A stretch of 63,991 nucleotides of DNA, counting the filler, from Sphacelaria rigidula (Eukaryota): NCBI GenBank assembly GCA_964200075.2. It is 7 parts of 7 records of this genome, joined end to end, with 100 filler letters (N's around TTAATTAATTAA, not from the genome) between each part and the next. Parts side by side here need not be neighbours in the genome. Positions count along the whole stretch, not along the records: positions 54,937 to 63,991 come from CAXNAA020009419.1; 6 more parts are not named here. One strand, given 5' to 3'. Each line of letters starts with the position of its first letter. The stretch's first letter is position 1. A model generated the notes under the pieces. It did no database searches and was not told the DNA's origin. It saw nothing but the letters and a program-made list of their open reading frames with translations. Below, in pieces: positions 1 through 63,991 of the stretch. A program made the translations under genes and the position numbers.

Positions 1-1420
1 AGGGGCACATGCAAAGGTTTACCACACAACCTAACACAATCAGAGCTGAACGTCAGGAACTTGGTGGACCCGCAACCCAAAAGCACACAGCTCGAGCCAA
101 TGGTGCTCATCAGCTGTGCACGTTGTGCGTGACCTTGCTCAAATCCGTCCAGAATTCATCGAGGAATGATGATTTGTGTGAGACGCGCGTGCAGCATACG
201 CTTACAAAACGGTCAGCAACGACACGTTTTCGGTTGTTCTTGACACGCATGCGGCCACCATTCGTCCAATACAGAACGGGTTTCTGTCAAACAAAGACTG
301 CCGTGTGTAGATTAGCATGGCCGAGCAGTGAAACTAGTGCGCGTGAGTGGTGGGTGTCTGTGCGTCTTTTCCCGGAGCTGGGTATGTAGGTGTTGTGTTG
401 CCTTGTTGTGCATTATATGCAGCATTACACAGACCTTGGGCCTACTTGAACTAATGACCACTTCCAGACCCGCCGCATTCCTCAACGTGCGTGCAGACCT
501 GGGTTCCAATTTGTACAAAACTGCTTGTCGATAGGACTCGGGACTGGTCGTTCTGGGGTCAATCCCTCGTCGAAAGGGGGTGGTGAAAAACGGGATAATC
601 CCCTTCGTTAAAAAGGGCTCTTACTACGGGATCGAATACCCAAATCCGTAAAATCTCTGTGATGTGTGGAAATAGCGTCGTCGGATTTCTACTCATAAAA
701 AGCCTCTGGATGCTTTCGCTTGCATATGTCGCAACAATGCTCTGATCACCCTCGAACTTGGCAATTGGTTGGGTATTGATGCTCCAGAAGGAAACGAAAT
801 AGATTGCCGACAAACTTTCGAAGTTGATCCGCTCTCACCGACTTTCGTGGGTTCAGGCGTTGAGACACCCGGAAGCCGGCAAGGAATGCTTCTGAGCAAG
901 AAAAATATATGTGCTTGTGTGGGGCTAGTCAAATGACTTCTGGCACATGTTCGTTTCGAAACTCGATGAACTGATGAAAATCGCTCATTTTCAAGTCGAA
1001 ACAGGCAATCTATGCTCAACTACGTCAAGCCAGGACGTTGTACCGGGCGCGGGACACTTCAGCGAACATATCTGCAAAATTTCACACAGATTTTTGAGCT
1101 TGGACTCTGAACATCGCACAAATATACTGCACGTCATTACGACTTTCTCACGACCAGGTTCTCCGATTCTTGTATTTGCCTGTAATCGGGGGTCCCAGAA
1201 CGTCACGCAATCGTCCACATCACCCAGAACGCTAAGACCCTCGGAAACCGGCGAAATGAACGAAATCGAAACACCCCATCGACGGAAAGTTACGTGGTAA
1301 CTCAACGTACATGTGTAGGAATCTCAGAATCCAACTCTAGACCCTGCGGGGAGGTTCTTAACGTCGTACGAGTCATAACTTGTCGAAACGATGAACCCAC
1401 CCATTGATGTTTTCGAAAAC

Positions 1421-1655
1421 ACAACGAGCAATGACTCGAGTGCTCCCCCTGTTATTTTCCCCACAACGAGTACGACTCGGATACTCGCCCTATTGATTTT
1501 TCTAACCACGAGTACGACTCGGATGCTCGCCCTATTGATTTTCCCACAACGAGCAATGACTCGAGTGGTCGCCCTATCATTTTCCCACAACGAACAATGA
1601 CTCGAGTGGTCGCCCTCTTGACTTTTCCCCAACGAGCAATGACTCGAGTGCTCGA
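1421..1655. repeat. Minisatellite, ~6 copies of a 41-42 bp unit (ACAACGAGCAATGACTCGAGTGGTCGCCCTATTGATTTTCCC-like)
   Basis: Tandem units are directly visible. They explain the repetitive ORF translations here. Confidence 0.9.
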
Positions 1656-4600
1656 GGGCCTCCACAAACGGTCAACGGGCCCAACGAATGCGAGTACCAC
1701 GAGTCATACTCGTGCTCGTCCGACGTGTGGAAGGTTTGCGGATGAGTGCAATCGGGGTGATCCCTATGAATCACATTGTATCTAGAAATGGTTTGTTTGG
1801 CCGAAACGGGTGAACGTCAAGGACTGTACAATTGTGTGGTCTTGTGGCCTATACCCTGGAGAGCGAGACTACGGAGCGTATTTGTTTTTAGGCCGACATG
1901 ATTCATGGCACCAATCGGTACTTTTCTATTCTAAAACATTCCGGCTTGAGGATACTGATCCGAAACAAGGATGGTCGTTGTGACATGTGGGGCAGTGTTC
2001 CGAGCCCATGAGATCTATACAAGGTTGAACGCTTTCGGCCGCACATTATGACATCCCTTCTTTATAAACAAGAAGGCGAAAATCAATTCACTTGTGAGAC
2101 AGTCTATCGTTGTTCATCCATGTAGAGTGGCGAGCCACCATACATAAGCCATATGAAATGGATGCTTTCCTCAACGGCTTTCCAACGCAGGCGTGACCAC
2201 CTGTGGATTCTCCTATTAACGCTTTCAGGACCGGGCCTCCAGAACGACCAATGAGACTGGTTAGGAATGACGTGTCTGGCGTCTGCACGGAACAGGGCCT
2301 CAATGTTGCTGAAAGTCCACTCATGTAACCGCAGGGTTATGACGGAGACCCGGAGTTTCATCAAATCTATTTTCAGGTGCAAATATAAACTGTAGCTTCG
2401 ATGGGGTGCGCATTAGGAAATGTACATGTGATGAATAAGCAATATGGGTCGCCGTAGAGAGTTTTCAACAGGATGCGGCGACCGGCGGGCCGCCCGCCAC
2501 TTGTGGCTTTAGATGATATTTTGGTCCCCATCACCTTGCTACACAGCCCTTTGCAGTCGCGGTAGACCGCGATTCCCCTCTTGGTTGCAAGCGGCAAATG
2601 CTCGTCGAAGGGTGTGGGCGTTGCGGCGCACATACACGCAGTACAGTTCTCGCACAGTATAGTACGCCCCTCCGACTGCAGCAGCTGCCGCCGCTGCATA
2701 CTCTCTTGCACGCTCTGCGTAGTTTTCAGCTACCGAAATCAGCCGCCTATATACCGCTTCTTCGTCCTCGCCCATTGCATACATCTTTACTGTGTTCTGC
2801 GAGGCATCGGTAGAGGGGTAGGCGAAACTCATGACTATAGCTCCTCCTCTCCTTCCACGGCCTAGCTGGGCTTACTGCCTCGTGAAAATGACCACATTGT
2901 AGCATGTACTCTTCCCCCCCCCCTAATCATGTGCAAGTGTAACGACTACGTTTTAATACAGGCTGGAGACCCAAGAAAATGTGAGAAATCACGGGTGCGC
3001 TGTACTGAATGCAAGTAAAACGAGAAATCGTTTCCCGAGGATGCAGGCTTTGCATACCTGCGAATGCGTTTTATCTGAGTCAGGGACAGGGCCCCCACAC
3101 GATCTTGGCAGTGACATCGAACTCGGTAACAATCCCGGCGCTGGCCATCCGATAAATTTCGCCTCGTGGTGATCGGGCAGGTCGCTCCCTGACTTATCGT
3201 TTACTATTTTACTGAAACATGATCAACCCCGTGTAAGTGGGGGGTCGGTACCAAAACGGTTGCGAGCTGCAAAACACCTGATAACTTACCTCGTAGCAGA
3301 AAGGGCTGCAACAACACACTCAATGCCTCATCTCGTAACAATAGAAATGAGGTTGTGGCTCTCTTCTCGACTCGTGCTACGAATGCACACGTGGCACCAA
3401 TGTTAGCGCAATGCCTGAGTAGAGCTTCATACCTGTCACGTGCTCCAACTCGTCATCCCACACGGCCTACAAAACTATAGAGCATTGCATGTCGGCTGTG
3501 CGTGGTCATCACCCATTGAGCCATTTTTTCCTACACGAAGTGATATCCTGCTGTAGAGACGGCACAACGCCCCTAGCACGTATGCCGGGCGATGAAATCG
3601 TGGGCTGACGCACGTGGGGAGCGTGTGCTAGGATGTACAAACGAATTACGGAACCCTTTCCTCGCTCACGTCTCTACACCGCTGCAGGGCACGCGATATA
3701 TGGAGCTCGAAAACCGCATGGGACTTCTCTGACCCACAACAAGCCTGAACGGGAAATGTTCCGAATTTCGCAACAAAGTTTCGATGCAGACCGAGTTCGG
3801 GGCGAGGGTTACTGGTACGTAACGTCCTCTTGTTCACTCTTCTATGACGAAAGCTCATGCACGAAAGAAATCATCCTCCGGCAAAGTGCTTTCTCCCCCC
3901 GTATCTCTCACTCGATACATCCACATTTTTCGTTCTTAAAAAACTTAGGACAGCGAGTTCGAGAAATTGCGAAGTATCAAATACCTGTACTAAGATTAGT
4001 AGAACAAAACATAATACTGCTGTGGTGCTTTCGTATCTCTCTCGTGCTGTGCACTTCCAACTACCTTGTCCTACGTCGGTTTTCGCCCTTCTTCTCGAAG
4101 GGGTGGGTGCCGTCGTCGGTGTGATTACTTCCGCTATTTCTTGTCCACCGATTGGTGTGACGAAAATGTTGTGATTGTGAATCGAACTCGTGCGTGCGGT
4201 GAGCCGTGTAGTTTGATCATGGGTAGGGTTGTCTTGTCATTCCTTATTTCAAGTTCACCTCGAGTGCTCGCACGGTGCCTGGTGGAAAAGAGGTACCACA
4301 ATACAGCCGTCAGTCGCACCATTCTTGCTTCGCGGAGGGCGTCAATTTCTGAGTCCCTTCCTGTACCTCCGCGATGACTACCGAAGTGTGGGTTGCTCAA
4401 CCAATCGTTTGGCCTACAAGGTGTACATGAATGCATGCAGTACCCTTGCAAGTACGGTTTGCTGAGGACTGCATTTGTCGCTGCAGGTGCATTCATCGTT
4501 TTGGCCCCGTAAGATAAGACACTGCAGTTCTGAAGGATCACATGCTGTGCTCCGAGCTGAAGCAAGTGATTACGACACCACCCCGTGCCGTACTGCATAC

Positions 4601-4799
4601 TCTGTGCCGCAGTCATACCGCCAAGATCAAGTATTGTACTGTACCGTACAGTCCTTCTCCAAACACCGTACTCGAGGACAACCCTGCGACACTCTGCAAA
4701 TCCAATCAGTATTTTCGAGTCCTAGGTTTTGAAAGTGTCTGTTTGAGCCGTGAGAAGTATCGACTTGGGAACCTATTAAATATTCATAAATATGACATG

Positions 4800-6900
4800 G
4801 TTACCATTCTCAGGTTACGTGGGTTCATGTTTTTTCATTCGGGTTTGCAACGCTGCCCCGTTCTCATGGTGCGAGCGCACCGCAAACCACGCTGCTTGTC
4901 CTTCTTTGCAAACAGCCGTTATCGGAGAGACAAAAGTACAAACCGCACCTTCAGTGTTCGATTGATCCAAGACCGTGCTCACCCAGCGGCGCTGCTCTCC
5001 CACCCCAAACAAGACAGCAACACCCCATAGATAACTCAAATATGTCTGACGCAAAATGATCACGCGAAACAACTTAGCCAGTTCGGTTGGCGTGGCCATT
5101 CATGTAGACCTCCAAGTAATGGTTTTGCTTGAACATCCGACCCCAATATTCGAGCCTGCTGATGATCGGAAGGCAAGAACTTCACTATATAGCTCTTCGT
5201 GAAGTAGGAAGAACTCGATGTGACCCTTCACTAGTTTCAGAGCATACACCGCTGGGGAAGCACACCAGGCATGTGCACGACAATCACAATTCCACTCGTG
5301 CATAAGCTTTCCCCTCGTGACTAGCACATTTCACCTGTGCTGTACTCCACATCCAAACGAAAGGTAAGGCTAGAAGACATTCCTAGAAGTCCAGCCAATC
5401 GAGCAACGTCATCATCGTTCTCCCCGCTAGAAATGAACTACTTCGCTCCTGCCGAAGGCCTGCAATAATCATAGCTTCTGCACGGGATGAGCGTGTTGTA
5501 TACACGCCACAGCCCGATCCTGTAAAATATGACAGCGATTGGGTGCCGGCAATGCCATCTCGCACGCCTGCAAGGTTTGCCAATAGCCATGGAAGCAGAA
5601 CACCTGAGCTGTAGGCAATAAAACATACCTCGAGCGGAGGGTTTCTCAGGACAAAAGATCTCTTGTCACCACAGAAATTACACATGCATCACATGCAGGA
5701 GAGGCGAGGTCAACTTTACAGTTCATGCATGTTCTAAACGTGCTGGTGTGGCTTGTGTTGAATCATCGAGCAACCACTCATCACCCTACAGTGCAGTATC
5801 CCCCGCAGCAAGTCGTCATCACATGATAATGATACGCCTCCAGCGGCGTGTCTGTTGCCAAGTCAGCGATGCAAGGAGAAATAAACGGCGACCGACAGGC
5901 AAGCGAAGCTACTCTTGCAAGTCGTTGATGGGGCGTCAGGAGCTCGTCAATGCCTTCATCTCCGTCAGCCGCCCGTCATCTACATTCTTCCATAGTGACT
6001 GTTGGAGCTGTTTTGGTGAGTATGAGTAGGCTAGCTATTAGCATGAGCAGCAGTGTGCGTGGCGGAATGATGGGGGTAAAGTGGGTCCCCTGAACATGCA
6101 GACAGTAAGGATAATGGGTACAGACGTGCATACATGTAGTACTATAGCGACAGTGCAGTGCTCTGATCGTTGGAAATATCGATAGAACCGTTGCTCTACG
6201 CACCAAACTTTTGTGGAAGCTAAAAGTTGGTTCGTGGACATGTGAGCGATCATCTTCATTCACGTGAGGCGAAATCAGCTTCGGACAGTCGTTGAGACGG
6301 CAGCGATTTGGTACCATACCATCACACACATTCTATGATAAGGCAGCCAGGTAGATCTACGGTCTAAGCTATCGCGGATGTTGCTGTTGGTCATCAGATG
6401 TTGCTTTGAAGCTATTGTTCGATCGACCCTGCACCGTGTCCGGAACACGAGCCAGAAGAAACACGAGCCCTATAGAGAGGAATAATAACACCCCCGGGGC
6501 ATCTGGTATAGATGCCTCACATATAGCTTGAGCTCTCCCACAGCAGAAAGAGAGACGATCATGACTCGGCCCGGGGGCGCTAAGGTGTCTACAAGATTTC
6601 GAGCAAACGTGACTGCTCGAGAGGTCGTGACAGGAACCTTCTCTCAATGGAAACAGACGTGAAGGTCACCCAACAATGGCACGCGACGGCTTCAATTATC
6701 CGGCCCAAAAATAGGTTGTCGGTCTGACGGTTACCGTAAAATCTTCTGCCCATCGACAGGCTACGAGCGTCGCTGCTCGTAGACTCCGTGAATGGCTGCC
6801 CATCATTATGCTTGTACTGCTACGATTATCGCTACAACAATACACATCGTCAAAGGTGTACATGCGTGTCTTACTCTGGAATCGAAGCCTGTCCATTTAC
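4800..6900 (-). pseudogene. Possible heavily decayed MULE/SWIM-type transposase remnant
   Basis: Minus-strand fragments in plausible order: 'SIFPTIRALHC' (MULE FP..C-x2-H-like), 'ATDTPLEAYH' (TNNxxE-like) and 'NCDCRAHAWC' (SWIM-like). Many stops and frameshifts; motif resemblance only. Confidence 0.3.
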
Positions 6901-7540
6901 GTGCCAACTTTCGTCGACTGGGACCAGTTTTATGCTGGTCATATGATATATTCACTAGAGCCGTCTAGTTCAAAGACGGCCGAGTGAAATTTGAGACCGG
7001 TCAGGAGATGGTCACCGGTCACCAGTTTTACGCAGGGCGTCATTTTTGTTCTTCGAAACACTTTGGAGTTTCCGCACGATCGTAGATCATGACAAATATC
7101 GCCAGTTTTCGGAGCGTACGCTACACACTTTTCACCCCATTCTCCAGCACAAACTACACCCCGCTGCAACGATCACCAACTGCGCAGTGTTGTGCCAGCT
7201 TGTACACGCAAAGGAGGCTGGAAGGCATGAAGTCTCAACAAGTGCACGAATGACGTGATACTGGATCTGCCTAAATGCAACATACACGTGGAAATGTACA
7301 CCTCAACGAGAGCGTGAGGCTCAGCGGGCTTGTAGTCGTCGGCATGAGCAACATAAAACGAATCCGCTGTTGCTGGTACTTCGAAGTATCATATTGCCGT
7401 CAGCGATCGGTTCAGTCATATCTTACATGAACAAACATCGGGTACAGAATTGATATCCCCTCTCAAAGAGCACCTGACAAAACAACTCTACTCGTCATGT
7501 ATAAACAAGACACCTATTCATCACTGCACCAAGAGCATAG

Positions 7541-7718
7541 CCGGCCGCCCCGGTGGCTCAGTTGGTGACCACAAACCCTTCCGGCATTTGGAACGTTGGG
7601 TTCGAATCTCGGCAAAGTCAAACGATCTGGGATTCTCTCTCACACCATGCCCAACAGCGGAGAGCGATTACGTGGTGGATACACAAGTTCGACCCGGCGG
7701 TCGACGAGGGAACGCGAC
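7541..7718 (+). mobile_element. tRNA-derived SINE, 5' part
   Basis: Pol III box A TGGCTCAGTTGG (7554) and box B GGTTCGAATCT (7599). The body (ATGCCCAACAG.GGAGAGCGA...GACGAGGGAA) is shared with the copy at 33665-34054. Confidence 0.8.
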
Positions 7719-9057
7719 CACACACTGAACAGTAGACAAGTAGACGCTGCAATGGCACTAGGGTCTGCTGTAATAGACGCTGATATTGTCGACAGTAATG
7801 GAAATCGACCGACGGGTTTCTCTGTCCGTTGTCATCGGTGATGAATTTCGATTGACTCCTTTCCCACCTTATCGCCCGGACTGTAGTCTCTTGTGACCCT
7901 ACAGCGAAAGATACCGAAGCCGATCAAATATATCGATGGATAGCTTCACAGATCTATTCATGACGGCAATGACTATCGATAGATTATGTATGAGGTCCAT
8001 TGACTACGACAAGGGTTTTCGATTGATTGTGTACCAAACCTGTTGATGGCGGCAATGGATATTGATAGATTGTCCATAGAGCCTGTCGATGGCGGCAATG
8101 CTAATCAGTTGATGCATACCAGAATCTACCGTGATACACACTGCCTATCGGTAGATATCCTCTGTCATGTACTGCCACACCAGAAATGCAATATACTGTG
8201 AATAGAGCATATACTCAATAAAAGTACGCTACAGAGTCCGCGGTTGACGATACGGTGGAAATATGGTGGTACTATGGACACTTGTACAATAGTGTCATCA
8301 CAATTCGACACAAGCGGAACGGATGTATGTTGTAGGAGTCCGCAACATGTGTGGACGGATGTTTATGGGTTTTCTTATTGATGTGGTGTTGGTACTCATG
8401 GTTCTGCCCATGAAGCACAAGACCGCTTAGAGGACCTACGTGCGTGGGTGAGATGTGCTCATTCCCTGAACAACACACTTTGAGCCTATTGATGTTCGTT
8501 GTCAGCCACAGTCGACTGACATCACTGTCTATCGATGGAACTCGGTAACAACATACTCGGAACAAGGGGCAGAATCCATCACTGCCGCGACAATTGGCTG
8601 GCCAAGTCGTTTATCGATGTCAGCAAATCAGTCGCGATAGGTTCTGAATTGCGTCGAAGCATTCACAGTTTGCGGTGCATGGACCCAACTTCCACACAAG
8701 CTATTGCCCGCTATGGCCTCGGGTAGTTATGTGGGTACAGTTTGTGTTTGGTGTACAGGTGGCGACAGCACTGAAGAATCAGCCAGTTGAAAATCGAGGC
8801 TCAAATGTTTCAAGAAATTGATGCTATCAAATTTTGCTCAGATCGGAGCGGAAGTAAGGACAGAGTAAATGAAAGATGGAAGAGGCTCGACGGAGAAGAA
8901 ATCTGTCATCGACACTGCAGCCTTGAGAAATAAGAAACTGGTCCCAGACCTATCAGGCCCTCGACGCGAGGATGCCCCCCCCCCCCCCCCCCCCCACCAC
9001 CCAGAAAAAAAACAAGTCAGTTTGTTTTGTTTAGAAAAGACGATGGGGGGGGGAAAG

Positions 9058-9157
9058 NNNNNNNNNNNNNNNNNNNNNNNNNNNNNNNNNNNNNNNNNNN
9101 NTTAATTAATTAANNNNNNNNNNNNNNNNNNNNNNNNNNNNNNNNNNNNNNNNNNNN
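9058..9157. other. Artificial contig linker (44N-TTAATTAATTAA-44N)
   Basis: Fixed 100-bp spacer with a six-frame stop core. The same spacer occurs at 18214-18313, 27370-27469, 36526-36625, 45682-45781 and 54837-54936. Confidence 0.98.
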
Positions 9158-10049
9158 TGAGGTGGTACTACGAGGTAGGACAACAGTGAGGACGCGGGGT
9201 GAAACGAAGTACGTTTGGGGGGGGGGGGCAAACGTTTGTGGTTCCCACTTTCCTGGGACGTGCGGAAGCGGTGTATTTACCTGGGAAATCCTTCTCTCCT
9301 GTGCGTGGAAGGACTCAGTAATTGAGCCTATCCCATCGCTTGCCTTCATCGTTTTCCGCTCGGAGAGTGCCATCGTCCGGGAGTGCCCAACATATGACAT
9401 GAGAGCTGGACGCCATGGGCGTGTCTCTGCCGCCGTAGATATCATATCCAGAGACTGAGTATCAGTGATACTGCTACGACCTTTTCCTCTCAATTATATC
9501 GCACGCACCAAACTCTGTCTTCTAGCGAGCAATAGCAAGCATAGCCTGCGGTATTTGGAAATGGGTAGGTTTCCTGGGACGGTGTTGATCTCCATGTGCC
9601 AGGTCCTGCCGACCTCTTCATTTCCCTCCAGATTTTACTGATCAACGCTGGCGGTGGGAAGAGTCTCGAGAGAGTACCGCCCAGGCTGGCGGCAATGTTG
9701 CGAGCATTAGTGGAAACCACAAGGTGAGCAGATGAATATCTCCCCTGACTGCACTTCAGGAGAATTCACTACGATGAAGGGGTGGCATCTGCTCTCTCGT
9801 CCAAAGGCACCTTTCGACAACTGAAAGGGTCATCGAGTGCAACATATTCAGGGCGTTTGACCGGCATGCATGTGTTATGTTGCTCATCCCCTTATGCGGG
9901 GTTCATTTACCGGGAGCGTTCATTGATTTAGGTACCAAAGGACAAATGGTACTGCGTGAAAGTGCGCTTGCTTTTCAAGCTACACCCGTGCTTGCATGCT
10001 CTTTAGTAGCCGCGCTTCAGAGACCTTGAACGACTCTGTAGGCGCCACT

Positions 10050-13000
10050 CGTTCACACAGAACATGGGCAAAGACCACTCGCGACTTCGAATAATTGTGA
10101 TAGAGCTCGGACATCCTTCAACATGGAGAGACTGGTGATGCAGAGCGTCAAATACGTCAAAAGCTGGGGTGATCCCAGCGCTCTTCTAGCCGCAACGTCT
10201 TCAGCAGCTTCGGGTGCCCCTGACAGCGATGTTTTCGGAGAGGAGAACAAAGGTGTCGTTGACAGGGTGGAAGTATCGAGGATGCGTGTAGGCGGAAGAC
10301 TATTTTCCGTCCACCCCCTTCATAGGAGTAGATCGGTGGTCAGACACTCGGTGACATTCAAGTGGCACGCGGGTTCGACAGTGTTTGGGGAAACACAGCC
10401 GTGGGCGCACAATGCACGAAGATATCCATGAAAATCATGAGGCCGTGACCATTTCACGTTTTCATTCGTTAGCTATTTGCTCTTGTGCGGCCGGATAAAA
10501 TATCCGGTACAAACCGCTGGAGGGAGAGTCGACATCGTGTACACTATTTTGACCCCCTCATATGTTTTAGCCAGCCTTTGTGCTCCACGGGAGCTGTACT
10601 GGAGCTGCAAACCCATGTAGTGTTGAACCGAGGCAGCATCATCCACACTCGCTTACATTGTTGGTGGCGCCTACCAATAACCTCGTGTCTTGAGCAGGAG
10701 CTCCACAGCCAAAGAAACCGCGAATTGTTGGTGTTGGTGCGAAGGAGAAGCGCTATCGCCGGGCGCTAGTGCTTGCGTGCCTTGAAATAATCGGTCCTTC
10801 GGCATCGTGCATGTCATTCATCAGGTGAGAGCCACCTGTCGATATGCGGCTTATTGAAGGTAATCTTCCGAAGTCCTGAGTTGGCTGATTCATCCAGAAG
10901 AACGCCGGTTCAATATACAAGTTGAATGTCATATTTTCGGCTTCTAATTTCCACATTCATGTAGGGGCTACTTCGCTAGCATTGTAAGGTGTTCCTGAGA
11001 GAGAAATGACAATATTTGTAACGCTTGCATAGGTTAACCTGATGGTAACCAGTTGTCTGTCACTTTACACTGGTTTCAGGTTATCGAGTTTTTCCTTCGA
11101 AATTGAAATGGGGGGTGCGGCGTCGCCGTGTGCAACGCAGGGTTCTCTGGGACGTCACGACAAATTGGGGCGAGCAGGGGTTTTACGTTTTTTTTCCTGT
11201 TGCTGCTCGAATTTAAACGTCGTTACAAAGTGTCCAGGGTGGCGTTAAATTTTTCCGGTTTGTGCTACACACTGAAGTCGAAAGATTGCAGAGCCATTGT
11301 CCACCTAGTCAACAAGTTGCTTATGATCGGCATCGTATGTAGCTACCTCAATGCGGCATGTTTTGTTACACAAGTGAAATGTCGACCCCACAAAAGGGGC
11401 GTCAGTGCTGTATTCCTAATACGACGGCATACCATTCTTTAGGTGTCACAGAGTAGTATCTTCCGGCATAGTCGAAATGTTGGCTGAAGTATGCTACGAT
11501 TGCAACATCGTCGCCCTGCTTTTGGGCTAAAAATGAGCCGGCAGCTTCCTCCGGAGGATCAACTCGCATCGTGAACGCTTTCGAATAATCTGGAAAGTGC
11601 AACACAGGAGAGTTCGTCAAAAACGGTTCACTTCTGCGGAGACCATGTCATATTCTGACTTCCAACCTCTCGCTACTTCCCCGACCGCCTCTTTCTTCGT
11701 AAGATATACCAAAGGCGCAGTTGCATCTGCTGAGTTTGGTATACACTGCTCACAGAGATGATGATACCGAGCACTGAACGTAGCTGTTTGATGTTGGTCG
11801 GTTTGAGGAGGTTCACAGTGGCTTTACTGCGGCATTTACGGCTTGCTGAAAACGTGTGGCCGAAGTGATTGACCCTTTTTAACCCAAACAGTACTTTCGA
11901 TGGTTTCAGAGTAGGACGTTCGGTTTTCAGCGCTTTGAGTATGTCTTGAAGTAGAGTCAGGTGGCTTTCGAATGTGGAAGAACAGGCGATTGAATTGTCC
12001 ATGTACACAAACAGAGCAGGCCACGTTTCGGACCAAAGTCTGGAAAGATGAGAACCATATTCGCCGAAAAATAAGTGGGGATGACGCGAAGCCAAATGGT
12101 AGGCGATTGAATACACATTTACCTGTGCTCGTGAAGAAGGCTGTTTCCTCTTTTTTCCTCCCGCTATAGAAATTGGATAGAACGCTGTCTCATCATGGAC
12201 AGAGATACGTTTTGCTTCCGCCACCGTATTTATCTGAGATACCATGCCTGGCAATTTGCCAAGAGTTTCGGACTAGACTTTGTGAAGCATCGACCGGTTT
12301 TGACACGAAATTAAGCGACGCCATCCGCTTTTGTTACAACGGTTACCGCTGAACCCCATAGATTGGTCTTCTCTCAAAGTCTCCATCTCTTTCAATTTCG
12401 TGCACGCATTTATCGATAACCTCTCGCATTCTCCAGTAAGCTCACTAAGGAGCTCGGTCTACGGGTTGCGTGCCTGGTTCAACTGAGGGTCTAGTTTCTT
12501 CTATTGTGCAAGGGCCTAGTTCTTGCCGTGATAGGGGAAAGGCTGTCCTATATTTCGTACTCAGGTCGAGAACTTTGCCTTGCTGTTTTTGTGAAAACGT
12601 TGAGCTTTGAAATGCATTTTGGAATGCCATTATCAACTCCTGTCGGATGTCAGTGTTACTTCGTTCTGTTCGACTTCTTAAGCAGCACGCAGTCCAGCCC
12701 TAGATCACATGGGACGAATGACTGGACAAATAGAGTCTTGTCCCCTGGCGCGAGGCAAAACCCAATGAATCCAACAATCTTGAACTATCCGCGCTTTTCT
12801 CTTCTTTGTTGTCTTTGTCTGTCCGACTTAGTTTTTTTTCCAGCCATCACTTGACCCTGTCGTTAGATAGTGCGTATACCCAGAACTGGATGCTATTTCC
12901 TGGATCAACCACGATCAGAACTTGTCCGTTGCCTGTCAATCATTCACTCTGCTAGTTGTTGACCCTGATCAGCCACGGTTTCTACGACCAGCAATGTAGG

Positions 13001-14600
13001 GTCGTTGGAGACAGATGAGACTTGGGCCGTGGGAACGACGGCTCTTTGAGAATCAAGTGCCCCGGAGATGGTTGCTTCACTGTATTTTCGCCTGTCACGT
13101 AATACTTGAAAACTGTGCGTAGGGTCTTCTCTGACGGTTTCGACACAGGTGTGAGGGGGTAGTCCTGCCTCGAACGCAGCCTTCCGAATGACTTCTCGCG
13201 CAAACTTGCGAGGATCTTTACCTTGAGGGTTACTCGAGCAGCTTCGGCGCAAAAGCGCGAGTTGGCTTTTGACACTTCAATGCGTATAGCTTCAAAGTAG
13301 GATGATCCTTTAGTTTCGTATCAGCAATTGCTCAAGCTAGAATTGCGATATGCTTGAGGGGGAGTGGTGGATGGTAGATGCGTCTGCCCACGCGCTCCAA
13401 GTTTCTGGGGATCGATTCCGTACCTTTCCACCTTGCGCTTGAAGTTGCTTGAGCTTTGCCGCGGTGCGCCATTCCAGCGTGCCTGTTACCAGGTCCGTAC
13501 ACGCACCTAGGGTAGTGCCCCGCACTGGCAGTTGCTGATGCTTGATGCGTCGGCATTACTTTCGAATTACACTGGTCATGGGAGTTGATTTCAACTCTAG
13601 GTAGGCACAGGTACATTATCGTTGGGATATCTTCTGCTGCAAGCCCATAAAAAGTCATGCTTGTTTTTAGGTCTCATTGTTTAAACGTGAATCGTGCGGT
13701 GTGCTTAGATGTTTCACTCCCTCTCAAGATTCTGAGCTGTTGAGTGTTGGAAACATTCACTCCCATGTTTTGCGAGTAATCGGGAACTTGGTGCATATAA
13801 TTCTGAGTTGTCGCCGCAGGCGAAATACTTACCGAAGGCAGTTGAGGCGCTGCGCGTGAGTTATTTGCCGTATGTGTCATCTCATTATTGTGGCTAGCCA
13901 GGTTTGTGCACTGTATTGCACTATCGAAATGCTGGCATAACGTTGTCCCACACTTCACCTCTCTGGCCATCTGTCTACCCCTGCCAATCGGATTCACCTG
14001 TGCCACTTGCTTAAGCACGTCGTCAGATGGACGCAGGAGTCCCAACGCGCTCAGAGCTCACGTAGGTGGTTCGGTACCCTTTCTGGAGTGTCATTCGATA
14101 AATTCGAGGGCAAGCCGCAGGCCAGCCGCTTTCGTATTCTCCGCAAAAGAGTTTGATGCGGCGGCCCATCGCGCACTTCCGATACTGTCTGGTGCCTCTG
14201 GGTCACTGTGATGCAAATATTCGGGCTCACTGTACTCCTCCTTGCGCAAGACATGGAATTGACCGACGCTGCTGTAAACGGTGCATGAGCCGCCCTATGT
14301 CGCTGCCCGTTGAATTTTCTCGCTGTACCTTTTGCTTTTGCGTTTTGCCGGTGAGCTCTCCCGGGGGTCCTCTAATTTGTATTCTCTTCGGGAAAAAGTT
14401 CGTCTTTGGCGGGTCGGGCTGGTTGCAGCCCTGTCCCGAAGCCTTGGACCTGACGGGGGTCTCATCCGCGGCTGTTGCGGGTGCTGTGGGGCGTGCGGCT
14501 CGCGAGAGGAGGCGGGGGAGGGGGTTACCGCCCGCGTGTCGCTATCGTTGTTGCTGCTGCTGTGCTGCTGTTGCTCTTGGCGTCCGACATGTTTTTATTG
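10050..14600 (-). mobile_element. Degenerate Ty3/Gypsy LTR retrotransposon internal region (gag-like, RT, RNase H, integrase remnants)
   Basis: RT: 'VYMDNSIACSSTFESHLTLLQDILKAL...LKPSKVLFGLKRVNHFGH' (11673-12254, YMDD decayed to YMDN). RNase H: 'SPVLHFPDYSKAFTMRVD...AYFS...YSVTPKEWYAVVLGIQH' (11402-11620). Pre-RT: 'FPLSRQELGPCTI...PVDRAP' (12445-12636). RT-RH-INT order is Gypsy. Many stops and frameshifts. Confidence 0.9.
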
Positions 14601-14640
14601 TCGTATTGTCTATCTATTCTATTCGTACTGGTGTTGCCCA

Positions 14641-15028
14641 TGTATATAGCCTTCTCCGCTAGGGTTGTAGGATGTTCCTGAGAGAGGCTCATTTTCCCTC
14701 TTGATATTTACAGCAAGGATTGGCTGTGAGGGTGGGTAATACGCCGAGGAATCGAGCTTTACAAGTTACAGAGCAGACTGATCCCCCAGGGGTTGGCGGT
14801 GGCTTTTGTCATGTTGAGCTCTTTCTACCGTGGAGGTCTGTTGCCTAGGGTCTCGGAGGTCTGGCTACACAGATATGAGAGCTTCGAGGTTCTCAAATAT
14901 GCCGCTGATGGACCTGCTCCTGTACCCTGCCACCTCGGGTTTACATGCGTATGTCAGTGGTCACTCCGCAATACAAAAGGAAGGCTTCCATAATACGCGT
15001 ATTATCATGGGGAGTGCATATATATAGA
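14641..15028 (-). repeat. Possible 5' LTR of the Gypsy element
   Basis: Bounded by TGTATATA...TATATAGA. On the - strand it is followed directly by TGGGCAACACCAG (PBS-like TGG). The partner LTR is not in the contig. Confidence 0.3.
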
Positions 15029-15789
15029 TATATATATGTCATGCGCATCACTTTAAGGAGCTTTTCACTTTCGTGGAATGTACAAATATTTGCCGCATAC
15101 GTCCTCGCTAAGATTGAAGCCTTGTGCTGCTTCTCCAACATCACGCGAAACAGGCGACACATGGTGGACAATGAAAGCAAGTCGAATCTCAGAGCTGCGG
15201 TGGTAGATGCCCTTTCGGACTACAGCAGAACTTGCGACAAAAGCGATGTGGATTCCATGCAGGTTTGACTAGTTGTAGACTCTGGGCGGCAATCGCGATA
15301 CCTGTCACCAAATTGTTTAACCCAGCAATAACAATGGGAACTGTATCGCTAATTTTGCGGTTAACTCCCTGTACTTATTACTAAGGTTCTGCCATTTTGC
15401 AACGGCTTCGATAAGATTACACTTGGGCTTTGGCAAGTCGAGTCATTTAGTAGGCATTACATGTCCCCAGTCCAACTGTGTGATAACCACCGACGAGCCC
15501 TTGTTGCCCTCGGAACATCATTCTCTATGCGCTGCGTTGCGGTGACGAGGATGCGACAGGTTCAACTTGAGGCTTTGTCTGCCCTGACGACTGATGGGTC
15601 GGTCTCTGTCCGTCTGTCTGCTCTGGCCGGTGTTCGCGAGGTGAGTCGGGACCACGGGGTGATATGAAAAACTTAAACGATATTGGACCGCAGCCAGCCC
15701 GCATTTCTAGCAGCCCTCCATGAGTAACACGGTCATAGTGCACACCCTGAACAACACAATATGCTTCCAATGTTTGGTAGTCGATCTAA

Positions 15790-16230
15790 TTGAAATATTG
15801 CGATATATATTGCCGGCCTGATACTTATTGGGACCCTTGGACTGCACACGTATTGAGCGCCCAATATATATTGGTGTCGTGAGACTGCAGACATATTGCC
15901 CGCCCAATATATATGTTAGGACCGTGGGATTGCATACATATTGTTCCATCAACATATGTATTGGGGCAGTGTGGGCGAAGACATATTGCACGACCAATTT
16001 GTAGTAGGGTCGCATCTGGTGAGAATATTTTGTCCGGTCAAAATATATTGGGGTCGCGTGGATGCCAATATGTTGGCCGATCAACATATTATATATATAT
16101 AAGTATTGAGGCCGTATGGGTACAAATATACTGCCCGATCAGGTATCGGTACAGTAGTATATATCGAGGTACCGTGTGTTACAACATGTCACCCACCCAG
16201 TATACATTGGGTGGGCGCATCGATCCATAT
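15790..16230. repeat. Degenerate AT-rich minisatellite (CATATTGCCCGCCCAATATATATTGG-like units)
   Basis: ATATTG/CCAATAT motifs recur at ~40-47 bp spacing. Confidence 0.7.
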
Positions 16231-17863
16231 ATTATTCATGTACTTTACCCCGCCGCGTCCTGAAATTCATGCCGTCCAACGAATATCTCATTAATTGTAA
16301 TTCAACAAGTAATTATTTCAATATTCTGTTGACGTGCACTGTGGTTATACGAGAGCCATTTCGAATCATTCCGAGAAAAAAAAGCACAGTACGTTCCCGT
16401 TCAAAGTAGAAAATTTGGGAATTTCTTCGTAATTGCTGATTTTCTCACGTTCTTTCGCCTGCCACCGCTCATCACAACAGGGATCTGAAGATCCTAGCAT
16501 CCGCTCCACATCCACCAGAAAATAAACTCATCTGCATCCAATATTGAGTGACTTACGGACTGATCGGTCATCGGGGGTCCTGCCACGTTTCAGTCCAGAT
16601 CCTGACTCTTCGGTATTTTCGGTCGATTGAGCCTGTCCCGATCGTATTTGTGAAGAAATGAAAATGCTTGGTTTTTCGAAAGTCCACTTAGTCATTGTAC
16701 TAGAGCCTAAAAACTGTTTTCACGGGTAATAACACCCTCCCGATGAACGGGGTGTCTATTCGTATCTCCCGATAACACCAAGCAAGACAAACTTGAACAC
16801 TGTGTTTTGAGGACGATCTGTTTATTGTACCAAAATCTACCGACGCTAGATCTTTCGAGTTTCATCGGAGAGCAGTACGCGAGAAAACCTCCAAAACAAC
16901 CCATGTCACTTTGAACGTGAGGTACTATAGGCAAAAAGTTTGCGTCGCCTCCTTGAGATATTTAGGAGTAATATTTCGAGGGAAAGTGGTCTGATTCAGT
17001 AGTTACCTGACCCTTCGGCTTTGAGGATACGTTGGCTGATGAGTCGACATTACTTTTTCTTAAAACAATGCCGTTACTCAGGGCCAGCAAACAAAGTAGA
17101 AACGTTGAAGGTATTTCAAACACGAAGTTCCTGTATTTTTTACTGCAAATTACTGTTGAATTCAATTCCGAGAGCCTCGGGTTTGAGATACCTCTGTTGT
17201 GTACGAGCTGGTCAGCTCTCAGGGTATGTAGACTGTCAGCTGCAAAAGTAGTGAATGGCTGCCAGTTGCCCACGGAATAACATACATTCGTGGCTCCCAG
17301 CTGTCCACGGGAAAACATGTATCTGTGGCTATCTGCCCTCTACAGACCACCCACCAACCCACTTTCATCCACCGCATAAGGAAAGAGCAAGGCGACCGGT
17401 TGCGTCAGAAAAAGACAAGAGAAAAAAGTAGAAAATCGACGCACGTTTCAGTACAGCTGGTCGGCCGACCGCTAGTGGCGAGTATGATGGTGGTTCGACA
17501 AGGGCATACGTTGGGGGCAGGTGTGGGATCTTACAGGGGTCGAGGGACAAAAAATGTGCCGTCTTGCCGCGTCAACCGGTTGCGGCAACCCGTGTACCGG
17601 AGGTCGTCAAGACGGCAATCGCCAACATCGCGGTCCTGCAGGGATATCGGCTGTGCAAGGTCCCGCCAAGAGTGATGCTACGGTAGGGGTGCACAAACAT
17701 TTTCTGAGGTTTGAGTTGTTAGGAGACCTGTATCTCATCCGAAACACCACTGACGAAATATGTGAGGGTACGCCAGGATTACCTTTTTCAATGTGCTAAA
17801 GATATTCCGAATGAGGTTTGTGACGGTTTAAGAGATAACCAACTAAACTACAGATCAGGCAGC

Positions 17864-17945
17864 GCTGACTGATCAGTAGTCTAGTTGGTTGTCTCTTAAA
17901 CCGTCACAAAAGTTAATCGCTGGTTCGATTCCCGTCGGACGCGCT
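17864..17945 (+). mobile_element. tRNA-derived SINE-like head (second family)
   Basis: Box A TAGTCTAGTTGG and box B GGTTCGATTCCC. I could not fold a full cloverleaf by eye. Confidence 0.55.
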
Positions 17946-19419
17946 TTCTTCCAAGAAAAAAGACGAGACAAAACTTCTGTAAAAATTGGCCCAAAGAAAA
18001 AGGATGGGGTACTGCTCATACTTCGGGATACACGCGACGTCGTGGACGCGGGTTGCCCAAGATGTGTCCGAGCGGTCTCGAGTTGTAGAGGAGGGGGTTA
18101 GTTCGTATACGACAGCTTGGACAGAAGCATGGCAAGCTACGGAGTTGTTTGCTGTGCTTCCTCTAGAGCTCCCTCAATGCCGACGGAGGACCTCTAAAAA
18201 GTAACCTGTAGTCNNNNNNNNNNNNNNNNNNNNNNNNNNNNNNNNNNNNNNNNNNNNTTAATTAATTAANNNNNNNNNNNNNNNNNNNNNNNNNNNNNNN
18301 NNNNNNNNNNNNNTCCTCCCCCCCCCCCCCCCCCTCCCATTTTTTTCGAGAAAGTCGTTGTCGGTGGGTCACGTATACGTGATTGCCGTGCGTTACCGTT
18401 GCGTTGTGGTGCAAGATGGATCTCTGCGGGTGAGATCGTCGGGTTTGGCCAACTCTTATGGGAGCGTGTGACATTTTATTTTGCCACGAATTCAGAGGAG
18501 TCTTTTTTTTTTTCCCTTGTTATCGCGAGATCGGACTAATGTGCGGAAATAATAATAATAATCATGGTGAACGGGCACAAAATACACAACTATGGCAAAG
18601 AAAAAAAAATGTCGTTTGAAGTTATTGCAAAATAAAATTCTAAACGCTCCCTTATGAGTTGACCTTAGGGTGACGATTTTTTTCTTCTTCCGAAATCACC
18701 TTGTGGCGGATATTGGTGAAGGACATGATCTATTGACTCTCACCGATGCCTCGGCGATGTACGTTTCACACATTGAGCAATAGCCTCGATTTATTATGCT
18801 AGGCGCTTTTCTCGTATCGTGGCGGTTGATTGTTGTTCAGAAGGTGTGTTGCGTCTTTGAAGAGGACAGGGAATGACGAGTACATGGTGACAAGTTTGCT
18901 CGCAACGCTGCGCGGCAACACGAGTCGGGTGTTGGAGATTTGATATTATTTTGGACACGCTTTGAACCGTCAAGAGTATCTGTATCATGAGTGAATATTT
19001 TTGGTTTACTTTCTGTCTTTTTTCATCGTGTGGCAAAGAAGGAATCGTGAATGCATGATGCTCGGGAAGGTATGTTCTGCTTGAAGCACACCCTCTGTGT
19101 GCATGTGAAAGTGTTCATACTTTCCTGAACGTGTCCCCAGATGGGGCACGCCCTCAGATGGACCACGTGGAGGGACCGAATCAGACATGTTATGTTTCGA
19201 GGGTGAAACATGATCCCCCCCACTCAGCACATATGACATCCTGAACAATCTGATAACATTGGGAGAAGTGTACCGCGTACAGTACACTTTTTGCCAGTGT
19301 TGATCTGGTGTTCAAAATGTAACGGATATGCAAAGCATACCTCGACGGTCAGAGAAGCTAAACCTTACCTGCAACACTCTTCATTGTTTTTTTTTCTTCC
19401 CTGGTCGTCGTTGCCCCAG

Positions 19420-19613
19420 GTCTCCTCCGGACGGCTTCAACGATTCAGCGATTCCAGCAGATCCCGGCCGTGGCCGGGTCACCCCCGCCTGTCTTCCAGT
19501 ACTTCTCCGTGCTGCTTGAGCGCGGAAAGCTTAATGCCATGGAGAGCATCGAGCTCACCCGCCCCGTGCTGACCCAGGGCCGAACGGATATGCTTGAGAA
19601 GTGGCTCACCGAG
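19420..19613 (+). CDS. CHC: Clathrin heavy chain, internal exon (ends at a GC donor)
   Basis: Encodes (G)LLRTASTIQRFQQIP...FQYFSVLLERGKLNAMESIELTRPVLTQGRTDMLEKWLTE. Acceptor ccccag, donor GCAAGT. Confidence 0.95.
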
Positions 19614-20271
19614 GCAAGTCTTTTGTTTTGATGATTTATTTTCCTTTCGTCATCGGTTGTTGAAACTCTTGGTGAGACGGATTGCATCCAGCACTAACGA
19701 GTGTTGATATGAGTTTTTTTCTGGTCCTTGTGCCGAGAAGGGTGAGGAGCGGCGTGCGTGAGAAGGGCAAGAGACAGGGAGAGGGGGTTACGTAATGGTG
19801 CTGTTGGCGTAGACAGATTGTGGGAGTGCAGTCAATGTGCGATACTGTGTTGACCTGAGTGCAGAATACTTGCTGGACCGAAAGAGGCATAGATTGATAC
19901 CTCAGACGACTGCGGACGCATCTCGAGGAGAAGGCAGAGAGGGAGGAGGGTGTTGATATTTTTACACACGAATGCCTCGTCTCTCGCATCCCAACGTTTC
20001 CGTTACTTCATCATCTTGTCTCCCCACAAAATGATTCGAACCGTGCTCCGTCATCCGTGTCATTACTGCCGTACTTTTTATTTATTACATACAGCCTTGG
20101 TGTGTAAGATGAGGGTTTGCTGAGATTGAAGGTGGCTCGAGGAAATTGAGTATGACGAATATAAGGGCGTTGGCGGTGGTGGGTACCCAACGGGTCTGGC
20201 CCCAGCCTGGCCCTGCTCATTGGCGAGTTGTGACCGTTTGTTGTTTTCTTTCCGTTTTCATGCCACTGCAG

Positions 20272-20430
20272 GACAAGCTGGAGTGTACTGAGGAGCTCGG
20301 AGACCTCATCTCTCAGGTGGATGCTAACATGGCCCTGTCCGTGTACCTTCGGGCGAACGCCGCGGAGAAGGTGGTGAACTCGTTCTCTCAGAGGGGGGAG
20401 TTCGACAAGATGGTGGCGTACGCGTCGAAG
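20272..20430 (+). CDS. CHC: Clathrin heavy chain exon
   Basis: DKLECTEELGDLISQVDANMALSVYLRANAAEKVV...YASK. AG/GT, phase 0-0. Confidence 0.97.
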
Positions 20431-21639
20431 GTATGAACATGTGGTCGCTTTGTCTGGTGTTCCTTTACAGTACAGACAGTGCAGTGTCGATTAACCGTGG
20501 TTAGTGTTGGTGATGACGGATAGTGTCGCACGAGCAAGGGAACTGGTTTAGCTGCGCTCATGAGATAACAGCATTAGGGAGTCCCTGCTTGAACCGAAAC
20601 CAGCAGCGGCGATAGCGGGTGACGTGTACGAGTCGGCGTCGTTTTCGCTTGAGAATTTACTTCTCACACCTGAATGATGACACCCCTGGCTGTGGGAGGG
20701 TTGTGGGACGCGATTTCTATGGGGCAGGGTTGTGCGCTCCAAATCGGCGACACCGAGCAATTGTTGAGGCATGCGTTATATTCACCAAACTATGATGTCG
20801 GGCCTTGACTCTTGTCTCAACTCGGGGCAAACCGAGAATCCTCGGGCAGGGGATGTAAAGTGTCGTGAGCAAGATATGCGTTGTTATTGGCTGAAATCGG
20901 TGCCGGAACGCAGGAGATGCGGGTGCTGTGCGTGCTCTGGGGTGCGCCCTGGACTGTAAGCCCTGTTAAAATTCGATTATGGTGGATGATGGTTGACACC
21001 GAAGCCAAGCGTGAGATCAACCATTGCTTGGCGGCGCCGGACTGGGGTTGTACATTATATCGCATTTGTCCTCCGCGGCGGTGGAAACTGGTTTCTCATC
21101 ATGCGTACCACCTCCTCTTTCCGTCGGAAGGACTCGATGCAGTTGAAGGCTGAGTTCCAGTTGACGGGTGTCGGTTCTTGCTTGCACTGATGTCATTTCA
21201 CAAAATCATGCGACAAATCGAAATATCGAGCAATCAAGACTCACACATCTCGAAGTGCTCGCTGGCGTTCAAAGTACCTCAATTTACAGTGCAAGAGTTT
21301 CCTCCCAATCGTCTCCACATCAGTCGTGGTTGACATGGCTTTTTCATTCCGATTTTTCACGTTAGGTTTTTTTTACATCCTCCCATTCACGATTTGTTTG
21401 CGATGATGAGGATGAGGGAACATTAGAATTGATGTGTCCCAACCCTGGCTGGAATGGTTTCGTTGTTTTTCTTCTCGAAAAACAAACGAGAAAGCCTCAC
21501 CCAACACTTTCCCCGCGTACCGGTTCCCTGGAGGCTTGGCTAGACCGCCTCGCGGCAGTCGTGTGGGGTTGGCGCTCCAGCGTTTGGAAAGCTTTGCCCC
21601 AGGCAGTGTGAGAATCGAACACCCCAAAACCTTGCGCAC

Positions 21640-22165
21640 GGTGCGTACGAATAACCGCTTCGAATCACCAAATCCACGTTTTGTCAGGCCTCATTACTCG
21701 AAAGAGGGGAAAGAGAAGTCGGTCGATGGTCAAGAAGGTTCTCACGCAACTGTTGTGCCATTCCGCGTGCCCGGGCTGCGCGTACCTCGGTTGCAACGCT
21801 GAAAACGAAGCCCGAGGATTGATTCAAGGGTCGGACGAGTTGATTATTTATCAGGAATTTACTCGATTCTAGTGTGATTGATTCGTACCGCATGGATCAA
21901 TCCTTAGACTATGTTTCTAGCGTGGAAACCCAAGTACGCGCAGCCCAGGCACGTGGAATGGCGCAAAAATTGCGCCGAAACCTTTTGAATCAGCGGTCAA
22001 TATTTTTCTCTTTTCCGAGCAACCAGGCCTGGAAAATGGTGGGTTTGGTGATATAAACGGGCGATGACTCGTCAAAACTGTAGATTGGTTCGTATGGTAC
22101 GAATCAATCACACTAAAATCGAGTGATTACCAGACGAATCATGAGCTCGACTGACCCGTGAAACC
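21640..22165. mobile_element. Intronic repeat; internally inverted pieces of the MITE family at 61562-61971 and 63220-63810
   Basis: Shares GGGCTGCGCGTACCT.GGTTGCAACGCTGAAAAC and GATTCGTAC...GAATCAAT blocks with contig 7. The blocks are present here in both orientations. Confidence 0.75.
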
Positions 22166-22388
22166 TTCCGTCAACTTAGCGCAGTTCACGCCCCGCCTTA
22201 CTTTTGTTGAATGCGGCCCCAGCCGCGATCTTCACTGCAGGGGTCGTTGACAAAATGAGGGAAAATGCACGAAGTGGAACATGACTGGGACGCATGCGTG
22301 GACTTGAAATTGACCTGCTCGTGATGAATATTAATTTGTCTTTTTTTTTTCTTGTTTCCTCGACTGCGTGGAATTGAAACTGAATTAG

Positions 22389-22496
22389 GTGGGGTACCGC
22401 TGTGACTACACGACTATGCTCCAGAACATGGTGCGGACCAACCCGCAGGGAGCGCTGGCCTTCGCCAAGAAGGCGGCTACCACCGAGCCTCCTCAG
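22389..22496 (+). CDS. CHC: Clathrin heavy chain exon
   Basis: VGYRCDYTTMLQNMVRTNPQGALAFAKKAATTEPPQ. AG/GT, phase 0-0. Confidence 0.93.
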
Positions 22497-23045
22497 GTGA
22501 ACGAAGTGCTGGTTTCGTGAGAAGTTGTCATGTTCTACTGCGTGCGCGAGGGAGTGTCGTTTTTTTGTTGAATATAGTCATTTTCCACCGCGCGCTTTGT
22601 CTGCATGTCAGTGTCATCGATGTCGCCATGATGGTGTGTAGGTGATGTCGATTTTTGTGCATTTGGTTGTTAAGTGTTGATTCGGCGAAGAAAGTGGGAA
22701 CAAATACTCATGTAGGGCTCCTTCATTGTAAAAGGTTCACTCCTCCTTCCACCCGTTCGTCAATATATTCGTTGCGTGCATGGATTTGCTGTATTTTATT
22801 ATCTGTGCATTTCTATTTTATTGATTCGGTGTGTCTATTTCGTTCTCCACCCATCATGCTATGCCTTATTTTTTTTGCCTTCAATTTCTCCCGGTTCCGT
22901 CAAATAATGTTATATTTTCTTTCGCTGTCTGTATGTTGGAGAAAAATCTCGTGTATTCAAGTGTTCACTTATTGATTCAGTGTCAACTTTTGGAAAGTGT
23001 CGAAGAATATATCCCTCCTCCTCTTCCCCCCCCCCCCACGTGCAG

Positions 23046-23201
23046 ATTGATGCCAACACGGTGGTGGACATCTTTATGGCGAGCAGCCTGGTACAGGAGA
23101 CCACGGCCTTCCTACTGGAGGCTTTGAAGAACAACAAGAAAGAGGAAGGGTACCTGCAAACCAAGCTCTTGGAGATCAACCTCCTCGGTGGCTCACCCCA
23201 G
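23046..23201 (+). CDS. CHC: Clathrin heavy chain exon
   Basis: [56 protein letters not shown]. Confidence 0.97.
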
Positions 23202-23864
23202 GTGAGTGACGGAACTTGTACCCAGCATTTATCAGTGTTTGTGGGCCAAAAATGTCACGTCTGCCGGTGTTTTTTTCCATGTCTTTACCTTTTATTAATT
23301 CGTCACCCCGTAACACTGCAGCGAAATGGCACCGGAGACCAACTTGCCATTTGTAGTGTAAAGTGACTCTAGAACACCCAAGTCATCTCTTGTCGAGACA
23401 CAATTATGGGCAAGACTTCGCGACAATGACGAAAATAATGCAAAAAGGAAACAAAAAATGGCCGATCCACTTGTGCTTTTCGTCATAAGATATGATCATT
23501 CATTACTCTCACAATCTTCACTTTCAAATTTTTCGTCGACGACGGGAGCCCAACACCCGAGCTATGATTGACTCAATATTTGATGTTTGGACGGATTAAA
23601 AGATTTACGGAGCATACCACACTTTCGCGTAAATGGTCTCGTGTTGGAAGGCAGATACTGGCAGAATATCAACACAGCGTATTTGGGCGGTTCCTGGACT
23701 ATTCTCGCAGTTTTTTTTTTTTCATTTGTGACCGTCATAAGGATTCAACCCGGTGGCAGTCCTACACCGGCTCATTGTTTGATTCGACTATTCTACATTG
23801 ATCCATTCTTCGGTTCATTGGATACTGACGTGATAGCGCATGACGCGATGGAACATGACTACAG

Positions 23865-23974
23865 GTTGCGGACGCTATTCTGGACAACGAGATGTTCACC
23901 CACTACGATCGCACCCATGTGGCGAAGCTCTGCGAGAACGCTGGCCTGTACCAGCGTGCCTTGGAGCACTACAG
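23865..23974 (+). CDS. CHC: Clathrin heavy chain exon
   Basis: [36 protein letters not shown]. Ends in phase 2. Confidence 0.97.
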
Positions 23975-24436
23975 GTACACACGCTTCCGGGGGTCGGAAG
24001 AATCATCGCCGGTTCGAAAAAATATTTTCATCAAGTTCAAGCCTTGATTGCCCGAATGAGAGCAATAAAGTTGACCACAGGCACAAGGTTCTCCACCCGA
24101 TTTTGCGCCATTCCACCTGCCTGGGGGGCGCGTACCTGATGTGGTGTGTAGTGCAACGTGGAAAGTAAAGTTTAAGGATTGATTCGTACGGTATAAATCA
24201 AAGAGACTGAAATGAAGTAATTTTTGGCCATGGAACCTGACTAGTACGTGCATGTCAGGGTGAACCACGCCGCGTGAATATTTTTTACTATGGAGCATGA
24301 CTTAATTTGCGTCCATGGTACGGGAGTGTGGTGCATCACTATGATGGTACGAGTACGGGACGGGACACGACGATGATCCAGGGTTGTAGCTGATGACGTG
24401 ATCGTCGCCGAATGCTGCTGTGTGGCATAGAACCCC

Positions 24437-24467
24437 TCCCGTCCCCGTCCCCGTCCCCGTCCCCGTC
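24437..24467. repeat. (CCCCGT)n microsatellite
   Basis: About 5 direct copies. Confidence 0.85.
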
Positions 24468-24710
24468 TCCCTGTCTGGTTTTTGTGGGTGACTCAATTTT
24501 TACGTGTGGGTTACATATTCACGGTACTGTTGAATGTGTTGTCACCACGCCTTTCCTGCGTGATTCATCATGTGGAGAGCAATGTCCGCTATGTTTGTCG
24601 GGTTTCTCGATCCCACTTTCCAAACATCTCCAGCGAAGAAGCGACTTCCTTCCGACAGTATGAATCAGGTTACTTGTTGACGTTACCATACGAAAAGGCA
24701 TGCAAGCCCA

Positions 24711-25045
24711 CACACGCGGCCATTTGGCTATACCCCCAAAATGCCTCCGGAGGGATGCGTGACCCTCCAGGGGGGAAAACACGCCTCCGGAGGCCTTCAA
24801 TTTCTCCGGAGGGAACCGAACTCTACCGACCCGGAGGGCCGCGCACCCCTCCAGAGGAAGTTGGGGGCATGCGCGGCCCTCCAGAGGCAAAAATAAGTCT
24901 CCGGAGTCGCCTAATCCTTCTGAACGAAACGAGAAAATCTCCTCCAGAGGGCCGCGCACCCCTCCGAAGGCGTTTACTTCCTCTGGAGGCCCGAAAAGTT
25001 TACCCACCTGGAGCAATTTTGGAGGTACCCAAATGGCCGCGTGTG
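24711..25045. mobile_element. MITE with 17-bp perfect TIR CACACGCGGCCATTTGG and internal CCTCCGGAGG-type repeats
   Basis: TIRs at 24711-24727 and 25029-25045, flanked by CA on both sides (possible 2-bp TSD). Confidence 0.8.
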
Positions 25046-26352
25046 CATCCGACGTTGTAGGTGAAATACTTTGCCTCTCCCGAGCAACGTCCTGAGTGTC
25101 TGCGCTCCACGCTGAATCATATATTCGTACTCGAGACGCAAATCAAAAGTACGGGAATAGCCCTTGAGGTAGCCGGACTCCCGTGGCAGCATTCATTTGG
25201 AGTGGATGATCGGATAAATGCTCTGTGGCGCCATACATTGGTTTGGGATGTGGTTCGCCAAGAACCGGTTGTGTTGATGTTGCCTTTACAATAGCCGGTA
25301 ATTATCGGTAACGTATCTCGCGGGGAGGCTGCCTAAAGTTTTGGTCGTATATCTACGGATGATTTTTCGAACTGACAAAAACGTTAACCTTGAGTATAAC
25401 ACCGACGCGAGGCGTACGAGACCCTCTGACAAGGGGTCCGCATACGCTCTCTAGGCAAAGTGTGCGTCCGCAGATCTGAAATCGACGCCGCAGGCGCCGA
25501 TTTCGACGAAAACACGTTCTGGACGAGCTTGGTCCACTGCTCACCTGTCCCCCGGACCATGATTTTTTCTCGGAATTTTCTGAAGCCTCAAATCAAGTAA
25601 TCATGTCAACAATGAAAATACGACCAAAGCTTGAGGTCTACTGCTCGCGGGTGGATCATCACTTTTTATTGAGAATTTTCCTACTCCGATCGCCTCGTTT
25701 CCACAACAGAACACTTGCGCAGACCAGACAACATACGCAGATGAAGACAGATGTGGAAGATCATGGCTCCAGTAGTATTAGGATCTCTGCAGGGGATGTT
25801 TTCACTCCCCCGTGGATGGTACGTAGTTTTTCCCCCTGGGGTGGTGTGTTTTTACCAGGGCACTTATCGTTACACGTCACAAAATTTGTCACAAGTCAAC
25901 ACTTGAACCAGGCTACTACTACTGTGGGGAGGGGGCACGGGTTCCCACACCGTAGTACTAGCTTGACCCGACGCTTGATTTGACTTGACTTGACTTGGCA
26001 CAATACTCCCCACGTGGTCCCCCATCTCAGTGATAGCTTTGCCCGACGCTTCACTTTTGACGTGTAACGAATTTTGTGATGTGTGACGACAGATGCCCTG
26101 GTTTTTATTACCTCCGAAATTGTACATTTTCTGTCCGCAGGGGATGGTACCTTCTCATCCCCCCTATTTTATGGTACTCCCATGGTGAGCAATTGCAGAA
26201 GATGATTTGCGGTAATTACCGGTCGTGAGTAGGTTCTACGAACGGTGATGAATATCCCTGGTAAAAGTTGCTGTATTGTTGACCAACCCATATCGCTTCT
26301 TTTTTAATTCCCTTACTTTTTTTTTTGGCCCGTAACTTCCGTCCCGTTGCAG

Positions 26353-26455
26353 CACTCCGGCCGACATCAAGAGGCTGATGGCGTACGCCCCGGCCATGAA
26401 CTCTGAGTTCATTGTTAGCTACTTCGGGAACCTCTCGAGAGAGACTTCTATCGAT
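26353..26455 (+). CDS. CHC: Clathrin heavy chain exon
   Basis: (S)TPADIKRLMAYAPAMNSEFIVSYFGNLSRETSID. The phase-2 start matches the previous exon. Confidence 0.95.
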
Positions 26456-26658
26456 GTAAGGGTCCGTTTTTTTTTTCTTGTTTCTCATGGTTATGTCGAG
26501 ATTTGGTTCACTCGTTGACGAATGCATTTGGTATTGTAGGTTTGGTCAACACCTTCACCGCCAGCGTAGGCGGTGTGTTGAATCGGCATCACTTGTCCCC
26601 GTCATTAGCTATTATTTACTATTTTTCGTTGCTTCTTGTTCCGTGTGACCATTATCAG

Positions 26659-26832
26659 GTGATGAGGGAGATGCTGGGCAAGAACATGAGACAAAACCTT
26701 CAGATGGTGGTGCAGATCTCTAGTGCCTACTCCGATCAGATCGGTGCGGAAAATCTCATAGAAATGCTGGAGAGCTTCAAGCTGTACGAAGGGCTTTTCT
26801 ACTACTTGGGTGCGATCGTGAACAACTCCACG
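26659..26832 (+). CDS. CHC: Clathrin heavy chain exon (gene continues beyond the contig)
   Basis: VMREMLGKNMRQNLQMVVQISSAYSDQIGAENLIEMLESFKLYEGLFYYLGAIVNNST. AG/GT. Confidence 0.97.
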
Positions 26833-28059
26833 GTATGTATGTTATCTGCGCGTGTGGATGTTTTTCATACCCTGGACAAAGAATGTTCACCGCTTGGGAG
26901 GGTGCTCCGGCTGATTTTCAGTTAGACTTGATTTTAGCGTGAACAACGAAATCTGGATCTTCGATGGGGCTGTCCTCCTAGAGTGCGCGGAACGCGTCTT
27001 TTCCGGCAACGCACACTTTGTCCACGGCACACGTTTTACCCCCCTTGCTCGAGGGTCCTCGGTGTGCCTTCGTTGAGATTAGGGTTAGTGTTGGAGTCTG
27101 TTCGAAATGATGAATTTCCGAGAAACTTCTCAACCTCTCAAGCGGGGAACCACCCTCGCTGGACAGTACACCTGTTGGTGATGTCTCTAAAAGGAGTAGA
27201 AACGGTGGTCCGTCTCGGAAGGGATGCGTGATAAAAGGTCAAACGACCAAGCCAAGCAACAAGTAATGAGTACGCTCTCCCCATCCCCCCCCCCCCCCCC
27301 CCCCCCCCCAACACCGAACCCCCCACCCCCGCCCCCCCCGCCCGACAGCCAGAGAACTCTAGTATACAGNNNNNNNNNNNNNNNNNNNNNNNNNNNNNNN
27401 NNNNNNNNNNNNNTTAATTAATTAANNNNNNNNNNNNNNNNNNNNNNNNNNNNNNNNNNNNNNNNNNNNAAGACAGATATGCCACTTCAACCCCATATTT
27501 TGTATGAACCCCAAAATATAAAATCGGCTGTTGATTGGTAATCGCCGAGCGAGGACACACAAAGGACACCGGCGAGGACCTTCCTCTCTGTCGTTGCTTC
27601 TCTCTCTGATGATATCGTCATCGACACGCGTGTACACCACATTCGTTCGGTGCATTTAGCCACAACTAATTCACTGCTGCAGAGTTTTGGGGGAAATGTG
27701 GTTTCGCTCTGTGTTACTGTTTCGCGTCATCCCTGCAAAAAAGATATGCCACTTGAACCTCATTTTTGAGATTGACCTCCATTTTCTAGGATCCATTGTT
27801 GAATGATGAGACCCGCTCTCCATCAACGCTCTACTCTCCATCTCACGAGAATGTTGTTACTTGAGGTGCGCTTGTATTTGGTTCAAAACGGTGTCAAGCA
27901 TTATGAATGAGCGTTATATATCTATAACAAGCTCGTTCGAACAACCGTTACTACTTTCAACGACAATTTGACTTGGAATTTCGTGCAAGAAGTGGCCCGA
28001 CCCCCCCCTATCGTAGGATGACTCTTTTTTGTTCAACCCCATTTCCGAGAATCCGCTGT

Positions 28060-29390
28060 TTTCTCGTTTCTTGCCCAAGAAAGGTACGAAAAATGACCAG
28101 AAACGCGAAACAGCAAAACACACTGTCTAACCCGATTTCGCTTCGAATTTCTCACGCACAGCAATCGGGGGTTCCCGGCACCCGGGCCTCGAAAAAAAAC
28201 AGAAAAAAACACGAGACTCGCGAGATATGGCCATGCGCAGAGGGACATCTCGCCTCCAGAAACCACACTTCCCCTTTCTAGGCCAAACTTCGGCTAGATA
28301 TACGAGTATACCTGATCTAGGAATTATTTTCAATCGTACCTTATCCGGCCAACCAGTCGGCTCAGGAAGTACCTGTCCTCGGCCATCGCTTCCCACATTG
28401 TACCTAATGCGGCACACTGCGCGGAAGAGAATATATGCGCCAACTCTAACCATTGCGCCCACAGATTCGGCTCTTTTCCCGCCCATTTGCCGTTCACGAA
28501 CGCCACAACCACCACACTCCGTTCTTCCCGGAAATGGTTCCCGAGTCTCTCCGCATCGACACAAGAACTGGACTCACAATTTACAACACGTCGGTCTTTT
28601 GCGCTTGCGGAGTATTATGTAACATCGTGCTGTTTCAATCTGGGGCTGGTGTCATGTTCTGTATCAACCCTTTCGGGACCCTTTTCCCCCACAATCGTGT
28701 GTATGTTGGTGGCAGGTGTCCATTTGTAACCTGTGTTATTTCCAAGTCAAAATGATGGCAATTCACACCTTTTCGTGAATTGGCATCATTTTGACTTGGA
28801 AACAAAACTATGGACACCTGCCACAAACACACGATTTGGGGGGAAAAGTGGGGAAAAGTGCCACAACCATACCTTTGTGGGGAGTCAGGTCCAAAAAGGG
28901 TTAATGGTTGTGGCGTTAGGGTTAGTAACATGTATGTACTCGTTGTGACGGTCGTGAACGGAAAATGGGCGGGGAAAGGGCCCATTGTGTGGGCGCCATG
29001 GTGGGAGTTGGCGCGTGGATTCCTTTGCGCGCAGTGTGCCGCATCAGGCACAGCGTGGGAAGCGATGGCTCAGGATGGGTACTTTCTCGGTCGACTGACT
29101 ACCTACATAAGGTACGATTGAGAAAGAATTCCTAGATCAGGTATACCTGGCCGAGATTCGGCCTAGAAGGGGGAAGTGGTTTATGGAGGTGAGATGTCCC
29201 TCTGCCCCTGGCCATATCTCGCGAGTAATATATTTTTATTCTGTTTCATTTTTAGGTCCGGGCGCCGTGGAGCCCCCGCCCGATTGCTGTGCGTGGAAAA
29301 TTCGGAGCGAAATGAGTCTTGATTGTGCGTTCAACTGTTTTAGCGTCTCTGCCCATCTACTCATTTTTCGTAGCTTTCTTAGGCAAAATA
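28060..29390. mobile_element. Large foldback (palindromic) element, ~1.3 kb, centred at ~28770
   Basis: ~28060-28510 is the diverged reverse complement of ~28940-29390. The central stem 28739-28766/28775-28802 is 28 bp with 1 mismatch and an 8-nt loop. Confidence 0.85.
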
Positions 29391-30617
29391 CGATAAGGTA
29401 TACCTTTTCTAGGCCATTGCCCTGAAAAAAACTTTTGAAGGAGGATGTGTTCGTCAAAATAAAGTGTAAATGTCCCAGCTCGCAGGTGCGTCAACTACGA
29501 GGGCACCACATCCGCAAGGTATAAGGTACCCAAGCACCACCACCAGTACACTAGAGCGCCACACCTCATCGGTGGTACTTTTGCCATGGTACAGTGAGTA
29601 TCACGCACTCTTGCTGGGCGATAAGGATGGTGGGTGCACAAATAGCATTACACACCGCGAAAAGTTAAACGCCTGACTCTCGCAGAAGTTCAAGTTTACC
29701 TCCTAGCATTATGTTCGTTTTAAATATTTCACCCTCGTAATCCTACACACGTTATGTCGCAATCGTCGGCGCGTCTTTCACCTCGTGCGTGGACACATTC
29801 AGCTGTGCCCATACAGACTATATTACAAGCTATACTCATTATATCAATGAGAATGATAACCAGGTTACCACCACATGAACCAGAGGGAGGTCCTCCGATC
29901 TCAGACAGACGTTAATAAATTGTCCCGCTCTGAAATCTCGCGCACAGCCAAGGGAGCTATTCTAGGCCATTCTAGGCCATCCTGCCGGCGACTGACTGTG
30001 GTACGCGAAAACACAAGAAATGCCCCAAGGCCGGAGTTGATGTGACCACCTTGGTCTGGGGTCATGGCCAGCAGCAGAATAGCACCGCATACTCTGCAAC
30101 TCTACGGCGGCAGGTTCTCAATGGACAAAAAATGAACAACATTTCGCGTACAGAACCGCTACTGCTGCGAAGCCACAAGAAGATTATGCATCCCATCAGC
30201 ATCCGTCTATACTAAAAGGGGCCCTTGGGACGTGCCGATGACGCGACAAAACCCATGAGCCGCCGCTGATGCAAAGCTTTCCTTCATCTTACTTCGCCGT
30301 CTGGTGACACAACATTTGCCCGTATCTGAGTCGAAAATAACAGGAGAGATAGTCACTTGCTGGTTGATTGCACCAAACGCCAACCGATATTTTTTTTCCA
30401 GTTCATAGGAATGGATCAGTCTACAAAATCATCGTTCACCGTTAGTAGCTTCTTCGATCTACCGACATTCCCCGATCCACGCACACAGTCTTCTCCTATG
30501 TTGGTTGCCAAGCTTCACCTGCTCGGGTACGTGCCGAGCACTCTTACAGCAAAACCTACTGGGGCGGATTCGTTCGTCCATGCTGCTTACGGCACAGCTG
30601 CGGCGGTGGGCCCTGGT

Positions 30618-30702
30618 TCATCCGACGTAGGGGTCCCAGTTACAATTAGGCTTCACCTGGTCAAACAGTTCAAAAATATACCTGCGCATCGGCAGCGAAA
30701 AG
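30618..30702 (-). CDS. RICTOR: RICTOR last coding exon
   Basis: (S)FSLPMRRYIFELFDQVKPNCNWDPYVG* matches the conserved 'FRLPxRRFIxELF' C-terminus. Confidence 0.9.
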
Positions 30703-31365
30703 CTGGTAACACACGATGGGAAGGGTGGAAAGCAGGGAATGAAGGATTGGTTGATCGATTGATTTACGTGATCGCCACCCGTTGAATGATGGCTGAGGTG
30801 ACGGATGTATTTACCCAAGTATTCAGCCGCGGTCATTATTTACCACATACACATACCCAACATAGACGTACCCAAGATGAAAAAGACGGAAACGCTCGGT
30901 GAAGGAAACTCGACATGACGAGAGGACGAAAACATCTATAACAAGCGGGCAAAACTCAACACAAGCGAGAGACAAACGAGACAAAAAATACGCGGAGAGA
31001 GACAAAGGGGAAGAAAGGAAAGGAGAGTGAGGACGCAAATAATCGGTCCAGATATACTCATTTAAGTCATGACAAAAAAGACAAAAAAAAAAACGCAACG
31101 ATAAACAGAAAACAAGAAATGACCAGCCCTCGCAGAATGGCTTTATGTGAAAAGACCGTGCGAAAATCTGGTGATGGACGCCATTTGGGCATGAGCTCTT
31201 ACCCACGAGCGGCGTTCGGTCGGCGTGTGGGAAGAAATGAAATTAAAATATTGAGGAATAAGGTCATGATGAAGCACGTGCGTACCGTTGAGGGTTCGGG
31301 TTTGGGCGTCGTTCCAAGGTGCAATACAGAAATACAAAAATTCTACGACAACACACCGAGCGCAC

Positions 31366-31535
31366 CTGTAGTCAGCAAGAAGCTGATGAACGAGAAGAAA
31401 CACTGGAAGGCTGTTCGTGAAGCATTCCTTGTGGGTCTTGTCCTTGCGTAATCGGCTGAGCTTTTTCATCGCCTCCTTGCGGGAGATGTGACTGCTCAAT
31501 TTCGTCACTTGCTGCAGGACAGCAGCCTCTTGCAC
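31366..31535 (-). CDS. RICTOR: RICTOR penultimate exon
   Basis: VQEAAVLQQVTKLSSHISRKEAMKKLSRLRKDKTHKECFTNSLPVFLLVHQLLADY resembles the RICTOR/Avo3 C-terminal helical block. Confidence 0.88.
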
Positions 31536-32281
31536 CTGGTGGATCAGTTCGTTGATTGAGATTGAAAGAGATTAAGTGAAGGTCGCAAATCAACCGATCC
31601 TCAACAAATCCAGCCGTGGTCACAAAGAGAGATATAGCCAGGCCAAAAAGCGAGATGAACGAAAACAGTCCTAACCCTAACTGCATGAAGGAAAGTCGAG
31701 AAAGGGGGAGATGAAGAAAGGGAGGAGAGGAGAATCAAAACAGGGAGCATCACACAACAAAAGAGAGCGAACGGCAGAAGGAGTGAGAAATAAGAAAAAC
31801 GTCAGGCTAAGATCTAGCTCCAATGCGAACAAGAGTCCGACTGGCCTCTGGTGGTGAATCATGTACAGCAAGGAAACTGGCTGTACGGAAGCAATGCGAC
31901 TCAGCTATCTGGGGACCGCACTATTTGGGCAAGACCTCTCACCCATCAGCTCTGCCGCAGTGAGATACAATGACTAGAACGGCTAAGAGAGAAGATAAAA
32001 TAAAAATAAAACATCATGAGAAGAAAGAAAAATCGCCAGTTGATTCATCAAAAGCTGATCCAAGCGTCGCAACAGTGAGGCCGAATGTGATCGCGTTACG
32101 GTAGAAGATGCCGATCTGAGTTCAGAGCTGCATTGATGCTTGAACGTTGTCCGCGCAAGTGCGTTACAGTGTACACCGCTGCGTGCGGCAATGTCAAGCG
32201 ATTTGAGCTTGCAGATGTACTCCTAAGGATTTCAAATCAAGACAAAAGAGATATTTCCTCGACCGAGGGGACAAGTCGCAC

Positions 32282-32456
32282 CCTGTCGCCTTGCGCCGCT
32301 CGTCCACTTGACTCACGGGAGAGTAGATGTGAATGCTTGATGCTCTCCTCAGCTGTTCTTGGCAAGTTCTCGTTTTGGCCGCCATCGGGTCTCGTAATTG
32401 GGCGAGAACTCAATTGATGACACACCTCACGATCGACTGAGGCTTGGTGATGGCAA
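32282..32456 (-). CDS. RICTOR: RICTOR exon (low-conservation linker)
   Basis: (S)CHHQASVDREV...SSGRAAQGDR. Acceptor ttttcag, donor GTGCGA. Phase 2 to phase 0 is compatible. Confidence 0.6.
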
Positions 32457-32850
32457 CTGAAAAACATCACGTCTCTTTAGATCACAACACTTGTCGTGTC
32501 TAGCTTAGTAACAACGACAAGGTAACGCGCTGCTGTGCATCAGCGCTAGTTCTGACCAAATAAACGGTGGATCGTATCAGGGCACACCGCGTTGATCGTG
32601 AGCTATCTTCATGATTGCTTTCAACTCAGGCGAGCTTACTCCCCCTCAAACAGGACCGATCCCGAACAAACGTTATTAATGCCCATGGTATGGTACAGTA
32701 GTAGGTGAAAACGCGGGGTCCAAAACCTCAGGAAGCGACCTTTACAGCAACTAACTGTACGACAAATTTACGTTAAACGAAGACAAGCAATGACTACGCA
32801 TGGGATAATCTCGATCGCTTTCCCACGACCGACTATGGCTCACCGTCAAC

Positions 32851-32936
32851 CTGTCCCACATACGCTCGATGACGGGATCACGCTTTTGCTCGTCGAGGCC
32901 TTGCGTCAGGGAGCCTTCGTACTGCCACGGCACCGG
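32851..32936 (-). CDS. RICTOR: RICTOR exon (low-conservation linker)
   Basis: PVPWQYEGSLTQGLDEQKRDPVIERMWD. Phase 0 to phase 2 is compatible with both neighbours. The donor (GTTGAC) is weak. Confidence 0.6.
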
Positions 32937-33097
32937 CTGCTCGGAGAATACCAACATGACGTAGGTCCAGGGTAAACAGCAATATAGGCAAGAAAATATT
33001 CGCCTTGGTTATGACGGATCTTCATGTGCCTTTAATACGAAAGTAACGTCAGCATCGACTTGTGGATGGCAATGAGTCGTCATGCCATAAAACATAC

Positions 33098-33233
33098 CTG
33101 GAATAGAACTGCAGGATCTTGAGGCAGAAACACGTGAGTACTGGGGTCTCTCGCGCTCTCCCATCCCGCCGCCCGAATTGCTCCTCGGCCACGCGCCGTG
33201 CGTGACGCCAAGCTCAAAACACAAAAGGATGTC
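33098..33233 (-). CDS. RICTOR: RICTOR exon, domain V
   Basis: (G)TSFCVLSLASRTARGRGAIRAAGWESARDPSTHVFLPQDPAVLFQ matches the RICTOR/Avo3 'GTxFxVLxLxSxT..G...L...GWES' motif. AG/GTATGT. Confidence 0.88.
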
Positions 33234-33662
33234 CTGTGACCACAAGGATCGCGCATTTCGATAGACGTACATGCGCGACGCCCAGTCATAACGGCCACAG
33301 CAATCAGCGGCTGCGACAACGGATTCGATTACAATATTGCGCCACGCGCATCCATCATACATCGGTATTCCAGCTTCATGTGAGTATGCACGAACGGGTC
33401 CAAGCTTCAGCTACAACGCCAACGATCTCGCGCATCGATTCCAGATTTACTACTACGTAGATTTCTCCGCGTGTCAGGCGTAGTTATATACATGAACACC
33501 ATTTGTCTCTTCTCCTCACTCGTAACCCCGCCCCCTTCCTCGGGACGAGTTCGTGGTCTAATGATCTAATGATCTAATGATCTCAAGGGATCAACCCGCT
33601 TCTCCCCCGCTACACGGCTTGCTATGTGGTATCGTTGATTAGAGTAGCACACCCGCACGGCG

Positions 33663-33664
<2 letters not shown>

Positions 33665-33701
<37 letters not shown>

Positions 33702-34054
33702 GTCGTCCCATCTATTCTGAACGCCGATCTATACCTTTCGGTATATGTGGGCGCACCAGCTGGGGTCACACAGGAGGAAGGTTAACATAGGAGTTTTTCT
33801 TTTCTTTTTTTCTGTTTTGTTTCAGTACCCCACCTTGCTTCTGCGGTGTTTGCCTTTTTATTTGTTTTCGCGAGAGGGGTTCAGCAGTCCCTTTCCCTCG
33901 TCGAGCGTGGAGTCAACTTTTTTTGTGTACCCACGACATAGTCGCTCTCCACTGTTGGGCATGAGAAAAAAACCCAGATTACTCCGAGATTGAAACCCAC
34001 GAACCAACCGCCAGGAGGTTTCGAGGTTACCAACTGAGCCACCGGGGCCACCGG
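33665..34054 (-). mobile_element. Apparently full-length tRNA-derived SINE with (CA)n tail, in a RICTOR intron
   Basis: On the - strand: head CCGGTGGCTCAGTTGG (box A), a decayed box B, a body shared with 7541-7718, and a ~18-unit CA tail (GT run 33665-33700). Confidence 0.8.
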
Positions 34055-35208
34055 CTTAGAGTAGACTGTCGCCAAATGCAATATTTTTGGTATTGACGTT
34101 CTCACGATTTCAACGACGGAGTCGGATGCGTTTCGGCCAAAACCCAATACGCCTGCCGCGACTCGTAGTACAACACCGGCGTACGGCGGTGAGGGGTGAA
34201 ATACCACAGGTATCTGTCCAGGACTCATCATTTTTTTACATTGATGATATCAATAGATACACCTGACTGCCCAGTGACTAGAGAAGGTCGCGGGTTCGTA
34301 TCCCGACCTAACTTCCGCACCCACTAACAAACTCGAAAGCACCGGCGATGAGCGGTAAAAATGAAGTTTCAGGTAGGGCGGGAGACCATCAAGCGGAATT
34401 CACACACTCACCAACCAATGTTCACTCTTCTGCGGAGATCATTGATTGGGACACCCAGTTTACGCTAGAGATTTGCGAGCGAGACGCAAAATTTCCTTGC
34501 CACCGGCCGACGAAATTTTTTTCACCTAAACAAAAACTCTTATCGTCGCTATATCCCACCGAGGTGAATAAAAGCGAACAGGATTGATTTGAATTTAATA
34601 GCATGCTATAAAGGGGGTAAATTAGCACAGCTGAGCTCGGTTTCCCATGATGCAGGTATCACAATGCAGAAATCAATGACGCGTTCAGTGTCACCGCGAA
34701 ATATGAAATATGACAAGATACCGTGATAATATGATACACTGCGACAAGGCCCCAACGTGTGCAAACAAGTTGGCAGTGGTAAAAAAATCCGAAAATCACA
34801 TAGCGGTGAGGTACGGCCATGGTGATAGGCGCAGTGACGAAGCGTAAACGTGAATCGCGGTGCAATCTTTGAGCGGTAAATTTACCGTACCAAGAGTCTT
34901 GACACGGAACTATAAAAAAGTGATGCAACATCACAGGCTGTTCCCTATGAACTTGGGCCTTTGTCGCGGTGGTTGGAACTGGATACTTTGCTCCAAGATG
35001 TTGACGCCACCCACGACCCGCCGCATTGGCCACTGTTGTGAGTTTAAATCGAGGATGACATTGTGATTAAACACGAGTGTCTGACGAGGACTCATGACTC
35101 TTCACATGAATCATTCAGCACAACTTGCAACATTCGGAACACGTTCCTTGCAGGGATTCAAGCACGCACACAATCTACATTACGAACACAGTATCGCTAT
35201 GCTCTTAC

Positions 35209-35321
35209 CCCCATACGGAGAGATGTGCTTCAGATGTACACATGGACAGCAGCATTCCCACCACGTTTTCCTGGATTTCTTCCAAGAGGTTCAATCCCAG
35301 CGGCCATCTGCTCACGTGTGC
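35209..35321 (-). CDS. RICTOR: RICTOR (TORC2 subunit) exon, domain V region
   Basis: AHVSRWPLGLNLLEEIQENVVGMLLSMCTSEAHLSVW(G). AG/GTAAG. The phase-2 end joins the next exon. Confidence 0.8.
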
Positions 35322-35899
35322 CTAAACGTCCAAAAGACAAGCAACCCGCGCGCCGGTCATTTGCTTGTTGATGCTGCTTCTGCCGCTCAGCAGTACTTTG
35401 CGATGGACAGGGTCTTTGTACGGTACGGTACGTACGAACAACAAGTGCAATACATTGAACCCACATATCAAAACGAATACAAAATTTCAACACAGACAAA
35501 TGGTCGCCACCGTCGATCAACCACGTTGATCACAATACGGTGCAGAAGCTACGGTATTTGGTAGTTTGTTGTGATTTGCACATACAGTAGGTGTCCCTGT
35601 ATAGTGCGGGTTATATAGTGCGCCTGCCCGGTTTGATGCGGCTGAAATCGCTCGTCACAGACGGAATCCGGTTTAGTGCGGGTGCCGCACTGTAAGGGGA
35701 GTCGTCCAGTTTAGTGCATATTCGGACCATTGTGAGACATACATAGTGCGGGTCCCCGGCTGCAAAGGCTGTAAAACACGCACAGTTCACACGTTTCCCC
35801 CGCAGATACAGCAGTACTGTACTGCTCCCCTACCAGACACGCAGAGCAACAGCTACCATCTACTGTACAGTATACTGCTGTACTGTACCCCTACCATCC

Positions 35900-36081
35900 A
35901 CAACAGAGCTGTAGATCTGTTGTACTCGGAGCTCGTCAAGTACTTCGCCCCCCTTGAAAGCTATGCGACGGGGTGTGGGATGACAGATGCCAGCCAATTT
36001 CTTCACAAGGCCACGATGGCGATGATTGAAGCTTACGCTTCCAAGCCAGCACGCCAAGCTGACATTCGGGAGTTTATTTGA
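35900..36081 (+). pseudogene. Coding-like remnant resembling the C-terminus of a pogo/Tc5-type transposase
   Basis: 'LYSELVKYFAPLESYATGCGMTDASQFLHKATMAMIEAYASKPARQADIREFI*'. The resemblance is recalled, not verified by a search. Confidence 0.35.
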
Positions 36082-36625
36082 GCATTGAGAATCCGGAATG
36101 GTTCGTGTTGATCTCTCCAAAGAAGACCGGTGTTGTTCCACGCAGAGAGCACTGCAGAGGGTGCCACCGAGCAGCTCGAAGTTTCGCAGCTCTTTGATTT
36201 ATTTATTTATTTTTGGGGAGGTGGTTATCGCAGGTACGACGTGTTGGAGTGCTGGCTGAGTTGTGCGTGTGGGTGTTGTGCCTTCTGTAAGGACCTCATG
36301 CACACTAGTGTGCATTCAGTATCCTCTCTCCGAGAAAAAAGAAAGATGTGCGCGCTTTCCTTGAGGGTTTTTTTTCCGTCTTCGTTCGTTTTTGACACAT
36401 TTTCTTCTTCGTGTCATGTAGGGTTGCTGGGGTACATGTCGTCACGGGCTAGTTTTGTGCAGACAAAAAATAGTAGTTTCACGAACACTGCTGAATGAAA
36501 AACCTATCTTGGTTGGAGTACAGTANNNNNNNNNNNNNNNNNNNNNNNNNNNNNNNNNNNNNNNNNNNNTTAATTAATTAANNNNNNNNNNNNNNNNNNN
36601 NNNNNNNNNNNNNNNNNNNNNNNNN

Positions 36626-37205
36626 CGGGGGTGACGCAAGTCGAAAATATATTTTGTCAAGCTTTCCACGATCTTGAAGAGGCTTTTGTGGTTCGGGATC
36701 AACACTCCGCGAAAGAGGGTCAGTTTGAGCGACTTTCGGTGGCCAGAACATGCGTCACGGGTATCAGATGACGCCCAAACCTATACGGTAATGTACCGCT
36801 GAGCCTCATCAGTGCGCTGCAGAGGAGGCGTGGGAGAATTTCCTTCCCGCCAGAGAAATTTCGACAAAAGTGGTGAAAAATGTGAAATACTTCATGTATA
36901 CAAGGTTCCCCTTCGGGAGATTGGTACGGGCCTCTCGGGGGTGACGCAACTCGAAAATATATTTTGTCAAGTTTTCCACGAGCTTGAAGAAGCTTTTGTG
37001 GTTCTGGATTGACACCCCGCGAAAAAGGGCCAGTTTGAGCGACTTCAGGTGGCCAGAACACGCGCCACAGGTATCAGATGGCGCCCAAACCTGAACGGTA
37101 ATGTACCGCTGAGCCTTCTCGGTGCGCTGGACGTGTGGGAAAAAAAGCCTTGCCGCCAGGGAAAAGTAAGCAAAAGTGGTGAAAATGTGAAATGATACAT
37201 GTCCA
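36626..37205. repeat. Two tandem copies (310-bp period) of a dispersed repeat family
   Basis: CGGGGGTGACGCAA.TCGAAAATATATTTTGTCAAG occurs at 36626 and 36936. Related copies lie at ~38070-38710, 39850-40045 and 41085-41720. Confidence 0.9.
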
Positions 37206-39534
37206 TAATATACATTGCGCGTGAAAGCACTGACAGCGCTTGCACGATCGTGCCTCCTGAAGTGAGTACCTCTACAGGCGATACCAAGATAGGTGTCGCG
37301 TAGGATGANNNNNNNNNNTTGTTTGCCGGGGCAGGAGCCACCCAGCAGGTCATGATGTGGAAGTGAGCGCTTCTGCTTGTCCACATATGCATTCACTGAC
37401 GTCTCACACTATCTGGGCCGAGGGGACTCCGTTTTGAGGGCGTATCGATGGCATTGCTCGAAATCCACATTCGCTTCGTGCGTGTGGCGCACCACGTAAA
37501 ACGTGCCGCTGATCCGTAAACATGCTGTCTGTGTTGTGGTCTACCTCTGCGCCAATTTTCAGTCTGGTTCGTTCAGACACGGCTGCTACGACTGTACGCT
37601 ACCGCACCGTCTCAAAAGTATATAGCTGGTGGTTTAACTGGGTGTATATGCGAATACAACTCACGCCGAGCAGGCATGCTGCAATCTATGCACGGGGCTT
37701 TCTGCAGTCGGTATTTCTACTCATGTGTGCTGCTGCAACTTCCCGAGAGAGCCTGTCGATCACGCCCTAGCCTGTCCGACTGCCCCCCCCGTGTCACAGA
37801 GAGGTTGTGAGAGAGATGTTGACCACAGTTATGAACGCCATACACGGGTAGGTGACATAACCCTGCCCTTTCTTTTGGCGGCGAAGGCAAGCAAACGACG
37901 AGATCAGCACCATCTGTAATGAGATATCCAACAGCAACAGTTGATCTACATATTAATCAGCCTTGGACGATTGCCGAAATTTCAGACCTTCTCCCATTTT
38001 TTTAATATGTCGATAACAAAGGCCCTAAGCCGTCGAAAGATACATGAGGTGCGTACTCGTATGATTTTCCTTGTCATCCCTGTCACAAGGAGAACCTGTC
38101 AACCATTACAAAAAGACATCCCTGCGCCTGTACTTCACAGGTACATTCTGCGAGGCAACTCTGTGTTTCGGCTTGCATGATCACAGGGATTTCGGCACCC
38201 CCCTTTGCTGGCCCTACACACGTGACCCACAGTGGGAACGTTTGCCCACGTGTGTGCCTTGTTCAACTCGTCAAAGGCTCATCACACGGTCCGGTGTTTG
38301 CTGCTGACTAAGGCCAAGGCAATGCTCAATTGTTTTCAACTGCATTGCTCTCATATTCTCGTGACATTGGCGGCATAACCGGTGTACTCGTGTTTCCAAA
38401 TGAACGAGAACCCGACGAAGAGGAACACGGGGGGAGAATACCCCGCCAAGAATCATCCTGCTGCATGAAGTTGTTCATAAACTTGAGAAAGCTTTTGTGG
38501 TTCGGGATCGACACCACGCGAAAAAGAGCCAGTGTGGGCGACTTTCGGTGCCCAGAACATGCGCCACAGGTATCAGATGACACCCGAATCTGAGAGGTGA
38601 CGTACCGCTGCGCCTTTTCGTGCACTGCAAAAGAAAGCGCGTGATAAGATGCCTTGTCGCCAGAAAAAACTCGGCAAAAGTGGTGGAAAATGTGAAATGA
38701 TACATGTACATATGATCGTCTCCTTGTGTGCGGAGTTCGGGTTCTCCACCCCGCGCAGCATGATCTAGCTCGACCACCATCATGGTTACCACAAAAAAAA
38801 AACGCCACACTGGTTGCCTAGCTCACGCACTGAGTGGCGTGTTTTACAGCGTCGTTGCCAACCGATGCGAAGGGAGGGGGGGGGATACAAACACAAAATA
38901 CCAACAACTGTACCATGGTGCTGAGCAGTCTGGGAGCTGACTGTACGTGGAGGATGGCTCTCAACTGTTTGCGTTTTTGGTGCGCGTATACAAGAGCGAC
39001 AAAATTTTTTGCTGCGCAGCGTTTCTAAAAACACTTGTCTAGGTCTGGACACACACGCACTCACTCCAAGCCGGCTGGATAGACAACAGGCGCAAGTCAC
39101 CGGTACGTGACAACTGATTGCCTGCGGTCCCAGCCGGTAACTGGTACTTGCGAGTATTCGACTATAATAGTGCTACATTCAAATATAAATGACGCGACAC
39201 ACATGCCCGCCAGTGGAAGCTAGCTCGCTTTTGTGTTGCGCCTGAGATGGCAAGAGGATAAATGTTTTTGGATTGGAATCAGCACAGTGGTTTGGGAAGT
39301 CGTGTATTCAATTTCGGGGGTGAATCCAAAATTTCAAACTTCAAGTTTCACGTTCCAGGATCCCAACTTTGCGAATTCCCAGATCCTGGAAACATTACCA
39401 ATATTATTCGGATTCATATTCATGTACGTCATGAATGTATTTGTTCGGTAAGGAGGGAAGGAGAGCGGAACCTCCGTGTGTCGGGAGTTACGAAGAAACG
39501 GTAGATGTCAATCTCCTCGTGTATTTTTGCTCAC

Positions 39535-39737
39535 CCCAGTAGGCCGCATCCCTGGCAGACGTTAGCTGTAAAGGCGTCACTGCTGATCATGAGTCGCTCC
39601 ATGATGAGAGCACTGGCGCCGTAGCCAATCAAGCAGTCTCGCTCCATCTCTCCCAATCGCAACCCCCCGTCTCTGGATCGCCCCTCGGTGGGCTGTCGGG
39701 TCAGTACAGCTCTTGGACCTCTTGCTCTTGCATGCAT
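39535..39737 (-). CDS. RPC2: RNA polymerase III second-largest subunit, exon
   Basis: [67 protein letters not shown]. The residues [15 protein letters not shown] and ERLMISSD are Pol III-type and distinguish it from RPB2. Confidence 0.96.
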
Positions 39738-42563
39738 CTGAGGAGTTGAGGGATTCAATTTGATTCAACACTCGCTCAACACTTCATTCCATGAAATTCA
39801 CAAAGCTGGAAACCATATTCAAATCAAGAGTTGAGGGGAACATGTACAACATGTACATATAGACAAGGTTCCCCTTCGGGAGGTTGGTACGGGCCTCCCG
39901 GGGGTGACGCAAGTCGAAAGTATAAAATATACTTCGTACGAGTATGCCTTTTCAGTGCGCTGCAAAAGAAAGCGTGGAGAAAAATACCTTGCTGGCAGAG
40001 AAACCTCGGCAAAGTGGCGAACATGTGAAATGATACATGTACATAATACACATGGGTTGAATGAAGGGAGAAAAAGCGCGCGAGTCATCGCTTTGTCCGC
40101 TTCGATCGAGCAAGTATATATTGCCCTCCGCGAAAAATGAAGAGACGTGGACAAACAAACACAACTGATGAGGGAGCCTCCAATTACATAGAACGACGTT
40201 TTCGTGAGATTGAGAGTAAAGGATACAGTTGAGAAGGAAAAGCGGTCAATTAGTGATTTAAGCGTTTCAGTTCCGAAATATCCCTCCGCGAGGCCCTTAC
40301 CGAAGCAGCGGGCTAACTCACAGTTATTAACCTACGAAGCACCGGCACAGATATGATCCTGTGAAGTCAGTGTTGCGCCAAAAGAAAAAAAAAAAACTTC
40401 GGAACAAAATCTTACCGCTTTGCCCTCTAGTGCGCACTGCTGCAGCGCACAGCACCAGATATAGCGACTTGGAACTGTTGACTGTGGTTTGCCTAGCCTA
40501 CGAGCGATGTTTCAGCGCCTCCCAGCGGCTGCAGCGCGCTTAGGGCCGTGCGCCATGAAGTGCGCAGCTCAACAGACTGTATGCCGATCGGTGCACTACA
40601 GATGGTCATGATCCAGAAAGGACCGCAGTACAGACCAGTGCCAGTTTGCTACCGCGTCGGCCGTCCAGTCGCTCAACATGTCTAAGTTTATGCATCTGCG
40701 CATGCATATATGCCTTCGCCTATAGTGCGACACTGGTAGACCTGAAGAAATGTACATAAACAACGATTGGTACTCGATTTGACTTGGTTTCAGACTAAAT
40801 AAAGTTATGAGAAAATGATGATTTGGGGCAGGTGAGCAGTGGTGAGCAGTAGAACCAGGTCGTCCAGAGCGTGTTTTGGTCCAAAATCGGCCCAAAGGCA
40901 TCGATTTGAGCTCTCGAAGGGCGTCGATTCGAGTTCTCGTAACGCACGCTTCAGCTACGAAACTGCACCCCCCTTGCCCGAGATTTCTCGGTATGCCTTG
41001 GTCGATGTTAGTGTTAGGGTTAGCGTTAGGGTTGGTGGCATCTCCATAGCACCAACCATTGTTTACGTACATTTCTTCAAGCCCCCTCGGTGAAGTACTT
41101 GTGCAGGGATGCATCCTTCTGACAAGGACATTCTTGCGCCGGTACTTCACACAGGTGCATCCTTTGAGGGAACTCTCTCTGTTACGGGTTGCATGGCCAC
41201 AGGGATTTGGTCACCCCCCTGCGCTTGTCGAGCACAGCTGACCGACAGTGAGGACGTTTGCCCACGTGTGTGCCTTGCTCAAGTCGCCAACGGCTCATTG
41301 CACGGTCTCGGTTTTGCTGTTGACTAAGGTAAGGCCAAGGCAACGTTCAATTGTTTTCAATTGCTTTGCTTTCATGTTCTTGTGACATTCGCTACACAAC
41401 CGCTGTCTTCGTACTCCCGAATCAACGAGAACGCAAAGAAATACCCTGCCATGAACAGGCTTTTGTGGTTCGGGCTCTTGTTTGGAGCTTTCCATGATGA
41501 GGCTTTTGTAGTTCGGGATCGACACTCCGCAAGAAAGAGCCAGTGTGGGCGACTTTCGATGACCAGAACACGCGCCACAGGTATCAGATGACACCCAAAC
41601 CTGAAAGGTAATGTACCACTGCACCTTCTTCGTGCACTGCAAAAAAAAGCGCGTGATAAGATGCCTTGCCGCCTGAGGAAACTCGGCAAAAGTGGTGAAA
41701 AAAGGGAAATAATAAATGTACATATACATATCAAAGGAAAAACAGGAACTGGATTTTGAAAAACGATGATGAGGGAAACAACCGAAATGGACTAAACATC
41801 GAGGAAAATGGAGAAAACGGGAAATACAAGAAGAGATACACATGTGTATACTGTATGCATGAGCTTTTTGATGACCCTGCGACCTAGAATGGGAAGGGTT
41901 TGTGTATAGGTGTAACTATGTGATTCCAGTGCACACACGTCTCGAGCGGAGTAGGGCTCGTAATATATGTGAAACCATCAAGCTCGGACGTGATGTTAAA
42001 GACAGGTACCACCATGTTACACCGCACGTACCCACACCCATACCCCGCCTATGAGATGTCATACCAACTATGACGTGCCGCTCATCTCTTGGCAATGCTA
42101 CCTGATAGGGAGCGGTCAGTTAAGTCATGGCTAGGCGCAATGCACTTGGGAGAATCTTGGTCGCAACTTGGACATACAGCGTGGAAGCTTGACAGCTTGC
42201 CTCTCATAAATGGATCCTGACCTCGTCGTCCACCCGCCCACTTCGGATCTGTTCGATGAGATGATAGGCTATAGGGTGGTCTCTTACAGATGAAGCATGA
42301 GCGAAATGAGATAAAAGTCAAAACAAGGACTCGCCAGAACAGCAACCATTGTGACTTCTGCAGACTTTACCCCTTCACTCCCCTCCCAAAAAGTGATATG
42401 ACATTTTTTCTTCTGTGGTCGATAAGACATCAGACAGGGTCAAGCTCCTCGGCCTCGATCTTCAAACCGATCAATCGCAACGAAATTAGATCTTGAAAAG
42501 ACGGCCGGAGCAAAACGACCTCCCGCGATGACGGCAGCCAATCGCATGGATTTCAAAGTTTAC

Positions 42564-42698
42564 CTTGTCCATGACCATGTGCTTCAGCTTCTGGTAGAAC
42601 ACAGGTCCCGCGAAGATGTAGTTCATCAGCGGCTCACCGCCGGTACCACTAGTCAGCATGTCTTTCCCCACGTAGCTGTAGCCGCCGGCCACGAGAGC
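42564..42698 (-). CDS. RPC2: RNA polymerase III second-largest subunit, exon
   Basis: [49 protein letters not shown], phase 0-0. Confidence 0.96.
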
Positions 42699-43299
42699 CT
42701 GATGGAAAAAAGAAAAAATATACACAACATAGCGCATAAAACAAACACAGCAATATGAACACGCGACAGGGTGGATACACAAAATATCTGCGAAAGGTTA
42801 GACACACAAGAGGGAACAAAAAGTCGTGACCATGTACTATTTTTAAAAAAATGCATGAAAGCCACGCATGGAGATCAATCAACCCTTCAGCCGCGGTGAA
42901 CTTCTAACGACTGAAACGGTCTGTTGGAAGGTGGTCGTAAGTGGACATAGTCGACGTCACCATGAGCGGCGCGACACTCACAGGTTGTGCACATACGACA
43001 CATACGTGTAGGTCCACAAAAACAAGTGCGGCACAACACTAGAGTCATGCAGCTTCAGTTCTACAGTCTCGTCACAACATTTACTTCTCCAACATTTTCT
43101 TTATCTCAGGGTACACACAGTACAGTACAACGTAGTACAGTTACCGTGCAAAGCAGAAACTTTTTGCAAATCACGCTCATGACAGTCAGGGGATGCACCC
43201 AGCATTATGCGAGTGCAATGGCGACGTGAGTTGGGTTTTTATTATATTGTAGTACTCGGTCTTCCACACCAATACCTTGTTCGTGGTCACATTGCCTAT

Positions 43300-43335
43300 C
43301 GTCACCGTCACCGTCACCGTCGCCGTCACCGTCAC
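43300..43335. repeat. (CGTCAC)n microsatellite
   Basis: About 6 copies. Confidence 0.85.
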
Positions 43336-43580
43336 TGTCATGTCTTGGTCACACAGACCGGGATGACATGGCGGGTGGGCTGCTACAGCACGCTTCTCAT
43401 CGACGGGCATGTCTGCTCACCAGAGGATCGGCCGCTTCAAGCTTTGATTGCGTTGAAGCCAAAGGCACAAGAGTAGACTAGACTAGACTAGAGTGCGGTG
43501 GAGTGCAGTACACTGCGCCAATCGCCTGCCCACCACCACCAGTGAATCGGCTTGGAGGGTGTACTCATGATCATGCATGC

Positions 43581-43660
43581 CATAGTCATAGGACCATTGA
43601 CCTCGCATCCCTACGAAGCCGGGACGGAGCACGCCGAGTTTTCGCCGGACCAGGCTTGGA
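43581..43660. repeat. Short dispersed repeat (ACCATTGACCTCGCATCCCTAC.AAGCCGGGACGGAGCACGCCG)
   Basis: Other copies at 45605-45681 and, reversed, at ~56500-56580. Confidence 0.8.
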
Positions 43661-46600
43661 GGAGGGGCGTATACTTATCATCATGCATGTCACAGTTATG
43701 GGTAGGAATGGGGGCCCGACCAAAAATCGGCACAAGATTTAAAATAAGAAATAACGCGGAGGAATAATGAACAAGTCAGTGGGTGGTCGGACCTGTGCCG
43801 AGGCCCTCACGAACAGAACACACACTTCATCAACTGTTCAGTTGGTGGAGTATGGGAAAGCTGTAGCACTGGAGATCGCGCGGTTCTCGACACAGGAAGC
43901 AAGCCGGTCCACGGCACTTGACAGCCCCCCGCATACACACAAGATCTAGGGGCTTACGTTTGGTATTTTGCTGGCGTCGCGTCAGCGGCACGAAAATCCC
44001 CTCCGAAAGCAGAGAATACCATATTTTAGTATATTTCGGTCATTTGCGAGTCAGCATCACGCGCAAACGCAAAATCAAACGTGGCGACATACCTTGGGTG
44101 TGTGGGAAGAGAACGCAAGAAACCGCAGTCCAATCCCTCGCTTCGTTACCGAGTTGTAAGCGGTGCGCGATCGGCACTTTTGGGTTGAGGGTGAGTAGCG
44201 TCTTTCGAGGTCGAAGATGGCAAATTCAAAAAAATCGGTGCGCATACTACTTTTCCTCCTGCAAGCAAGTTGTGACAACATGCACTTGGGTTGCGTGCCC
44301 CCAGGCGCTGCTTTGTTCTGAGCGGCTGTGCACAAAGGGCAAAATCTCCTTTCAACGGCGAGTATCCTTTGAAGCGTCGAATTACAGAGGGAGAGTTGAC
44401 AGAATAAGGACAACGCTGGCGGCTGCTTCATGTCAGGGCTCCGGTGCAGAAGCCAAGGCGTCGAGAGCGATTTTAGTACGAGTATGTGCGTTACATCTGC
44501 TGGTGACCGCGGTCATGTACACAGTAACTGTCTATATAGAATATTATATTGATAGCATCAGAATGAGATACAAACTATGCAATATTTGAGAAGCTTCGTT
44601 TTTCACTTTGTGGCATGCCACCAGTGCTGCTGCTTTGTTCTGTACGGCTGTGCACGAAGGGCAACTTCGCCTTTCAACAGCGAGTACCCTTCATGTATTG
44701 AGTTGCAGAGAGTGAGGTCACACATGAACTTCGGCTCTTGAGTCTGAGGGTTTCAGCGGAGAAGCCAAGGCGCTAAGAGTGATTTTGATTTCAGACTGCG
44801 CACCATGTATGCCTAGGTCGGCAGAGCCACGATGTTTCAAGTGACTGCCTGTACACATATCCGTACATACTGAAAATAGAGAGAAAATGACGCTGAAGAT
44901 GTTGATCTGGACAGAGAGAACCAGCCCGTGCCCAAGCGACTGACAAGATGGGATTCCTTCCACTCATGCCATGACCCTGACCCCATGGGGCGCATGAGAA
45001 ATTCACTCTCCAATCCCGCAGTCATAGCTGTGTGTAGGACATACAGCGCGTAGCCAATCCGCACAGCATGAACCTCTTGATCGCCAACATCATCAGCATC
45101 GTTCTCAGTAGCTTTCTGATGCGCGACGCTGCTGCTCATGATCTCCAAATTTCCGTATTTTCTCGTTCTAGCACCGTGTCAGGCATGCGTTTCACTGCAG
45201 TTACGTTCGTGTGTAGTGGCCACACCAGCTACTATTCGTGCTCCTTTTTTGATATCTCGCAATGATGGTAAACATGGGATGGCAGCTCGCGGGCGTGTGC
45301 TTCCCGACTGGTACAGACAGAGGAAGGACACTATTAGCTAGTGCAACAAGAATGTCCATCTACTGATGTGGAGCGAGCTTTCCGGAGGAAAAAATCACCT
45401 CAACACCGACCACTCCCAGGCTTGAGTAAATGCACTAGAAATATTATTCATTTTTTGGAGCCAAATCGTCATTTGTAGGTGACGCGTGTATTTTCCTTTG
45501 ATATGATTCATTGGATTACGGACCACTTCTGACGCATGTAGCGTTCAGCTTGCACTTTCCATGAATATAGTACCCCAAATCGGCCTCCATTCCTACCAAT
45601 AACAGTCATACGACCATTGACCTCGCATCCCTACAAAGCCGGGACGGAGCACGCCGGGTGCTTGTCGGACCAGACTGGGAGNNNNNNNNNNNNNNNNNNN
45701 NNNNNNNNNNNNNNNNNNNNNNNNNTTAATTAATTAANNNNNNNNNNNNNNNNNNNNNNNNNNNNNNNNNNNNNNNNNNNNCGGACATCGTTAAGGGCTC
45801 GTATAAACATAACGATACAGACTTATGGGACAGAGGAAGTATCAAATCTGAACATCGTTCAGCTTGTTGAGCTCTTTCAGACGTCTGCGGTCAGCATCAA
45901 CTCACTAACTTTGTTCCCGTCAAGTTGCTCTCGTCGTCGAGGGTTCCGCGTAGAATATGATGTATTTCGCAGTATTTACTCCACTCAAATTTTGGCTAGA
46001 TTGAGTATGACCCCACATACTTGACTCAAAATTTGGGTGAGCTCTCTCAGTAATACTCAGGTATAGAGTATCACATGGGTGTGATGAGTAACCGTGACCA
46101 TCGGCAACTTCGTGACGTCACTTCACAGACTCGTTCAAATACGTGGGCGAACCATGGCCATCAATGAGATGAGTGACTTCACCTCACGGGCTAGAATGAG
46201 TATGAGCGAATGGTGGCCATCAAAAAACAAGAAAAAGTGTGCAGGTGAATGAACCTACCTGCCCCAGCTCACCTGCCCCCACCCATGGCAGTACATACTT
46301 CAAACCGATGTCGCAAGCTCTTCAATGTCAGTTTCAGTACAGAGCGCTACTCATCATCATTGGGTAATCGAGTAGACGAGTAGGCGGGTAGGTATTGTCA
46401 AAATGAGCGACTCTACTGGCCGCACATCTGACTCTTCTATGGGAGAGTCAGCGGTGGAAACAGTTTAAGACGCGGAAACATCGGAAAAGTCGCAAGAGGA
46501 GAGAACAGAAAAAGGCGCGACCGGGTCAAGAGTGATGGGCCTGGCCCCAAAAGAGGCCCCGGCGATCTGCGTCGTAGAGGCCTCAGATATCTTGCGTACG

Positions 46601-46679
46601 AACTTGAATACTAAACTTATACCCAAGGTTTTGGTACATCGGGTTAGGCCTCAGGTACTCTACCCGACTTCGGGTAGAT

Positions 46680-47030
46680 CGGCTATGACCTCAAATACTA
46701 TACTCAAATCTTGGGTAGATGGAGTATGACCTCGAACACTCTTCTCAAATTTTGAGTAGGTTGAGTATGACCTCGAATACTTTACTCAAATCATGGGTAG
46801 AATGAGTGTGACCTCAGGTAGTCTCCTCAATTTGTGGGGTAGATTGAGTATGGCCTCAAATACTCTACTCGAGTTTTGGTTAGATTGAGTATGACCTCGA
46901 ATACTCTACTCAAAATTGGGTGAGCACTCTCAGCAATACTTGGGTATAGGATATCACTGGGGTATGACTTCAATACTCTACTCTCAATTTGGGTAGATTA
47001 AGTTTGGCCTCAAATACTCTACTCATAATT
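46680..47030. repeat. Minisatellite, 41-bp unit (GAGTATGACCTCGAATACTCTACTCAAATTTTGGGTAGATT), ~7 copies
   Basis: TATGACC recurs at 46684, 46725, 46766 and onward. Further degenerate copies lie at ~45970-46090. Confidence 0.9.
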
Positions 47031-47432
47031 CGAGTGCTAAAAGTATAACTTTTCGAAAACACCGAGTATTGCACTCTACTCGACCTGCCCTTGGAAATGA
47101 ACTTTGCGACGTGAATTAAGAAAACGAAGAGGTGAGACGGTAGTGCAGCATACAAAGCGCTCCGCGTGTACCCCACCCAAGCGCCAAGAACTACTACTAG
47201 CACGACAACTTGGTAACATTATTGAGAGTGACTGTATCAGCCAGGAAAATAGCAGAAACCTCGACTATTCCTCATGCTTCGGCATCATATTGACCAGCCA
47301 CCACTGGACGCTTAAGGCTTGATGCCGCCGCAGAATAAAGCAAAGTAAAGCAAAGCACACACAACAACGCTACGAAACGCAGTCTTGCTTCCTATTTCAG
47401 ATTCGCTCAACAACTGTCCGTGCCCAATCTCT

Positions 47433-47688
47433 AATCCACCGTAATTCCAGCCATGTAACCAGTATCGTGCAGTACATTGGTGCCAATTGCTTACGATACT
47501 CTTACCCTTCGAACCCCGAAACAGAAGAAAACTACCTACTGCAAACGAATGAGGTGAGTGCAGTCACCAGCATCTGCTGTGGCTGCCCCTGCGGTGTACT
47601 TGTACCCCTCGCCCTACTAACTACGAGAAGGCATTACTAGCGTTGGCCGTTGCCTTACTCTTCTTCCTGGCGTCAATGACGGGTCACA
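47433..47688 (+). repeat. 256-bp intronic inverted-repeat arm 1 (partner 49112-49367)
   Basis: Ungapped reverse-complement match with 12 mismatches by manual count (~95%). Confidence 0.95.
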
Positions 47689-48215
47689 CGGTGCGCAAAA
47701 CAACAGTCACGACATTCTCCGCCTCTTTGTGACAAGTGCTGCCACGGAGAATAGACGCTCTGACTGCGCCGAGGTTGCCGATACAGCAAGCACCCGGCGA
47801 GCGAGCTTGGCCACCAGCGGAAAAGCACGCTCATTCGTGTCTACGCCTGGGTGTGTGTGCTGTGTGATCATGTGCTCGCCTCTGTAACAGTATCCCCACG
47901 GTCATTGTAGTACGACAATACATCGGAAATAGTGATTGAGGTATGATACGTATGTGAGGTGAAAAACTCGTTCAACTGGTTACAACACCGATCAGTTAAC
48001 TAGTTGTACCAGTTGGCTGTAACTGATCAGTTTAACTGCCAGCCAGTGCACAACACTACATCTTATACTGGTACAAGGCAAGGTGACGATATATCCTCGC
48101 ACACCCGAACAGCTCGCTTTGGTCGCACTATAACTGTTCCGAAATGAAACGTGACGGCTATCCTACATGCTTGTGTTCGTGTGCGTGTGTTCCCCGTCGT
48201 GTGTATATACCGCAG

Positions 48216-48478
48216 GTCTTGCAAGAACTCTCGCCCCAGGGCCTGCATGCCGTGTTCGAGCGCTTCCGCGGCATCCTGCACGAGGGACAAATCGAAAAGC
48301 GCGTGCAGTACACCATCGAGACGCTATTCGCGGTGCGAAAATCCGGCTTCTCTGACCACCCCGCGATACCGCCTGAGCTTGATCTGGTGGAGCGCGATGA
48401 CCAAATCACGTTTGAGATCGGACTTGAAGATAAGCTCGAAAAAGAAGAAATGCTGGATATTTTCCGCTTCGACGCAAA
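48216..48478 (+). CDS. CWC22: Pre-mRNA splicing factor CWC22 exon (end of MIF4G domain)
   Basis: VLQELSPQGLHAVFERFRGILHEGQIEKRVQYTIETLFAVRKSGFSDHPAIPPELDLVERDDQITFEIGL...MLDIFRFDA. 263 nt, phase 0 to phase 2. Confidence 0.97.
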
Positions 48479-49111
48479 GTGAGCAACACAGGGAAGGGCG
48501 AAGGGGGAGGGGGGAGTAGTGAGGGGGTGGGGGAAAGGGCGGCGGTACTGTGACCATTTTTTTTTTTACTCGGTTTTTGTACCATGTCGCAATGTAGCAA
48601 TGTATACACAAAACCAACAATGTTCTGTCGACTATATTGTTCGATTTTAGAAGAACTTGAACAGCGGGTGCGTGGGCCATGACGAGGTTCTTATCTGTTT
48701 TCATGGTGCAGGCGTTCGCTTAAGCATGCTGATGACTCTTGGCTGCGCCCAAGCAAAATGTTCAAGACGGGGTAGGTTTGGATAGACCATAAGTGAGCGT
48801 TGGCGCTAGCGAGGGTGTCTTCGCGTACGGTGTTGAGACCGACACGATTGACTCGACTTCAAAACAACGGCTGCAGGGGCAAGAGCGAGATGCTCCGTGC
48901 TCGAGAGTTCATGTATCCATTCGTATCATTGGCATGACACGACGCCCTCACCCGCGTAACTCGCGCTGTGGAACTTGGCCGAAGATACCTTGTTCATATC
49001 GAAGCACCCGGCAAATAGTGCTGTTGATATTTGGATTCGTGCTGGAACATTGCGGCGCGCCTGCAAAATTACCTCTCCTCGTCGAACTGTTGTGCAGACT
49101 TCTGTTGTATC

Positions 49112-49367
49112 TGTGACCCGTCATTGACGCCAGGAAGAAGAGTAAGGCAACGGCCAACGCTAGTCATGCCTTCTCGTAGTTAGTAGGGTGAGGGGTACAA
49201 GTACACCGCAGGGGCAGCCACAATAGATGCTGGTGACTGCGCTCACCTCGTTCGTTTGCAGTAGGTAGTTTTCTTCTGTTTCGGGGTTCGAAGGGTAAGA
49301 GTATCGTAAGCAATTGGCACCAATGCACGGCACAATACTGGTGACACGGCTGGAATTACAGTGGATT
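49112..49367 (-). repeat. 256-bp intronic inverted-repeat arm 2 (partner 47433-47688)
   Basis: Reverse complement of 47433-47688 at ~95% identity. Confidence 0.95.
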
Positions 49368-49629
49368 GCGTCTTGATTCCCAACCCGACTTTTGTGTATA
49401 AATGGCAACACGGTCAGCGCCGCACTCGAGTGTACAGTGTACTCGAGTGCTCGTGTGGTTCTCGCGTCTCGAGCAGCTAGCTAGATGTATGCCTGTGCTC
49501 TCCTCACACTCCCCCATGATGTTTTTATATCGTTTCCTTCTTATGTTTCATGGACAAATTAGATGGCCGTTTTGAACTCATTCACTTCGTTTCGCCTGGC
49601 TTTGTTTCGGTTTGTTGTGCCGAACGTAG

Positions 49630-49783
49630 ATACGAGGAGAACGAGGACATGTGGTCGAAGATCAAGGCAGAAATCCTGGGTGAGTCTGACTCGGACGACG
49701 ACGACGACGATGATGATGACGATGACAGCGATGGCGAGGATGGCGCCGGTGGGGCAGGTTCACACGCTCAGATGACCCAACAG
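49630..49783 (+). CDS. CWC22: CWC22 exon (acidic linker)
   Basis: (K)YEENEDMWSKIKAEILGESDSDDDD...QMTQQ. Confidence 0.95.
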
Positions 49784-50245
49784 GTATGCGGAAGACGCCA
49801 GTATGATTGCTGTTGTTGTCAAGTGCGTTGCCTTCATTTCTTGGTGTCTTGGGAAACGGGCGTGCACAGGAAGATATTGCCTGAGTGTTCTCGCTTAGGC
49901 GTGCTCTGGGAAAGAACATCGTGGGTTGCCCTGAGGTCGACATCACACTTTTGTTTTTCTGGTCTTGAAACGGGCGTTCAATGCGTCCGACGAGGGCGAG
50001 TGCCAGGCTGTTGGGTTTGCGCACACGTGGAAAAGCCACGAGAGTATGTGACCTGTAGCCTGCTGTTCAGTTTTTCTTGCCGCCGTGCGGGCGGTGTTCG
50101 GGATCCTTATGTGGCATACGTCCCCCCTGGTGCGTGCACGTACTGGAAAGGTTCATGTTTCACAACACGCATTTGATGTGCTGGCGATACTACCCTCCCA
50201 TTTACTTTCATGTCGGTCGTGCTGAAATCAACGGTGGAAAAACAG

Positions 50246-50377
50246 ATCCATGACCTCACCGAGCAGGACCTGGTCAACCTTCGGCGAACGATCTACCTGA
50301 CCATCATGTCTAGCGCGGGCTTCGAAGAGTGCGCACACAAGCTCATGAAGCTCGACATCCAAGAGGGCTACGAGATG
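50246..50377 (+). CDS. CWC22: CWC22 exon (MA3/MI domain)
   Basis: [44 protein letters not shown]. Confidence 0.97.
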
Positions 50378-50755
50378 GTGAGCTCTTGTAACTCTGCAGC
50401 GGTCGTTTACAGCCCTTGGTTGTCTTTTTTATTCCCAGCGCGCGCGAGCGGCGGGGGGGTTGTAGGCTGTGCTGAGGGTGAATGCGTTTAGAATTGATCA
50501 TACGCCTGGAAACCACGCTTCGCTTCGGAGATTCCTTGGTTCTTGTGCTCGTAGAGGATCGACCTCATGCTGTGCTCTCCCCCCCACTTGGCTTATGTGG
50601 TCAAAACTATTCGAGGCACAGTGGTCAACCACCAGGGGTACATCAAATATTTTTTTCTCGGACCTCTTCGATCGGGAAGCGTCGATCCTTCATTGCTCTT
50701 TGCGCGATTGTCACCCCCATTTTTTTGCCGCTCTTGTTTTGGGTCGCAACAACAG

Positions 50756-50907
50756 GAGCTGTGCAACATGATGATCGAGTGTTGCAGTCAGGAGCGAACG
50801 TGGCTACCGTACTATGGGCTCATTGCACAGCGCTTCTGCATGCTACACCGTCGCTGGCAGGGAGCATTCACGGAGTGCTTTGAGACTAACTACAACACCA
50901 TCCACAG
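50756..50907 (+). CDS. CWC22: CWC22 exon
   Basis: ELCNMMIECCSQERTWLPYYGLIAQRFCMLHRRWQGAFTECFETNYNTIH. Confidence 0.97.
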
Positions 50908-51021
50908 GTCTGTCCGTCTCGCTGCGTTGCGTCCTTGTCGCCGCTCGGGCGATGCGGCTTGTGGTCCTCAACAGTCGGTTGACCGCAAAATGATGATTGT
51001 TCTCGTGACGTAATATATATG

Positions 51022-51545
51022 CTTACTCTATCCCATAAGTAAAGGTACCTATATTTGTACGGGCCCTCAACGATGTCTGATATATTTGTTATCTTTAATG
51101 AACTCTACGGTGTTTTTTGGGTTGGGAAAATGTGTTCAAAAATTGCAGCTCGTGCTTGAACCATGCCGCCGAACGGCTGCAAAAAATGTAATCGGCTTCA
51201 AAATGGCCGTTTTTTGCCCCTTTCCGAGGGGAAAAAAGGTGTCGTTCTTTTTCTTTTTAATCGCGTGGGACTTCCTGACAGCAAGCCCCAGTGAAGGCGC
51301 GGGCGGTTAAAAAAAAAAAATCGGCACTTTTTTTCCCCTCGGAAAGGGGCAAAAAACGGCCATAGTTGGGCCGTCTACTCTTTTTACAGCCGCTCGGCGG
51401 CATGGTTCAAGCACGAGCTGCAAATTTTGAACACATTTTCTTAACCCCAAAAACACCTTAGAGTCTATTAAAAAACAAACAAACGATCGGACATCGTTAA
51501 GGTCCCGTACAAATTTAGGTACCTTTACTTATCGGACAGAGGAAG
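51022..51545. mobile_element. Stowaway-like (Tc1/mariner) palindromic MITE in a CWC22 intron
   Basis: ~240-bp inverted arms. The right end ...ACTTATCGGACAGAGGAAG|TA resembles a Stowaway CTCCCTCCGT terminus with a TA target. The right end of another copy lies at 45782-45841. Confidence 0.85.
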
Positions 51546-52086
51546 TACATATATATGTTTTTTTATTCAGCTATCACTGTCACTCTTTTCGCCGTCACGG
51601 GCAAGATGAATTAGCAAGGAGGGTAACCGACTCACGTACTACTCGTACTGTATTGGAGTCGTGCAATCTTTTGTCGAAAACCATTCGTCTGTGGCGCAGA
51701 CTAGTTTGCGTCATCAATTGTCGCAACATACTGCGGCAGCAGCCTCGGGCACCACGGGTCAACCGCCAATTGCGTGTGCCGGCACCAATGACCCTGTCAC
51801 ACTTTTTTTTTGACGAATTTCTCGTTGTCGTACCCTCCAGTCTCGACCCAACTCACCTCCTCTGGTCTTCTGTCAGGTATTATTTCCGTTGAGTACGTTG
51901 TTATCGCGACCACGACATAATTCGGAGCGGATCAGTCAATGTGCGACAACCAGTCAATCGACCTCGGGCTGTCGATCCTCTGGCTTCCTCACCGTTCAAG
52001 CCTTGCGCTCGTGAAACCCCCTGTGTTCCTCTTCGTGGGTGCTAACCTGTTTCCCTTGTGGTGTACTTGGATGGGGGTATGTTCAG

Positions 52087-52237
52087 GTTGGAGACAAACA
52101 AGCTGCGCAACGTGGCCAAGTTCTTCGCGCACCTCTTGTACACGGATGCCCTGCCATGGACGTGTTTGGAAACAATCCGCCTCAGCGAGGACGCGACCAC
52201 CTCGTCCAGCCGTATCTTCATCAAGATTCTAGTGCTG
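52087..52237 (+). CDS. CWC22: CWC22 exon
   Basis: (R)[50 protein letters not shown]. Confidence 0.97.
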
Positions 52238-52700
52238 GTGAGATGTCTCGGACTCGACGAAGTGTACGTATCATTCACGGTGTCTTTGTGTTTGGTGGCA
52301 TTTCCCCCGTGGCCTTGCCAAGGGGAATATTTTGTGGCGTCCTCGCCCTCGCTTTACTTCACGGCGGCTACCGGCTGTCGTCGTACGGGCTGACCAGCAC
52401 GCCGGCTTCCCCGCAGAACTTCTAGCTTGATTTTCCGCCATGGCTTGTCCCTCCATACTCGCAGACGTATTTTCGCGAAATTCCAGCAAGCTAGTTCCGT
52501 CTTCTTGTTTGGGGGTTCCGTAACTTTACGGATCCTGGGATCACTCCCAAGGCAGTCTCCCTATTTCGGGGGTTTCCAAGAATGCAATTTTATGGTCATC
52601 ACTTGTGCTTTCTGTTTTTGCGGAATGATGCTATCATAACTTGATTCTGTCTCCGACTCCCTGTATCATGTCCGTGAACTGGAACCTCCTCGGACGATAG

Positions 52701-52910
52701 GAGCTATCTGAAAACATGGGGCTCAAGAACCTGAGGGAGCGCTTCAATGACCCCTACATGGCGGAGGTTTTCCAAGGGATGTTCCCCACGGATAACCCGC
52801 GCAACACCCGTTTTGCCATCAATTTCTTCACGGCCATCGGTCTGGGGGGGTTAACGGACGGCCTGCGACTGCACCTCAAGAACGCGCCGAAGATGATCAT
52901 GGAGGCACAG
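52701..52910 (+). CDS. CWC22: CWC22 exon
   Basis: [15 protein letters not shown]...[40 protein letters not shown]. Confidence 0.97.
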
Positions 52911-55277
52911 GTGCGTCGGGGTGCCCTGCCTTAAGTTATTGCCTGTTTCATCATTTCCTCTTCCTTTTTTTTCGTCAGCGCGACAAAACTTGGGCGTTGT
53001 TGGGTGCGGAAGCTTGCCTTCTGGGGGAAATGAGTAACACTATACACGATTCAACACGAACATTAAACCGTACTGCCAAAAGTTGGCGCCTGGCTCGTAC
53101 AGCAGTGCAGGCGAACTGGGAACTATTCATGCTGTCGACCGACTGCTGACAGTACATGTATATGCGTTTTATCACCTGTGTTGCGCAGCGCACAAGTAAG
53201 ACATGAAACTCTTCAAGATTTTGTCATTCCACCTGTCCGTACTGACTGCGCTGCTGTTGGGAAAGTTGCACGATGCACTGTGGTCTGTAGCTTGTACCAC
53301 CTCCGTGTCGTCTTCCATGCCTACCTGCATCTTCACAGGGTATCCATCGTGGGACGTGGCGGCTGATGTGTGTGTGATGGTTTTTCTTTGCGTCATTATA
53401 GTTGACACTTGACGGACGAGTGGTAGCCACAAATCCGTTGGTAATGAGGGGAAATGATTGTTTCATCTACAGGGGGTGGTATACAACGTCCGCGGGTGAT
53501 GATCGGCATTTGCCGAAAGTAGCTGAAAGGTCATTACCCGGGGGTTTCATTTACGTAGCGTGTGCGTATACCCAGCACGTGTTTTTTATCGCAATCTACT
53601 GCAATCAACTCTTGGAGCGCCCCGTGTGTTCATCTGGTGAATCGGCACCAATTTCAAATGATGAACAGCTGTCCGTCACTGTTGTCCACCTGCGGGTGGG
53701 TGCTCAAAAGTGTTGAAATTTTGGTATTTTATTTTATTTGGTGATGCCTGTGGCATGTGGTGGAAGAGCTTTGTGTACAATGCGTGTCATCAGCACGATT
53801 TTTTTTATTGTTGACATACAAACGGGCCGCGGGTAGAACTGACTACATGTACACAGGTAATGCCACTGACCTCATGTGTGTGATGGAGCAGTCCAGGGAA
53901 TTGGCACTCAGACAGTAAGGCTACAATACTGCTCGAGCCAGGCATGGGCTTCCATGCGTATACTCTTGAACTGTCTCCAGGGAAATAGTCGCGTTCAGGT
54001 ATACTTGAGCACCTTTCGGACATATTTATGCACATCTCCGTAACCATACAAAATGCCTCAATGTGGCCATCAAATAGGTCGAGAAGGTCAAGTATCTCCG
54101 CATGACCGAAAATGCAGCATGTGTACCTACAACCGTCTACTGTACCTACAACTCTTTCAAGAGGATTTTTTTCTTCCTTTGACGGAAGAAGGAAACCCAA
54201 CCAAACACTTACCTCGCAAAGCGAGTTGAAGGTGGCCAGGACCGGTTCCGGAATTTCGCCCGATAATTACTTGTTAACCGAAATCCCTAGATGCAAAGAA
54301 CCACTTATTACGCCGCAAATGTGGACAAGCCACGGAGTTTCGGTCCAACATATCGGGCAATGAAGCTCGTGTACGCAAAGAGGCAGCAAAACTGACTCAT
54401 TGCTACGCACTTCTGGTTATTTGCCATTACCAAGAGGCGCTTCTGCTGCGCGTTTGCACCCATATTTTCCCCGCTCGACCTCGAAGAAAACTCTGTTGCC
54501 TCGGTACCGCTCCTGGCCACTTTCAGGTGCACGTGCTGCATTTTCGATTATTTGTGAGGTATCTTGCCCTCTCGACCAACTAGATGGCCGCCTTGTGGAT
54601 ATTTTTCACGGTGACGGGGGTGTACATGGGCATGTCCGAAGGGTGCTCAGGTGGTGTCTTAACGCGACCGTTTTCCTTGCGTTGATGTCCCCTCTGTTAC
54701 ACCAGTTGGGGTATTTGAGTTCACAAGGAGCGTTCACCCCAACGGCGTGTATGTGCATACATGTTAACGGGACTGTTATAGATTCATTTAAGTTTTTATC
54801 GACAGCTAATCCGATATAACTTTTTCCCCAAATAATNNNNNNNNNNNNNNNNNNNNNNNNNNNNNNNNNNNNNNNNNNNNTTAATTAATTAANNNNNNNN
54901 NNNNNNNNNNNNNNNNNNNNNNNNNNNNNNNNNNNNCCCCCCCCCACCCCCTTTTCAGAGTTGGCGTTGGTTGGCAACGACGCTGTAAACCACATCACTA
55001 ACTGCTTCAGCTAAGCAACTAGGTCATCGATTTTTTTCTCACGTTCGTTTTGTTTACGGAAACAATGATGGTGAGCGAGTTAGATCATGTTGTCCGGGGT
55101 GGAGAACATTAACTCCGCGCGGTGGGGGTGATCGTACTGCGTAGTGGTTAGCTGGTGAGGCACCCATGAGGCAGTTCCACCCGTGCCTGTCTCTGCAAGT
55201 GAGGGTACCAGAATTGACTCAATCGAGATTGTCATCCATGTTGAAGATACGTAGTACGCCTCAGGTCAAAGAATCGT

Positions 55278-56429
55278 ACGAGCTGGGCCAGCCTAAAATT
55301 TGAGCTCTAAAAGCAATATATCGTCGACACAGACGAGTTGGGCCGTGATCCGCATATCGTATTCATCGTCTAACCAAAGGGAAGGTTCCTATCTGCTTAG
55401 AAGTTTGGGCCCATATTTTCTCGTTGATTAAACCCCATGTCCAGTAATTCCTATACCTAGCGGAGATGGCGTCCATACTAAAATCTTTATGAAACCCCCG
55501 ATCGATGCATTTAGCGGATGACGACGAATTTTGGTGTGGACATTCTCTGGAGCAAGGGAAGACGATATATACCCTCACCTTTACCTAATTCGTTATCTAT
55601 CCCGAGATATGGCGCGCATAAGTTTCCATACTTGAATCAATATATGACGAGCAGAGGCACTAGATGCCCTAAATCTGGATATCGCGTCTCAGTTTTTGAG
55701 AGTTCCATGAAAATTCCGATGGTGAACCGCTAGTGCATAATAGAAAAAATGAAAACAGTTTGTTACCTTTTGTCATTTTCTTTTTTCGTGTTTTTAGTGG
55801 AGTTTTGAGGAGAAATGAACGTTGCTCTTGGGCCTTATCTCAATGTTTGAGCTCAATTTTTAGAATTATGATTTGAAACTTAGCATGGAGGACCACAAAG
55901 TGTGCCGAATAAAAAATATACATGGGCCTTCATTTTTTTTTCAAGAGGTTAGGACGTTCTCGTGAAGAAATACCACACTAAAACGCCCTCAACTAGTGAA
56001 AAAAATGAATAAAAAACTGACCCACTGAGTGTTGTTAATTATCCCCTGGCGGGACCTACACAAAATTTCAATACACAAAAACCAAACGTGGGCCGGTGAG
56101 TGGCCTGCGAAATACTGTTCCGAATTTCTACCGACCCGCTTTTTCGAAGGCGAATGCGCCGGCCAATATTTGGGGATGGAGCATCAAATTTGGTATGGAC
56201 AATGCATGGAGCATCAAATAAAATTTGGTTAAGGGCAATAATCAACTTTCAGGTATCAGTAAAACGCCCTTAACTCACGGAAAAGAAAAAAAAAACTTCT
56301 GGTGCTTCTTTCCAATTTTTTTGAATGCCCTATGCATTGTCCATACCAAATTTGACGCTCCAGCTCCAAATATTGGCCGGCGCATTCGCCTGCAACCTTC
56401 CAATCCGCCTTTAGGCTGGCCCAGCTCGT
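55278..56429. mobile_element. Non-autonomous DNA transposon, perfect 20-bp TIR ACGAGCTGGGCCAGCCTAAA
   Basis: TIRs at 55278-55297 and 56410-56429. AT-rich non-coding interior with an internal inverted pair at ~56148-56215/56325-56391. No clear TSD. Confidence 0.8.
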
Positions 56430-56640
56430 GGCAGGATGCGGATCACTCGTAATGCGACTCGCCGAACACATCACAGCACTTCGTGCTTGGCGATTGCGAG
56501 CCTGGTCCGGCGAAAACCCGGCGTGCTTCGTCCCAGCTTTGTAGTGATGCGAGGTCATTGGTCTTATGACTACGGCATGCAAACTTGTGAGTAACCCCCC
56601 CCTCCCCACACCCTCGACAAAATAACACCATGTCGCCCAG

Positions 56641-57129
56641 GCCATCCGAGCCGCCGAGGTCCACCGTCAAGTCGTGGAGAGGTGTCACCGCGAGCGCGTT
56701 GCCGGGGAATCCCAACTGAGTCGTGAGCGTGCTGCGTGGGAATCCGATCTGCGCAGCCAGCGTGCTGCTTGGGTGTCCGAGCTGCGCCAGGAGCGCGTCG
56801 CTGTGCAGCGAGGGGAAAAGGAGGCGGCGGCGGCACGGCGGGGGTTGGAGAAGGCTCAGCGGAGAGCAGACGAGGCGGTCGAGCTGCGCCGGAAGCACGC
56901 CGCTGTGCAGCAAGAGAACAAGGCGGCGGCTGCGCAGCGGGAGGTGGAGAGGGCACGGCAGGGAGCAGACGCGGCGGTCGAGCTGCGCCAGGAGCGCGCC
57001 GCTGTGCAGCGAGCGGAGAACAAGGCGGCGGCGGCGGAACGCAAGGTGGACAAGGCACGGCGAAGAGCAGACGAGGCGGTCGATGCGGCGGAGGCTTGGA
57101 GAAAGGATCGCGCTGCGACCGCAGTTCAG
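56641..57129 (+). CDS. Putative exon of an unknown coiled-coil protein with three 33-34 aa internal repeats
   Basis: Acceptor cccag, donor cag|GTGGGA, 489 nt open, phase 0-0. The A/E/R/K-rich 'ELRQERAAVQRAENKAAAAERKVDKARRRADEAV' repeat starts at GAGCTGCGCC 56779, 56881 and 56980. Confidence 0.65.
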
Positions 57130-59619
57130 GTGGGAAAGAGGTGGAAAACGGGGGGTACGGTAGGCAGGTGCGGCGGGCTGGGGCACAAACAAGCGGTTGT
57201 CCCATGCAGGTCGAAAGCGCTGTGCACATGGAGTGTAGAGCGTCGTGCTTGGAACAAAGCCGCTCGTGTGCCCACCGTGGTGGATGCGGAGGTTAGCATC
57301 TCGTCCGAATTTGCATAGTTGATAAGGTTATATCCCAAATTAAGCACGAGTGCTCATGGCGATCGGACGAGAGCGGCATGTGCCAACAGAGGAGATGAAG
57401 AGTCCGAGGCCTGTGACAAACGAATTAGCAACGAAAACAGCGAGGCACGTTCTGGTATGCGAGTACTTGTGCTTCGGAGCTGGTGTAGACATACTTGCAG
57501 CAAGGGGGCAAACCATGGCCTACGGGCTACTTGATACAAGTTCCACAGAACTCCGTCAATTCGATTTTGGTGCAGTACCTTGCAGTAGTAGTCGTGTTTT
57601 TGCGTCATGTACCACACCTGCTAGGGTGCTCGCACCACGCTTCGCGGAGTTCACAAACGTTCGCAGTGGTTGTAGTCCTGTAGAGTAAGCACGACTCCAC
57701 TTTGCAGCGTATTTTCCCTTTCCTGTTGGGCTTGAGTACTTCTCCTGTCCAACAGCGTCTGTCCCGTAGCTATCTATCCAACAGGTTTATTTCGTTGCAA
57801 CCGCCGACTAGGAAAATCTGTTTTCATGAACAACCGAAAGCTTTCCTCTCATCACATCGCGAAAGCCGGCTCCTTGGTCGCGCAGACATTGCCCCTCCGC
57901 CTCCAAGTGCCGGACTTGCCCCACTCGGTCCCACATCTGTCATCGCTCGGCCTCCACCTCCTGCTACAGGCCATGCGACATTTCTCGAAGGATACCCACC
58001 TCTGCTACTCGTGCCCTCGGCGCTTCCTGTGTCTGTCCCAACCACGACGATGCAGCGGGGTTCCGCGATTCGGGAAGAGGAGAGTCTCGGATGTCCATGA
58101 AAACAGATTTCCCTAGTCGGCCGCTAGTACGGAGTGCAGCTATCCTTGGCAAGTGTTGACATTAGGCTATCATTCATACCCCGGCCTAACGGTAGCGAGC
58201 ATTCCCAGCCAGAATTCGAAGAAATCAAACAGAAAAGAAGCACGCACGCACCCACGCACGAACACATCCTGTGGTGGCGACTATGTTCTGCATTAGCTAT
58301 CGGCAGAGAATGCGCGCTCGCCTTCCTCCCCCCACCCCACCAGAAAACACGTGACCATCTACACCTTTGAGCAAAGCTTCCTAAACGCTGGAGTCGCCTA
58401 CCTCAATGACTGCCCCGAGGCGGTCTATCCAAGCCTCGGGGTAATTGGCACACAAAGCCGCTTTTGGGATGAGTGTTGGGTGAGGTTTCCTCCTTCCTTC
58501 AAGGAAAAGCAAAAATGTCACGTTCCGAACAAAGCGAAGTCGTTTGTATACACGCTGTACAGGCTGGTCCGAGACAGGATCCAGAATTTTCGTCGGCGTT
58601 CATTTCCCACGCTACTTTTAAGAGTTGCTAGACCGAATTCGACACATGTGTTCCTGGAAGCAAGCCCGAGATCGCCGATGTACTTGCGCATCGAGTTTCG
58701 CTCTGTTATTTTAGCCGCGGGCCCTAGTATAGGACATCGATGAAACCGAGCGGAAGTCCGGAGGCACCAACACCGGGAACGTCGGTTTTGTCTCCAAGAA
58801 CGCGTGTGGAATTGCGTCTCTGGACTCTTGACGGTGGCGTGAGAGATGAAGCATAGGTGACGTGATTCGAGAGTGGAGGTTACACGGGTATTTTCGACGG
58901 CTCATGCAGCAGAGGTCTCTCGCTGAAACCTGTCACCTCTGCGCCAGCATTTCGGGCGTGGTCTTTGCACTCTGCGCACCTCCGATTGCAGGCTTCGCGT
59001 GTCTGCTGACAAGCTCCACAACTGTGCTTCGGAGGCATCGTGCCTCGCCTTTAGCTAACCATTCGCGTAAACACGAGAGAGAGAGAGACAGGGGAAAATA
59101 AGCAGACTTTTTTTCATGTGATGCAACGCCTTGGAACCGATCAAGAAACATGGACACTTGAAGAGTCATACGGCGATGACGGCTGAACTGTTTGGAGGAT
59201 GTCGCTCAGAGTATGTATGTTACGCTGCGAGCATTCGAAATACAGTGACAAATACTGTGCGCTTTGCACACGTGCACACCCCATGAGATCGAACTGCCGT
59301 GTTGCCATCAGCGGTGCCTCGTGACTTGCGGGTACCGATATCTGTATCCTACTACAATACACTGCGGCACGAGAATCATTGTGGGGGAGACAAGCCGTCA
59401 CGTACGCGTGGTCTGTCTGTAGAAGTGTCTGCGGCATACTAAGTACTCTGTAGGTCATGCGATGTAGCTGACACGAATGTTGTTTTCCGGTCCAGGGTTG
59501 AGCGCCCTCGTGTCTTGATATCCCCGTGTTGCTCATGCTGTCCGTTTCCGATAGCACCTATTTTCCGTGCGCTTGGTCCTGTGCCTCGTGAATCGCAAAT
59601 GGCACGATGCGTGCATCAG

Positions 59620-59715
59620 GTCTCCGAGTTAAGGCGGAAGCTTCATGCGTCAGAGGAGGCGGAGAAGCGCTCAAGACAGCGCATCTCCCAGCTGCAGCAG
59701 CAGCACAGTGGGGAG
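59620..59715 (+). CDS. Putative 96-nt coiled-coil exon module A
   Basis: catcag|VSELRRKLHASEEAEKRSRQRISQLQQQHSGE|GTAAC, phase 0-0. Confidence 0.65.
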
Positions 59716-59968
59716 GTAACAACGCCGACGGTGCTTGTGTCGCCGCTTTCACGCCTTGTACTACAATTATTGAGACACAATATGAACATCAATAGTATCG
59801 TTTGTTGCTCAGCGATCGAGTGCAGTCCAGGGCTGAGCGCTCTCGTTTATATATGTCACGCACTGTGTATCCCCGTATTTCTCATGCAGCCCGTTTCCGA
59901 TCGCACCTAACCTGCGTGCGCTTGGTCCTGTGCCGCGTGAATCGCAAACGGCATGATGCGCGCATCAG

Positions 59969-60064
59969 GCCCCTGCTTTTCGCCGCAAGCTTCTTGCATC
60001 GGAGGAGGCGGAGAAGCGGTCGCAACAGCGCAGTGGGCAGTTGGAGCAGCGTCACAACGAGAAG
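59969..60064 (+). CDS. Putative 96-nt coiled-coil exon module B
   Basis: catcag|APAFRRKLLASEEAEKRSQQRSGQLEQRHNEK|GTACT, phase 0-0. Confidence 0.6.
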
Positions 60065-60071
60065 GTACTAC

Positions 60072-60167
60072 CTCCACGTTTTGACGCTGCTTCAACTGCC
60101 CGATGCGCTGTTGCGAGCGCCTTTCCGCCTCTTCCGAGGCGAGAAGCTTCCCCCGAAGGTCGGAGAC
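60072..60167 (-). CDS. Putative 96-nt coiled-coil exon module C (inverted copy)
   Basis: On the - strand: catcag|VSDLRGKLLASEEAERRSQQRIGQLKQRQNVE|GTAGT. Frame and splice sites are intact. Confidence 0.55.
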
Positions 60168-61251
60168 CTGATGCACGCATCATGGCGTTTGTGATTCACG
60201 CGGCACGGGACCAAGGGCGCGAAAAATGGGTGCAATTGGAATCGGGCAGCACGAACTAAGCACCGGGATTTCTGAAATTCCACCTAGTCACTGCGCTGAA
60301 GCAGGAAAACTATGTTTCTTGGACCATTTACGGTCAATGACACCCTCCTGATAAACGGGGTCTTTACCCAGTATCGCCCCCACAACACCCACTTGGGCGA
60401 TTGTGACTTGAGCACGGTTTGCTTATCTCGCCAAAACTATCGACGCTAGCATTTTCGGGTGCTCATGGAAAATGTTATGCGAAAAAAAACGAAAATAGGT
60501 CATCCGCAGAAAACGCTAGACTGAGGTCTGTGCAGTATGGAAGGGAAACACAATCTCGATCGTTATTGTGAAGAATTTTTCACGTGTTGATTTATCTGAA
60601 TATTTACCGTTTCGTCGCTCAAGAGCGGGAAAAGTGCTTATATTGGCAAAAAAACGCTTTCTATAACACCCTCCTGATAAACGGGGTATCAAGTCCGTAA
60701 CGCCCCAAAAACACCAACGTGAGCACTGCAGTTTGAACGCGGCCTACGCTTTCTCCCTAACTCTACCGGCGCTAGCACTTTCAAGTAATGAAAAACGGTA
60801 CTCCAGAAAAGCTCAGAAAAAAGGACAACTACGAATTCTGAAAACTTCTGATGCTGACTATTAAAACTTGAAAGCTATTTGCACATCGAGGCCTAATTGT
60901 GTGTAACATGAGACGGCGCACGCAAACTTTGCAGATACCTGCCACACACTTGCCCGAATCCACCACGAGACTAAAACAGGTTTTACGTTATGTCGGTATC
61001 ATAACCAACCCCGCTCCGCAGATGACCGCCACAAAAAAAACTCGAGTCTGTGGATGATTGCCCGATAGAGGATATTGTTATTAAGATATGTTTATTTTCC
61101 AATATTTTTATTATTATTACTACTTTTATCACCATTATGATTATTTTTTTCATTAGTATCATCATTATTTTCTTTCTCATGTAAGTTTTTCTCTTCTTCT
61201 ATTTTCGTCACTTTTTGTTTTGTTTTGTTTTTTGTTCTTGTTTTCGTGCAG

Positions 61252-61412
61252 GCAACCAACATATCGTACGGGAGTAGCCTTGACATGAGGAACTTTCAGG
61301 GGAACAGAACGGCGGGAATGGTGGAGATCGATTTGTCCAAGGACCTCCCGACGTCTGCAAGAGTACGGGACTTGCGCAACCTCGCGGGCAGGGGGGTCGA
61401 CGCCCCAAACAG
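61252..61412 (+). CDS. Putative exon, unknown protein
   Basis: Long polypyrimidine tract + gtgcag, donor ag|GTAGA. Only one frame is open (ATNISYGSSLDMRNFQGNRTAGMVEIDLSKDLPTSARVRDLRNLAGRGVDAPN). Confidence 0.6.
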
Positions 61413-61561
61413 GTAGAGTATCATTAGACGCCGGTGTACATCGCTGACACGAATCATGCTACGGTAGGGGGCATACTCAGTCGTTCCTCGCCTTGGTCGC
61501 TCGATCATTGATCACGCATCCCTTCTGAGACAGAACACCGCTCCTACGCCCAATAGAGAGA

Positions 61562-61971
61562 TGCTACGGTAGGGGTGCACTTTTTTGGCCAAACCTTGTC
61601 TGAGGTATTTTTACGTTGTGGCGCAAAACGACAGCATTTTCCACAATTTGTTCACGTTCAGAAGCAACTTCATCCGGAGTGCACCACCACAGCCCGAGTG
61701 CGCGAGAGCCTGTATCTAACCCTAGCACGCCGGCCGAGAAATATTCCAACGTTCGGATGAATCATCGGCGATTCGAATCACCGAATCCACGACTTTTTAG
61801 GCCTGCGCCTCTCCGCGTGCCTGGGGTGCGCGTACCTGGGTTGCAACGCTGAAAACAGAGCCCAAGGACTGATTCGTACGGTACGAATCAATTACACTAT
61901 AATCAAGTAATTTCCAGACGAATCATTGATTCGTCCGACCGTTGAAATATTCGCGCACCCCTACCGTAGCA
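61562..61971. mobile_element. MITE with perfect 17-bp TIR TGCTACGGTAGGGGTGC
   Basis: TIRs at 61562-61578 and 61955-61971. Similar termini occur at 17676, 61457 and 63871. Internal sequence is shared with 21640-22165 and 63220-63810. Confidence 0.85.
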
Positions 61972-62307
61972 CGGCTCATACGTGCAGTAGCAAGGCATCT
62001 AGCACCTGCTGTACGCTCGTGAGAGCTTATTTTCTCTTTCTTTTTTGTCACACGTTGTAATTCCAACCCTTAGCATCCCTCGGGACGAGTCCATGGCTGC
62101 GGGGGGATCAATCCGTCTCTCCCCCGGTACACGCCTTATATTTTGGTCTCGCAGATTGGATGATGACTATCAGCACTCCCCTGCCGAGTCGATTGTCGGT
62201 CAAACAACTTCAGCCGAACGAAGCAATGTACTGTAGCTACTGATGTGCTCACGATGTCGACGATGGAAGGCAGAGGCTTCGCAGGAAAGAAGTCATACCC
62301 TGGACAG

Positions 62308-62770
62308 TCGCATCTCAAAACAATCACCTTCAACAAAATCTATGGTCGTGAACGGTCCAAGGGCGCAGGGTACGTACCTCGGTGGTCTAGTACTACATTT
62401 TACACCATAAAGGTTCGAAAACATGGGTTGGATTCCCGCTACATGTGTTTGGTTTGAATCCTTGCGCACCCTGGATAATGACAATATATCACATTGTCAA
62501 AAGTGTACTGCGTATAGTATGGACACCATTATCTCTTGTAATAGGTGCAATGGTCGATACTGCACGCCGTACACTTTCTGACAACGTAATATAGTGTCGT
62601 TATCCAGGGTGCGCAAGGATCTAAACTAAACACAATTGGCGGGAATCCAACCCACGTTTTCGTAGCTTTATGGTGTAAGTTGTAACACTAGACCACCGGG
62701 GTACGTATGCTGCGCCCTTGAAACGTTCACGACCATCGATTTTTTCGAAGGTGATTGTTTTGAGATGCGA
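62308..62770. mobile_element. Palindromic MITE/foldback, ~220-bp arms
   Basis: TCGCATCTCAAAACAATCACCTTC... pairs with ...GAAGGTGATTGTTTTGAGATGCGA. The arms align inward to ~62540. Confidence 0.88.
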
Positions 62771-63060
62771 GGGCCTGCTGAACTGTCGAAGAAGGGACAC
62801 AGTCTCTGATGACACCCACCTAGTTCTCGACAAGGACTGTCCAATTGACATACATAGCTGTTGATGCCACGAGCTCCGTCACTGTCGGCAAACTAGCAAA
62901 TTGAAAAATGATTTATACATCTCAGTGTGCCGTAATAACAGTACAGAAACAGTGGATGCTAATCAGTCACTCGATACTGACGCGTTTCGGTTCGCCATAT
63001 TCCCGTGCTGCATACACTTGACCGTTGCTTCCAAATCCCGCCCCCCTTCCCCCATCCCAG

Positions 63061-63187
63061 TTCTGCGCTGATGCCGGACGTGATGAACGTCATGTTCTTG
63101 CCGCTGTGGGTACCTACTTCCCTGCTCAAGTTTGTGGGGTCTGCGCCGGCGTTGCTGGATGCTGACATCGAGGCCGTCAAAACTCAG
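63061..63187 (+). CDS. Putative exon, unknown protein
   Basis: cccag|...SALMPDVMNVMFLPLWVPTSLLKFVGSAPALLDADIEAVKTQ|GTGT. The phase-2 start is compatible with 61252-61412. Confidence 0.6.
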
Positions 63188-63991
63188 GTGTCTGTTATAT
63201 TGATTTACGTATGTTTGAAGGGTTGGGCGAATCACCGCTGGTTTGAACCATCAAATGCACGAGTACTGAGACCTGGTCGCTCGAAAGAGAGAGAGAGAGG
63301 AAAAAAAAGTTGACCGCGGGTCAAAGAAAGTGTAGGCAATTTTGGTGCTATATTAAGTACCGGGGATGCTCCACCCGCACAGCAAATTGGCGTTCATGAC
63401 AGGCGTGCTCGAGAGCGAACCCCTAGGATGAGCGGGAAAGTGCAGAGCAATCGCCTCGGTGGTGAAACGCCTCTTTTTTTTTCTTTCTTTTCTTTTTTTT
63501 TTTCCTTGAAGAAGGAGGAAACCTGATTCAAAACTTGAGACACGGTTCGGACAAATCATCGCCTGTTCCAATTGCCCAATCTACGATATTTCAGGCCTGA
63601 TTGCTCGAAAGAAAGAAAAAAGTTGACCGCTGGTCGAAGAAGATCTCCACGCATTTTTTGCGCCATTCCACGGGCCTGGGCTGCGCGTACCTGGGTCGCA
63701 ACGCTGAAAACAAAGCTTAATGATTGATCTCGTACGGTACGAATCAGTGACACTGAAATCGAGCAATTTTTAGACGAATCATTGATTCATCCGACCCTTG
63801 AAAACTTACCCCTCGAACGGGTTCGGGTGCCGATTACCCAGAGGCTCGGCTAGACTGCCTGAGCAATGAATGCTATGGTAGGGGTGCACTTTTTTCGCGA
63901 AATTTTGTCTGGTTCAGGGGCTCCTAGCGATTCTAGACGCACAAGAATATGGGTCACAGCATCCCTGCTTGTAGATATATTCGGGGGATCC

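Follow-up and report, generated by a model that had tools for sequence, protein, structure and literature searches.

A coding-like segment in two tandem copies and one fold-back copy in Sphacelaria rigidula looks like an old fixed duplication rather than a DNA switch

Layout of the locus

The locus comprises a putative upstream exon (E1) and three copies (A, B and C) of a repeat unit, within a low-copy region that borders on repeat DNA of very high copy number just beyond copy C and on a similar block at its other edge (table 1; boundaries derived from contig depth are precise to 302-nt bins only). The window, i.e. the whole stretch of DNA analysed (63,991 nt), consists of seven chunks of ~9,056 nt separated by N44-TTAATTAATTAA-N44 linkers, and the genomic context of the finding is positions 54937-63991 only. 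Contigs were compared from four of 11 runs: X1 and X3 are DNA runs from two separate studies, and X6 and X7 are RNA runs by guessed label. Indeed, a GT..AG joint (61409>63058) is found in both X6 and X7 and in none of the contigs of X1 or X3, indicating that X6 and X7 hold spliced RNA.

Table 1. Features of the locus, with positions along the window (a slash marks a putative exon boundary).
Feature	Position	Strand	Details or evidence
High-copy block, other edge of the low-copy region	55242-56751		contig depth, DNA runs
Putative upstream exon E1, 489 nt	56641-57129	+	phase 0 at both ends; acceptor cccag/GCC, donor CAG/GTGGGA
Copy A of the repeat unit	59519-59718	+	repeat search, BLAST, alignment
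Coding-like 61-codon block, copy A	59533-59715	+	indel-free alignment, substitution pattern
Module A	59620-59715	+	open frame 0, CATCAG before, GAG/GTAACA donor
Copy B, tandem to A	59868-60067	+	repeat search, BLAST, alignment
Coding-like block, copy B	59882-60064	+	indel-free alignment, substitution pattern
Module B	59969-60064	+	open frame 0, CATCAG before, AAG/GTACTA donor
Palindrome centre AGGTA-C-TACCT, axis 60068	60063-60073		sequence; DNA contigs of X1 and X3
Copy C, fold-back (inverted)	60069-60272	-	repeat search, BLAST, alignment
Module C	60072-60167	-	open frame 0, CATCAG before, GAG/GTAGTA donor
Coding-like block, copy C	60254-60072	-	indel-free alignment, substitution pattern
Very high-copy repeat DNA directly outside C	60273-60980		summed contig depth >100,000, DNA runs

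When the unit was compared with the window by BLAST, A and B were found to be 79% identical over 200 nt (E 2e-45), with a start-to-start period of 349 nt, B and C 80% identical over 186 nt (E 2e-44), and A and C 77% identical over 204 nt (E 5e-40). The homology of C to A and B stops near 60272, the match with B reaching 60254. Pairwise distances among the three copies are nearly equal (37-41 differences in 183 nt), and Ks values of 0.7-1.1, on ~22 synonymous sites, suggest that the copies are old. No further copy was detected at E<0.1 in the window, either by blastn or by tblastn. All the structural statements of the original prediction, namely two forward copies, one inverted copy and a palindrome with arms of ~200 nt, hold in repeat search and BLAST, as does the spacer GTACTAC that it had placed between modules B and C (60065-60071).

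A single nucleotide lies between the arms of the palindrome (59882-60067 and 60069-60254), and both arms stop 3 nt past the module, within the GTA of the putative donors. One X1 contig (record 5, 59880-60189) and one X3 contig (record 10, 59742-60189, from the other study) cross the palindrome centre in the reference orientation without any difference, so that two studies bridge position 60068 and the palindrome is not an assembly artefact. Neither is it owing to chance, as the predicted RNA fold of 59868-60270 reaches -297.5 kcal/mol versus -152 +/- 6 for 100 shuffled sequences (z = -23.8). Unique contigs with a depth of 20-36 span 56687-60189, versus a summed depth of more than 100,000 in the flanking repeats; thus, the region is low-copy and, at 90% identity or more, is not a high-copy transposon, membership in one (with dN/dS near 1) being among the outcomes that the original prediction had named as speaking against it. 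No LTR-like or terminal repeats were found around the low-copy region. Simple inversion of a third tandem unit was considered and rejected: it predicts a reverse-complemented A-type downstream intron past 60272, which BLAST did not find, although repeat DNA begins there.

The product of E1 is charged, helix-prone and coiled-coil-like, with three repeats of 33-35 aa (102-nt tandem repeat, 56778-57083). E1 has no in-frame ATG, the one at 56630 being out of frame, and it is better read as an internal exon. An allele with a 1-nt insertion upstream of this ATG occurs in both X1 and X3. The internal repeats of E1 show no codon-position bias (7, 11 and 9 variable columns of 33 each), and the gene holding E1 may itself be a fragment. 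A kinship between these 34-aa repeats and the module was also considered and discarded (tblastn E=19).

Contigs of X6 and X7 match 56687-56899, within E1, with 0 differences, and the contig depth in the bin that holds copy A (59470-59771, 302 nt) is 7.3 and 6.3, respectively, a measure too coarse to separate a 96-nt from a 220-nt exon A. Depth is 0 in both runs for bins 57356-57657, 57960-58261, 58866-59469 and 59772-60073 (the latter holding B), which has no bearing on expression, and in the bin of copy C it is swamped by the adjoining repeat. We describe the gene at the locus as weakly transcribed. Among the splice joints listed for X6 and X7, none leads to or from A, B or C, and no exon was recognized downstream of B.

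The E1 ORF had a single match among 1.84 billion representatives (HMMER), a kinase-TPR protein (E 3.9e-4, 26% identity) that is too weak to count; word-index protein searches with the A ORF and the 76-aa unit found none, and back-translated scans produced 593 pattern matches in metagenome contigs and 24 in viral contigs, of which 0 were confirmed in either set. No Pfam family scored above the cut-off for the A ORF and E1, LRR and TPR not being found, and 0 of the 26 ORFs scanned (of at least 70 aa; ~50 such ORFs lie in 54937-63991) matched any family at the cut-off. No tRNA was found, and a query of the ESM Atlas with one ORF from another chunk returned nothing usable. The ‘unrecognised coiled-coil gene family’ to which the modules had tentatively been assigned was thus not found in protein, metagenome or viral searches.

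Reading frame and substitution pattern of the copies

The features on which the three modules were originally proposed as exons (equal 96-nt length, a preceding CATCAG, a following GT and an open frame) are present in all three copies. The role of CATCAG as an exon boundary is nevertheless doubtful, as the flank that precedes it looks like coding sequence. Indeed, 0 indels occur in 186 nt of any copy, and three occur within the ~45 nt immediately upstream. In frame +0, pN/pS is 0.18 for this 87-nt flank and 0.36 for the module, versus 1.05-2.79 and 1.18-1.40, respectively, in four of the other five frames. The remaining frame, antisense and sharing the third codon positions of +0, has ratios of 0.29 (flank) and 0.58 (module) and contains three stop codons. 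Antisense coding of the block was accordingly rejected, the open antisense frame having a pN/pS above 1 and the low-ratio one being stopped in all copies.

The excess of synonymous changes was judged against 20,000 simulations preserving the transition and transversion counts, all substitution counts being drawn from three short sequences only. In the module's frame, 10 of the 17 changes in the flank are synonymous (P=0.006), as are 15 of the 31 module changes (P=0.0009); the combined value (25/48) was matched by 0 of the 20,000 simulations. Because the flank is free from indels and most of its changes are synonymous when read in the module's frame, the unit behaves like coding sequence over at least 61 codons; it is this coding-like evolution of the flank that makes both the 96-nt exon boundary and the CATCAG acceptor doubtful. 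Hence, the original description as an intron flank plus a 96-nt exon is not supported, whereas the coding derivation of the modules is borne out by the dN/dS-type check. Of the differences between modules B and C, the six synonymous codons reported earlier were recovered; 17 codons differ in all, the other 11, unmentioned at the time, being non-synonymous.

Upstream of A, an alternative acceptor, ttgttttccggtccag/G (59495/59496, phase 2), is better-looking than CATCAG, and the tract preceding CATCAG is purine-rich (12 pyrimidines of 30, counted by eye), versus a C/T-rich tract in the one confirmed local intron.

Two of the three blocks are interrupted. An in-frame TGA lies four codons ahead of CATCAG in copy B (59954-59956) and in copy C (60182-60180, minus strand); copy A instead carries CGA at codon 25 (59605-59607), leaving frame 0 open over 59443-59910. 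Being present in two of three copies, the TGA is ancestral by parsimony, in which case the 61-codon block would be split in two; the alternative is a pair of parallel C>T changes at one CpG. Synonymous changes on each copy's own branch are 10/16 for C (P=0.002), the strongest excess of the three, 9/19 for A (P=0.02) and 6/13 for B (P=0.15). The excess on the C branch counts against C having been dead from birth, and it needs one of three things: recent inversion of a once-used copy, a functional ancestor on the ‘C branch’, or present use.

Origin of the copies and competing explanations

What is directly observed comprises the copies, the way they are arranged in each of two independent data sets, coding-type substitutions, stops and low copy number. 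To account for it, we lean towards a triplication that is old, local and static, affecting part of a lineage-restricted gene without known relatives. A unit of at least 200 nt would have been copied once in tandem, yielding A and B, and once as a fold-back, yielding C. Fold-back (inverted) segmental duplications arise by replication template switching or by hairpin repair, and one of these most likely produced C, since both arms stop at one and the same base, 3 nt beyond the module, with a 1-nt axis between them. Copy A is most likely the copy still used, given its intact frame, in phase with 56641-57129, and the RNA contigs in its bin; the TGA inside the block of B and of C makes these two probable spares or copies in decay, not in use. 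An oddity within this relic reading is that the flipped copy, C, bears the strongest sign of purifying selection. The original observation is therefore confirmed, and its interpretation only partly supported.

One alternative, which we consider unlikely, is that A and B each serve as a live phase-0 exon of 96 nt, joined through CATCAG, either consecutively or in a mutually exclusive manner, C being an inert by-product and the 87-nt flank a constrained intronic splicing element. A and B are indeed adjacent, homologous, equal in length, open and of phase 0, in phase with the E1 donor (57129/57130), and according to the accessible parts of PMC9013439 and PMC3228551, mutually exclusive exons usually originate from tandem duplicates whose length and frame match. 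The TGA of B would then be intronic, as it lies upstream of CATCAG, and the greater conservation of the flank (82-87% identity in pairwise comparisons, versus 70-78% for the module) would be explained. However, the mostly synonymous changes of the flank are unlike those of an intronic element, the purine-rich tract departs from that of the confirmed intron, and no junction appears among the joints listed. CATCAG/G and AG/GTA are unchanged in A, B and C, which fits a short-exon model and speaks against the long block. Modules A and B, 253 nt apart, share 70% of their nucleotides and 19 of 32 residues.

Under exon shuffling of the brown-algal type, ectopic recombination or gene conversion would instead duplicate, invert and swap the modules in the course of generations, C being a spare module on the non-coding strand. 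The precedent invoked by the original prediction is real: in the accessible part of PMC3341825 (Zambounis et al. 2012), intact LRR exons with conserved splice sites are documented on the non-coding strand at 19 ROCO loci of Ectocarpus and at 13 further LRR loci; splice-site conservation in the inverted exons is read there as a hint of very recent origin. In keeping with such a process, C retains its frame, AG and GT together with a purifying-selection signature on its branch, and A sits closest to B in the flank (11 differences versus 15-16 for other pairs), whereas in the module B and C are the closest pair (21 versus 26-29), a pattern that could reflect mosaic exchange, although these differences are not significant. 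Against it, only three copies exist in the window, all within 750 nt; neither an LRR nor a TPR was recognized, the kinase-TPR match of E1 being too weak to count; the searches, including that of 1.84 billion representatives, found no relatives; and the copies are old by their Ks, whereas the portion of PMC3341825 available suggests a very recent origin for its inverted exons. We therefore regard shuffling as improbable. A narrower version, in which C is kept translatable by occasional use and serves as an exon reservoir, B and C being exchanged by inversion in the outer arms or by gene conversion, seems to us decidedly improbable; its footprint would be the synonymous excess on the C branch along with the unchanged AG/GT and length.

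The switch that had been proposed, i.e. programmed or frequent inversion between the inverted flanks that swaps C for B on the transcribed strand, is extremely unlikely. Its topology fits, since whole modules would change places, in frame, upon crossing over in the outermost 87 nt of each arm, and both the better conservation of the flanks and the purifying selection on the C branch would agree with it. Yet the arms are only 80% identical and their longest exact run is 14 nt, which makes them too diverged for homologous flipping; frequent exchange would homogenize them. None of the 26 scanned ORFs from the 9-kb chunk showed a recombinase domain, and the contigs of both DNA runs show the reference orientation with 0 differences. 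Likewise, no strand-changing joint appears at 59880-60254 among the joints listed from contigs, which may miss a rare form. Algae are not known to undergo programmed inversion of this type. The DNA at B and C does not look as if it flips.

Finally, a transcript through B and C could fold into an imperfect double-stranded RNA of ~190 bp and give rise to small RNAs acting on A or its paralogues, as in young microRNA genes, for which an inverted-duplication model was reportedly put forward by Allen et al. 2004. The very stable predicted fold and an origin through inverted duplication of a gene segment would suit such a hairpin (see also PMC3237417). On the other hand, G-U pairs are not in excess over A-C mismatches on either strand (13 versus 9, p=0.52), so that strand-specific compensation is absent and nothing suggests selection on pairing; a hairpin RNA gene does not predict coding-type substitutions on both arms; and Rfam returned only sub-threshold hairpin-type matches, all far below the gathering scores (the best in this region being isrG, 25.8 versus 100, and mir-503, 22.9 versus 54). 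A small-RNA role of the hairpin is thus very unlikely.

Implications and comparison with known systems

The locus provides a small-scale example of exon-sized coding blocks copied both in tandem and as a fold-back, with a coding look that is long retained. It also carries a practical warning, as an AG ahead of an open frame had been taken for the edge of an exon, and yet the substitution pattern gives a coding unit about twice as long. If the inverted copy were in use, exon shuffling with antisense spares, reported for LRR/TPR receptor genes, would be more general in these algae; in particular, were C to act as an exon reservoir, shuffling of the brown-algal type would reach beyond LRR and TPR genes.

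Bacterial shufflons and similar invertible DNA switches resemble the present locus in that inverted repeats flank alternative coding segments that inversion would swap in frame, but here the host is eukaryotic, no recombinase was found in the ORFs scanned, near-identical crossover sites are lacking and the second orientation was unseen in the contigs. Tandem exon duplication, in the accessible parts of PMC9013439 and PMC3228551, is paralleled by the adjacency, homology, and common length and phase of A and B, whereas the present case has a third, inverted copy and an in-frame TGA just upstream of module B.

The Ectocarpus ROCO loci share with it a fixed-length phase-0 module with intact splice motifs, inverted beside same-strand copies. 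They differ from the present case, in which there are three copies that are neither LRR nor TPR, belong to no family found and have Ks values of 0.7-1.1, in which the coding signature runs 87 nt past the proposed acceptor, and in which B and C form a near-perfectly centred palindrome, an arrangement not described in the accessible part of PMC3341825. Fold-back duplications offer a further likeness in form: although the scale is very small here (~200 nt), divergence between the arms has since reached 20% and the event is one that we infer, the arms meet at the same base around a 1-nt axis, without a spacer, and a direct copy lies adjacent, as in complex duplication-inversions.

Structure and setting of the repeat unit

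The repeat unit is present in three copies, A, B and C (see table). A and B share 79% identity over 200 nt and start 349 nt apart, and C, on the opposite strand, is 80% identical to B and 77–78% identical to A. B and C lie tail to tail, their arms (59882–60067 and 60069–60254) leaving a single unpaired base at the centre of the palindrome (AGGTA-C-TACCT). In each copy, a 96-nt frame (hereafter the module) is open, with CATCAG directly before it and GT directly after. Thus, the structural part of the original prediction (three copies, their strands, the tail-to-tail palindrome, the open 96-nt frames and the CATCAG/GT borders) is borne out in all details. No further copy of the unit was found in the window, at either the DNA or the peptide level.

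Features of the repeat locus and linkers of the window
Feature	Position	Strand	Basis or description
Copy A	59519–59718	+	Repeat search and BLAST of unit against window
Copy B	59868–60067	+	Repeat search and BLAST of unit against window
Copy C	60069–60254, to 60272 if gaps are allowed	-	Repeat search and BLAST of unit against window
Putative internal exon E1	56641–57129	+	489 nt, both ends in phase 0; C-rich tract before the acceptor cccag|GCC; donor CAG|GTGGGA
Six identical linkers (44 N, TTAATTAATTAA, 44 N)	9058–9157, 18214–18313, 27370–27469, 36526–36625, 45682–45781, 54837–54936		Evenly spaced, one every 9,156 nt

The window is stitched from seven chunks of approximately 9,056 nt, so that features of different chunks are not genomic neighbours; only 54937–63991 is contiguous with the unit. 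Four of 11 public runs were compared with the window, namely the DNA runs X1 (possibly the source sample) and X3 (a different study) and the RNA runs X6 and X7. DNA contigs run across the palindrome centre and match the window without a single difference (X1, 59880–60189; X3, 59742–60189), and copy A is also present in contigs of both runs (59477–59741). As the arms differ by 20%, a missed-adapter or chimera artefact is ruled out. Unique contigs tile 56687–60189 at a depth of 20–36, whereas summed contig depth exceeds 100,000 in the flanking regions (55242–56751 and about 60273–60980); the unit is therefore low-copy DNA between very high-copy repeats. At the level of 90% identity and higher, it is accordingly no part of a high-copy transposon.

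In this DNA, small fold-back structures are frequent. In the chunk with the unit, they include inverted repeats at 57803–57880/58045–58121 (78 nt, 78% identity) and 56148–56391 (78-nt arms, 90%, 88-nt loop), and a second palindrome at 62308–62770, whose 195-nt arms are 87% complementary around a 73-nt loop. Either strand of this palindrome matches Rfam MIR2630 below threshold (75 and 73 bits; gathering score, 144). More palindromes occur in other chunks (51094–51472 and 28327–29124).

Extent of the coding unit

The original prediction described each copy as an intron flank followed by a 96-nt exon. The open frames with CATCAG and GT stand, but the flank (the 87 nt that lead up to CATCAG) is free of indels and shows coding-type substitutions in the module's own frame. 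Indeed, identity between copies is higher in the flank than in the module (82–87% versus 70–78%), and no indel occurs in 186 nt across A, B and C, as against three within approximately 45 nt just upstream. In a six-frame comparison, pN/pS in frame +0 was 0.18 for the flank and 0.36 for the module, versus 1.05–2.79 and 1.18–1.40, respectively, in four of the other five frames; the antisense frame sharing third positions with +0 gave 0.29 and 0.58, and contains stops. With changes placed on a star tree, and simulations in which transition and transversion counts were kept as observed, synonymous changes amounted to 10/17 in the flank (P=0.006) and 15/31 in the module (P=0.0009), the overall 25/48 being reached in 0 of 20,000 simulations. 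The proportions of synonymous differences are similar in the two parts (0.41 and 0.52), and the seeming paradox of a 'conserved intron' therefore disappears. These observations are most simply explained if the unit that was duplicated comprises 61 or more codons of coding sequence; CATCAG would then be a His-Gln codon pair and not necessarily an acceptor. The frame of copy A is open upstream as far as 59443, and a pyrimidine-richer candidate acceptor in phase 2, ttgttttccggtccag|G, lies upstream at 59495/59496. The exon boundary underlying the 'cassette' idea is thus doubtful.

Codon 25 of the block bears on this choice, being CGA in A (59605–59607) and TGA in both B (59954–59956) and C (60182–60180, minus strand). 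Were the block a single exon, A would be intact and B and C would be broken; under the short-exon model, the TGA would fall in an intron and do no harm. Since two of the three copies have TGA, parsimony favours it as the older state, which would speak against one continuous ancestral exon. Alternatively, the TGA of B and that of C would have arisen in parallel, by a C>T change in each at the same CpG; ancestry is here judged from three sequences only.

Inversion, hairpin and the flipped copy

A crossover in the outer arms was proposed to replace module B by module C, acting as a switch. The topology is sound and the frame would be preserved. However, B and C are only 80% alike, with a longest shared exact run of 14 nt, and frequent exchange is unlikely because it would have kept them alike. 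Moreover, the Pfam scan of 26 frames of the chunk revealed no recombinase, and the contigs of both DNA data sets, which a rare form could escape, show the reference orientation; among the joints listed, none changes strand at the palindrome. The DNA switch is therefore not upheld. The palindrome transcript might instead act as an RNA hairpin, its predicted energy of -297.5 kcal/mol being lower than that of shuffles by 24 standard deviations. However, mismatches retaining G-U pairs are no commoner for plus-strand than for minus-strand RNA (13 versus 9, p=0.52), and this idea also finds no support.

The selection signal on inverted copy C deserves further attention. The synonymous excess is strongest on its branch (10/16, P=0.002), compared with A (9/19, P=0.02) and B (6/13, P=0.15). 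As any two of the copies differ by a similar amount (37–41 differences of 183), the order of events is ambiguous. Possibly, C lay forward and in use over most of its history, its inversion being a late event; alternatively, the 'C branch' may take in a stretch of functional ancestor. That C is still of use, a weaker form of the switch idea, seems very improbable.

Surrounding locus and known systems

Upstream, on the same strand as A, an open frame (56626–57318) encodes a sequence with abundant Ala, Glu, Arg and Gln. It contains no ATG in frame; that at 56630 is off by one base. Part of it would read well as an internal exon, E1, which is in phase with A and B in their short form. Three Ala/Glu/Arg-rich repeats of 33–35 residues in the frame correspond to a 102-nt tandem repeat (56778–57083; copies about 80% alike), without codon-position bias (7, 11 and 9 variable columns of 33 each). 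Indels between these copies are multiples of three, and RNA-run contigs 90–95% identical to the repeat stretch suggest alleles or an expressed paralogue. Just upstream of E1, insertion alleles were observed after 56602 (TCGA; X1) and 56627 (C; X1 and X3), in one contig each at about a third of depth. A short, extremely high-copy element (56495–56581), whose loose ends are sharp (56492/56495 and 56581), is followed immediately by a GTGAGT motif and then E1. Its bin reaches a summed contig depth of about 1 million in DNA runs and about 100,000 in RNA runs, an RNA-to-DNA ratio much above that of neighbouring repeats; ARAGORN found no tRNA.

The RNA label of X6 and X7 was a guess. Each has, however, a contig spliced at 61409>63058 (GT..AG once shifted by 3 nt; depth 530 and 387) that neither DNA run has; X6 and X7 therefore contain RNA. 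Both contain contigs identical to 56687–56899, more pieces up to 57115, and some depth in bins 57658–57959 and 59470–59771, the latter containing A; X6 has a further piece at 58660–58860. These contigs are unstranded, and no splice junction involving A, B or C was found among the joints listed; transcription of the locus is therefore supported, while its exon structure stays putative. Downstream lies a strongly expressed spliced gene (+), whose exons 61249–61412 and 63061–63187 are joined by RNA-run contigs of 2,727 and 2,842 nt across a 1,648-nt GT..AG intron that houses the second palindrome. The frame is open across the junction, and Pfam found no family in either exon frame. The 836 nt of RNA contig before 61249 do not match 60980–61098, so that earlier exons lie elsewhere.

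Among 1.84 billion representatives, HMMER returned one match to the E1 frame, a kinase with 17 TPR repeats (E 3.9e-4, 26% identity), probably reflecting 34-residue periodicity and composition. Word-index searches with the A frame found no relatives, and metagenome and viral contig scans confirmed none. No Pfam family exceeded the cut-off in the 26 frames scanned in 54937–63991, and the term 'coiled coil' therefore reflects composition; its only hint is a sub-threshold match to a leucine-zipper model (E 0.059). The gene that hosts the unit is an orphan, and its integrity is uncertain.

According to Zambounis et al. (2012, PMC3341825), Ectocarpus ROCO genes carry 72-nt one-repeat exons, and 19 ROCO loci and 13 further LRR loci have intact exon copies on the non-coding strand whose splice sites are conserved. 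The present locus resembles a minimal version of this pattern; in contrast to that family as described there, it lacks the defining domain, and no gene family was found around it. A and B also have the sequence features of tandem-duplicated alternative exons. Of the original interpretation, the structure and the coding derivation of the modules are retained, whereas the switch lacks evidence and the 96-nt boundary is questionable. The finding is a local tandem and fold-back duplication of an exon-sized coding block, a known kind of event.
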